Origin: Marsupella aquatica
Lineage: Eukaryota; Plantae; Marchantiophyta
NCBI GenBank assembly: GCA_973895155.1
Contig: OZ316897.1
Location: 14,879,375 to 14,943,374, forward strand
Length of the DNA stretch: 64,000 bases
Reading direction: 5' to 3'
Within the stretch, counting starts at the first letter, position 1, and each line of letters starts with the position of its first letter. The notes under the pieces were generated by a model that had not been told where the DNA came from, did no database searches, and saw only the letters and a list, made by a program, of their open reading frames with translations. The position numbers and the translations under genes are program-made. Below are positions 1-64,000 of this stretch, in pieces.

Positions 1-1156
1 AAGACATTTTACAAGCTCTAGTATTGTGCAGCCCTGTAAATTAATAGCCCGCCCCATGCCCCCCCCCTTCATGCTTGGCTGCATCATACAGTTGGCATGC
101 CTTTTCCCACTCAAACTATCCCTAATTGCCAAATCATTCTCTATTCATTTTAATAATCGCTCACAACTTCCGCTGTTCCATTCGCCCATTCCATTACATT
201 CCGCGGGCAGGCCTGCGATAGGCTCGGCATTCGATATCCCTCCACGGCGGCTCACTTTTATAGTCGTCTGATGAGTGCCTCAAGTCTCTCAAGTCCCTCA
301 ATCTTTCCCAACATGCGAAATCGTTCTCCAGCAATAATAATATAATAATAATACACTTTCCGACCCATCGGTTTCCACACCCGCTTACCTCTTTCCTCTA
401 CTCAAGTCTTCCTTCCCTCCCCAGTCCAATGACACGGTACCGTACCTCCTCAGGTGTCGTCTGCTACACCAGATGAGATTTCACACGTAGCGCCATTGCC
501 CGTCGAAACGAAAAGATGGGCTGCTGATGTGATCCCTTCCCCTCATCAACTACCGCGAACTATCCCGCAGCACAGCCGTCCGTCGTCATTCGAGTGTTTG
601 TCTGCTGCCGCTGTTGGTCCTGCTGCCTCCATCCAAGCCAACTAATACGGCACCGTAGTTCGTTACGTACTTACTAGCTCAGTAGCACCAGGCATGACCC
701 AGGTCCAGCGAGCCCAGTAGTAGCCCACCTTTTCCTTTCCTGGCCGACAAAACCTGCGGATTCTTTATTCCAGTTTCACAACACAGCCCCCCTCCCTTCC
801 CCCCAACAATTAATCGGCCCAGTCTTTCAGCCCACCAAACTTCCCCTCTTGCCAAATAATAAGCAAGTCATCACTGCTCTCCAACTCATCCCTTCTCCCT
901 ACTGTTCCTACGGTAGACTCCGACGCCCTAGTACCGTAGCAATGTATGAAGCGGGTACCGTAGTGGAGTAATTGATACAGGTCGACTATCGTACGGTACG
1001 GTGCGTCACTGTTCCATCTCCAATCAATTTATTCAATCCTCCCACGTGGTTGAGATTTTGACCACTATTATATTCCGCTGGCTCCAATGTCACCCCCAGT
1101 TTTTTCGGGAAAGAGAGGCCATACAGTGAGGTACACAATGGGTACCATAAATGTAT

Positions 1157-1380
1157 GGATACATTCATTCGAGTCTTTATACCCGTACACTGTGTTTTCC
1201 TCTGGCTACATGTCAGTCGTTCGACTTTACTACTTTCGTTTGTTCGGATACGTTCGAGTCCTACCCTCTGATTTCCTGGATACTGTCCTGTCAGTGCTTC
1301 TACTTTTACTTTCGAAGAGATACGTACGAGTCCTTCCTCCTACTGCGCTGTTCAGTACAGTACTACTACTCATGTTTTCC
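1157..1380. repeat. Diverged tandem repeat, about 3 copies of a ~70-90 bp unit
   Basis: Recurrent GATAC..T(T/A)CGAGTC...TACTTTCG motif near 1157, 1247 and 1319; it produces the repeated 'YVRVLP..LLL' in ORF 1087..1404. Confidence 0.5.
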
Positions 1381-4300
1381 AATGGGAGGGCAACTTTTCA
1401 TTAATGTTTGGGGCTCAAATTGGAGGGAGGAATCAATCTGCCCAATTCTTGCATCCGGGCCGTGAATATGTGATTTCAGTCGATGAACGGGATTTTATTT
1501 CTAGAACTTTTTAAATTCAATTCACGGGTGAGATCGGGAGACTCTGCGCCGAAACGACTGACAACCGCTTGCATGAGGCTTGCACGAGATGAGAGATTCA
1601 GTGAGATTGTGGAGGAACGTCTTGTTCTTTCTATTGGATCGCTAAAGCTTTTGGAGATAACGGATCAGGAAAGAATGTTCATTTTTCTGGGTACTCAATC
1701 CTTTCGTATCTACCACGAAGATCCGAAAGCCAGGGGTGATCAATGAAACTTAAAAATATGTACTCGCCCAGATGTTCCTCAACGACTTCTCCCTCTGCAG
1801 AAAAATAAACTCGCGAGAGATGCACCTAATTGATGAGTCCTCTTATTATATTTGTCGGAATGACTCTCTAAAGACCGGTTATAGGAGAGTAAGTTGAACA
1901 ACATAGAATAAGGAAAAGAGCAGTAAGTCGAAGGTCACGACGTCAGTACATATCAGTACCCTTTTGGACAGCTCCTTTGGCACTTGCTCTCGCTCCCAGG
2001 CTTTGGAGGCGTATCCATTTCACAAATCTTTTGTTGTCTTTAGAATTAAACAGTCCTTGTATCGAAGCCAACGTTTACTTTGTCTATGTAAGTAATACTT
2101 TTAGTCTAGTCTTGCTCAAAGTAATACAAACCTCCCGCCCTTGTTCTGAGATGTGAGTGTGCTCCAAGACTCGGATTTCAGTGTGATGTGAATGACCTGT
2201 TTTTGCTGACTATGATTATTGCTAGCTCCTCCTCGATGACCAGATTTAACTCTCAGTTGGATCTCGACAGGGAATTTGACAGGGTGGCATTCAAATCAAC
2301 TTGCCTGACTCTCGCCCCTCCGAGTTTGAACACATTCGAGGGATTCATTCCGAGGAATATCTTGGCTGCAGACAAAACAGGAGGGCAATTAACGCGGCGT
2401 CGTCGTTGCAGTTGGGATTGCGCTCGAACCGCAAAAGTCTGCCTCGACATTACAAGGGAACGCGATTTCATAGGCAGTCTCCCAAGCTCAGGAAAATCAT
2501 TATATAATCCATCTCCCAGCGCAATGCCAGGAAACAACCTCTGCGTAGCAAATCCACCTAAACCTCTACCGGTAGTGCAGTCTTTCCTACTTCCCCCCTG
2601 TACACCGAAGCAAAGTCGAACGGCAATAGTCCCAAAAGTTCCTACTGCATTATTTTCAGTGTTGCCCACGTTACTCATGCTATAAGATCTATGGGATGAT
2701 TCGAGTTCCGAGAATTGTACTATGCATGTGCGGTGATCAAGTGGCTGTGTGTTTCATACCCTCAAAAACGTCATTCGTTTCATTAGCAATGCGCAACCTT
2801 GGCACCTGTGCAAATTACTCCTGGTCAAAATGCTCCTCTCAACGGATTGGATACACTCATCGACGATTTTTTTATGTGGACCATCAATGCAGCAAGCAGT
2901 AATCACATTTAAGACCCTGAAGCGATTCTTACGAAAATCTTAAGAAAGCCACGAGTCCCCAAAGAGTCATTATAGTAATACTCACTCTCCCACGCAACTG
3001 AATTGATTAGTCATGCCGCTTCTCGAGACAGATGATGTCAATTTCATCACGGTGAATTAGTGAATACTTAAGCCTCTTAATGTTTAAGGATTATAATAGA
3101 ATTTTAATTAATCTTGTTACAAGTTTGCTCACAGGAATTTTATTAGAGGACATTGTTACTCATCAAGATAAGACACTGCACGCGCAAGAGCAAGTACCAT
3201 CAAGCACCCACAAATCAAGACAAATCAAGTGCTCAAAGCTAACCTTAAAGCAGATTATGATTGGACTATTAGCGTGTGGCTTAATGCAGTAAAGCCTAAT
3301 GAGTATCTTAATTAAGATTTCAGTAAGTACGACTTGTTGAGTTTGATGAAATAATGTTTAATTTGGCAGGTCATGAAAGTGGCTACCTACAATTTTCTAT
3401 AATTGGCAAGCCCATCTAGATTTGGCGGTAACCTCGATAAACACTGTGTTACTGCTGTTCAGTAAGTTCGTTCCATCCATCAATACGGGAATAGTCCGGA
3501 GTAATCACCTTCGTCGTTTGTAATAAATTTCTCGGCTTGACCAAACTAATATAGTAATCTTGATTCTACCCAATAGCATGAGTCAATTAATTTGTGACCA
3601 CATTTAGTAAGAATAGTTACTTGGGACTTGGGTTTAGGGACTTGGCAGTTTGCCCTCACTGTGTGTTTCCCCCTCGGTTGCAGTTTTCCACATTGAGAGC
3701 TCCAATCTCCGCTAATTTGGCCAAAACAATGGGTTTACGGGATTGATGATTACAAGCTTCATTAAGGTTCCCACAAAACAGGGATAGTTTTGCCTCAAAT
3801 AGACTGGGTTGAGTACCACATGCATGCTTTGGAGGCTGCCACAGTTCCATCCAATGCTATTGGCCTGTACATGTGATTTGCACGCCTGCTTTCTTATGCA
3901 ATTCATTTTTAGCACTGCTTTGAAGTAATCATGTCAGGACTACTGTGATTTTTCTGAGAGATTACTTTCACAGATGTAATTTGGTCAAATTTGAGCTGGC
4001 GCAAACTTTGTGGGAAAGATTTTAGGAAATCGATTATCGATGCGTCTCGATGAAATACACCTCGGTTTGGGAAAGATGACTTTTGTCTGAAATTTCGAAC
4101 TTCGAATGGCATGATTGCGATGACAAAGAGCTATTGCAAGTGGACTGTTTCGCCGAAGGATTGGATCTGGCAAAGTGCATGTAGAAACCTCATTGATTGA
4201 TACGTCACTGATCCTTTCCCTTGTAAAAAAATTTCCTTCATTAATCGGCTCAGATCTTCATAATGTGTGTATATTGTACATTTGGCATGCACCTTAATTG

Positions 4301-4417
4301 GCCGTTCTGGGATCCGTCAAGTGTCATCTCCCGCCCATCAAATGGGCCAGGCCATCTTCAATAGCTCACAGAACAATACTGTAAGCCGTACCGCGGAACT
4401 CCCGCAGCCTCTTAGGA

Positions 4418-4512
4418 TCTCTCTCTCTCACTTCCCAGACCAGAAGTCCAGAAGAACCAAAGACTCTCTCGCTCTCTCTCTTCCCAGACCAGAAGTCCAG
4501 AAGAACCAAAGA
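4418..4512. repeat. Tandem duplication with ~49-bp period
   Basis: CTTCCCAGACCAGAAGTCCAGAAGAACCAAAGA at 4431 and 4480, each preceded by (CT)n. Confidence 0.85.
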
Positions 4513-7500
4513 AAGGACCGTCTCTGGATCGTAGCTGCGATGCAGCTCAACTCACTCTCTGAATACTTCCAGTGGCGACTAGCGACTGGCAATAACACTA
4601 CAGTAGAATAAACCCTAATGCAGATTCAGTACAGTTGATGACTGAGAGCTTGCAGAAGACGCTCTTGATCATCATTGTCGACCAAAATACCCAGCTCTTC
4701 AGATTCTTTCATTGATTGTTGGTCATAACTCGGCCATGTCTCCATCGGCAGATTCTGTAATAATAATAAGAGTTAGTTGCTGTACACCTTGGCCCTCCTG
4801 AGCTAGCTTGTCAAAGTCATCCGTCATGCAACTTGACTTGGTATCGGCATCATTCTCCTTCAAAGTTGAAGAAGCATGGCGTGCCTAGCCAAAATAATAA
4901 TGTAGTGTCACTACTACCCCAGTACCCCTTCGCATTCCTCCAAGAATGTCTGGATCTCATACTTACGGATTAGCTCACGCTTGGTTTCGAACTGGAGTTC
5001 ATTCAATGGGGTCCCATTGTTGGTAAACCGCTCTCATGGAAACCTCGTGAACCTTGCATAGAGCCAGGACAATCCATGTCCAGAGATTAAACAAGCATAC
5101 TTTAGGATCAACTTATCCTAATTCAGTGTACTGTATTTAATTTCCTCCCGAGCAGGTCACTAAAATTTGGCTGTCAGTGATCATTTCAGAGCTGGATTGA
5201 GACGGCCATAAACGTGGGAAAGGTTGCAGGTTTACTGCAGATGGACTGCTGAGCTCATATCTGATGAAATTGGATTTCTGAATTTGGACCAAAGATACGT
5301 TTATGGTTGCAGAGACTTTTCAAGGAGAGAATGCTTTCTCAGAGTAAAAAGAGTGCTCAGTGTGGGCTCCGACGGACTATGCATCCAACGATTGGCGCAC
5401 ATTTCCTAAAGACTGAGAACTGGGAGGATAAATTAGGGTCCAGCAGCTTCCGTCGACCATACTGCAGAATCCTGTCATCTGTCATCGCAGATGGCAGACT
5501 CTTGCTCTAAACAAAACCAATACTGTTGCAGAGCTCGTTCTAGCGGTCCATCGCTAACTGACCCATGACCCATCATCAAAACAACAAGCTGCCCCAATTT
5601 CGATGAAGAAGACAAGACCATTTAATTCTACTCCAATTAAACCAAGGTCTCTGCAGAATCAAGTTCAGTTTTCCGCGAGCAGTGGACCCAAGAAGCAGCA
5701 GCGACTCTCATTATTATTGACTACTGTGTTCGAGATCCGTTTCACTTATTATCACTCGCTTACGTGGTAAATGTGGAACAAGAGAATGAACCTCACTCCA
5801 AACACGAGGAAAAGCAACTCTAGCTGCTGCACGATCATGGTGCATGGAAGGTGTTCCAACCACGGCTGTTGCAACTCTGCCGAAAGTCAGTCTGGAAGCA
5901 CCTCAAAGCTGTACCTAGGCTCCACATCGCTTGGTCTAATCAGTTCCTTTTATGACATGAGCGGAGGTAAAATCTTGGAAGTAGTCAAATGAGCTTTGAA
6001 TTAGATTTTTGTTAAGAATGTATTCATAGTTGTCAAACTCTCATTTTACTGTCAAGATGGTAGTATACTTTGAAGGGGTAGCACCAAAACATTTTAAACT
6101 TTAGGGGCTCGCTAGTTGAGTCAAAGTTTCTGGTTTAGGGTCCCACTCTAAGTAATTAATGTATCTACAGTTCAGGAAACCACTAAAGTTGAATGGTTGA
6201 ATGATGGTTAAATGACTTCTATCTACAGCTAGGCATTGATTAATTATTGACTCTTATGGACAATATATAGTTAAGATGAGAACCTAGGGTTCAAAGAATG
6301 ATTTGTCACTATTACAAAAACCTTTCAACCAAATTTAGAGTGTTAGACCATGAACACTTCACCAAAGGTATCAGTCTCAGTATATTCATTCTACTTTCAA
6401 CATTAATATGTTCTAAAGTTGATGGAAATTTTGGGGGAAATTTGCAATTGGTTTAGTATTTAGTAAAAGGCCTTCGAACTTACCTAGTCTTGCTCCTTAT
6501 GTATAGATTAACTAGTGAAGCTATTGCTGGGTGTTGATCACAATATTTGGACAAGTTGGAGGATTCACTTAACCTTCCTCCTTTCCACATGGCTAACTTT
6601 AGGTTTAATGTCTAAAAGGAAGATCCCTGGGTCCTCACTTCGTGTAAACCTCTAACCTCATCTGTGATAAATCCCCTCCCTCTCCTCTACCCATCATTAT
6701 TTGTTCTCTCCTAGAAAAGTTTCCTTCTTATTTCTTTAAAAAACACTATTTTCACAACATAGTGGAGACTGTAGACTCTTAATGTAAAATCCATTGTACC
6801 ATATTCATACCAGCACCTGTTTAGAGTTAAATAGCGTGATGTCATCTTACTAAGATCAGACTAGGCATAGAGCATAAAGGAAATAAAAATCACGCAATCC
6901 ATTTTATTTCCTTTATATATGAAAAGTACTTGTTGCTTTATTTACAACTGGGATGATTATGAATAATAGTCCTGTCTTCTGTCTTATATGCCAATCTTGA
7001 TTATGAAGAATGCAATTTTAAGATGAACCAATATTATTAGTTACTTTGGTCCCTTGGGATGATGGCACGTGGATCATTAGTCCCTTTGGTTGATGTGGGA
7101 TGTTGGGCACTGGTGGTGTCCACAAGACCTGACATTGCATTGCACATACTGTTGCAAGTGTTGCTGGCTGTATGTCTAATTCTGTTCCATTCAAGACATT
7201 GGATTGGTGCCAGGGGGATGGTTGAAGAATGGTTCTCCGGGTGGCTTTACACGAAGTTGGGGGCACTTACAACTCTTTTCTGGGCTTTGAGATGTGATCG
7301 ATCGGGGCCATCCATTGGGGAGAAACTCTTGCTATTCACTTTACATATCCTTGGGGGCACTTTCAACCTAACCTCTTGCCAATCTACATTCAATGGAGTG
7401 GGGCCCAAATTGTGCTTAAGTAACACATTTTTGTCCAGGATTTTAGACAACCTCTCTTCGAGGTTTCTTTTATTCTTTATCTAGCCACTTGGTCCATTCC

Positions 7501-8540
7501 TATTTTGGGTCCTTTACTTAAAAGTGGACCCACATGCCCCTCATCAAATCTTCTCTTGTCGGAAAAGGAGGGCCCTAGCCAAAGAACTAATATGTGACTT
7601 TTAGGTGAAGTGGGTCCCCAAATTGTCTCCTAGCAAATTACTCTAGCACCATTTGCTACAGTTTGCTTTATAAGAAAATGATTTTGATCTCTTCTTTTAG
7701 CCCGGGTGCACTACTTACAGTATATTAAATGGCTGATTATTTAGCTTCGTAAACAAACACTCAAATTGCCCTCAGAACCGCGTAATTCCAGGATGAAAAT
7801 ATGCATGAACGAGAGCTAAATGGCCTGAATTTGTATTGCTTGACATAAATGATGAGATTGTTCAAAGATTTGTGCATGAAAAAGTGCGGTCAATCTCATT
7901 CACATCCTAATCTCGCCATCTAACCCATCAATGCTGAGCGGCCCTACACCTGCTAGCGATTAGAAAACAATTGAAAATTTTTAAATTAGCTTAAAAAACA
8001 ACAAAAAAAACACTTTGAATATATTGTGGAGGGCAGGGCAGCACCCCGCCTGCCATTGAAAACCCTAAACCCAAATGGACAATCCGCATATGTTTGGATA
8101 GTATCGCTCATAACAGATTTTGCCATTATTTAAGGTTGTTCAGTTTGCTCCAACTTTAATCCACCTTCCACAAATGGTATTAAAAAGTTTTCAGGACTAT
8201 GTATCTCCATAAATCAGCAAAACAGTTTAAGACAAGTAACGGTGCGAAGGTCCCAAAAATAACGTGAAGTAGTTTCTCTTGTAATTTTTATGCTAAAACG
8301 ATGTTGTGTTTTAGAAGAAGATTTAGTAATTCTTTTTTGTAGTGGCAAAGAATTTTATATGAACCATCTTGGAGCAAGAATGAACTGGTTTTGGTGACGT
8401 GGTACCGGCCTTACAATTCTTGGCCCCACTTTTCAAGCCCTCCCACATGTCATGTTTCTAAGCTTCTAAAAGATTGTAAAGCTCTTTCAAAAATGCAATG
8501 GGCCTTTCATGTATTTCTTGCATCGATAATGACTTTAGTC

Positions 8541-9525
8541 TGTGTTTAGATGCTGGGTCCACACTTTTCCCACATCTGTGTGCTGCTAAGGGTCTCATTT
8601 TTCAGGACTTTTGCACATGCAAGACAGCCCTAAACTAAACTAACTTTCTTCTCACCTTGCGGACAAGATAGTCTGAGATATCCTGCATGTATTACATGTC
8701 AGATATATATGACTTGAATATAAATATAAAATGATATATTGTAATGAAGGATGAGTCAGATTGAAAATTAAACATAAACTACTAAAGAGGAAATGGAAAC
8801 TACATCTGATAATGACTCTCTCATGCCCATGATAATTTTCTGGAACAAGTTTTAAGGTTCAGGGTGCGAAATTACAAACTGACAAAATAGCACTTGGTCC
8901 ATCAAATTGCTTGGGGACAATTGTTTAACTTTGGTGGAATTGCATCTGTCACATATTGGTAAAACAGTGTTTCATCACCCTACCGTCCAAACTGAGTTCA
9001 AGTATTAGCCTACCCCCAAAACTATTTGAATTATCAGCCTGCCCCCAAATCTTGTTGAGTACATAAAGCACCCAGGGCAATCCGCCATTGGTCTGCAGCC
9101 CAAACCTTGGTGGTCAGCTTGTCCGCTGCCCGGTCAGGCCCTCCCATGCCATGCACCCCCCCTCCCCCACCCCCCCCCCCCCCCCCCCCCCGGTCGTGAC
9201 TAAGGGCCATCTTGCATGTGCAAGGTCCTTTGATTGTTGGCCCTCAAATGAACCCGTGGCATCCCTAAACGAAGCAACAAGCCGGCAGTCCTGATGACGT
9301 CTTTGGAGGATATGCAAGGGCAAGGGCCGGAAATTTTCTGGCCCTTAAGGTCCCAAACTTTGAACTTTGAATAAAACAAAATGGCAGTAGATCCGACTGA
9401 ATAAGCACTTCACACGGAAGCTGTTCTAGATTGTGCTTAGATCCTGGGTCCACACTTTTCCCGACATCTGTGGGCTGCTAGGGGTCGCATTTTTCAGGAC
9501 TCTTGCACATGCAAGACAGCCCTAA
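8541..9525 (+). repeat. Pair of ~93-bp direct repeats (8541-8633 and 9432-9525)
   Basis: Both read TGTG(T/C)TTAGAT.CTGGGTCCACACTTTTCC..CATCTGTG.GCTGCTA.GGGTC.CATTTTTCAGGACT.TTGCACATGCAAGACAGCCCTAA. Confidence 0.8.
9156..9191. repeat. Poly-C tract (C22 at 9170-9191); G-quadruplex potential on the minus strand
   Basis: Directly visible homopolymer. Confidence 0.9.
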
Positions 9526-9770
9526 GTTAAGCCTACCTCCCCCCTTTGCGACTCTCCTTGTACCTTGTGACTGTAACTCAGGCTATGACACTCAGAGTGA
9601 CCACCTGTCAGGCAAAGCATAAACACAAACTTTGTGAGTGATGATGGGGGAGAGTCACAAAGCGCTAGGCAGGAGGGTCATAGTTGCAAAGAGGGAGAGG
9701 AAGAGGAAATTGCATTGGGGAGAGGCCAGGTGAGTAGCAAATCTGAACGGCATCAGAAAGATCCCCAGCC

Positions 9771-9951
9771 GTAAGTGGTGAGTTACGGACTTTGGTCACA
9801 AGTGGTAGGAAAACTCCCTCCCTAGTTATGGCTTATGGACACAAAAAGTTATGGACTACAAACTTCATAGTCCATAACTTTTTGCCATAAGGATTGGTCT
9901 TATGCCATAACCATTAGTCGCTTAAAAGCTTTTGTGAGTCCGCCACTTTAC
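9771..9951. mobile_element. Small foldback/MITE-like element
   Basis: Perfect 17-bp inverted repeat CAAAAAGTTATGGACTA (9842-9858) / TAGTCCATAACTTTTTG (9868-9884). Nested outer arms GTTATGGC/GCCATAAC and GTAAGTGG..CGGACT/AGTCCGCCACTTTAC. Confidence 0.55.
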
Positions 9952-10239
9952 TTCTGGGAAACCGTGTGTGACCGTGACTGGAGCCAAAACCCAGAGATTT
10001 GAGACCCCCTGGTCTTGTCACAAAGGGGGTGGGGGTGTAGTCCCTATGCATGGCCTGGCCAGGAGGCAGTTAGTTAATTAAGTTAACAACCCTGGTCAAG
10101 TTACTGACTAAAGGGGGTCGCCCTGAGTGGTTCATCTAATGCACATTCTAATAAGGGGGCAGGTTATCAAATGTTGAGTGACTTAGAGGTAAGGGAACAA
10201 AAGTGGGATTGGTAACATTTGTGATTTTCCTCCTACACT

Positions 10240-13200
10240 TATGGAGAATAGCTGTGTAAATTTCCCCGTTCTTTCACCGGCGTTCAATATCTTCCAAAAA
10301 TTCTCCATAGCTGTGAAATCTGGGGTATGGAGATTTTATTTGCCTCATACATCTGGAAGAGATGGAAAAGCTGAGAGCACGCTGAGAGGAGGCGAAACAG
10401 TTCAAGAAAGTCTACAATTTTGGGAGGAATCACTTCTCCGCTGACTGGAGAGATTTTTGTGGAGAATTATTCAATTTGGGGTTTCTTATCACTTAATTAA
10501 TTGGTTAAGTGAACAATCTGCCTTTTCATCGTTGCGATACATCTTTAGGTATAATTGCTGCAATCAATGGATGAGAACGGACAGGATTGGTCGTTTCTCT
10601 TGGAGTGAAATTCTGGACCTACTTTCCTTGACAGTGCTATGTTCAGTCCTGAAGGTGCTGGATTCCAAGTGGGCCTGGAGATCGATTACTTCTTACTAAT
10701 TCTCCAGTATCTATAACTCAGAATTCTTCATTACATTGACAAATCCTGGATGGTGGAAACAAAGGCTGACCAATTTGAGCAGATGACATATTAGAGAATA
10801 TACAAGCTTGAAAAATAGTGATACTCCTGCAGTTTCGGGTGGTCAAACGGCATAATTGGGTGACGACAATGAAAAAGGCTTATCTCTTCCATCAGTCAAG
10901 AGAGTAATGATCAATTGATGAGCAATGAAACAATCAGGAGCATAAAATTGTTAACAAAGAAGCATGGTGCAATTCCACTTCCAGGCTCCTTGGATTTGAT
11001 CTGAAACAATTGAAGGTCAGTAATGTCATCTGTCCAATTCTACTTTCGAGATTTCAGGACAACAATGAAAGAAAAATCGTCAACATATTTGACAGGAGAC
11101 AAAAAAGTGCGGAGGGTTCCCGATCATCCCAGGATATATCCCAGGCTTCGTCAAGGCCACTTCTTATAGTGATCTGAATTGAGAATCACCAGAAGGTCAT
11201 CTGGATTTCAGGAAGAAGCTTGTTTCACCAAGAGTATTCTATGAAATTCGCACTGCCAATTCTCACCATTTTTGGGTACTTGACACCAAGAGTATTCTAT
11301 GCAATTCGCACTGCCAATTCTCACCATTTTGGGCTACTTGACCCAGCAAACAACTACTAGAACCGCTAGGTCACCATCCAGCATATACACTTCGTTACGA
11401 GACTGTTTTTCACAACCAGCTGTTGTGGGTAACGATCACGAAGAACTAAATTGTAGCTACACAGCAATATGGAATTTATCAATAACGTAGTAACCAACCA
11501 GGGAAACGTGTGTTTGAGAGCTGTGGATAACCGTTGTGAGATCCCAAATCAAACGATGATCTGTGTCGAGAAGTTGAATATCGCTTCCATGAGTAACTTG
11601 CCAATGTTTCTCCATTGAGGAAGGATTCCATCGAAATTGACTGGATTTAGCAACTCCCCGAGCGTTACTCGATTACTGGAATTCTGGACTTCTAAATTAA
11701 AGAATTAGAGGACTGAGTATTGATCCCCTTCTAGATCTCTGCTCTGCTACATTTAACCCCGAAAAGTAAGTTTGTGAGAGCTAAAACGATATGTCATTGC
11801 GGAAAGTCTGATATCTGAAAGAAATTAGCAAAAGCAGTGTGACAATTAGGAACTGTAAGACTGGAAAAATGAGATCCCTTCATTGTGAACTCAGTGTGGT
11901 TGACTGAAAACCGAAAGCTTCTCTAGCAGCAAAGAAGTTTGCATCTGCCTTAACTTCCACGAAGGCACACGGTGGACGTAAAAGAAATAGTTGGCGAGAT
12001 GCAGATAAAAGTCACTTTGTTCCTGCATAACTACCCGTCGCAAAGGTAGGTTATTCTACACGACAGGAAGATCTTAATTAGGACATAGTTTTGCAGTTCG
12101 GCAGTCGCTTTGCCCTTTGCAAATAACAGCGCTTGATTAGCAGAGCCTTTGTTTATATGAAAACTTAACGAATGCTATCAATGGGAGTCTTCTGCATATA
12201 TACTTACCAACCAAGCTGATCTAATTCAAAGCAATATACGATTGACATTGTGCCCAGTGTTCAAGCCAGCAGACTTTGTCACAGTGCTTCAATGACTATG
12301 CAACATCACGGCTCAAAGGATTCCTTATGTCAATACTTTGGAGTTTTGGTAAGTATTTGAAAGCATCTTGCCCAAGCTTTGGGAATGAAAACCAAATCAC
12401 GATTAAAGCTCAGAGTCTGGTGCCACGAAATGTGCGCATCATTGCTTAAGTTGAAGTATTCAAGGCTTTGTGAATAGGATTTATTTACCATACCAGCCAC
12501 CGCAACTTTGAGCAACAACATGATGGCCAAACGTCTGTTCAGCTGATACGGGAGGTAGTCTTTCAATAAACCCCTGTCAGCGTCATCCCGGGAAGACAAC
12601 TTGTTGAAAAGTAACGTATGATCATGGCATTGCTACGACAGATTATGCATGCAGTGGCATTCCAATTGAGGATAATTTATCATTCATCTTGATTTATAAC
12701 CAAAGAGCTCTGTGCAAAGAAAATCTCGTAACTCACTTACATTTGGCTTGACTTCTTGTTTCAGTTCCAGTCTGCAAGGGCAGTTGACTCAATCTTCTCA
12801 ATACCTCCGTTCTCCACAATCTCACATATTTTGCACTTAAACTCGTTAGCAAATATTGGAACTTTTGAATACCAACGTCCTCCCCCACATTAGGAAAAAC
12901 GGTATTTTTAGAGGCAAGGTTATAGATCCGCATTACGGTTGGCTGCAGTACCTCCAACTCGAGTTGAAGTTGCATTCAGAACATTTAAAATAGATTTGCT
13001 TGCTTGCCACTAATGCCACTAATGGGGTGAAGGAGCTCCATTTTATGGAAAGCTATCTCGACCTCTCTCGGAATCCGATTTGCCAACAAAACATTACTTC
13101 CTTCCTACTGAACAGTCCACAATTGTTTTTGAGAAGTTCTGTCCCGGCTCTCACTCTCACAGAAATTATACAAACTTTTTTCGTGCTGCCACACTTAGAG

Positions 13201-13960
13201 ACTCCAAACTGGTCAGTAGATCGTTAGTAACCTTGTCATGGAACACCAGCGTTGCTAAGCTTAGCTTGAGACCACTCTCCAGACCCTAATGAGGATGCAT
13301 TTCGTCCACATGAGTTTCTGTGCGACTGTCAGGAGCCTTGAAGATTCTCAGTTTCCATTTTGTACCAAACTTAAGTGGGGATCACCCGTGCCTACGGAAC
13401 GTATTAGAAGTTTACCGTCCCCACATCAGCCGGAGGAGATAACCTCGCAATATCGGAAGAGTTGGCTTCGTTACAGTCATCCTCCTTACAGTACGTAATT
13501 CATATCCATAAGTGCACCAACTTGGCTTTGCCAGAGCCCCTGTCCGTTGTCCAGAGGATCAAATTCAGAAATCAATATATGAGAGAACAATCATGATGGA
13601 AGACGCATTCGCATTAGCCAAAACTGAGCAAACTGTGTGGATCCATTTCCAAACACAAATGAAGCTCGAGAATGAATCGTGTGAGCACATTTGCGTTCAT
13701 TAGAGAATGAACGCATGCAGAAGTCCCAGGCACAAATCGATTATTTTAGCTCCATCTGTGTACAGCCAACCGCTTTTCTCGCATGTCAACCATCCAATGA
13801 ACAAATTTGCAAAAGCTATGCAAACCAAAAAACATGCCAAAAGTGTGACTTACTAGAGAGCTGTATGGTGCTAGCACGAGCTAGGACTATCTATGCGTGG
13901 CAAGATGTGGAAACTCTCCACATGGCCAACTATTCATCCCGTCTAGTTATCCCGCCTTGA
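10240..13960 (+). pseudogene. Highly decayed coding-like tract, possibly an LRR-protein pseudogene
   Basis: Short stop-interrupted frames with LRR-like peptides (YLDLSRNPI, LQYLQLELKL, SLEDSQFPFCTKLKW). No continuous ORF; boundaries approximate. Confidence 0.3.
11226..11342. repeat. Tandem duplication, 58-bp unit x2
   Basis: CACCAAGAGTATTCTATG.AATTCGCACTGCCAATTCTCACCATTTT.GG.TACTTGA at 11226 and 11284. Confidence 0.9.
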
Positions 13961-14957
13961 TGCCGATGCTGAGTGCCGTTTCAATAGTAATAACTAGTAG
14001 AGCAATTTTAGACCTCGAAGCAGGCAAAAAGTGCCACCATGCATGCATTTGACATTGAGACTTTGCATCGTTACTCTAGACTTCAGACACATCGACCCAT
14101 AAAATTCAAAAAAGTAGCCACCTAGATGGAGAACCATAAGAGTGCGACTGAGTGAGCTACCTCAAAACGATATGAATGGTGGAACAAGACTAGAAAGAAT
14201 CTGATGCAACAAGAGAGAAGAGGGAGGTGAGCTTTCCTGCACAATGTCTAGTGTGGAAGGCAACAGTAACGTCATCCTAGCCTTGGAGTTGCATGAAAAT
14301 ACTCAGTTCGTAAGTTTCAATAGGAGCCTCAAACCTGTTCTTCCCCCTTTTTGTTGCATTCAGCTCTTGTGAAATCTAGGACCTTAACCCAACTTTCGGG
14401 TGAATTTAATTAATCCAGAGGATTTGAGTTTGAGACGGTTTCAACATGCGAATATAATGCAGAGGGTTTTGAGTTCGAGGCAGGTTGCACCTGCGGATCA
14501 ATTACTCACCAACAATTTTTGAATGGGCACTGATGACTCTTCAAGGGTGCCGACGCATATCATGCCAAGAGATTTTTGGTGGAGATGCTGGTGCGCTGAC
14601 CACCTGTGTTGCTGACAGTCACATTTTTTGCAGGAGCTGCAGATTTTTGTCCACGGCCTGCAACATTTTGGTCACGGAAAACTTCTAGGAATGAATTGGT
14701 TTGAAACACTCTAGTGAGACAATCAGAAACTGTGCACCATCAGAATCTCTGGTGTGGAACGTAAAAGTACCGTCATCTTTGCCTTCAGCAGGAGTTCAAT
14801 GAAAATACACGGTTTAATGACAACACCAGAAACACTTCTTGTTGTACAGAGTCATCGTAATTGCTTTGGAGTTTAGACAAATCCGCCTCCTCATGTCTAC
14901 TTTAAACGCTTGCAAAAGAGCAACCTCAGCAGTGCAGTACTCCCTCCATTCAAATTA

Positions 14958-15145
14958 CTAGCCCAAATACCAGTGCCTATGCACAAGAGGGGTTCCCCTT
15001 TTAGCCAGACTCCCCATGTAGACTCTGTTGACAAGCATAATCTAAGTATCACCAAAGTATTGTTGCCAGAGAAAATAAGACCTGTGGCTTCACTTTACGG
15101 AGTAGGGCACGGATGGTAGATTTCTATCATGGATTATAGTATAGA
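14958..15145 (-). mobile_element. Short non-autonomous Helitron (~190 bp)
   Basis: Minus strand starts A|TCTATACTATAA and ends with a GTGC-ATAG-GCAC hairpin, then TGGTATTTGGGCTAG|T. Insertion between A and T with no TSD. The 3' part is homologous to 25340-25520. Confidence 0.65.
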
Positions 15146-18100
15146 TATTTGGGAGATTCTTGTTCATCCCATGAAACCTAGTCAAGGGAAAAAGTGGAGA
15201 GGCAGGATTTCCCTTCCATTAAACAAGAAAAAAAATGAAGATCATAGGAACATACTCTAGAGACATCTCAGTTCACATGAAAGAAACATCAAACAAATTT
15301 TGTGATACAAATTTCAAGACTATTCTAAGCATTTTGATGTGAACACTAACTTGTTAGTGTGTACATTGTTTGTAAAATAAACAGGACAATGATATTTGGA
15401 CATTGCTTTAATTCCTAGAATAAGAAATAATTAATATTTTGCACTGTATGGCACTACGGTAGTTTGTTTTCTAATAAAACTGCCAAATAGTCACTCTTTG
15501 AACCGTTGTATTGGCAAGGGTACCCTCTTTTGACATCTTGGGCACCCACCTCCTTGAACACCAAAAACACTAAACCCCTAGAAAAAATGTGATGAATCAT
15601 ATCCTGAGCGATTGATTATTTTGCAGGTTTAGGTCAATCCCAAGAAGGCTTTTGTTCATCCTTTTTTGCAGAACGGCATGCTTTTATATCCAGTTTTCTA
15701 TGGCAATTACCAAAAGAATTATTCCCTTAGGTTTATACATCTGAAAAAAGTAACTGAGAGCTGACACCACAATAGTTTGGTTTCTAGTCAAACATACCGA
15801 AATGTGGTGTTCCTCGTGTCTTTGGTTGCTCTCCTCTGACTCAATATTTAACACAAGATTGGTAACTATATCAGGTATCAGTCACCAATATGAACTGATC
15901 TCAGCTCGTGAGTTGAGAATTGTAAAAATAATTCCGGAGAATCTCCAAACAAGTGTAAAAAAAACATAATTAAACTGAACTGAACAGTTGAGTTCAACTA
16001 ATACAAGTGATTGACACCTGATAGAATGGGGCTCATAATGATAGGTAGGACCCCTCTTACTCAGACAATTTTGTTTGCCAACAAAATTATTCCGGTTTGA
16101 AATGTTTTCTTGAAAGGACGTTGTCCTCGAGTTTGTGTTAACTGGCCCCCTATCCATCGTTTGGGCTTCTATAGAGGTGATGACAAACCCTGTGAAAAAT
16201 AGATTCCCTGTAACAGTTTCACTTTGCATCGAAGCTTCACCCACAGACTGGTCAGGGTCATGGTCTAAAGGCTACATTTCAGACCTTAGGCCATTACCCT
16301 AGCGTTGCTTCAGGTTTTACTAGTTAGATTTCACATGGTTTGTGACATGCCTTACCTCTAGTGTCCAATCCTTCCAGCAAATCGGAGCAGAGCAATCATA
16401 ATTGCATACTTCTATCAATCAAGAGAATGGACAGATGCAAATAAGCACATTGTTAAGCATTGAGAGCTATCCCCGCACATTTTTTCATAGAAAAGCAAAA
16501 GGATTTCAGGGGAAATGTCACCTTCCAAAGCCTCTGTGGTGACAAAGGGAGATGAGACAAAGTTACCAATGAAGCAAAATTGTTCATTCTCTGGAGCAAC
16601 TAACGAGCAGGCTCAGATCAACAGCAATGTGAGTGACAGAAACATTATTGAATCCATCGATGCACATAAAAAGGCTGTTCAAAAAACCATTTCAAGATTG
16701 AAACTGAAGGCCCTACAAGAAGCTAGGCATGGACTGTATATTCCTCTCACTCCACGAACAGTGGAAAAAAATTGGAGGACGAAGGAGAGGATTCGCAAGG
16801 TTCGTTGTTTCTTCGCAATAAATTTATCCTAGACATTCTCCTTTGAGTCGTAGGGTTGAGCAAGGAAAAAGTAGAATCCATCGAAAAAATGTTTGGATGA
16901 TACACAATTTTCTTGTTGTGATTGTGGCTTTGTTTCCACATTAGACACTAGTGCATGACCAGTGCCTTTGGCGCCCAGGGTTCGATGTGTCATCCAAATC
17001 CGACTACTTATCACATAGTTTCCTTCCGTTCATTTCTACAAATTAGAGCTCAGTTGTCGAAGCCAGGTAATGAGCAAACTGAACTGTTTTCAATATGTTG
17101 GATTCAAAGAAAGTAGTATCGAGCCATAATTGAGACTCCATCCAACACTAAACCTCGACCAGATTTGGATCTACTGAATGCAATTGGTCATTAACCTCAA
17201 CATTTGTTTCAACTGTACGTAAAATGACCTTCCAATTGTAACGATTGAATGACCATTGTTTGCTTTCTAGTGCAGATCATTGCCACATTGAAAGTTAGCC
17301 CAAGGCCATTTGAGAAGGGAGGTGGGGTGGCAAAATTGTGGAGAGTTCGTCAAAATGCACGAGAAACTCAAGCCATCAAAAAGATTCGAGAAAAACTCAA
17401 TGTCAGAAAGGGTCAAATGAAACCATTCACGACTAAAAAGGTCTTGGAAGGCATTCTGGAGGTGCAAATTATCTAACGTGCCTCATTCCATTACTTATCT
17501 GAGAAAACCTAGATGAGCTCTGTGATACAGCAATTTCTGTCTTGCAGTATCTACAAAATAATGTTCCCCGGATTTTTTTCTTTATCTCAATTAAGTCAGC
17601 TCCACCTTCTCGATCCATTGCAGCCATTTTGGAACAACTGCCTGTTTCTGAGAAGATTGAAAAGTAAACATTAGGGTTGCACTCCTCGTTGACAATGGTG
17701 TAGCTCTAATTTCCAGCCATGTCTTCCATCAAATCACCTCAACATTAACAAATTCAAACTGGAAGTCCAGCTGTGAGGCGGAAATTACTCATTATACTAG
17801 TGGAACATGTCCAACCAACTTAAAAATTGGAAAAGAAAAGTTAGGACATGCATTATAAAACCTGGAAAACTGAATGTCATTCCTCAAAGGGGAGATCTTT
17901 CTTCAAAATAGTAACAATGATTTTCTAGAGATTACACTTCATGTAAAAAATGCCAAGAAAGGTACATAAGCATTTTTCCATTTTTTTTTCCATTTAGGTT
18001 TGTGAGGATGAAGAAAAAGTGGAAGACCCTGTCAAGGCAAGCATTGCTAGCAAATTTGAATATATGGCTCGTGAACTGATTGACAAGACCGCATTCATGC

Positions 18101-20385
18101 AGGCTAGGTGGGGATCTCATATGTCATGAGAGCCACACTCTACAAGGGAGAAGCATGTCTAGCATTATGGAGTCAAACCAAGGTTGGACTATGTTATATG
18201 AATATGCCATTAATTGTTTCCACACCAGAGATAATTATTGCAGTTTGCAAGCTGACGCCGACAAACACAAGGGACTAATAATGATGTCACAAGAGTCTAT
18301 GGCCCACAAGACAAGTCACTCAAGAAGTCACTCTGTCAAAGAGGTCACGTCGAATACCATAGTGTCATCCCAGTTTGAACACTACCTCACCAACCATTAA
18401 GAATTTTTTATTTCAGGAAGTAGCTCAAGGCCAGAATATTAAGCAAGTGCTTGTACTCTAACCCACTTAGCTTGGGATGTCAAAATCATTCCATGGTATG
18501 GAGAAGGTACTCTGTAGCTTTGCATGGACAAGTGCTACTACTTGGCCCCGTACTTAACCTATTTTGCCTAGTTTAGAAGTCCAATAAGGTGCTTGATCTG
18601 GTGACATCTATTGGTAAATATATGAAATGATTTGTAAATCAGCTTACTCTAAGAGACATATTACAGCAGTTTGTTAAACAAGTGAGCCAGGTCTGAGATA
18701 CCTTCACTCATGGAACAATTTGTAATGTCTTTGTGCACAGAGAACAACATGGCATTTGGTCAAGGACTGGTGTCCCATACGTGTGCCTTGGTGCACCCGC
18801 GCTCTACAGGCCAGCTACTGCTCCTTTGCCAAAATTGGAGAAACTGCAGACAGATTCATTTGCTCTGTATCCATTTGACTTCTTCCCAAATGCATCCCCC
18901 ACTACAAGCATGTTGGACCTAGCGGGAGACAAAGCAAGTAGAACAACAATGGCTCGGCACATCACCAGAAGGGAGGCAATTTTGAAGGCAGCTCAGACAA
19001 GTTCAACCATGACTCGACTACTTATGAAGATGGGGTTATTGCATTTACATGGTAAGCCTGATTTTCATTCTCATCTGTAGAGTAAGGCATTGACATTTCA
19101 GAATCATTTGTACAGTGTTTTTTGACTTTGAGAAACTTCATCATGTGCTTCAGTCAAGCTTACCAAATCATTGTTGTTAGTGCTTTGTTGGGATAGAAGC
19201 ACCCCTAGGCTGGTAAGTGGTAATATACGGGAGACCACCCTTAACAATGTTGTATTCTACACAGTGTCAAACCAAACCTACCCTTCCAAAATTACAAGTT
19301 ACCCGTAGCTACCATTAACAGTAGCTTTTTTCTGAAATTGTGGAGTAAACTGGCACGTGATAGAGGAGGAAGTGAGTGGAATGTGGGAAAAGGGGGAGGT
19401 CTTGGACACTTCCCCTTGTATATGGCCAATGGTGGTTTAAATGTTGAAAAATAATCAACTTTCAGTGCACTAATATGCTGAGCTCTCATTCATGTTTTTC
19501 ATTATATTAAATGTCATGTATCTAGAATTTAACAAATGTGGCAAGATTTGGGATTCTTATTTGTTTCACAAATTATGTAGGAATTCAGTCAATAAGTGAT
19601 TGAGTCGATAGATAAATAAATATGAAAACCTAAAACTCATTGCGGAATTAAATACTACATTGTATTTAATTCTGTTTACGATGTGATGTAGCAGACATGA
19701 ACACTGCAAAGTTTCCATTAGATCAAGTATTGTTCACAGAAGAATTGAAGAAAATAGCACAAGTAAGATTTGTCTTTGCATGTTTAACAATTCCTCCTCT
19801 CCTCATATAATAATTCATATTATTTTTTACGTTCATAGCTTAATGTGTTTCATCTTAGGATCCATTGCTGCAACTATTGTTGACAATAACCACAACTATG
19901 GATTTTTTGCATGCTGGAAAAACCTGTCACACAGAAAGGTGGGACTTGGTTAGAAGAAGTGCATGAAGGACTGATGAATGTTGCTCCAAGGGCACTGTCT
20001 GTAATGCCTTACAAAGGTAAATTCAAATGGCCATAAGTCAGTTCACTCTTCAATATTGTTATTTAATGGACATTTGTTTTCCAAAACACAGTCACAGTTC
20101 ATTCTTTACATTGACGAGCCTCAATGCCCATTCTTTGAATACTAATAAAGATAAGACAAACAAACCTTTCAACAAATCTATGTTGTTCCCCTTTATCTTT
20201 GTACCATCCGTGTTTTTGGTATCTACTCAAGTTTGTCGTTATCTAGAGTTAAGTCTGTCACTCTATAGGCTTCACTCTAGAAGTCTAGACCCCAACTCTA
20301 GCTTTTATTTGCGCTTTATAAGTAAGATATGAAACCAAGTTCCATAAACTGATTAACCAATTGTCTCACCTGTCTTTGCATTTTA

Positions 20386-20951
20386 CTAGCCTGGATCCCA
20401 AGCTTTGCTCGGGCCAACTGTCACCCCGCCCCAAAACTTGCCAGCACCCAGAGTCACTGTCTAGAGGCCTCACGCTGGACCATAGGATTAAAAAGTAGTT
20501 TTGTATGGCACATTATCAGTTATATGTGTAACAACTATTCTTACCCTTATTCTTACTAGACCAGTCTTACAATTGTGGATTCTTGAGGACACCATCAGTC
20601 CTTTACTTTTGTGATTGGTTTGTTTTCCTTTCTGAACTGAAAACACAATCACATGTCTTTGACACCGCTTGGCTCTAACAGCTTTTCCTCTTTGACAAAT
20701 TATTTACATGATTCTATTATCATGAACCTACAATTGTGTGCAGGGCGAACGGTTGTAGGCCCAGCTGGAAATGTCGAGCATTTTGGGTAAGTAATAGTCT
20801 CAGCAATGTTTTCATTCAAAGTGCTGCACAACTTTCTTTGATCCATTGAACTTTGTCCTTCACTAAGACTTTTACTTGACCAACAAAAAGTCACCATTTA
20901 AATGTGCTACAGGAAGTACCTACAAGGTTCTTATAGACATTGATAGCAAGA
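20386..20951 (-). mobile_element. Non-autonomous Helitron within an intron of the pseudogene
   Basis: Minus-strand 3' end: hairpin CCCGAGC-AAA-GCTTGGG followed by ATCCAGG-CTAG|T at 20386. Candidate 5' end A|TCTTGCTATC at 20951 is less certain. Confidence 0.5.
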
Positions 20952-21562
20952 TCCAAGTCTGTGGCAGTTATCTACTCTTAACTTGAATGTTGAGCGTAAG
21001 AAGTTTTGTGTATTAATTTTTCAGGGATACTGACTCTTCGTCAACAATGGTACTACTCTTGCTGCTGGTTGCACATATTCACACCAACTGTCCTTCAAGT
21101 CACTCCGTGACTACATCCTCTCTTTAGAGGTTTCAATTGCCATATCTTCTTGCATATCTTTCAACTTTGCCGAGAATTACAAGCAAGTTCATGTTGTTGA
21201 TTTTAATTTTATTTCCATGAGCATCAGTAAGAGTGGTTGTGTAAATAAATGAGTCAAAACAAACCATGACACATGTAGAGTGATGGAGATCCAAACCATG
21301 GTGCTCAAGGGAGATTGAAGACACAAGAGCATTTGAAGTATGAAAAGCAAAAGCAAATAGACAACTATGTATCAGGGATCCAACCCACAAACTATATGTC
21401 AAGCTCCCATCAATCCTTTGAACCTTTTGAGAGTCCTACAAAAGAGGTATATGCATCTTGGCTAATGTTCAGTTCTTGCAAGCAAATTTAGAACTCCTTG
21501 AGAACTTTCAAAAGCATTTATGATTACTTTGAATGGATCTAAATTTAAAGAGTTGTAAATAA

Positions 21563-21685
21563 AAGAGGCATGACTTTGTGGTAGCTCACTTGAGTAGAGA
21601 CTGATAGGTCTTGGGTTCAACTATTGTGGCTGACTCTTCCCTTTCTGTGAGGTTTCACAGATTTCCCCTTAAAAATATAAATAAG
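21563..21685 (+). mobile_element. tRNA-derived SINE with A-rich tail and TSD
   Basis: A-box-like TAGCTCACTTGAGTAGAG, B-box-like GGGTTCAACT, tail AAAAATATAAATAAG. Flanked by a 16-bp direct repeat AAAGAGTTGTAA(A/C)TAA at 21547-21562 and 21686-21701. Confidence 0.7.
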
Positions 21686-24600
21686 AAAGAGTTGTAACTA
21701 AGTCATTTAATCAATTTACTGTGCACACCAGGATGGCACTTTGGTAATGATATATTCTTGTCTCTACTAAATATGGAGCAGGCTATGTTCTTTGCAGATT
21801 TTGGTTGAACCTCAGCCTGCGCCAGCTGAAGTTGTTTGGAGACCAGACCAATCCCGTGTAAACCATCTTTTTAACTGACTGTAGTCAGTGGTCACAAGTC
21901 TTAAAGTATCATCTATTCCTTGTGCTTAACAGTCTTTAAGCTGTAAACACATCTAATGGATTCACATTCAGGTTGACAATTCCCGGGAAACTCATTTATG
22001 ATAACCCCTTGGGTCACACTTAGTAACCCACCTGCTTGTTTTCCATTTTGACAACAAAAGACTGACAGAGTGACTTCGGATTTAGTGTCATTCAAGTATT
22101 TTATGTGCAAAGAGCTTTGGCAAACATCATTTGGATGGGGTTTTGTGCAAAAAGTGGTTGACTTATGAGGTTTGAGCTTGGAACTTTGCTTTTCACAAAT
22201 ACAAAATTGCTGCTGTATGTCACCTCTAAATTAGCTCAAGAGAGCATTTTTAATTTGTTCAATCCATGTCTTTGACCAGATTTTTAATCTAAAGAAGGGG
22301 AATCTGTTTCAAAGAAAATCTATGTTGTATGACCTTGGTTGGGAACTCACAAGTATCTCTGATCGGCGCACTCATTGGAGATCTCATCCACCCTTTTCAG
22401 CAGAGGTAATACTGTACATTTCTTGCTCACCCAACTTAGACAATAACAATTTGAATTACTTACCTTGCTTGAGAAACTCTCACATCTAACTACAATCTAT
22501 AGCTAGACTATAATGTGCAACCAAAGTCTATGGGGTAGAGCCAACATTTTGTATTTTAGGGACGGGGAGAGAAAGTGTGGAAATTTTCATGCAATAGTTC
22601 CTAGTTGAAATTCTGGATACATTTTTGCAATGACACACTTTCCGCTACACTTTCTGCAATAACATCTCCGCAATGACAACTGTGCAACACGCCAGCATTG
22701 GCTAGTAATTCATAATTGACAAATTGCTTTACTGAATGATGTGAATGTCATGGAGAGAACTAGGAGTCAAATTAAGGGCAGAGTTGCATTTTTCTACAGA
22801 TCTGCAAGCGAATGGAGACACTCTTACTAGCTACCAAAGGAAGACGAACTCCAACCACTAAGCACATATGGTATGGTGATATTTGCTTAGTAATGTATTT
22901 CATCATTGAACTGTCAATTATAACATTAATTCTTGCTTTTGTTATGAATGCCTTTATCAAACACTACAACTTCAATAGTTTTTGAGCAAGGGGCTTCTGT
23001 TTCTTCAAATTGAGCTTTCCTCTCAAGCATGAGAAAGCGCAAACCTTGAGCACCATGGACTTCAAGCAATTTGAAACCCCAAATCACTAACAGATTATAG
23101 TTCTTTGTATTTCTCAGGAGGATTGCAGAAATACATCACCCTGCCAAGAAAAAAGACGATGCACCAGCCTTTGAATCAGAAATCCCATCTATTAATAGAT
23201 TCTATGAACGTGTATGTAGATTCATTGACCACCAAAAGATGGCTGATCCACTGATGGACATACTCCTATATTTTTTGAAAGAGTAAGCCCATCCAACCAC
23301 TTTAGTTGACTTGCATGACAAATTCAGTTTAGCATTTATGAAAATCTTAGTTCACTCTATTGGATCCAGTTCAACTAGGAAAAGCTATCCTGGCTTTCCA
23401 TTTTACTTGTAACACAATAAGTTGTCATCTCTGACTATTGTTTGTTACTATCTCATTTAGTCTATTACAATTGTATTCTTTGGCTATAGCTAGATATCTA
23501 GGTGAGCAAAATTCACCTATATGCACTGTTGTGTCATGATCCTAAAACTCTTTCAGGATATTTGAGGCAGAGGGTCTCTTGCTTCAGCCAGAGGTCCTTT
23601 TGAGATTATGCATTCGACTAGCTGGTCTTCCTGGTGAGTCTGACTAGATCAATCTTTGTGATATGAAATCAAATCATGTTAAACTTTATAAACATAATTC
23701 AATTAAGATACCAACATATAGAGTTATTCTCAAATAACTGGAAGTTGTATGTTTGTCTACCTTGCCCTTACGTCAACCAACAATACTACCATGACATTAT
23801 TTTCTGTTAAACCTTCTATATGAACCTATGTCCATCCTAGACTTTGTATTCACTCAATGGATTCTTTGGTTTTCTGAATGCAGAGGATGTAGCAAATTCA
23901 GGGCGTATGGTTTGCATAATGCCCATTTTACAATTCATTGCCAAGGAGTTGCGAATCAATTCAACTGAGTTTGATCAATATATTACTCAATCTGGCGTAG
24001 ACCGCATGCAACAACTTGTCTACACCCCATATAATGCTTGAAGCAGGCTATCACACCCATTGCATAATCTAGCTACACCATTTAAAGTATTTGATTAATA
24101 TCCAGAGCAAAAAACATTCAGAGCTTGTTCATAGTGATAATCAACTACATTGATCTACTGCAACTATTTAGGCATTTTGGAAGAAGCATATTTAGGCATA
24201 AATTAACTCTTGTGCCAAATGTGGAAATGTGTGATGCTGCATGTGTTTTAGAGTTGCTTCTATGTTTGCGCTTTGACAATTCACGCTTCATGGCTGGGGC
24301 CCTCACTTATTTTTTTCCAACCCACTACACACAAACAACTATAGGTTTTTTTATAGGGTTTAGTGGAAGACCTATAAAAGTTTTTGAAAGACTATTAGGG
24401 GTTTTAATCCAATTTGGGGAATTCTAAAATTAATCATTTTTAGAATAAAATCTGGGAATATTTATACAATATCCTATAAAGGTAAAGGTAAAAATTATTC
24501 TTTTGAAAATCCTTATGTTTTAGAGTGCTAGTACTCAAAAACTTTGCAAGTGATATGGTATCCCCTTGGAATAAGACCCATAAGGCTCCATGAGTATGGT

Positions 24601-24930
24601 TATGGTTTGTTCTTTGCAGTTCCCCTACTCTATACTTTGTTTGCAGTATAATAATTTGTTCTGCTGCTTTTCTATCATTTTACTTCCTTCTACATCCAAT
24701 ATTCTACATTGAACATATTGAAAATTGAAGGTCAACTCCTCCAATTGTAGCTCAATGAGTCAAGTTCATGTAAGGTGTTATGAGACAAAAGTTGGATGCT
24801 TTAAACTTAGCATGCATGGTAGTTTATGTAAAACCATTCTTTTTGTGAATGAAACCTGAAAGCACATCTCACTGCGTGTAATCTTGATAGCGAAGGCCAT
24901 GATTGTGTGCTAGTCCCCAAGAGGTTCCAA

Positions 24931-25520
24931 TCTTACTAGTAATCTAAACAGTATAATAATTATGCAATCTCTCTTTTATGTTCCTATGAAGGACCTGTTC
25001 ACAAAATGTCACTCTGGCCAGATTATGGTGTCATTTTATCCTAACCATGTCAAGATGGGCCCAAAGGTGCCACTGTGTACCTTTTCTGCACCCAACTCGT
25101 CACTCCCCACAACTCTCACACTACTTGAGATTCAGCTGCCTGCCCCAGGCTGACTAATTGGAGGACTTGCCTTGGGACTCTTGGACTCCCAGCAGTGTCT
25201 CACTATGTGGCCATCTCACTTTTGTTTGACAACACCCAGTCAACATTACCTACTATTGACAATGTCCCAGCCTATTGTCCGTCCAAGCACCAATGCCAAG
25301 CAATTTTGTCCATCCAAGCCTGCACTTCAAGCTCATCAAGACTATTATTTGCTATCAAAGTCTGCCATTCATGAACTACTCTGTAGGACTGAAGCCATAT
25401 GCTATAATCTCTGGTAGCTGAAATTCTTTTTATGTAGACTATGCTTGTGAGTAAAGACTGGCATGGAGTTTGGGTACGGAGAGAGCACTTCATGTGCATA
25501 AGCACCGGTATTTGGGCTAG
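24931..25520 (+). mobile_element. Non-autonomous Helitron (~590 bp), same family as 14958-15145
   Basis: 5' A|TCTTACTAG. 3' hairpin GTGC-ATAA-GCAC, then CGGTATTTGGG-CTAG|T. Confidence 0.65.
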
Positions 25521-25584
25521 TGACTCCCAAGTCCCCCCCAAAATCAGAAAAACAAGAAAAAAATGTAGAAACAAACAAACAGAG

Positions 25585-25980
25585 CACGCCTATGCCAACT
25601 CACATACATAGTCCAAATATGGAAAATTTCTGTTACCAGAGAAATTGTGGCCTATGGTCTCACTCTAGAGAGTAAGTCATGAACCATAAACTTCAGTCAT
25701 GAATCTGAATGCTACAATATGCAATCTCACTCTTTGTTCCTTGTGATATGCTTACAAAATGTCAGTTCTGTATGAAGCCTCCCTGGTCAATGGACTATGG
25801 TGACAGATTTTCCTGGTGAGCACGAGGTGGGCCTAAAGTTGGCATTATGCACCTTTTCTGTGCCCAACTTGTCACCATCTCTGCAGCTCGTACACACCTT
25901 AAAAATCCAGTTTCCAGGCCGAATCCCGATATGTCCAAGCGCCTGGCCATCTCACTTATGTTCAACACAGTTCTGCTGAG
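25585..25980. repeat. Rearranged, diverged copy of the same Helitron family
   Basis: 25585-25705 resembles the inverted 3' subterminal region. 25715-25980 is a diverged direct copy of 24958-25230 (ATGCAATCTC...CAAAATGTCA...CCTTTTCTG..CCCAACT.GTCA...TGGCCATCTCACTT). Confidence 0.55.
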
Positions 25981-26107
25981 CATCACTTCAGTTTTGGCTA
26001 GTAAGAGAAGAAACAAGTTTGGCTAGTAAGACGACAAAGAGAAAAAAACAAGTCAGGCTAATAATCAGAAAGAAGAAGAAGTGCTACTGTAGATGTAAAA
26101 CAGATTA

Positions 26108-26468
26108 GGGTCAAAACTCAAACAGAACTGAACATCGTGTTAAATAGACGTAGTGTTTGAGTTCCAATGTCTTTTTTGTCATGGAACCAAAGAAAATTAC
26201 ACTTTCAAACACACCTCCATGGCTATCTATTTGGGGGGAGAATAAGAAAATGAGGAAGAAACAAGTAGTAAGGAAAAGGAAAGGAACAAAACAGGAAAAA
26301 ATCATCAATGGAAGTGGAGAGCTGTTTGTGCCATTTGGCACTCTCCCCTCTCTTAGCATGCCTTTTCTCTTCTTAGCCAAGCTGCAGCGTCACAAGACTC
26401 ACACATTTGAACTCAAACACTACGTCTATTTAACACAATGTCCGGGTGTTGTGTTCAAGTTTTGACCC
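26108..26468. mobile_element. MITE-like element with ~60-bp TIRs and TA flanks; its interior copies the adjacent E2 promoter
   Basis: Termini GGGTCAAAACT/AGTTTTGACCC, a perfect 28-bp inner IR at 26137-26164 / 26409-26436, and TA on both sides. Confidence 0.7.
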
Positions 26469-26903
26469 TAACTTGTTTTAAATTGAGTACAAAAGATACA
26501 AAAGTCATGAATCATATGACAATGCCAATATTTGAACACAACAATACACCTATTTTCAAACACAACACTCTGCTAGTACAAAAACTGAAAACACATAGTC
26601 AAAACTTGAACACAATGCCCCTGGTGCATTACTCAAATTGAGCTCCCAGTGGCCCTCTCTTTGAACACATCTCCATGCCTCTCGTTGAACACAACTCCAT
26701 GGAGATGTGTTTGGGGGACGCCTACAAAGAAGAAAAAAGCAAGTTAGGCTACCCTAGTAGTAACGAAAAGAAGGAAGAAACAAAACAGAAAAAATAAAAT
26801 GGGAAATGCAGAGCTGTTTCTGCCATTTGGCACTTGGCACTCTCCCCTCTTTCATGCATGCCTTTTTCTCCTCTACGCCGAGCTGCAGCGTCTCGAGACT
26901 CAC

Positions 26904-27146
26904 ACTCTCTCTCGCTCCCCCTCTCTCTCTCTCTCCCTCTCTCTCCCTCCCTCCCTCCCTCCCTCCCTCCCTCTCTGCCTCTCTCTCTCCCTCTCTTCAC
27001 ACTCGACTTTCATGCTCCCTCTCTTCGCGCATCACAACCCAACATGTTCTCTCGTCGGTGGTCGACGATCTAGGGCTCGGGGAATCGATCCGGAGCTCGC
27101 GACATGTTCTCTCGTCGGTGGTCGATCTAGGGCTCGAGAATCGATC

Positions 27147-27192
<46 letters not shown>
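26904..27192. promoter_or_regulatory. CT/CCCT and (GA)n microsatellites in the E2 promoter/5' leader (GAGA-type elements), with a ~38-bp duplication
   Basis: (CT)n/(CCCT)n at 26904-26998; (GA) about 21 copies at 27151-27192; ACATGTTCTCTCGTCGGTGGTCGA at 27042 and 27102. Confidence 0.6.
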
Positions 27193-27195
<3 letters not shown>

Positions 27196-27312
27196 ACTGA
27201 TGTATATGTTTTGCAGAGCCGATTTAGCCGTGGAGGAGGTTTGTATCGCCGGTTGAATTGAAGAAGGTAGGGTAGAGAAATTGGAGGGTGCTAGAGACCT
27301 TCAATCCAATCA

Positions 27313-29034
27313 ATGGCGTGTTGTCAGCGGGGCCCTGGGGCGCTGATCCGCCGGGGGAGAGTGTCGTCCTATTTTTCTTACTGCTTGGCTACTAGGGCTC
27401 CTCCTCGGCAGGATGCAGTAGCAGCTGCTGCCGCTGCCGCAGTTGTCGATTGCCAGTCGAGAACAGGGCTGAATTTGCTGGAGCAGCGATCATGGTGTGG
27501 GACGAAGAAGTCTGTGGTACAGCAGCAGCAGAGAGGAGGGGGTCTCACTGGAAACAGCAAGCACCTGACGGATGTTTCGTGGTCCAGGCGGGCGTCTTTG
27601 AATCCAATCGGGGCAACAGCATTTCTGAAACCAATTTCTAGTGGGCAACAGCAGCAGTTGCAGTTTGCAAGGGGTTATGCATCTGATGGGGACCTTCCTC
27701 CTCATCAGGAGATTGGGATGCCTTCTCTGTCTCCGACTATGACGCAGGGAAATCTCGCAGGGTGGAAAAAGAAGGAGGGTGATCAGGTGATGGCTGGAGA
27801 TGTTCTTTGTGAAATTGAGACTGACAAAGCGACGTTGGAGATGGAGTGTATGGAGGAGGGCTACCTGGCGAAGATTGTTGTGGCAGATGGTGCCAAAGAT
27901 GTCAAAGTCGGTGAGACCATTTGTGTCGTCGTGGAAAATAAGGATGACATTCCGAAGTTTAGCAATTTTGAGCCAAGTGGAGGCGGTGGTGCTCCTCCTC
28001 CAAAGCAGGAAGAGGCTCCCCCAAAAGAGTCTGCACCACCAGAACCTTCTCCTCCATCAGAATCGAAATCTTCACCACCACCACCTCCACCAAAATCGAA
28101 GTCTCCACCGCCTCCATCGTCAGGCGACCGAATTTTCGCTAGCCCAGCTGCAAAGAAACTTGCAGCAGACAAAAATGTGCCTCTCGACAGCATTAGAGGT
28201 ACAGGCCCTGATGGGCATATAGTGAAGGCTGATATTGAGGACTATTTGGCTTCTGGACCTTCTAAGGCGAAACAGGAGGCGCCAAAGGGACAACAAGCGG
28301 AGTCAACTGGAGAAGCAGCACCAGCTCATAGTGAAGGTTTGGATTACTCAAAGATGTCAAGCAATGAGCTACAAAAGGTCACTGCTCGTCGACTCGTTCA
28401 ATCCAAGCAAACCATACCACATTATTATCTGACCCTTGACACTAGGGTTGACAAGATTGTGGAATTGCAAGAGCAGCTCAACCGATCTCAAGAAGCTGCT
28501 AAGCGGGAGAAGCTTACAATAATTGACTTTGTGATCAAGGCAGCAGCTCTGGCCACAAGGAAGGTGCCCGAGGTTAATAGCTCTTGGACAGAGGATGCCA
28601 TTCGCCAGTATAAGAATGTGAATATCAGTGTGGCAATACAGTCAGAACAGATGGTTCCTGTTGTTAAGGATGCGGATCGAAAAGGGCTGGCAGCCATCTC
28701 AGAAGAGGTCAAGGTCTTAATTGAAAAGACGAGTTCCAACAGCCTGGAGCCAGCTGATTACCAGGGTGGAACGTTTGCAATTACATATTTAGGAGAGGAA
28801 CATGGGGTGAAGCAGTTTTCTGCGATCCTCCATCCTCCACAATCGTGTGTTCTTGCTGTTGGAAGAACCGAGAAAAGAGTAATTCCTGGTCTTGAGCCAG
28901 GACAATTTGTCCTCGGTACATTCATTTCGGTCACTATGAGCTGTGATCATAGAGTTGTAGATGGAGCAATCGGGGCACAATGGCTGGGGGCTTTCAAGGA
29001 TTATATCGAGGACCCCATGACTCTACTACTGTAG
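27313..29034 (+). CDS. DLAT: Mitochondrial pyruvate dehydrogenase E2 (dihydrolipoamide acetyltransferase), single lipoyl domain, intronless, divergent catalytic domain
   Basis: 573-aa ORF. Arg/Ser-rich presequence ending ARGYAS; lipoyl domain MPSLSPTMTQGN...EIETDKAT; Pro-rich linker; PSBD ASPAAKKLA...GTGPDGHIVKADI; core SKQTIPHYYL and SCDHRVVDGAIGAQWL. Confidence 0.95.
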   Translation: MACCQRGPGALIRRGRVSSYFSYCLATRAPPRQDAVAAAAAAAVVDCQSRTGLNLLEQRSWCGTKKSVVQQQQRGGGLTGNSKHLTDVSWSRRASLNPIGATAFLKPISSGQQQQLQFARGYASDGDLPPHQEIGMPSLSPTMTQGNLAGWKKKEGDQVMAGDVLCEIETDKATLEMECMEEGYLAKIVVADGAKDVKVGETICVVVENKDDIPKFSNFEPSGGGGAPPPKQEEAPPKESAPPEPSPPSESKSSPPPPPPKSKSPPPPSSGDRIFASPAAKKLAADKNVPLDSIRGTGPDGHIVKADIEDYLASGPSKAKQEAPKGQQAESTGEAAPAHSEGLDYSKMSSNELQKVTARRLVQSKQTIPHYYLTLDTRVDKIVELQEQLNRSQEAAKREKLTIIDFVIKAAALATRKVPEVNSSWTEDAIRQYKNVNISVAIQSEQMVPVVKDADRKGLAAISEEVKVLIEKTSSNSLEPADYQGGTFAITYLGEEHGVKQFSAILHPPQSCVLAVGRTEKRVIPGLEPGQFVLGTFISVTMSCDHRVVDGAIGAQWLGAFKDYIEDPMTLLL

Positions 29035-30405
29035 GATATCTTCTTTTTTGATCTAGCTTTGGTCTATCCTTTGCGTTACCAAGGTAATAAAGAGTCTTCT
29101 GTTGGAAGTTCTCGTCTAGCAAAGATAGTGAAATTTAAGTTTTCCCAATTGCTCTCTGACTGTCTAGTATATTGATTCATTTCATAAGCAAATTTCTGCG
29201 AAATTGGAGTAAGTTTACTTCAGCATTGCCCCGACTAGGGCCGTTTGGTCTATAATGTAATCAAAGGATTGTAATTAGAGCCTGAGGAGAGAAGTCCATC
29301 ACGTGAATCACGAATCTTTGTTTTAGGTTGTAGAGCTTTGCCATCTGCAAATTTGGAAGTTCACGGCCCTTATCACTTCGGGTGAAGTGGTACAAGAAGG
29401 ATTCTTGTACATAGTCCTTAAAACTTACACCACGTGAAGGGAGACTAGTCTTTGCAGTTGTATCTACCAATGCCTTGTTCCCTTCGGAAGCATTTGAGGG
29501 ATTAAAAAGAGCCTATGTAAAGCAGTACTGGACTTGATTTCTAATTCAGTCACTTTTGTTGAAAGAAAGTTCAGAGTTCTTTTATGTCTACGCTTGTTAA
29601 TTGTCCAGAAGAACTTCAAAAGGGAAGTAGATATCGGATAGAGTGCATTCGAACATGGACAACAACTCTACAGCAAGTAGCAGCCTGCAACAGCCTGCAA
29701 CAGCCGACATGAGAGATTCCTCATGGCCTCAGGTATAGTCACGTCGGTGCGCCATAAACCAACTTGTAGTACTTGTCAGTAGAATTTGTAAAATAAGCAG
29801 CATGATTTGAAGTGCGTAGTCCTCATTGGGGGGTTTGTACATACTATACAAACTGAAATAAACCCCCAATAATGCGCCAATAATTGCTGAAGGAAATTTC
29901 AGCAAAGCCCTGCATCTTTAGACAACTTCTGTCACGAGAATGCCAGCAACAGTAACCTATCATGGGGCAGACCCGGAGCAAAAATATCACAGCACAAACT
30001 AGAGCTTCACAATATCCGCTTTTATCCACAACACAAGTAAATGGATTGAGGGGCCATCATCTCTCTCACACCTCACTCAGCATCAACACTTCCTAAGGAC
30101 AAATCTGTACCTCCACTCAACCAAGTTATGGAACTAAATATATTCCTTAATTCCCAGCGCGATATCACCAACCAGTCCAACCATTACTGAAGTTAGTAAA
30201 GGGTATGCTCATAAATGGTGTGGTAAAGTTGACTATCTGCGTTTGAGGGGGGCTTTACAAGACGGTAGGGGCAGTTCACTCTCTCTTCATCCAGAGCAAA
30301 GCTGATGGCCATTGGCCATTTCATTCCACAAAAGTTAAAATGCCTGAGCCAAAATGTGTCAGGTCTGGAAGTAATCAATGCAATTCCCTTAAAACAAGCG
30401 GCCGT

Positions 30406-30630
30406 TTGCTCCAAGTTTTTAGACCACCTCAAGAGGAGGTCTAAGTTTTTGACAAAAAAGCTTGCACACCTCACCAAAAAAAGGGACCCACAAGGGGCCC
30501 ACTGACAGATGACTACTGTAGGTTGCTCCAAGTTTTTAGACCACCTCAAGAGGAGGTCTAAGTTTTTGACAAAAAAGCTTGCACACCTCACCAAAAAAAG
30601 GGACCCACTGACAGATGACTACTGTAGGTT
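30406..30630. repeat. Tandem duplication, 117-bp period x2, each unit with a small palindrome
   Basis: Near-identical units at 30406 and 30523. Each contains TAGACCACCTC-AA-GAGGAGGTCTA (imperfect inverted repeat). Confidence 0.9.
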
Positions 30631-31429
30631 CGGTAATGCTTTTTGTTCATTGTGCCCCCAAGTTCATGTAAAGTGAAGTGTGGCCAGTTCCCATATATGA
30701 ATGGTTAGGATTGCATCTTTCACTTAGAAAAAATGGAATGGCTGCCCCCAAGTTCTTGTAAAGCCCCCCTGAATTGCCTGAAATCTCTTGACCAGTAGAC
30801 GTGCCTATCCCACTCAAAGAAGTCCTTCCCGGCTCAAGCATTGCGTCCTATTGCGAGAATGGATGGGCGTGGTTGATTGGTCCTAGATTTTCTTTGAATT
30901 GTGGGCATTGTATTCCCTGCATTGACGTGACTCTTTAAATTTACCCTTGGAACATTTTTATTTTTAATAGATTCTCGTTGACAAGTAACTGACGAGCAAA
31001 AGACTCCCTCCTTTATTTGATACATTGCTCCGATATGGTTAGTACTCAATGGAATACGAGATCCAAAACGACAGGTAGACCAATCAGCCAGTGGGTGTTC
31101 GTGTTCTACATGTTGCGAGATCCATAGTCAGGTCCATCGATTGCGACCCAAATCTGCGCAAAATACAGTGAGTCGATGGTCTCTACTGATCACTCGACAC
31201 GACCCACAAGATTCACGGCGACATTCTGACTATGGTAGACGCAGAGAAGATGGTCGCTCGCCCTCTGAAGAATGTTCACCCGATACTGTATTTGTCTGTG
31301 CAAAGATAGCCCCGAAGTACCGCCCCGGCCCGTTCGATCTGGAACGCTGAGTCAGTAGGCTGGGCACCTGTAGATAGTAGCTTGACCGCTGTATTGACGC
31401 TGTCTTATACCAACGCCCATAACGATGAG

Positions 31430-31476
31430 TCCACTTGTACCACTCGCAGCACATTGCTCAGAGTGGTACAAGTGGA
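31430..31476. other. Perfect 16-bp stem hairpin upstream of the decarboxylase gene
   Basis: TCCACTTGTACCACTC (31430-31445) / GAGTGGTACAAGTGGA (31461-31476); the loop contains AGCA-CAT-TGCT. Confidence 0.85.
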
Positions 31477-31854
31477 TCCTACTGACTCGACAGGCCGAGT
31501 CTAATCAGCATGATAAACATCGCAGCTCTGGAGTTCTTGGCTCTGTCGTGCACTCCGGCAGCATGCTTTTAGTTTTTCCTCTCCTCGACCAAAGAGCTAG
31601 TGTACATTTCAAGATTGGTCCCAATAATTAGTTTTCGATACTGATAAGGTTAGTGCATGCAGTCGCAGTGTCATGTTGATAAGAATCTCGTGTTTTCTGT
31701 GTCCTGTATCACAGTTCATAGACTTCGTGTAGAGGACTCTCGGGTTTGAACTTAGTTCTGCCTAGCTGAGCTGAAGAATCAGGCACTCCAAGGACTTGGG
31801 CTGAAATTGGGCGGAGCTGCAATCCTGTTCTTCTTGTTATCCTCACTACGATAA

Positions 31855-31875
31855 ATGTTACGGAGTAGTGCTTAA
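31855..31875 (+). promoter_or_regulatory. Candidate hexapeptide uORF (MLRSSA*) in the decarboxylase 5' leader
   Basis: ATG TTA CGG AGT AGT GCT TAA ending 132 nt before the main ATG. It lies downstream of a plausible leader intron (donor AAG|GTTAGT ~31649, acceptor CACAG ~31714). Confidence 0.4.
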
Positions 31876-32007
31876 TTTTCGGCTGTAGCTAGCGTTTCTA
31901 AGTTCTCTGTTGTCCAATTTGCTCCAGCAACACCGCAGCAACAGGGTGTGGGATCGTACGAATTTGCGATCGAGCTCTCCTTGGATTCGGGTTGTAAACT
32001 TACTGCG

Positions 32008-33590
32008 ATGGCGCTCGCTGTCGGTCATACTAGCAAGTTGAACAATGGTACCAGCAGCCCCTTCTCTTCCTCCCATTTCTTTTCGTCCAGACAGCAAACA
32101 AGCAGTGCCAGTTTGTTTAAGGTTTATGGACAAGGGTCTTTTCAGGCTTCTAGGCGGCTCCAAGTCAGGGCAGCTCGCCCGAAGAAAGCTCACAAGAATC
32201 ACGTGGAGCACCACCGCGAAGCCATAGGCGACTCCAAGCCAGTGCTGCCGCCGAAGTTGGAGCTGAAGTGGTTAAACAATGGTGACGAATTGACGGGCTT
32301 GAAGATGGAGCCGCTGGTTCTTGGCGGCCACGGCATAATGTTCGGCTCCCGCATCCCCAAGCACTACTTCATCATAAAGGGCCTTGGAGAAACCGATCAG
32401 GGAGAGGGGTCAGATCCTTGGGAGACAGGCTCCTACGACCTGGCACTAGAGGATGCTGGTGACTGACTTCCCCATCATCATCACCTGCCTTGCTTAGTTG
32501 AGTTGGCTGTTATTTCACAAGAGTTTAGAAGCATATTGTACGAGGAAATTGACTAGAGAAGCTGGCCGGGCCATGTGCATGCTAAATGCAGAATGCTTTG
32601 AGTAGACTTTCTAAACATCTCCTCTCGGGCCGTGGATATTCACAAGTGAGAGTAGTTAAGTCTTCTCATCAAAGTTGTCCACTTCAATCCTACTTTAGTG
32701 AGGGGTTAGGAGATCGAAAGCTTAATCCATGACATGTGATTCTGGATGTAAACAAACTCTCTCTGGCAATGCATGGAGTTGCATTAATTTGACCCGTTTA
32801 AGTAGAAATATGCCATTAAATGTTGATCATCTCATGGTTTGTGCAAATAGTCTCTGAGGCCGTACTCTACTACGTACCTGGAATAACTGTTCGGGAAGTC
32901 GTTTGTGTACGCCACAAGAAGTGAATGATGTCGAAGTTTCTTGCAGGTATTCAGGATCTCAACATCGTGAAATACACTTCTGTGATACCGCCGGAGGCTG
33001 AGCCTGTTTCAGCGTTAGAGGCGAAGCCATTCTTGCGACATGGAGCTGCGATGGAGACAATAATGTCCGTCATGCACGGCGTCAAGGGTGATCGCATCAC
33101 AGCCGGTGTAGGCCGTGTCCAGGTAGATGCCCATCCATCCCTGCAAGAGTCAGAGGCTGAAGGCTGAAATTCTGGATGTTCGGTCGGAGTGCGCAAGCAT
33201 TGCATTAAACGCATAGATTCCTGATTGCTGAAACATTTTAGAGACGGCTTGTACTGTACTTTGCTCGATTGTACTCGATTGTAGTGTAATCACTTTCGTG
33301 AGCATATGATGAGCCCATTCAAATTCATTTGGCAGATCCGCAGAAAAAAGGACAACTTTCACATTGGAGGATACGCGGCAGAGTACGAGGGCCATGCGAG
33401 CGCGGAAGTTGCGAAAAACATTTTGAAGAAAGACTTGACCGGAATTTTCCACAGACGCTTTGATGACAAGGAGTACGAGTGCTTTGAAGAAGATTTCGTC
33501 ATCCAGGAGGGTGAAATTACAAAATCCTTCGGCTCCGTGTTGGCTGCAATCTGCTTTGTCACCTACGTGCTACCGGCATACACTCGCTGA
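32008..33590 (+). CDS. Pyruvoyl-dependent arginine decarboxylase proenzyme (PvlArgDC; AaxB/PdaD family) with N-terminal plastid transit peptide, 293 aa; exons 32008-32458, 32947-33122, 33336-33590
   Basis: GT-AG splicing (phases 1 and 0) gives 882 nt in frame. Motifs GSRIPKHYF..G.GETD.G...PWETGSYDLALEDAGIQDLNIVKYT^SVIP, RHGAAMETIM, ITAGVG, IGGYAAEY and FGSVLAAICF align by eye with Chlamydia AaxB (GTRYP..[35 protein letters not shown]^SVLP..KHGAVLEVIM..IGGWAAEY..FGFCLTALGF). The N-terminus MALA... is Ser/Phe-rich, acid-poor and ends near RLQVRA. Confidence 0.9.
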
Positions 33591-33704
33591 TGCCATTTCT
33601 CCTGAAACCTTTTCTTCGGCCAGTTGGTCTTCGTGGATGTCATCAACCATGGGGTCCAATTCCCAGTCAGGAAGTTCTCCAATAATGTAGCTCGAGCTTC
33701 GGAG

Positions 33705-34414
33705 CCCGATGATGAACCTCGAATTGCTCGTGCAGTATCCGTTTTCAGTGATTTAATTGATTGATTGAGAATAGAACCAGACGATGGAATTCATTGGGGA
33801 GTCATTGGATCCGGAGACGAGGATCTCTCGAGCAAATTGATGTGCCAAACAAGCTCTGGAAAAGGTTTTTGCTTGCCCGATGATGAACCTCGAATTGCTC
33901 GTCCAGTATCCGCTTTCATGATTCAGTGATTCAATTGATTGATTGAGAATAGAACCAGACGATGGAATTCATTGGGGAGTCATTGGATCCGGACACGAGG
34001 ATCTCTCGAGCAAATTGATGTGCCAAACAAGCTCTGGAAAAGGTTTTTGCTTGCCCGATGATGAACCTCGAATTGCTCGTCCAGTACCCGCTTTCATGAT
34101 TCAGTGATTCAATTGATTGATTGAGAATAGAACCAGACGATGGAATTCATTGGGGAGTCATTGGGTCCAGAGACGAGGATCTCTCGAGCAAATTGATGTG
34201 CCAAACAAGCTCTGGAAAAGGTTTTTGCTTGCCCGATGATGAACCTCGAATTGCTCGTCCAGTACCCGCTTTCATGATTCAGTGATTCAATTGATTGATT
34301 GAGAATAGAACCAGACGATGGAATTCATTGGGGAGTCATTGGATATGGAGACGAGGATCTCTCGAGCAAAGCAAATTGATGTGCCAAACAAGCTCTGGAA
34401 AAGGTTTTTTGCTT
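33705..34414. repeat. Tandem array, 4 x ~178-bp near-identical units
   Basis: Units start CCCGATGATGAACCTCGAATTGCTCG at 33705, 33876, 34054 and 34232 (periods 171, 178, 178). Confidence 0.95.
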
Positions 34415-36807
34415 GGAACATCATGACGTGATGCTTCCACACCAGTTGATTCAGATGTGGGATTCACAAATAAATGACTACCTGCTGAGCAAATGATCTC
34501 TTACCAGTGGAATTCCTTATATATGGACAACGAAAGTGTGTATAATTAACTAAACCTTGCAAGACCAAAAATTGGTGAGTGAGTAATTCGATGTAGGAAA
34601 TTGAAATGAACCCTTTCTCCAGAAATCTATTATTGTGGTTAGAGTCTGAAAATGTGGTGTAGCATAACCCATGGCCCTGAATCACTACTAAGGGCGTAGG
34701 GTAGAAGGTATTTAATGGGCTGGAGGGGGTTATTGGGTGTAATCCCTGCGTGAGGGGAACCCCTGGACACCCCTTAGGGTACATCCCTGCCTGAGAGAGT
34801 TACAATTCATTACCCCCTATCAGCCCATGGGTTACCAAGCATAAATTATACTTGGGAGGAGTTGCAACCTTGATTAATGCCATTGACACACAGATCTAAA
34901 TCAGGGAACCTAGGGCCCAGGCTGGCAATTAGATTATGGCCCATAACTTTCAATGAAAATATGAAGCAAAACTCACAATGAGGGCTGCCCATGGCCCTGA
35001 GTGGTTATGGGCTGTAATCCTCCAGGACTTTAAAACCTGAAGTTCCCAACGAGACCATGGATTATGTGCGTCGGACCCTGAGTGTAATTTTGCCCTATTT
35101 CAGATGTGGTGTAGCATAATCCATTGCCCTGAGAAAATATGGCTCTGTTCCCCAGGGGTTTACTACCCATAGCCCTCAAAAGACCATGAATAAAAAAACT
35201 AGAAGAAATACATAAGGAGGGGTTTAGTTGGGATACGTGCTGCAAGAACTCATTTCCTCTTCCCAGCTTGGTAGGTATTATACATTAAAGTCCTGTTTAG
35301 AGTTCATTACGTGATATAGGCCACCCCCCCCCACACACACAGACACACACGAGCTTCATGTTTGGAGGTCATTATGGGATATATATAACGCCCCCCAAAA
35401 CAAGACCTTCAGCTCCAGTATTGAGGGAATATGATTGTCAGTAATGCTCGAAACAAGACCATGCTACATTGAAAGGCTTGAGAGATTTTTATTTCTTTGA
35501 ATGTTAGTAAGTAAACATAGAGTAGAATCTTCCTAAAGAGGTGATCAAGATCTTGACAAGACAATATGCTCCTGGATTTCCCAGAAAATTGCTAAGGGAA
35601 AATCACAAAGGGCATTAAGTACATCATAGGTCCATGTTCCCAGCGCATTGTGGGTTATAACATCCTCCAAAAATTAGGGCTTTAACTCAAGTTTTGAGAG
35701 ACTATTATTGCTTGTCATGGCCCTATACCAAGTAGTTAACACACTTAATCCCTGTTAATACTTTTTCTGGTTCTTTTTCTCCTGTCTTCCCACTTGAAGT
35801 CAATTATCCAGTACGTCAATACCAATTTAATTCTTCCTCTTTTAATATAAACATATTCTCCTGTTGTTTCAGGTGCAATAGAGCTACTTTACTCATGAGT
35901 CTTGTTGTATGATGACCCTTGTACCATGTGTGAACCTGGCTACTGAATGGAGTCAATTGGCAAGCCCATTTGTCAACAGATTCACTCAACTTTGCCTTTT
36001 GAGGTTAATGAGGGTGTATAATATTTTGGACCCACTCCTATAGTTCAGCATTGAAACATGCTACCACCTGGCCGACTATTCCTTTTCATAGCGGTGAACT
36101 CGGACAAGTTGATAATGAGCAAAGTGGAGAATCATTTTAGTCCTAAGTGGTGCCCGGAAATTTCATCACAAAGATCATCAGGTCATTCTGATGTTTGTTG
36201 ATGTAGAAGAGAAGAAGTGTAAATTTCTACATTTGTTTGATGTCTTTCTTCAGCCAAAAAGATTTGATATGCATTCCCCATCAATAGGTATACGGCTGAG
36301 TTTCACAATGTTGTGTTTGCAGTTAGCTCAGACATATGGTAATCCGGGGGTAAATCCAAAGTGAGCTGCAGACCAAGTTGCTCAACATTCACAAACCTAG
36401 TTCACCTTTCTGTCACAGTCCATACCAACTCATTTGCATCCCAGTGATTTAAACTCTCTAACCAGGACATTCTTGTAAAAGGAACCCAACAAAAGGAGGG
36501 GATTCCTTGACATTAATCTAAATGAAAATATAGGAAAGTTGATAATGTTAAAATGCGGAAAAATACCTCTAATGTGAAAGCTATGTTGCCTCCTATCACC
36601 AATGCAATGGGTGACTTAGGCTACATGATAGAGGTTGTGAGGAAGAGTGGATGTTGAAGACAGAGAATGTGTTTGGGCTCGAGCAGAATTTCTTTTGGTC
36701 CTTCATCCAGCAAATTGCCCTACTTAATTAGCTTCTTGCTTGGCTTTATAAATAAATAGGTCTTCACGACGTAACTTGTATGGTATCTGAGCCTCTTCAA
36801 AGAACTT

Positions 36808-38832
36808 TCAGAACATGCTTGGACAACATGAACCAAGTGCTGATTTCACCATAGATCTAGCAAAAGGAACATAGCTCAATGCATACCTGCAACCAGACAA
36901 CGAACAAATGTGCAAGGACCAATCAGCCTGTAATCTCCATCAAAATTGCCATTCATTTAGTAGCACCAATGTTGAAGTTATAATCAACTAAAACATAGTT
37001 TCTTTTCTGGTCCACCACTTGACCATAGACATTTCTATCCTCACAAAGCTAATCAGAGTAGCTTAAGTTTTAATTCAAAGAGAAATATAGCAAGCTTGGA
37101 AACCAAGTTCAGGAGTGAATTGGTGGTAAAGTAATTTGAATTTGACTAGCTAGCCAGGCCATCACTAGAAGATGAGCTATCAGCTTGTTGGGTTTCCAGT
37201 CAGTGTAGACAAACTAAATTAACTCACCAGGTAATTGCTACGGCTTCAATAATAATGGCAATAATAGTTAGAAAAAAATTCTTCAGCTGTCACAAAACAC
37301 ACTTAGACATCTTGAGATCTTAGTCAAGGTAGCAAACTATCCACCTACATATTGAAGTCAATGTAAATTTCTAGCAATAGACAACTTCAGGAGGTCACAG
37401 ATTTACATTGTGAATCATTGAAATTGAAATAAATAGTTGCTGGCCGCCCACCATACAATACCTTGAGAGCACAAAATAGAGCAAGAAATAAGCTAAACAA
37501 GTATGCGATAGTAGCCAAAAACCGTGAAGGATCAAACATCATCTTCAATTGTCGTAAGGGCCCTATCAGGAAAACCGTGCTGGTCCATTTAACCCAAACT
37601 GTGTCAGTCCCCAAACAGCCTCTGTGATTTTTCAAACATTCATGCCCTAGAATTCAAGAGTTTAGAAGACCACAATCTGGAATTCAAAAATAGTGAAATA
37701 ACTTGCCTGGTGAACAAGAGAAAAGTAAAGCTTAATTATGTCACTTAGAAATCATTCAGTTTGTATATTTCATGCTTTGATGTAATAGATGTTTTTGCAC
37801 AAAGGGAAATGTAGAAGGCTGGGATGAGATCTTCAACCCTGCTTATATTCTTTGAACCACATCATGAATTAATTGGAGATGAAATGGGAATAGATCTCAG
37901 ACGACATGAAGTCCAGGAAACTCTTTTCTACTCCAGGCCAGAATCAGGGTTTGGGTTGGTCAAAGGAAGGGGGGAAAAGGAAAAGAGAGCATCTTGAGTT
38001 TGTTTGCTTGTGTTGTTGGATTCTTTGGTTATTTGATAGTGATGAATTGACCAAATTATTACATCAATTTAATGGGACTCCAAATGTATGGCTTCTTGGG
38101 CTTGTCAACATGTTGAACAAGAAAAAGAACAAAACAAGTGCGTTTTGTGGCCAAAAGTTAGGGAGAAAAGAAGATGATAACCCACCTTCCCATCAACATT
38201 AAATTGGCAGTTGTGTATGTGAATGCAAATTTTGTAGGAAACACAAACAATGTTGTCGACTGTTGCATGGCAAATAAAATAGTTTAGATTCTCTAACAGT
38301 TCGTTGGACCAATGGAAAACACAATGATTTGGGACTGTTAAGCCAATATGTGCATTGTCACTGAAATCTTCAATCGCTTCCCAAAACATATGACACTGGT
38401 TTTACCAACTCTCCAAATCTATTGATGACTTTCAAAAACAAGATATGCATGGAGGGCAACGGCTTACTATGAAGAGGAATAAAATACCAAGGCCCAAGCA
38501 AGCCCCAAATCCAATTAATCTCTGCAACACAAAATAATTTAGATTTCTCAAGATAGGCGTATGTTAATACATGTCCATCCATCAAATGTTTTGGTATGCT
38601 CTGTACATGAAACTTCACTCCCGAACATTGTAAATGCTATTGATTTCCACTAATAGATTATTCATCATTGAGTTTGCTTGTGGCCAGTCAAAATCATTGC
38701 AAAGCAATATTTCAACCTTACATGTTTTTTGGAGAGTGAAAGGTTACTCTGAACTTCTTCCATGAACCCTCCCTCTTCGCCACCCCCAGCAGATGAGGTA
38801 GATTGCCCAACAAATGCCTTCACAGTGTCCAT
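36808..38832 (-). CDS. SFT2: SFT2/Got1-family vesicle transport protein, 164 aa; exons 38832-38722, 38521-38468, 38259-38186, 37579-37462, 37286-37228, 36886-36808
   Basis: Six GT-AG exons total 495 nt: LSLSKKH/RLIGFGACLGLGILFLFI/STTLFVFPTKFAFTYTTANLMLMGS/TVFLIGPLRQLKMMFDPSRFLATIAYL../LKNFFLTIIAIIIEAVAITW/YALSYVPFARSMVK, matching the SFT2 pattern with four TM segments. Confidence 0.9.
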
Positions 38833-39396
38833 TTTGTTTTGTGCTATGCAAATGTCCCACAATTAGGGTGAAAAGAGCACCATGGACAATAACTTTTTTG
38901 TAGATTGCAGTATTTAACACAATCATAGATCAATAAAATTCACAACCTCAGGATGTGATCCTGGGTGAGGAATAGAAGGATTCTGGTCGTGGATTCTCAT
39001 CCAAGCCCATCTTCTTTATCTCCCATCACATTTTAGCACAATTCAATGGTGCCAACACAAGCCTAACTCAGCATTGGAGAAGAATACCCAGGACCAAGGT
39101 GGCTCTAGTTATTATATTTTATTCACTTTCTTTTTTAAGTAAAGGCGACAGTGCATCAAAATACATTCAAAACAACCTGTGGCAAAGACCAAGGGGCCAA
39201 ACATGTAAACTGGGCAGGTGCCACATCAACACCTGGCAACTATGCATAGTTGATAATTATATCCCTATGACCCTCAGACTTGTTTTCTTTTGTTTGACCC
39301 TCAATTCTCTCTTTGTATTTTGTGGGCACCATACACATCACCCATGTGCATAAGCAGAGGCATTAGTCCCTCTCAATGACAACCACTGAATGCTAT

Positions 39397-39885
39397 TGGA
39401 CATGAGTTGCAAAATCATGGACTGTTTTCATAACAGGAGTTGGAATTATAGTTCCAAAAATATGGTGGACTCTATGCACAACTGGACGAGCTGAATGTAG
39501 AGGCTGCCGCAAAATTATGGACTCTATGCATAAATGGCGGAGTTGGACATAGAGTTGCAAAATCATGGGATCTATGCATAACTGAAGGAGTTGGACGTAG
39601 AGTTGCAAAATCATGGACTGTATGCATGACTGGAGAACTTGGACATACAGTTGCAAAATTAGGGACTCTGTGCATGACTGAAGGATTGAACATAGAGTTG
39701 CAAAATCATGGAATATATGCATAACTGGTGGACATAGAGTTGCAAAACTATGGACTCTATGCATAACTGGTGGACATAGAGTTGCAAAACTATGGACTCT
39801 ATGCATAACTGGTGGAGTTGGACATAGAGTTGCAAAACTATGGACTCTATGCATACCTAAAGGAGTTGAACATAGAGTTGTTAAA
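39397..39885. repeat. Minisatellite, about 10 units of 48 bp (some 42 bp)
   Basis: Consensus GGAGTTGGACATAGAGTTGCAAAA(TC/CT)ATGGACTCTATGCATAACTGGT. Confidence 0.9.
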
Positions 39886-41522
39886 TTGTACAGTACTGTA
39901 GTAACTACGACCAGGTGACCTGAACCATCCCCTATTGGGTCATTTCCATATCCCACTTTGAATTGTTTAGTGCACTGGCAAATGGCATCCAAACCGAAGC
40001 ATCAAGAGGCAGGTGGTAACTTCACGCCACCAGATAGCCCAGCTAACGAAAAATCTTTTTGTGAAAGGTAGAAATTCTTCAGGGCTGGACATAACTGAGG
40101 TCAAACCAAGGGATTTGTTTTGGAGAAGAGTTCTATTGTAGATGAATTTCGCTATCCGGATTCTCATCTTAAAAGCAGCTCCACGGAGATCGTGTGAATT
40201 GCCAGTGGCTTATCCTAATTGTTTCTTTTCGGAATTTTCGGTTCCAGTTCGCGCCAGAAAGAAAATCTTGGTTTCGAAACGACCAGCGCAAAAAACACTA
40301 TTGCCAGTCGATGACTCAATAAATTGAGACGAAAGAAACAATGAGAACAGTGGCAAATCAGCTCAGTGGGCTCCACATTAAAGTCGTGTGGTGGTAGTGG
40401 TGGCACGCTCTTTCCGAGGGCTGATGTCTGACACATGTTTTTCTGGCCCCACAGAGGAAAACTGGAGAACGGAAGTCGTTTTGACACCTTTGCTGTTACA
40501 GGAGGAAACGTCCGACCACGAATGAGGATAAACCAGAGAATGGATGCGCCATACCATTACAGGCCCAATAGCAGCTTGAATCCATTGGTATCAGTATGGG
40601 CCAATTGACAATGTATTTCTCCCAGCTCGTATTAAATACAGGAGTTGGAAATCCGAGTGTGGAACACCACCATCAACCTACTAGCTCTCCAGAACTGGAG
40701 GAATTGGGCCACCAAGTCTCAACCGGGCACACTTATCTAGAGAGTGCGTCCCAGAGGAAGCCTTACACACCAATATAAGTACCAGAGGGCTCTACGGAAT
40801 GCGTTGGGAGGTAAGCAATCAAAAACCGAGCTAGACATACAACCGAAGTGGTCAACACATACCCAGAGCAGTGCAATACAACGGTAACGAGTTCGAACGA
40901 AACGAGAGAGAGGCTAACAGGCAAGGTTTTAGAACTCAGTTTAGTCCCGAAGAATTATATTGATTCCAAAAATTGGCTGAAACGATACAACAGTGAAACT
41001 CGCAGCACAATTTGTGCTTTCCCCCAAAGGCTGAACTTAAGAATTACCAAGCGTTTTGCTACGGTAGCACTCTTGTCGGAAACACAATCTCTTTTGGGGT
41101 TCCTTATATGCCCAGTTGCCCAATTCTTGAACTACCGACTTCGATCGATAGTTTCACATACAGGGCTCATGAGATCATGGCTACTGACCACAGTTTGCTT
41201 TCAAATGATACATTGCTATTTTGACAACCGTGACTCCAAGATAGCTCTTCTAACAAAACGCTTATGACCAACAGACAGCGTCTCATTTTCGAACAATCTC
41301 TCACCACATAGTATACACAAATTGTTAGAGAGCTCCTGCAATTTTGGCTACAAACAACCACTGTACAATTGCACTCCAACATCTCCACAAACAAACTAAC
41401 AGTTTATCATTGGAGCAGGTGTGCTTCCTGCCGAGACATAAACGTGCCACAAGCGACTCCTTCTCTTTCATTCCTGCAAATTCCATTCTTTACTCCCAGG
41501 CCGGACTAACTGCGGCCACACA

Positions 41523-43532
41523 TTAGCTTTCTTCAAAGGGCCCAAATTCAAACGGTACCTTCGTGCTGCCTGCTTCCACTGCATTCCTCCACCGTCTATA
41601 TCGAACTCCCAACTTGTCATATGACACGGGAGTTTCCCAAACATTAGCTCCCCGCTTCATCCTATCCATCTGACCTTCCACAAGTCTAAGGTCTTCACCC
41701 AATACCTGGTTGGCAAGATAGAGCCACACCTTTGTAATGAACGGGACGTACTTCGCCCACTGAGCAAAATCTAGGGCCATACGGTACAGCAGTCTAGTCT
41801 TTCCTCGTGTTGACGGCATGCACACATGTAGCTGATGAAGGTGGTTTTTACAAGCTTGTGTGCTTGCGCCATCTAGTTGACCAGGCTTGACCAAACCTAT
41901 AGTAGAAAGCACCATGCATGGTGGCTGAAACTGCATGTCAATAGGGTAAGGATCCCAATAACCACTCAAGGCAGCTGCTGGAGTTCTGAATCGAACAAAA
42001 TTTGGGACCGGCCAGCCCTTTGCAAATGTCGATGTATGAGTGAACGGAGCGTGTGCCAGATCGAGAAGATTCTCCATCAGAAGCCCATGCTCCACTGGCA
42101 GCTCCAAGACGATCTCTGCGTGAATTGTGAAATTTGAAGGTGGATTCAATGACGGTAGCACAGTAGCTGGGATTTCATCCCCCGGCCAGATCCACACCAT
42201 CCCATCCTGTTCGATACACGGCAAGGACCTTATTTCAGCTTTCACAGATCTCGTTGACGGCATCTTTTGGCATTCCCCGCCTGTAGTGTACTCCCATCCA
42301 TGATAGGGGCATTGAACTCGCCCATCAACCACTTTCCCAAGCGACAGAGGACATGCTCTGTGAGCACATTCATCCCGAACACACCCAGCTCGCCCATCCT
42401 TCCCACGAAAAAGAACCCACGGCTCCTCAAAACTCTCAAACGGAATCAATGTGTCAACACTGATGTCACTCGAGAATGCAACAGGGTACCAGAAGTTCTT
42501 TAGCTTATTTGGATAAGGGGCAACAGGACCTGCAACACTAAGCTTTTTCTGAATAGACGATCTATCAGTCAGTAAAGTGGTCGAGTCGGAAATGACCCCG
42601 TTGCTGCTTGCGTCTGCCGTTGGTATCGAAGTTGAGACAGTTTTGAGTTGGGTGGGGGTGGTCACCTTCGTGCCGTCAGTGGAAACGCTGTACAGCAGCT
42701 TATCGTTGATGACAGATTCAATTTCGGCCAATTTCTTCAACGAATGCTCGACCCTAGCCTCAGACAGATGCACCTGAGTGTGAGCTCGGGCCAATTCTTC
42801 CTGCAATTGTGCCAACTGCTCTCTCCTCGCAGCAACAGAGTTCTGCTCCCGAGCCAGAGGATTCAAAACCTCCACGACTTTGTCATGGGCTGACTTAATT
42901 GCCAAAACATCCTGCCTGGCTCTCCAGTCTAGGTACAGCACATCTTGCCATAAAACCTCCAAGGCCTGATTCAAATCCACTGCTCCTTCACGCGGGTTAT
43001 TGTTCCCTTGAGCCCTAGGATCCGGGACCTCGAAAATGCTATTTGTATCCGAGAGATTCTGCCCACCATGACTACTGCTGGACACACCAATGCATCGGGA
43101 GCCTCGTCTACTACTACTAGAATAATATCCCCCCCCACTTTCATGCCTAATCTTCCTTCCATACGGAGATTTCCCAGAGCTCCCTGGCCCTTCACTACTA
43201 CTCAAATTCCAAGAGGAGGACAATGAGATGTTGCTACTGCTTGCAAAACCACCACCATCTTGCCTCCCAGAAAGCGATTGTTTCCTACCTGCCTGTGAAG
43301 AGGAGGATGCAGATGCCAGACGGTCAACCCCATCCACTGCAACTCGAAGACATTTCAGAGATACCAAGGAAGAAGCGTACCTCGTAGAACACTCATTTCT
43401 TTGGTGGGAGGCTGAGCAACTCAACCCCGCAAAGGATTCAGCAGTAGCAGGAAAGGTGCTGCCGTCGAGAACATGATGATGACACAACGACGGGCCGCAC
43501 ACCAGCTTCGCCGCAGCACTTGCTACCGCCAT
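41523..43532 (-). CDS. CAO: Chlorophyllide a oxygenase (chlorophyll b synthase), intronless, 669 aa
   Basis: ATG at 43532 (MAVASAAA). A-domain LDWRARQDVLAIKSAHDKVVEVLNPLARE; coiled B region; C-domain LKNFWYPVAF; Rieske CAHRACPL...CPYHGWEY; mononuclear-iron ENLLDLAHAPFTH; C-terminal YDKLGVRYRRWR. Confidence 0.97.
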   Translation of the reverse strand: MAVASAAAKLVCGPSLCHHHVLDGSTFPATAESFAGLSCSASHQRNECSTRYASSLVSLKCLRVAVDGVDRLASASSSSQAGRKQSLSGRQDGGGFASSSNISLSSSWNLSSSEGPGSSGKSPYGRKIRHESGGGYYSSSSRRGSRCIGVSSSSHGGQNLSDTNSIFEVPDPRAQGNNNPREGAVDLNQALEVLWQDVLYLDWRARQDVLAIKSAHDKVVEVLNPLAREQNSVAARREQLAQLQEELARAHTQVHLSEARVEHSLKKLAEIESVINDKLLYSVSTDGTKVTTPTQLKTVSTSIPTADASSNGVISDSTTLLTDRSSIQKKLSVAGPVAPYPNKLKNFWYPVAFSSDISVDTLIPFESFEEPWVLFRGKDGRAGCVRDECAHRACPLSLGKVVDGRVQCPYHGWEYTTGGECQKMPSTRSVKAEIRSLPCIEQDGMVWIWPGDEIPATVLPSLNPPSNFTIHAEIVLELPVEHGLLMENLLDLAHAPFTHTSTFAKGWPVPNFVRFRTPAAALSGYWDPYPIDMQFQPPCMVLSTIGLVKPGQLDGASTQACKNHLHQLHVCMPSTRGKTRLLYRMALDFAQWAKYVPFITKVWLYLANQVLGEDLRLVEGQMDRMKRGANVWETPVSYDKLGVRYRRWRNAVEAGSTKVPFEFGPFEES

Positions 43533-44298
43533 TAACAAGCCGATTCTCAGACAACCTCAGCTAGGTTTTCTACTCCACCAATTCTCCCTCGCTAGAATCG
43601 TTGCAGCAGCAGCTGCAGTTCTGATGCCGCCAGCCACTATCGCCTCCTGCCATCACTCGTCCTCTGCATGCGCTGGTCGAGCTCCTCCAGCATCCTATGC
43701 CCCTCCACCATATTTCCTCTCTCTCTCTCCCTCCCTCCTCCCAATGTACGCAACGCAGTGGAGCTCCTCTCCCTCCTCAGCGAATTCACTCACCCTCTCG
43801 AATCCCTACACGTCCATGGCCCGATCACTCCACAATGATCCGAAAAGGCGAAAAAGGAAGGACGCCAACAACATCAACAACTACAGAGTGGTGGCAGCAC
43901 AAGACGTGTCTGCAAAGCGGGATGTGGAGAAAGAACTATTCGTTTCGGGCGAGGTGGGTCTGCCCAATTGCGAGAGGCTGCTGCAGCTCAAGCGATCGGA
44001 GGCCATGGAGGCTCGCTATCAATGGTGAAGGAGTTGGGTGAAGCAGGAGTGGAGCACGACTGGTGGACCAAGGGAAGGATGGATGGCAAACCTCGTGGCT
44101 CTGGAGGACTGGAGAGGAGAGACAGAGGGGGCGAGGAGAGGAGAGGAGAGGAGAGGAGAGGAAGAATGAATCATCAGCGAAATCGAGAAACAGGAACGGG
44201 TAACAAAATCCACTGCGCCAATCCCATTAGAGAACATTCTTTCAGGATCCTCAACTCCACCCAATGGATTTGAGTCTGCAATTAAGAGATCGCTATGG

Positions 44299-44759
44299 AA
44301 TCTTTTGGGAACCGGCTTTATTCTCGGCTGGAGGCTCTTTTGGGGACCGGCTTTATTCTCGGTTGGAGGCTCACGTTTTGCAGTGGTATCCCTGACCATA
44401 GTTAGTTTTGGGGGGCAATAGAATCTTTTAGGAACCGGTTTTGTTCTCGGTTGAAGCCTCACGTTTTGCAGTGGTATCCCTGACCATAGTTAGTTTTGGG
44501 GGGCAATAGAATCTTTTAGGAACCAGTTTGTTCTAGGTTGAAGCCTTACGTTTTGCAGTGGACCCCTGACCATAGTTAGTTGAGGGGGCCGATAGAATCT
44601 TTTGGGAACTGGGTTTATTCTGTGTGGAAGGCTTACATTTTGCAGTGGTGTCCCTGACCATAGCTACTTTAGGGGGTGATAGAATCTTTTGGGAACTGGG
44701 TTATTCTCGGTTGAAGGCTTACTTTAATTTGCATTGGTGTCCCTGACCATAGTTAGTTT
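44299..44759. repeat. Tandem array, about 5 x 87-89 bp, upstream of CAO
   Basis: Unit AATCTTTT.GGAAC.GG.TT..TTCTCGGTTG.AG.CT.ACGTTTTGCAGTGGT.TCCCTGACCATAGTTAGTT..GGGGG..ATAG. Confidence 0.9.
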
Positions 44760-45712
44760 AGTGAGTTAGTTCCTTTGTATATGGTACAATCATTTTTTCA
44801 GGGCATTGTGAGATAGAGTGCCCCAAATAACAAGAGCTTCAGCAAGAGTTTTCAGAGGTAAATTTACTAAAATGTTCCAGCAAATTTCCTTAGTTTGCCA
44901 GCAACAATAGCTTTCAAAAGGTTAGGGTGCCACAAATGTGTTTACTTGAGGTGAAGTTGTCGTCTTGGGTTGCCTCCTCTCCTTCCCACCCCCCTAACTA
45001 TGGCAGGGTGTGCCAATTTTCAAGTACACCATTTCATCACACATCAGGTCAAACTCATCTCACGTATAGAAAACAGTTCGATTGGTAGTTATCTTGGGGA
45101 AGCTTCATGTGAGTAAGATGGGTAAGATCCAATGTAGGGAAAACAAATAAAGACATGATACATAACTCAGTTTTGGATGACACATAAGGATCTATCCCAA
45201 AGGCACACTAAGGTGCTATCTTCCATCTTGTTTTTGTTTCACTACATCATATCAAACACTATAATACCCTATCCTGCAAAAAAAGCTTCAGTCCTCTGCC
45301 TACAAAAACAGAAAAGGTGGGGGCCAATCCTGGCCCTTCATCATAACAGATTTTTTGACACCGTCAAACTGCCTGCCCCAATGACATATTTTGCTTAACT
45401 ACATATTTTGTGCAGCCACTCTTCTGAGCAACGCATGGGTATCGTGCTATTTGATTCACAACTACAAAAGTATTCCAAGCAGTTGTCCTTTGTTGTCCAA
45501 GTAACTACAACTCCACATAAGTACCCCTAGGCTTACAAGGATTTGACTCATCCACAATGCAACTTTGACTAAAATGTATCCTATGTGAACATGGATATTA
45601 AGTGAAGTAGTCAACAAAAGTGCAATTGTAGAGGTTTGTTACAGGTCCAGTTAGAGACTTCCGTAAATCTGAAAATTTTGTCAAAATTTCATGTCACCCC
45701 GTAAATATCCAG

Positions 45713-45957
45713 CCATTAGATGGTTTGAATCGAACGATCTACATCCATTTTGTGTGTGAAGACTTGTGTGAAGGCTCGTGTGGCCTCTCAACTGAAAATG
45801 AGCTTTCATACCGTTAGATGTTATGAATCCAACCATCCAGATTCATTTTGTGTGTGAATACTCGTGTGGTCTCTTAGCTCAAAAAGGACTTTTATACCAT
45901 TAGATGTTTTGAATCCAACGATCTATATTATTTTTGTGTGTGATGCCTCGTGTGAAG
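45713..45957. repeat. Tandem repeat, about 3 x 86-98 bp
   Basis: CC(A/G)TTAGATG...TGAATC.AAC.ATC....ATTTTGTGTGTGA at 45713, 45811 and 45897. Confidence 0.8.
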
Positions 45958-46444
45958 AATAATGTCACTTCTCAACACAAACAACTCTATCAAACTAAAC
46001 CTATCCATGCTTGGATGTTGACATAACTAGATTATGCCCTTTATGGTGCCTAAAGAATAAGAAGAACTTGGGCAATATGTGGGCTTTGAAAAAAATCAAT
46101 ATTTGAAAAATCTTCAGGTTGGGTATAAAGTATATTTTAAAAGGCAATTTAATTGCAATAAAATAAATAAATAAATAAGCTTGGTAAGCAACATATAAAG
46201 CATTCTCTCAACCTCTTGACGCCACACAAGTAAATTGGGAAAAAGTACTAAAATATAAGTAGGGGTGAAAGATCATGAGGAAAGTGGGGTGAATAAGCGA
46301 GGGTTTGGTCATGGGAAACTTACATTGAAGTTTAATGCAAGGATTATTAAGATGTTAACATGTGAAAGGGTCTAGTTATGAAAATATTGTTTTGAAATGG
46401 TATTGAATGTTAGATTTTTAGAATGTAAACTCTAGAGTATTATA

Positions 46445-49400
46445 ACCTTGTTTTTAAGTTACAACTTGTCAAACAATACTCAAACCCTTGAATACATGTG
46501 TACCAATTGCCTTAATTTATGACCTTATTGATTTTAAAGTTACAAATGGGGTCAAACATTATACCGACTGTCGGATGCCAAATTAGGTAGTAGTGTTTAA
46601 CTAGAGTTAAAACTAGAGTAACTACAGTTAGAAGTAACCGCAGTAGAGGTAGAGTAAGGTTAAGCGGAGGAAGCGGATGCATAGTAAATAGTAGAAGGTC
46701 GAGACAACTTAGCATGGAGTGTCAAGCTGAATTAGGTGCGATTAAGTGAGGCTAACATTTATTAGGTTAGCATTAGTAGTTGTAGTACTTTGCATACAAT
46801 TGAATGGACGGCCTACTTAGCGGAATTTTAGAAAATTCTTAGGATAGAACTAGATCTGGAAATTCAGCAAGAATGTAGTCTTAGGTTCAAGGAACACACC
46901 GGAAAGTTTTCAAGTAAAACAGAGGTCGGGGCACGATACTGGAGAATTATGAAATAGAGGTTTCATTATAAGTACACTCAAATGGGATGCCGTCTAAAGT
47001 AAATTACGGGTTCTTAGTACAAGGTAAGCAGTGTTATAGGAGTTTGCTGAGAAGGCCAGGTGTCATCATGGGAGTCCTTCTCATAGGGATACAAAGTTCA
47101 GGAACAATTTACGTTACGGCCAAGAGAGGTTTAACAGCAGCAATTCAGCAATGGCAGCTTGGTGCATTGAAGAGAATTTGAATCCTTCCATAAGGACAAC
47201 CGGGTTGACTCTGAAAAAACGGAGGAACACAGGATTGCCTGAAGGTAAGGCATGAGGAGATAAGGAATTGAATCTTGTTGGCAAGGGAAAACTCTGTGGT
47301 GCTGGAAGGAGCTCTTGAGATAAGGAAATCTCATTACTCGGACAATCTTGTTGTGGCAATAGAGATTAGCCGGCATTTCAATTTCGTGCTGCTGAGTTGA
47401 ACCGCTGCTGCTATTGAGTTTGATGCTGGTTGAGAACAATTACTGCTGCTTCAAGCTTATTGCTGAGAGCTTGCAGTTGTCGGGAGTAGTGCTGTTGCAT
47501 AAGGAGAGCTGTCATTCAATTAGAGCTCCGTTGCAGGAAGAGCTTTGTGCTATGGAAGATGGAGCAATGCTGATGGGAGGAGTATTGTCGCACAGTTGGC
47601 TTCTATTCAATTAGAGCTTGCTATTGATAGGCTATGGAGAAAGCTCACTATATTAGTTGTTGATCGATCCTTGAGATTGATGCTGCTACCCTGAAGCTCG
47701 TCGCTACCTGAAGTAGCTGCAGCAAAACCGAAAGCTTGAAAGTGGGGAGCTGGCTGGTGACCGGGTAGAGCAGCTTCGTGCTACTGAGCTATGGAGATTG
47801 AAGGTAGCTCACGAGGCTGGGAAGCTATGGTGGGAGCGGCATGCTGCTGAAAGACTGAGCTATGGAGGAAGGCCGCTGTTGAAGAAAAAGAAAAAAAAAA
47901 GCAAAAAAGAAATGGAGAAGCAGCATGGCGATGCTTCGCGCTGCGGCAAGTTGCTTTGTGCTGCGCATCTTTGTGCTGCCTCGCACAGCATAGTGTAGCA
48001 TAGCGCGAAGCAAGTTGCTTTGTGTTGCGCGTCTTTGTGCTGCCTCGCGCAGCATAGTGTAGCATAGCCAGCAGCTTGGCGTTGCCAAATGTTGATGGCG
48101 AAGGAAACGTCGGCGCCCAGTTTTGAACTCGCGACCTGCTGCTGCTAAGGCATTCGAATGTGCTACCAAGGGAGCTTTCCAAGCTGTTCGTTTAAGATAT
48201 TCACATCAACTCTAGTTGAACTTTTGGTAGCATTTTGACAGGTTTGTTTGGAGGACTTTGAGGCCGGTTCGAGGCCGGGAGAGGGGCCAGGGCGAGTAGG
48301 GGAGGACCCAGCAAGGGTGCCTCAGCTCCATTGAGGCCCGGTAGACCGTTTTGAATGTCATTGTAATATGTTAAGTAGTTTTTTTTTATTGACTTTAAAA
48401 GTGGCGTTGTAATAAGAGTTGGACTAGTATAAAGTCCGACACTTGGTGGATAGAGTTGGGAGATGAGAATTAGTTATAGTACTGCTGGTGAGCTGGGTTA
48501 CAGTCATTAAGTTTAGTTTACAAGCGGCTATAACCTCAATTGTATCACCAACGGTCTGCCAGGGTCATTTCTAGCGGTAGTACTCTTTGAGTAAGCCTAG
48601 AACTGTGGAAATGGTGACCTGTACTTTAGTGGTAACCCGAGTTTCAGTGGCAAAACCCGAGACTCAGCGGTAACCCAGAATTCAGTGGCGTACGGACACA
48701 CAGTTGTAGGCCAAACTTAGAGTTTTTTTCGTGAGAAATGTTATTTTATGGAGAGTTGTAACTTGGGTGGTTGTAAGGGTTACCAAGGGGCTACCTGATT
48801 ACTCATGTCACCTAGAGGTTGCTGCTGTTCATGTCCTGTGTAAAAGCCAGAATACTGGTGGCAGTTGAGTTGACCTGCGGTAAAAGTAGAAACTTAACCC
48901 TAGTTAACTTTAGCGGAAAGTAGTTACACTTGGGTTAAGGTAACCACTAACCTAAGTTAGCACCCTAGGCGTGGTTTGGTTTGGCTTGGGTTGGTTTGGA
49001 GCCCTGGGGTGTTGAATAAAGGGGAGAAGCAAGTAGCTGTCTCCTCACTTGTTCATTCCTACCCTCTCTTGTAAGGCTGAAAGCTTGGAGGCTGAGGTTC
49101 TCATTTTCAGAGGGCAGCAGCATTGGTTTGAGGTACTTGGGTGGGTGGATAGTGAGCTAGTCCACTAGGTAGGCGGCAAGGAGAGAGTCAAGGAAGGTGT
49201 TGGGATCTGAACTTGTACTATGCCTTGTAGTAAAGACTCGTGTTGAAGCCTCAGTCTTGAAGCACTGTCTAGTGAGTATGTGAATCCAGTGAGTGTGTAT
49301 GCCGACGTTGTTATGATTCGACACCAGAGGGGTGAAACTTGAAGCCTGGGAGTGAGCTCAGACTCAATCACTTGCCTTGTTGCGATAGGAGGTGACGAAC

Positions 49401-50140
49401 CTGAAGCTCTCAGTGAAGGAAGCGGAGAGAACTCTGGGTATATTGACCATAGCAAGAGTCTGTGGGGACAGCTTGTGGGGTTGCTTGCCGTGTTGAGATC
49501 GGGAGCGAGGTTGTGTAAGTGCTTCCTAGTGGGGAAGCAAGGGAGTGATAACCACCCTTCAAGGTTATCTTTCCAACGGTGGAAATAAAACTACCTAGTT
49601 GGGTGTGTGAGTGGAGAAGAAGGGAGTCAGTCTAAGAGAAATAGACTTGCTGTCCTACTATTCGCCCGTCCTAGGAACCCGGACAACGATAAGAAGGGGC
49701 ATAAGTGGTGAATTTAACTCTAAGGGAGAGTTAAGCCCCATTGCAAGGTGTTGACACCGACCCTTGTAGATGTGTGTACCAAAATGCCTTGACTTGTAAC
49801 CTTCCCAGATAACCTTATTAATTTTGATTTTGAAGTTACAACTAGGGTCAAGCAGTACACTAACCCTTGTAAATGTGTGCACCATGTAGTGTCTTAACTT
49901 GAAGTTACCATATATTGATTTTATAAGTTACAATTGGGGTCAAATAGTACACCGACCCTTGCAGATGTGTGTACGAGGATGCCTTAACTTGTAACTTTAT
50001 ATTGATTTTGAGGGTACAACTGGGGTCAAACAATACACCGGCCCTTGCGGATGTGTGTAACAGAATGCCTTAACTTGTAACCTTATATTGATTTTGAAGT
50101 TATAATTGGGGTCAAACATTACACCAACCTTTGCATATGT
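46445..50140. repeat. ~87-bp tandem array (46445-46568 and 49757-50140) interrupted by the solo LTR
   Basis: Unit CCGACCCTTG.AGATGTGTGTAC...ATGCCTTAACTTGTAAC..TATATTGATTTTGAAGTTACAA.TGGGGTCAAA.A.TACA on both sides of the LTR. Confidence 0.8.
46569..49756. mobile_element. Solo LTR (~3.2 kb), probably from a long-LTR Ty3/Gypsy element
   Basis: Termini TGTC...GACA; 5-bp TSD CCGAC at 46564-46568 and 49757-49761; splits one unit of the flanking ~87-bp array; no gag/pol ORF inside. Confidence 0.85.
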
Positions 50141-53100
50141 GCGTATTATAGTTTATTGTCTTAACTCGAATAATATGATATGCACCTTATAATTATAATA
50201 CCTGATTGATAGTAAACTTAAGTGAATAACTTTAGGTACAAAGAGCTAACTTCTCCATTTTTAGAATCCAACAAAGGACAAATTTCACTTTCTGAATATG
50301 TAATGAGCTAAGATAATCATAAAAATATGAAACACAATTACAAAAGACTCATCTACCTACCAAGAGCATTGCTTTTTACAAAGAAATTGCAAATTATGAA
50401 TACTTATAGTTTTGTTAAGTTTGCATAAATCTATTGTGTTGATTCAAATAGAAGCTCTAATGTTGTGGTAAATAATTAATATACTTATATTTGCACATCC
50501 ATATATGATAATGCTATAAATTTTTAGCTTTTCTGATAATTTATTTGAAAATAAACACTATTATGATAAATATAACATTTGTGAAAATTAGATTTTAAAT
50601 TATAGATAGTCCATGCTTGATTTAGCTTTATGAGTGAACAACTTTAGCAATCACACTTATTCAATGGGGAAAACAGAGAGAAACAAACCTCTATTTCAAG
50701 CTTAGATGATAACTTGGGGTTGTTTCTTAGTGATGCCAAAATTTGTCTACAAACTCACACAAAATTGCTCATGTCAATTGAATGGACAAAATACCAAGTC
50801 ACTTCACAAATAACAAATAAACACAAATTCTAGTCATAAAAAATATGCACTGATATAAACATTTACCTTGATGGTAGTCACCATGAGAAATCTTTAAAAA
50901 AATCTTGGATGCCACTTGAGTGTAGCTCCCCCAGGCCTCATTCAAACATATTCCTTGAATGCACACCAAAAAAGTCATAAACATAATCTCAAACTCACTT
51001 ACACATTCAAGAATAACCAACTATTCTCAAAACATTAAATTATTCTATTATTATAAAATCTCTACAAAAATGAGGCTATGATTTTCTATTGATTAATAAA
51101 ACATACATTTAAAAAACAGAAATGAAATCAGTATGTTTCTCCTCTCACGAAGGTGGCTGTATATAAAGTTACTCTCTTCCCAACATGATCATATGATTCT
51201 ACACTTATGGGTTTTTTCTTTGTTTCCATTTGCCAGCCATTAAAATTGATGAGAATTTTGTTTTTGTCATTACTAAACAAATCATGATGAATAAAGTACA
51301 TTTTCCAAACAAAAAGTATACTTGTCTCCCCATAAAACAATTAAAAAACCAATGCTATGAATAGTTTTTGAGTTTATGAATTTGTTTTCTAGTGATGTCA
51401 ACTTTTATTATGGAAACTTCAAATACTTTTAAAAACATCTCATAATTTTATAGACAAGTCCAATGCGTAGTTATCCATTGCACAAAAATGTTGCGAGACA
51501 ATGAAGTGCAGGTGATTGCCTAGCTCCTTGCTTCCAAGATAGTTTGTTGCTCACCCTTGTGATGAATAATTTGTCACTCGAACAAGCGAGGTGATGGCTA
51601 TAGTGAGGAGTTGCAATGTGAATTACACAGAGAGGTGAAAAGAACTTGAGAAAGGTGGAGACAAACAAATGATGACAATATTATGTACCACGCTAAAAGC
51701 TCCTTCCAAATTCTTGGCAGTGTATTTGTGCACATCATAGAGTTTTGGCAAACTTGATGACTAGGAAAGACCAGGAAAGAGAGCTAGTAAAACAAACAAA
51801 TACAATATTACCAATGTGTAAAAAAAATTGAACTGGACCCACATACTAGTTGCTTATGAAGAAGGTCTTCATAATGTTTTAGCAACCTTGAGTGTTCAAG
51901 AGACTGCCAATCTTGTAGCAAATTCCAACCCAAAACCTGTGTAGATGATCATCTAAGCAGCTCATTTCTCTCAAACTATTCCTACTTGGAATATCAACTA
52001 CAAAAAACTGTAGGCATATGAACCACATACAATGCAAAATATGTATTTATTTATATTTATATTTGTCAAATCTTCATGAAAATAAAAGGTAGACCAGGGA
52101 GTTTGTTGTGAAACCTGGATGGACTTTTGCAGAACACTAAATGGACTCCGGTAGCACCTTCAACAGTTCTGACTAAAATATGACCTGTAAATGGGCTCAT
52201 GACTCTTTGTAGCCGGTTTCAATTAGTTTGCCAGATGGTAAGTTGTTGCTAATGCCCAATCTACGGGCATCCTTCACAAAAGTAAACTCTCTTTCCCAAA
52301 AGTGATAATTTGGCGCTCCTACCCAAACTACTCAAGGCAGAAGTGAAGGTTCTCCTGGCAAGTTGGTTTATAATATATGACAATTTTGCACTTGTCAAAA
52401 ATGGAGCAACTGATCTCAAAAACAACTCAAATTTGTGAAGTAATAGATTGGATATCATAGAACATCCTAGAAAATTTTGAGATTAAATAGAGATTCAAAA
52501 GTTGTCCAAATAAATGGGCCAGTCTGACAAAAACAAGTTTGAAAAAAACTAGCACTTCATAGTGGGTCAGGAGACCTGTAGACTTCTTAAAAGTGAAGCA
52601 TCCTTCCAAAAAGAGTTTTCTTTTCAATGTAAATTGGCTGCTGACTTTACACAGTCCATGACTGGTGGGGATGGACAGAACAAACCCCTCGGTCCATCCA
52701 ACTTTCTATTAAATTTCTATAAAGAGGGATGAAAAAACTCAAGTGCTTAAAATTATGAATATTCTTCACTGTATGTCTTTTATAAAGTAAAATACGTCCC
52801 AAAATATGTATAGTAAAATTCATGATATGAATATTTATTGAATGCTCGGGATTGTGCAGTAAGTGGTGTCCAGAACAATACACCAAATTCATCTCAACCC
52901 TCCAGACTGTAATTTTTCTCTAATCTGCTAACACAAGGCAACAAAGTGGAAATATTGCATTTGTTATATGTCAGAGACAGTTATAGCAACAATTTCAAAC
53001 ACGATTTTGAGAGAATAATTACAAAGCTCCCAGTTATAGTGTAGCTTTCTAATCATGTTTCATGTTGTTTGGCAATGCTGATAAATATGGGTCAAAGAAA

Positions 53101-54189
53101 GTTACAAAAACCCAAAGTGAACATTGGAAAGCAGTGGAGCCAAAGAAAGTTAGCTACCAAAATGGAAGACATCATACAGGACATCAAACAGCAGCGCAGC
53201 CCTGGTAAGCTCCCATAAGTCCGACATAATCCTACTAGTTTTGTTTTTTACCCTGTTTTGTATTATAAGCCAATTCTCAACATGTCACATGTGTAAGAAA
53301 TATTAAGCCCCTGGCTATGGACCAAGGAGTCTGCTCTGCAAATCCCCATGAATTGCAGAAAGGGAACAGTCAGTTTACACCAAAAATAAGAAGTAATCGA
53401 CTGCTTTTGGGATGAAGCTTCACTTTTGTAAATGATGCCCCACTTAGTTTTCCAGGCACCTCGATTCACTGTAAACAGTTACTAGTTTTTGACAAACTTG
53501 TGTATCTATATGAACACCTTGTGTATATTGTTTCAATTTCAAATGTAACCATCTGTTTGCTGATGTCCAGTCTCTTACCTCAAACAGCTTGAGATTTTTT
53601 TGAAATCATTTGTTTCTTTTCTGACAAGCACAAATATGGTCAAATATTGTAAACCAAATGCCAACGAGTGTTTCACTTTTGTGAAGAACCCCAAAACACT
53701 TTGGCCACGGACTACAAATTACTACTTTTGGGAATGATACTTAGGGTAGTTTGGGCATGAGCAAAAACTTACCATCCTTGGAAGGGCATTTCACTTTTGT
53801 GAAGGACAACCTGAGAATTTTGGCGTGAGCAACGACTTACCATTGGTAAACTAATTGTAATAATTGGTTCCAAGTGTTCAACAGGGCATTTGTAGGTCAA
53901 ATTTCAGTCTAAACTCACTGTAAGAGGTGTTGTCTGTCTTTTAGATGTTTTATGCCTGTCCACCCAAAATTTGGAAATCTGTCCAGGCTTCAAGCAAATC
54001 CGGGTCCATTCCTGCCTTTTTCTGTGTAAGACTAATTTATGGCTTTACAAATAAAAAACAAGGGTGTCACAAATTATTTCATTGAGCCTAAAGTATTGGA
54101 CACGACTCATAAAAGCTTGGGGACTTCATTTAATAAATGTTTTTTTGTGATAATTCAAACATCTCCAGTTCAAAGCTCTTGTGCGGTTC

Positions 54190-54400
54190 ATTATGTCGAG
54201 CGGTGGCTTATCCCCCCGGTCTCTGTTATCACGGCCTTTTTTAGACAGCGGGTGTCTATTGCGCTCCAACGGGCACAGGCCTTCACTATCCTTCGTAGAG
54301 GAGAGGCGGTTGGAGTCCGGGCATCTAGTCGGCTAACTAGATGACCCTCCTATGCAGTTCACGACTGAGCTATTATCAGTGACGGATAACAGCTAGGTGC
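54190..54400 (+). mobile_element. 3'-terminal fragment of a CRE-like (RLE-type) non-LTR retrotransposon
   Basis: Translation FFRQRVSIALQRAQAFTILRR matches the C-terminal 'F.QR.S.A.QR..A..IL' motif that ends the ORF of CRE-type elements. Confidence 0.55.
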
Positions 54401-54852
54401 AACCTTTCAATCGTGCGTCAAATGTATATAGCACTGTCAAAAGTTAAAAAAGGTACTAACACACAAAATATGAAGTGGCTGCCATTGGAAACTTTCAATC
54501 ACAAAAGACTCTAGGCATGCCAAAAACAAAAGGGGGAAGCCAAAACAAACTTAAGGTCAAGGGGGCTTAAGTTTAAAAACCATGACCTGCTCATTTTTCT
54601 TCTTTATCTCACTCTTTCGGATTCCCAGATCTCGTGCATTGCACCTGGCCCCCATCTCCTCCTAACCATGAACCTAGTCATTTCAGGTGAGACCAGCCTA
54701 CTGCCCAGAAAGATGAACTCCCTCAAACCTCCAATCACCATGCCTTGACCTTAATTTCATGAGCTTTTGTGCATTCGCCACTCTCAACACTACACTCCCC
54801 TTTTGAGAAATTTCCCAGATCTGTGGAACTGATCGTGGCCGCAGATCTAGCA

Positions 54853-55155
54853 GGGGGACTCAAATATAGGTCGTGGCTTCTTTCCCGGCAGTCCGAGTTA
54901 GGTTCGGGCGGACGTGGCCGTAAAGGTGTGTGGCAGCCCCCAGGGCAGGTCTGCACACTCTCACCGCGGGGTTTTTAGATGGACACACATGCCACTGTGT
55001 GGTTTTTCGATGGGAGAGCAGAGCACTGGTATCCCCGTGCGTCAAAAAATTAAAACCGAAAAAAATTCAGGCCCGTGAAATGAGCCCATGGTCACCCTTA
55101 CGGACATGAGGGTCATTCGGGGGCAGGATGACCCAGCCCTAATTTTGAGACCCCC
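54853..55155 (+). mobile_element. MITE copy 1 (303 bp)
   Basis: TIRs GGGGGACTCAAA / TTTGAGACCCCC; homologous along its length to 55721-56145 in inverted orientation. Confidence 0.8.
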
Positions 55156-55720
55156 TAATGTGAGGCGTGAAGAAATTCCTTACGCAGTTGCTAGTTTAAC
55201 CGTTGCAGCTTTTGAAACGCAAACTGCGCAGTGCCATGGGTGCAGTAGTAGATGGCAAATCATGGCAAAAGTACGCCATCTCGCCGCAAACCCTCGTCTC
55301 CATTCAGCGGCCCGATTCGGTTGATAGGTGCGCCGAACCCAGACACGAGCCTGATAGCTGCGGCCCCGTGCCGCCCTGCTCTCCCCGACACTTCGCCACC
55401 AGCCGGTGGCCAGACTGGCAGTGCAGCTCGTGTTGCCGGTCACCCTTCACAGGGAAACAGGCCAGCACGGGAGCACAACACAAGGGCACAGGCATGACTG
55501 TGTGTACCACGAGTCGGTCGGTACCACCAGACGTCAACCCGAACCAACAGCGTGCATACCGTAGAGTATCATATCGTATCGTACGTATTGTCCCATATAC
55601 CGCATCCAGTCCGTCGAATAGAAAGATAAACTACGCGCTATTTCACAAAGAAGTTTAGGGTTCAAGTTTAGGATTGGTTTCGAACGAGTGGAGTCGGGGA
55701 TGGTTACGTTTGTACCATTA

Positions 55721-56145
55721 GGGGGTCTCAAAATTAGGGCCGGGTCATCCTGTCGCGGAATGACTCTCATGTCCGTAAGGGTGACCGCAGGCTCATTTCA
55801 CGGGCTTGAATTTTTTGGGGTTTTAACTTTTGGACGCACCGGGATACCAGTGCTGCGGAAATAGAGAACTGATGCAGGCAAAGAAGAGTGTCACTCTCCC
55901 GTCGGAAAATCACGGGGTGGCATGTGTGTTCGTCACCCAGCTGGCGCACGCATCGATGACCCGACAAATTTTCAAACATGTCACCCTAAACCCTGGGGTG
56001 ACTGCTTAGGCCGGGAGACACTCAAACCCCGCGGCAACAGTGTGCAGACCTGCTCTCGGGGCTGCCGCACACCTTTACAGTCACGTCCACCCGAACCTAA
56101 CTCGGATGGCCGGGAAACAAGCCACGGCCTATATTTGAGTCCCCC
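55721..56145 (-). mobile_element. MITE copy 2 (425 bp), TA-flanked
   Basis: TA|GGGGGTCTCAAA...TTTGAGTCCCCC|TA; inverted homologue of 54853-55155 with extra internal sequence. Confidence 0.8.
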
Positions 56146-57838
56146 TAATTTTATTGACGCGAAGCCCTGACGGCCGTTACCCTCCGTCGTTTGCTCCCGG
56201 TCCCTGCGGGCTGGACTGGCGGTCGTCTAGCACGAAACCGGACTTGGACAATCAGTACGTACTACGTAGTCAGACACGCTGTAAGATCCAACGGTTGAAA
56301 CGTTGAAACGTGTTCGTAGAGGAGACTCTGACCTTAGATTGATGGGCTGCGAGTTTGGGATGGATTGCCTGTTTTTTTGTCGGGCCCGCAGATCGTGTAG
56401 TTAAAGCTAGCCAGTTCAACAGCAAGTCTTCAGGGCATGTTTGCCGGCCCGTAGCCGCAAATGTCTTGTACGGTACGGCATAGTTTAGTAAAATTATTTT
56501 TCCTAGTTTTTACCATATAGCATGTTCATCCACAAACATGTTTGCTTATTTGTCTTGTAGTGATTCTACTTTAAACTAGAGGTAGAATATTTTCTCACTT
56601 TGAAAGAGACACTTACATTAACTATTGTACACAGTATAACTACAGTATCATACTATGGGTACAATGTTAGTTGAAAGAGAAATAAGTGAGATTTTTAACC
56701 TTTAATTTTGAGCTCTAGTTTTAGGAACTCTTATTCAGGTGACACTTATTTATGTATAAACCATAAATATTGTAAAGACTAATTGAGCAGAGCAAACTGG
56801 AGTCTTATAAAGATCAACATTTACTCTAAAATACCTGATTGGAACTAAGGTATTTAAAAAATTAACGGGGTTGGAAGAAATTACTAAATTTGGAATACTA
56901 CTAAACAAAAGACTAGGTTAAATGCATATAAAAATACATGACAAGTAACATGAATAAGACAAGACAACCAAAAGGTGCAGCGTCAAGAAATCTGAGTAAA
57001 ACCATTATAGTAAAACAGTTTTTCCTAGTTTCTACCATAAGATTTGGAATGTCCAATGAATCATCTTTGGTAACATTTATTTTATTCAATTTCTCCAAAA
57101 ACCCTACAGAGAAATGCATGCTCCAAAGCAGAAGTCTATCCTATGTTAATTGACCTGCTTTGAATTTTCAAGGCAATTTAAATGTTTTTTAAGTCCTTAA
57201 TTGACCATCCACAGAGATTTGACACCATTTACCCCTGTGGGTGTCCTTTGTTGTGATATGTGTTTAGTGCCTTACTCAACGTAGAGTCACACGGTAGCTT
57301 TTTTGAATGGCAAAAATTAAGTAGATTACACCTCTCCAAAAACATTTGGCCGCCTTTGGATAAAATGAGCTAGGTTTTCTCTCCCATTAACTAGCTAGAT
57401 CTCAGAATCAAAAAGTAATTGAGATGAATGAAAATACCCAGTCTCTTCGCCTTCACACAAGCTGACATTCGCCATAGGGGTAAATAAAGAAAACCCTTTA
57501 ATGATTAAGCTGTAATAATAAAGTACTAAACATAGCAAAACAATGGGGTCTCGATAATGCACATCAGAATATGATATATAGGATGTACAACACCCCTGCA
57601 GACACAATGATAATCCTAGTTTTTTCCTTTCAATCAGGCCCTTCATTTTGCCGTTGGGTAGTCTTTAGGTTTGTGTGTCCTTTGTTCTCCTTGAGCTGGG
57701 CTTGTGCCTGGTTTTTTTTGTTTTTGCTCTTTGGCCTTTTTTTTTGTTTTCCCTTGATTGGGTTTTTTGGCCTGTGAGATCCTGTCTCCCGGTTCAGCGC
57801 CTCCTGCTCTTTGGCAGTGTCATATATATTTCAATCAA

Positions 57839-57892
57839 TGAATGAAGCCATATTTTGATGTGTGATTGAATGAAGCCATATTTTGATGTGTG
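57839..57892. repeat. Short tandem duplication (26 bp x2)
   Basis: TGAATGAAGCCATATTTTGATGTGTG occurs twice. Confidence 0.85.
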
Positions 57893-59930
57893 GTTCCCAG
57901 CAGGGAAAACAATGGGCCCAGTTGGCTAATGTGCTTGACTATAAGCAGTGCTCAGTACCGGGATGCGAACAAAGGGCCGAAACAACGCACGGTTTCCCAC
58001 AAACTGGTTTCCCAAACTGTGCGGGCAGGCAGCGTTTATTGGCCACTGCGCTGCAGAGCTACGACAAATGAGACGTGTCGCGGACTCAACCCAATTCGCC
58101 CTACGATGGCCGTAAATCCACGGCGTGAGAGTGAGCGACGAAGTAAACCGAGCAACCACGCAAAGCCCAAAATTGCCGCTAAGCTATTATTTTGTCGTGA
58201 CTATCGAACTGTGGTCCCAACCACAACCCGCGAGTGAAATGTCTCTCTGCGCTTACCACAGTAGGAGAATCTTGACCGTCAACCCGAAGAGTAAACGCTG
58301 CAGATGCAATATTCCCTATGGTTATTGTATTATTTCCCTCACCTGTTTTACTTGTGTTTACTGTGGGGATCTCGTGCTTACTGGACGGATTAGTAACACT
58401 ATTACTATAATTAACGGTTATGTGAAGTCGGTTTAGTCAAAATCCAGTTAATTAGGTGCAAATTAAGGACTGTATTCCTGAGATTAGACGATTGGGAAGA
58501 CGTAAATAAGAAAACGTTACGGACGCTGTTATGGTCTTTCTTTGCTCGCGAGAACATCGATCCGAAGCAGAGAGAGGTTGTCCGTTCGACGAAAATCAAT
58601 CCTTCTCTGCCTGTGTTTGCGCGTCCAATGCTTCAGACGTGAACTCTTCGAAACAATTGTTGAGGTGGACGAGGAGAGAGCAGAGTTTGGGATTCTGTTG
58701 GTTAATTTTCAATTTGGATGCTTGTTCTGGAATTGAGCTCCGTTCATTCCTCCCCCCTCCGCCTCGATCTGTGGAGGCGCGCATGTTGAGAGTTTTGGTG
58801 TTCTAGCTGCGGCTACGACCTGAGCCAATTCTGCCCGGCGTTCAGGACTGACTGGGGAGGGACTTCGGTTTATTCCAGACAGGTAATCAATTCAATTCGG
58901 TGTTCGTCAATTCGGTGGTTTGGCGTTCAGCGTCCTTCTGTATGTTCTGTTCGATTCAATTGCAAAGTTGTGCTGTATAACGAGTGAGGTGAACGTTCAC
59001 GGCCTGGACGTCTCAACTGTGGCAGACTTGTTTCCCTGTGTGAGACGAATTTTTGTACGGTACGGTGGTGAACCGCCTTGGCCGTGCCCCCGGGAGTGGC
59101 ATTCAATCGAGGTTTGCTGAGGATCTGGAAAATTGGTAGCCCTACTTTCCAGGGCGTCGGATGCTGTCACCTTGGAGCACTAGACTTAGAGATCGTCTTG
59201 CGCCTCTAATTCTTCCTGGGTGTCCAGTCGAATGCACCTACAATGAAATTCTTCATCTTGTGAACGATTTTTGAGACTCCCCTGATTTACAAAGACGACG
59301 ACAAGGTCCTCTTTCGTGAGTGAAGTGCTGAAGAGAGTACTAGATGCTGGAATTTTGAAGGGCCTCTTGGCGATATTCTTACGGCCCGTAATTGTCTTCT
59401 GACTGGCCCTTAATCTGACGTCATTGTGCAAGGACATTTAGGGCATTCTTCCTCTCTACTGAGCTACAGCTGCTCTTGCAAGCATTCTGACAACCGTTGC
59501 AGACCAGGGTCCTGATCATTGTCTTACAAGTAGCAAAAGCATATTGACCTGGTAGAGGAATAGCATCAGATTTACTGTGCACCAGATTTTGACTTGCGTC
59601 CTCTGAGTACTTCCGAACCTGATTGTGGTCTTGCGGTTGTCTCCAATATGGTTATGGTTTGGTCTCATGAGTCAATTTCGTTATTCTGAGTGGCAGTTTG
59701 TTTACCTTCGCGCTAATGGGTAATTTCCCTTTTTTTAAGCAAGTGAGGAGATCCAGTGGGGGTAGTGATAATTGTAAACGTGAAGGAGATATTTATACAA
59801 GGGTTCCCCATTGCCTTACCACAACCGCCTGCTCTACTGTCAAATGAACGGAAGCACCGCCATTTGATGGTGAATGCACTTATTTGTCGTTGTAGGCTGA
59901 CTGGCTGACTTTTGACTGCAGAGAAACTAC

Positions 59931-62900
59931 ATGGCTCAAGCGCAGCTGGTACAGTGCATCACGAACGTTGTGCAGCCCTCGGATCTTCTACACAAGGGTG
60001 ACATTGAAAGAAGGCAGCGAACTGGGGAAACATCTTGTTCAACTTCGGTCCTACCCCGCCAAAGTTGTTTCCAGAATTGGGTCGGAGTTTCGACAAGTAG
60101 AGCATCGAAACTATCGACTAAGCAGAGATACTGCCGTGTGATTCGGTGCTCATCGAAAAGCGCTTCAGTATCTGACGCAGAAGATCCGGGCATCGATCTT
60201 CAACCATGGGAGCTGGATGCAGGCCAACAGCCGTTTGTTGGTGGGGTGGAGTTCAAGCTATCAGATTTCGAGTTGTGTTCTCATGTGAGCGTGGGTTTAG
60301 CTGGAAAGGTTAGTCCCAATTCACCCAGTTTACAGGTTTTACTTCATGGTGCTCTCGTTTTATTAACGATGAATCATCATGATTTATGATAATTTCATAG
60401 TAATGAGGTGAGGATTCATCATTATTTAATCATGCTCCAGATATGAGCCCTTGCATTTGTTTCCTGAGATATCCTTTGAAATTCAAATTATACCTTGTGC
60501 TACAGAAATGGGCATGAGTTTCTAGCTAAGACCAGGTCGAGAGGTATTTGATTCCAGAAGCTTGGGAATGGAGGAACTTCCTGAATCTGGACAATTTATC
60601 AACTTAGTTTCCTTCTGCTGGTTTGATTTTTTGTTTTTCACAGTTTGAGCTCATCTTGGTTTTGTCGGGGCAGGGGGATGAGGTGCTGTTTGAAGGAGTG
60701 GTCAGAAATCCTGAAAGGTACCTTCCATTTTCTCTCGTTGGGAATGCACTTGCTAGCAGTTTCCTATCTTTATCGTAGCTGCAATAGTAATTTTAAGTAA
60801 TCGAAACTTAAGGAGCTCAACTCCTTCAGGGACTGCTTCTACAGCATCGAACTTGCCAGCTCAAAGTGAAAGAGATGAAGGATTTGAAATTGACAAGGCT
60901 GTCGCTGCTCACTAACAGTCTCCTCTGAACAGCCCCTTGAAAGGATTGAGGGTCGTGTTACGACAATTGGCGAGTCGTCGAGCTCAACGTTGGGGTCAAA
61001 GAGCCCTCCAGGTAGATGCTGTCTTCCCAGCGTTCCAACTACTGGTCTGAGAATGCTATGATCCACTTCCGCGTTACACGCCACAAATGGCCGCTTTAAA
61101 TGAGTTTTATATGATATGCAGTGAGTTTGGTATGTCAAGTTCTCAGGCTAGTCCTTGAGTGATCGTCAGATAGTTCTAACGTTTACTAGTTGCTCTAATC
61201 TTTAAACAGGTTCTTTCAAGGCTTGTCCGTCGGGAGGACTTGCGCTTGTCTTACGCGACACAAGTTCATGGCTATATTCGTGCTTCAGGGGGTTCTGATC
61301 AAAATACGAATCTCACACTTGTCCACGGGGTAATGTCCTTTTTCATCTGAAGGTTCTATACAATTTCTTCTTGGTTTTGCTCGCCGTATCAGAAAGTCTC
61401 AAGGCAGAGAGCCCGGAGATTGAGGGTAGCTGGAGGAGACGTTGCGTTGGACTCAAGAAGGGAAGCAAGAAGGAATATGAGATGACATAATGAGGTTATG
61501 AATGTGATGGTTGTGGAGGTTATGAGATCAGATCTATTGGACAACTTCATCCATTCAAAAGAGGAATTTACTTAAACAGTTTTTCACTACATTTCGGATG
61601 CAGTATCATGGAAGCTACTCCTTGCATCAGTGGCTGCACTCCGAGGACTGGCTATCCGAATTGGAGACTAGTCTGTCTTTAGATGAAGAAGCCGCGCGGA
61701 GAATCGGTGATGACAGAACTGGCGGTCCAGCAGTTTCACGTCAACTTCGTCTTGTTCGTATTTTGATGCGCGATCTCCTCATTGGAGTATGTACCTTGCC
61801 TTTTCCCGAGGAGTCTTCGGTTCACTTTTGATTCGCCTAATATGAGTCCCGACGAAGAAATCCTCTTTTCGGCAGCCACAAATTATGTAGATTGAGATTT
61901 AGCTGCGTACTGCTCTATCATGTGACCGGATTTTGGATCCTCGATTTTGCTCTGACTTTCTTTTCGTCGCAAAACTTCAGGTCAATTATATGCACAGTCG
62001 GGGATATGCGCACACGCAATTACATTTGAAAAATCTCCAAGTTAGTGAAGCAGACCGGCGTGTCAAGGTGATTGAGCTCATTTGACTCGTTGAAATATCA
62101 GGATTTATCGCTGTCTGGGTTCCTAAAAACCATCGTTGATTTTAAAGTGACCAATGCGTCTTGCGTTGACATCCAGGTGGGCCTTTTAGGAAATGCCGCA
62201 GCTTTTCCCGAGAGTAGAAATGAAGTTGCTTCCAGCCTTGGTGCCAGTGCTTCTAAATTTAGCGATACTCGGCAGCTCATGATTGCCTACGATATCCGGT
62301 TAGTTGTCCCCATGTTGACCCCTTTTCGACAGCCGATTTTCTTCCTCTTAGTCAATGTTCAGCTTGCAGAGTTATCCCCGGAACTACGAAATGTGCTCGT
62401 AGTCAATGTACCCCCAATGATCAGTGAATCTAAGCTGGCTGTGGTTCATGTCACAGCTGTGTCGGTTTCATCATGGCTAAGATTGTCCTGCGGGAGCTTA
62501 TGGATCCATCTAAATTCGCTTATTTCAAATCCTTCCTCACGCAAGTAAGTATATTTTGATGACGACGATGATGCTTGCAGGGTTCTGAGCAAACGATAGA
62601 AATTGTTTTGGTTATATCGCATATGTTCGCTAACAGTGACAATGTGCGCATGTGCAGGGTCATGATCCTGCTGGTCTACGTGATATGTTCATTAGTTTGG
62701 TGAATAAAGGGTCCCCTTCAGGCAACCCTGGGATTCAGGTTAGTAGATGTCGATGTGTAGTCAGCAATCCTTGCGGTAAATTTATTGCGATTCTGGCCAG
62801 AGAAAATCGATGAATTACTTATACTTGCTTCCTTACCAGAGATTGTGTGATACAAACTCAGGTGCTGGACAGAGACGGTGGTGTGGGTTGGAACTTGCTG

Positions 62901-63733
62901 GCAGAGATGCTTGCAATCAAGCCAACCGATCGCTTAAGGTGGGTGTGCTAGGTTTTTATCATTGACTCTAGAGATTTGTTTGGGTTTCTGGTTTGACTTG
63001 TGCTGATCTCTTAAAATCTACCTACGTGTCCTGTACCTCAACTATAAACCTGCGGTAGAATGACATTGTGATTTTTCGATGCAGTTGCAAGGATGCGTTG
63101 AGGCATCCGTTCCTCTGTGGGCCTATGTGGCGAGTAGCACCATCTATTGATATGACAAGGTGGAGTATTGGGTCCACAACAGTCCGAATAGTCGAGGAAT
63201 ATATTTACGGTCCCCAACAGGTTTGTGTTCTTACCTAATGAAAGAAGCTCGAACTTGCCTGTGTCAAACGCTTGCAAGGTTGATCTATTGTGCCACGGAG
63301 AGAATCTGAACGAGAACATAGTTCGAGGGAACTCCACGAGTTAAGTTTGAGGACTAATGTCCCACAAGTTAGATATGAGATCCATTGATTTGTCTGATTG
63401 GCAAGATTTCAAATCTTGATTCCAAAGGTTAGAGATTAAGATTTACTGTTCATGAGCCTTGTAATGATCACTTTCCTTCTGTTTGTGAGAGGATCACGTC
63501 AACTTTATAGGCAACGTTCGTTATAAAGGATTACGAGATGTTCTGGCTTTCGCATATCTAGTAGTCTCTGATTGTGATTAAGAAGGTTTTGAACACGCTG
63601 TTGCTATTTCACCACTCCCAACCCATGTTCGACCGTTCTGATTAGTGCGTTATCGGATTTTCCTGTACAGCGAAATAGATTGTCGAAGCTGGTTGAAATT
63701 TTGGAGAGAATGAACCCCAACAGCACCTCCGAG
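59931..63733 (+). CDS. ORG1: Plastid protein-kinase-like/fibrillin protein (ORG1/FBN11/PAP14 type), 3'-incomplete; exons 59931-60308, 60674-60717, 60933-61011, 61210-61329, 61604-61786, 61981-62067, 62177-62298, 62457-62544, 62658-62738, 62862-62938, 63085-63220, 63671-63733
   Basis: Twelve GT-AG exons splice in frame: FKLSDFELCSHVSVGLAGK/GDEVLFEG../YHGSYSLHQWL...GGPAVSRQLRLVRILMRDLLIG/VNYMHSRGYAHTQLHLKN../CKDALRHPFLCGP. Transit-peptide-like N-terminus; likely 5' UTR intron ~58883-59896. The fibrillin domain is expected beyond the window. Confidence 0.88.
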
Positions 63734-64000
63734 GTACACATCAAGGCATTCCTGTCGCAAATCAAAGCTAGTTCGAAATGGTGTGTCGCTATTCTGTAAC
63801 ACTTTCGTGATTCGGGACATGTTCTTTTTCCCTTGCTGATAAATGCGGAAGTTTCTTGCTTCTTACCCGTTTGAAGCTGGTGAATTGTATTTTCATTTGG
63901 GTTTGCCTCTTTCTTTTACATCATCGGATTTCTCTTCTATTAAATTGGTGATTAGTTTGGGTGATTGGTTCACAATTTAGTCTTCACTTTCATGTCAGGG

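Follow-up and report, generated by a model that had tools for sequence, protein, structure and literature searches.

A gene of the pyruvoyl-dependent arginine decarboxylase (PvlArgDC) type lies on the plus strand of this Marsupella aquatica contig, formed by three exons that together give 882 nt, or 293 codons and a stop. Exon 1 encodes a leader, a conserved linker and the beginning of the PvlArgDC domain, and its ATG (32008) aligns with Met1 of the orthologues P0002, P0006 and P0010. Positions below are counted from the start of the window, meaning the whole 64 kb stretch of DNA that was analysed, and the features read as follows.

32008–32458, plus strand: exon 1, residues 1–150 and the first base of the Gly151 codon; ends in phase 1.
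32008–32172, plus strand: predicted chloroplast transit peptide, residues 1–55, to a V-R-A↓A motif (residues 53–56); exact end uncertain.
32173–32352, plus strand: linker, residues 56–115, conserved across land-plant orthologues and absent from the 186–194-residue bacterial relatives.
32437–32439, plus strand: Asp144 codon, equivalent of M. jannaschii Asp35 by profile alignment to PDB 1n2m.
32459–32946, plus strand: intron 1, 488 nt, GT..AG (AG at 32945–32946), phase 1.
32947–33122, plus strand: exon 2, residues 151–209, carrying the self-processing site.
32961–32963, plus strand: Asn156 codon, equivalent of M. jannaschii Asn47, which is mutated in PDB 2qqd (N47A).
32976–32981, plus strand: Thr161-Ser162 codons, predicted serinolysis site, aligned to Ser52-Ser53 of M. 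jannaschii PdaD.
33123–33335, plus strand: intron 2, 213 nt, GT..AG, phase 0.
33336–33590, plus strand: exon 3, residues 210–293 and a TGA stop at 33588–33590.
33381–33383, plus strand: Glu225 codon, equivalent of M. jannaschii Glu109, which is mutated in PDB 2qqc (E109Q).

Searching the window by tblastn with two orthologues returns the same three pieces in a single copy; with P0002, the exon 1 match spans 32008–32460 and the exon 3 match 33333–33584. The exon translations tile onto full-length natural plant orthologues with neither gap nor overlap. GC content is 48–55% in the exons versus 42–45% in the introns (42% for intron 1, against 54% in its flanking exons). P0002 from Calypogeia fissa (301 aa) is the best named orthologue, with identities of 73, 93 and 92% over exons 1, 2 and 3; the exons themselves were searched one by one, and P0002 served as a full-length proxy for the fold, the complete-domain profile score and the tree. 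A neighbour scan covering the six larger open reading frames (ORFs) of the window yielded a complete dihydrolipoamide acyltransferase (PDH E2-type) ORF upstream and a Rieske/PaO-type oxygenase downstream on the opposite strand. With GT..AG introns, an open frame and exons colinear on both PF01862 and the orthologues, the three-exon gene of the original prediction is upheld, and we confirm it as an intact, single-copy, nuclear, intron-containing member of the PvlArgDC family in a leafy liverwort.

All three exons match Pfam PF01862 (PvlArgDC) in colinear order when searched individually: residues 116–150 of exon 1 cover HMM positions 1–28 (16.7 bits), exon 2 covers positions 30–86 (46.7 bits, E 4e-12) and exon 3 covers positions 93–161 (17.1 bits). 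Exon 2 alone exceeds the gathering score of 22.7, so the profile search proposed earlier as a check finds the expected family, and P0002 reaches 101.9 bits across HMM positions 1–161. PF01862 is the sole significant Pfam match on the exons and the orthologues, among which no PLP-binding decarboxylase domain such as PF02784 was found; the predicted distinction from the PLP-dependent plant arginine decarboxylase (ADC) thus stands. Exon 2 also gives a chance-level match to the PE family (E 0.072), under the cut-off of that family.

The motifs on which the family assignment had first been based are both present: NIVKYT↓SVIP, containing Thr161-Ser162, and GGYAAEY, containing Glu225. Ser162, the would-be pyruvoyl group, aligns with the Ser53 mutated in PDB 1n2m (S53A), and the equivalents of Asn156, Ser162 and Glu225 are invariant in 70 of 70 diverse family members. 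The Asp35 matched by Asp144 presumably functions in substrate binding. Among solved structures, a profile of the plant proteins matches M. jannaschii PvlArgDC alone. The AlphaFold model of P0002 (pLDDT >90 at residues 121–300) agrees, its only significant PDB matches being M. jannaschii PvlArgDC proenzyme chains (E 3e-13, target-normalised TM 0.84, 169 columns). P0002 nevertheless falls below the cut-offs of both NCBIfam archaeal PdaD equivalogs (TIGR00286 and NF009064; 53.6 versus 106.95 and 44.9 versus 207), as do its closest bacterial relatives. These proteins therefore represent a separate PvlArgDC subfamily, for which a substrate specificity identical to that of archaeal PdaD should not be assumed.

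The Pfam domain begins at residue 116, behind an N-terminal extension of ~115 residues; the nearest bacterial relatives (186–194 aa) begin about ten residues ahead of it. As anticipated, the extension opens with a leader of transit-peptide-like composition. Ser and Thr make up 35% of its first 40 residues, Arg is absent from the first 27, and Asp and Glu are absent across the first 66 (net charge +10), the first acidic residue coming no earlier than residue 67. Conservation in the orthologue alignment is poor for the leader compared with the mature part, and the equivalent of the leader in the P0002 model (residues 1–64) is disordered, with pLDDT <50. The linker that follows is modelled with moderate confidence (pLDDT 55–79) as a short helix and strands. 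Judged by composition, the leader appears typical of the classical chloroplast transit peptide, as opposed to the Arg-rich amphipathic mitochondrial presequence, and with the V-R-A↓A motif this makes a plastid location for the liverwort enzyme reasonably probable.

A mitochondrial, dual-organelle or cytosolic location for an enzyme otherwise as described is the alternative that retains the most weight, although we consider it unlikely. Composition cannot by itself surely separate chloroplast, mitochondrial and dual leaders, and some algal orthologues have quite different N-termini. The leaders of Chlorokybus and Spirogloea are likewise transit-peptide-like; trebouxiophyte orthologues carry Lys-rich N-termini that are not, indicating that localisation is not uniform across the green clade. 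For the liverwort protein itself, the Ser/Thr-rich, Arg-free start and the late first acidic residue continue to favour the plastid.

Given these features, a working scheme can be proposed. The N-terminal ~55 residues would act as an import signal, the plastid being the most likely destination, and would then be removed. The folded proenzyme would cut itself between Thr161 and Ser162, converting Ser162 into the pyruvoyl group at the N-terminus of the alpha chain, and by analogy the enzyme would be a trimer of alpha–beta pairs that turns L-arginine into agmatine without PLP, with Glu225 as the probable catalytic acid. The agmatine could then enter the plant pathway to putrescine by way of agmatine iminohydrolase and N-carbamoylputrescine amidohydrolase.

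Arginine is the presumed substrate of the green-lineage subfamily, partly on the strength of what adjoins its relatives. In a gammaproteobacterial metagenome-assembled genome (MAG), the homologue is directly followed by an APC-family amino-acid permease, with a deoxyhypusine-synthase (DHS) homologue nearby, and on a viral contig the homologue is paired with a DHS homologue. DHS homologues have been linked to agmatine-dependent homospermidine synthesis, with one such cluster containing a pyruvoyl ADC (PMC13625781). Permease and DHS neighbours therefore support agmatine production in this subfamily. One close relative, L003, calls for caution, as it adjoins a pyruvoyl histidine decarboxylase.

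A genuine pyruvoyl enzyme of PvlArgDC fold acting on a substrate other than arginine, or in a role outside polyamine synthesis, would fit the neighbour of L003, the scores under the equivalog cut-offs, the ~24% identity to the sole solved enzyme and the conserved 60-residue, land-plant-specific linker ahead of the domain; land plants, moreover, are generally known to possess a PLP-dependent ADC already. Against this, the protein keeps all three of the catalytic residues defined by mutation, as well as the Asp matching Asp35, the APC permease and DHS homologues beside close relatives fit agmatine, and no other substrate is known to us for any PF01862 member. We regard such a different activity as improbable, somewhat more so than a location outside the plastid, and retain arginine decarboxylation as the preferred reading.

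Orthologues are spread widely through the green lineage. They occur in liverworts (Calypogeia, Marchantia and Riccia), a moss (Sphagnum), a lycophyte (Selaginella), ferns (Adiantum and Pteridium), streptophyte algae (Chlorokybus and Spirogloea) and trebouxiophyte green algae (Myrmecia, Coccomyxa and Botryococcus). The original prediction had confined the gene to non-seed land plants, a restriction that its presence in chlorophyte and streptophyte algae removes; the acquisition instead seems to reach back as far as the green lineage itself, followed by loss from seed plants, and does not resemble an entry into land plants early in their history. Although many proteomes of seed plants, Physcomitrium and hornworts are present in the databases searched, the best 120 matches include none so named, and judged from the names in this ranked list, loss in seed plants is probable. 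One paper's table labels the grapevine gene VIT_09s0002g02030 as ‘Pyruvoyl-dependent arginine decarboxylase’, a label that stands against absence from seed plants.

A profile search of 1.84 billion representatives gave 778 relatives, and a scan of 185,579 prokaryotic genomes gave 166 loci, with taxa inspected for the 80 best. The best prokaryotic loci are 42–54% identical and come from uncultured bacteria, Desulfarculaceae, Omnitrophota, Methanothrix, Actinomycetes, Clostridia, Acidobacteriota and a gammaproteobacterial MAG. Two careful, concordant IQ-TREE runs (LG+C20+F+G4) place all 13 named green sequences and 14 further sequences in one clade (support 100/99), which in the maximum-likelihood tree lies within a varied set of bacteria, archaea and viral contigs. 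Embryophytes (99/92) and bryophytes (99/94) group within it much as vertical descent would predict; support next to the green clade (82/86) does not single out one bacterial lineage as its sister. This pattern fits one ancient prokaryote-to-eukaryote acquisition, probably followed by vertical descent in the green lineage. Of the horizontal acquisition first proposed, the transfer itself accords with the single, prokaryote-nested green clade; the chlamydial donor and the early-land-plant timing find no support.

Entry through a giant virus of algae might be suspected, as Nucleocytoviricota make up most of one Atlas cluster of PF01862 proteins and homologues are encoded on ten IMG/VR contigs, two of the homologues having 50% identity to the plant protein. 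The viral copies are, however, dispersed over several prokaryotic clades; the green clade neither contains one nor has one as its immediate sister, and L081 and L082 group with prokaryote-like proteins. On this tree placement we reject a giant-virus origin, which we hold to be very improbable.

Still less credible is the idea that early non-seed land plants received the gene horizontally, with Chlamydiae as a possible donor. The great majority of the family is prokaryotic, and the Thr-Ser cleavage site, as reported for chlamydial AaxB, had been read as a chlamydial mark; but YTS is the commonest form of the site across prokaryotic relatives (Selaginella and Adiantum have YSS), so the dipeptide holds no chlamydial signal and we reject that meaning. 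The 100/99 clade includes the chlorophyte and streptophyte algae. The best 120 relatives include no protein with a Chlamydia name, and the 80 best of the 166 prokaryotic loci include no chlamydial or cyanobacterial genome. A search with P0159 returned named matches to Elusimicrobia and Lichenicola only, and the clade holding these proteins, which we suspect also to hold chlamydial AaxB, sits in the other half of the tree from the green clade, in trees that include no sequence verified by name as chlamydial. Chlamydiaceae are themselves reported to have gained aaxABC by horizontal transfer after their divergence from Parachlamydiaceae (PMC2720952), making them an unlikely donor of a gene common to all green lineages.

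Relatives of the M. aquatica gene share its architecture. In seventeen distinct exon-1-only gene calls, on other genomic contigs, homology breaks off precisely behind ...LALE[DHA]AG, the position of intron 1; the exon-2-only calls P0106, P0112 and P0114 start at GIQDLN and end at ...GVGR[VI]Q, and P0131 and P0092 start at IRRK, the position of intron 2. Because these single-exon calls break at the same points, both intron positions are common to relatives. The algal fragment P0132 continues through the intron 1 position, so the gene may predate its introns. P0006, P0010, P0014 and P0017 are full-length, unbroken coding sequences on contigs of 1.2–1.4 kb, too short to hold introns and therefore spliced mRNA: spliced full-length transcripts exist in relatives of this gene. 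The earlier argument from introns and plant neighbours against contamination consequently holds, with introns shared by relatives and the PDH E2 and PaO genes as flanks. Bacterial contamination or a dead relic, to which only the prokaryotic type of the protein lends any colour, is refuted by gene structure and orthologues and hardly merits belief, given two spliceosomal-type GT..AG introns at shared positions, plant-type genes on both sides and an open frame whose mature part is 92–93% identical to Calypogeia while the leader has diverged.

Taken together, these observations make it likely that the gene encodes a 293-residue pyruvoyl-dependent arginine decarboxylase proenzyme belonging to a single green-lineage clade of ancient acquisition, which would have descended vertically, gained its introns and leader and apparently been lost in seed plants.

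Full-text literature searches found no paper describing a pyruvoyl ADC in plants or green algae. Databases, on the other hand, already apply the name ‘arginine decarboxylase’ to the proteins of Marchantia (P0190), Riccia, Myrmecia and Coccomyxa, through homology or automatic annotation. That the gene exists is therefore not new in itself; what is new is the corrected evolutionary picture, together with the absence of experimental study.

In textbooks, polyamine synthesis in plants relies on one type of arginine decarboxylase, the PLP enzyme, and the published accounts known to us describe green algae as lacking the arginine route. If the pyruvoyl enzyme is active in plastids across bryophytes, lycophytes, ferns and green algae, it would open a second way into agmatine and putrescine, could explain agmatine production in some green algae and would offer a clean example of an ancient prokaryotic gene that the green lineage retained and seed plants lost. 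More tentatively, at slightly under even chances, we propose that the green lineage gained a bacterial pyruvoyl ADC before the chlorophyte/streptophyte split and kept it for about a billion years as a PLP-independent, organelle-targeted second source of agmatine; green algae would owe it their arginine route, bryophytes, lycophytes and ferns would have it as a parallel one, and seed plants would then have lost it. Marchantia, with an orthologue and good genetics, allows direct testing.

Comparison with known systems places the liverwort protein as follows. M. jannaschii PdaD (PDB 1mt1, 1n2m, 2qqc and 2qqd) shares its Pfam family and fold, retains the equivalents at Asn47, Ser53 and Glu109 and undergoes the self-processing into beta and alpha chains that is predicted here. 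The two are only ~24% identical, the cleavage site is Thr-Ser in place of the Ser-Ser of PdaD, and the liverwort gene is nuclear and spliced, with a 115-residue N-terminal extension and a product under the PdaD equivalog cut-offs. Chlamydial AaxB, part of the aaxABC arginine:agmatine exchange system, is also a PF01862 enzyme with a Thr-Ser site, but the liverwort gene has no phylogenetic affinity to it in the tree, which is without a name-verified chlamydial sequence. The porin (aaxA) and antiporter (aaxC) of that operon are neither expected in a eukaryote nor seen among the six larger ORFs of the window, and the liverwort role is presumably organellar biosynthesis as opposed to acid resistance or arginine depletion.

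The plant PLP-dependent ADC, of alanine-racemase fold, presumably shares the reaction from arginine to agmatine, while its fold and cofactor are unrelated, its origin is different and seed plants possess it. In duckweed, the so-called ‘prokaryotic ADC’ turns out to be a PLP-dependent Orn/Lys/Arg decarboxylase, and we reject it as a precedent for a plant PvlArgDC, as it is not of the PvlArgDC family. Closer by far is the nearest prokaryotic subfamily (186–240 residues; Ignavibacteriae, Desulfarculaceae and Gammaproteobacteria MAGs, Omnitrophota, Methanothrix and Sorangium), which is 45–58% identical over the domain, has the DPWETGSY and GGxAAEY motifs and mostly carries Thr-Ser; its members are without leader, linker and introns, and some have signal peptides or permease/DHS neighbours. 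Closest of all are P0190 of Marchantia polymorpha and the other green orthologues, which carry automatic names and fall in the same 100/99 clade, the land-plant members sharing the linker and P0190 being an orthologue at the species level only.

The PvlArgDC gene lies between two plant-type open reading frames in the window, the first of which ends 3 kb upstream of it.

27313–29034, + strand: pyruvate dehydrogenase (PDH) E2-type open reading frame, 573 residues in one unbroken frame, with lipoyl, E3-binding and 2-oxoacid dehydrogenase acyltransferase domains.
41523–43538, − strand: long open reading frame with Rieske 2Fe-2S and PaO (pheophorbide a oxygenase) domains.

The product of the latter is a chloroplast oxygenase of plant/cyanobacterial type. 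On the 3′ side, a tandem array (33704–34415; 4.0 copies of a 178-bp unit, 95% matches) begins about 115 bp past the PvlArgDC stop codon, and may sit within the 3′ untranslated region or slightly beyond its end.

The two Selaginella gene models (P0022 and P0023) differ only immediately before the IRRK motif, the site of intron 2 in the window gene. This difference suggests that one model carries a wrongly called splice donor, and that the lycophyte has an intron at this same position. Among the chlorophytes, trebouxiophyte orthologues (P0197, P0200, P0201, P0203 and P0204) bear Lys-rich, nuclear-localization-like N termini in place of transit-peptide-like leaders, and the enzyme may therefore occupy a different compartment in these algae.

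Some prokaryotic relatives carry leaders of other kinds. Methanothrix homologues (metagenome-assembled genomes (MAGs) L004 and L005; proteins P0031, P0033, P0028 and P0030) have a hydrophobic, signal-peptide-like N terminus, unexpected given that agmatine production by the enzyme is presumed cytoplasmic, and several bacterial relatives (P0047, P0056 and P0059) have lipoprotein-like leaders. At three prokaryotic or putatively viral loci, the homologue lies beside or near other genes.

L003:479–2190, both on the same strand: pyruvoyl histidine decarboxylase (PF02329) and PvlArgDC homologue, Omnitrophota MAG.
L081:2911–6488: PvlArgDC homologue near a deoxyhypusine-synthase homologue, IMG/VR contig of 103.5 kb.
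L021:348–4822: PvlArgDC homologue near a deoxyhypusine-synthase homologue.

The PF02329 gene of L003 is immediately upstream of the PvlArgDC homologue, forming a tandem pair of pyruvoyl decarboxylases. At L021, an APC amino-acid permease directly follows the homologue; this gene group and that of the putatively viral L081 contig may represent agmatine-based polyamine or exchange modules.
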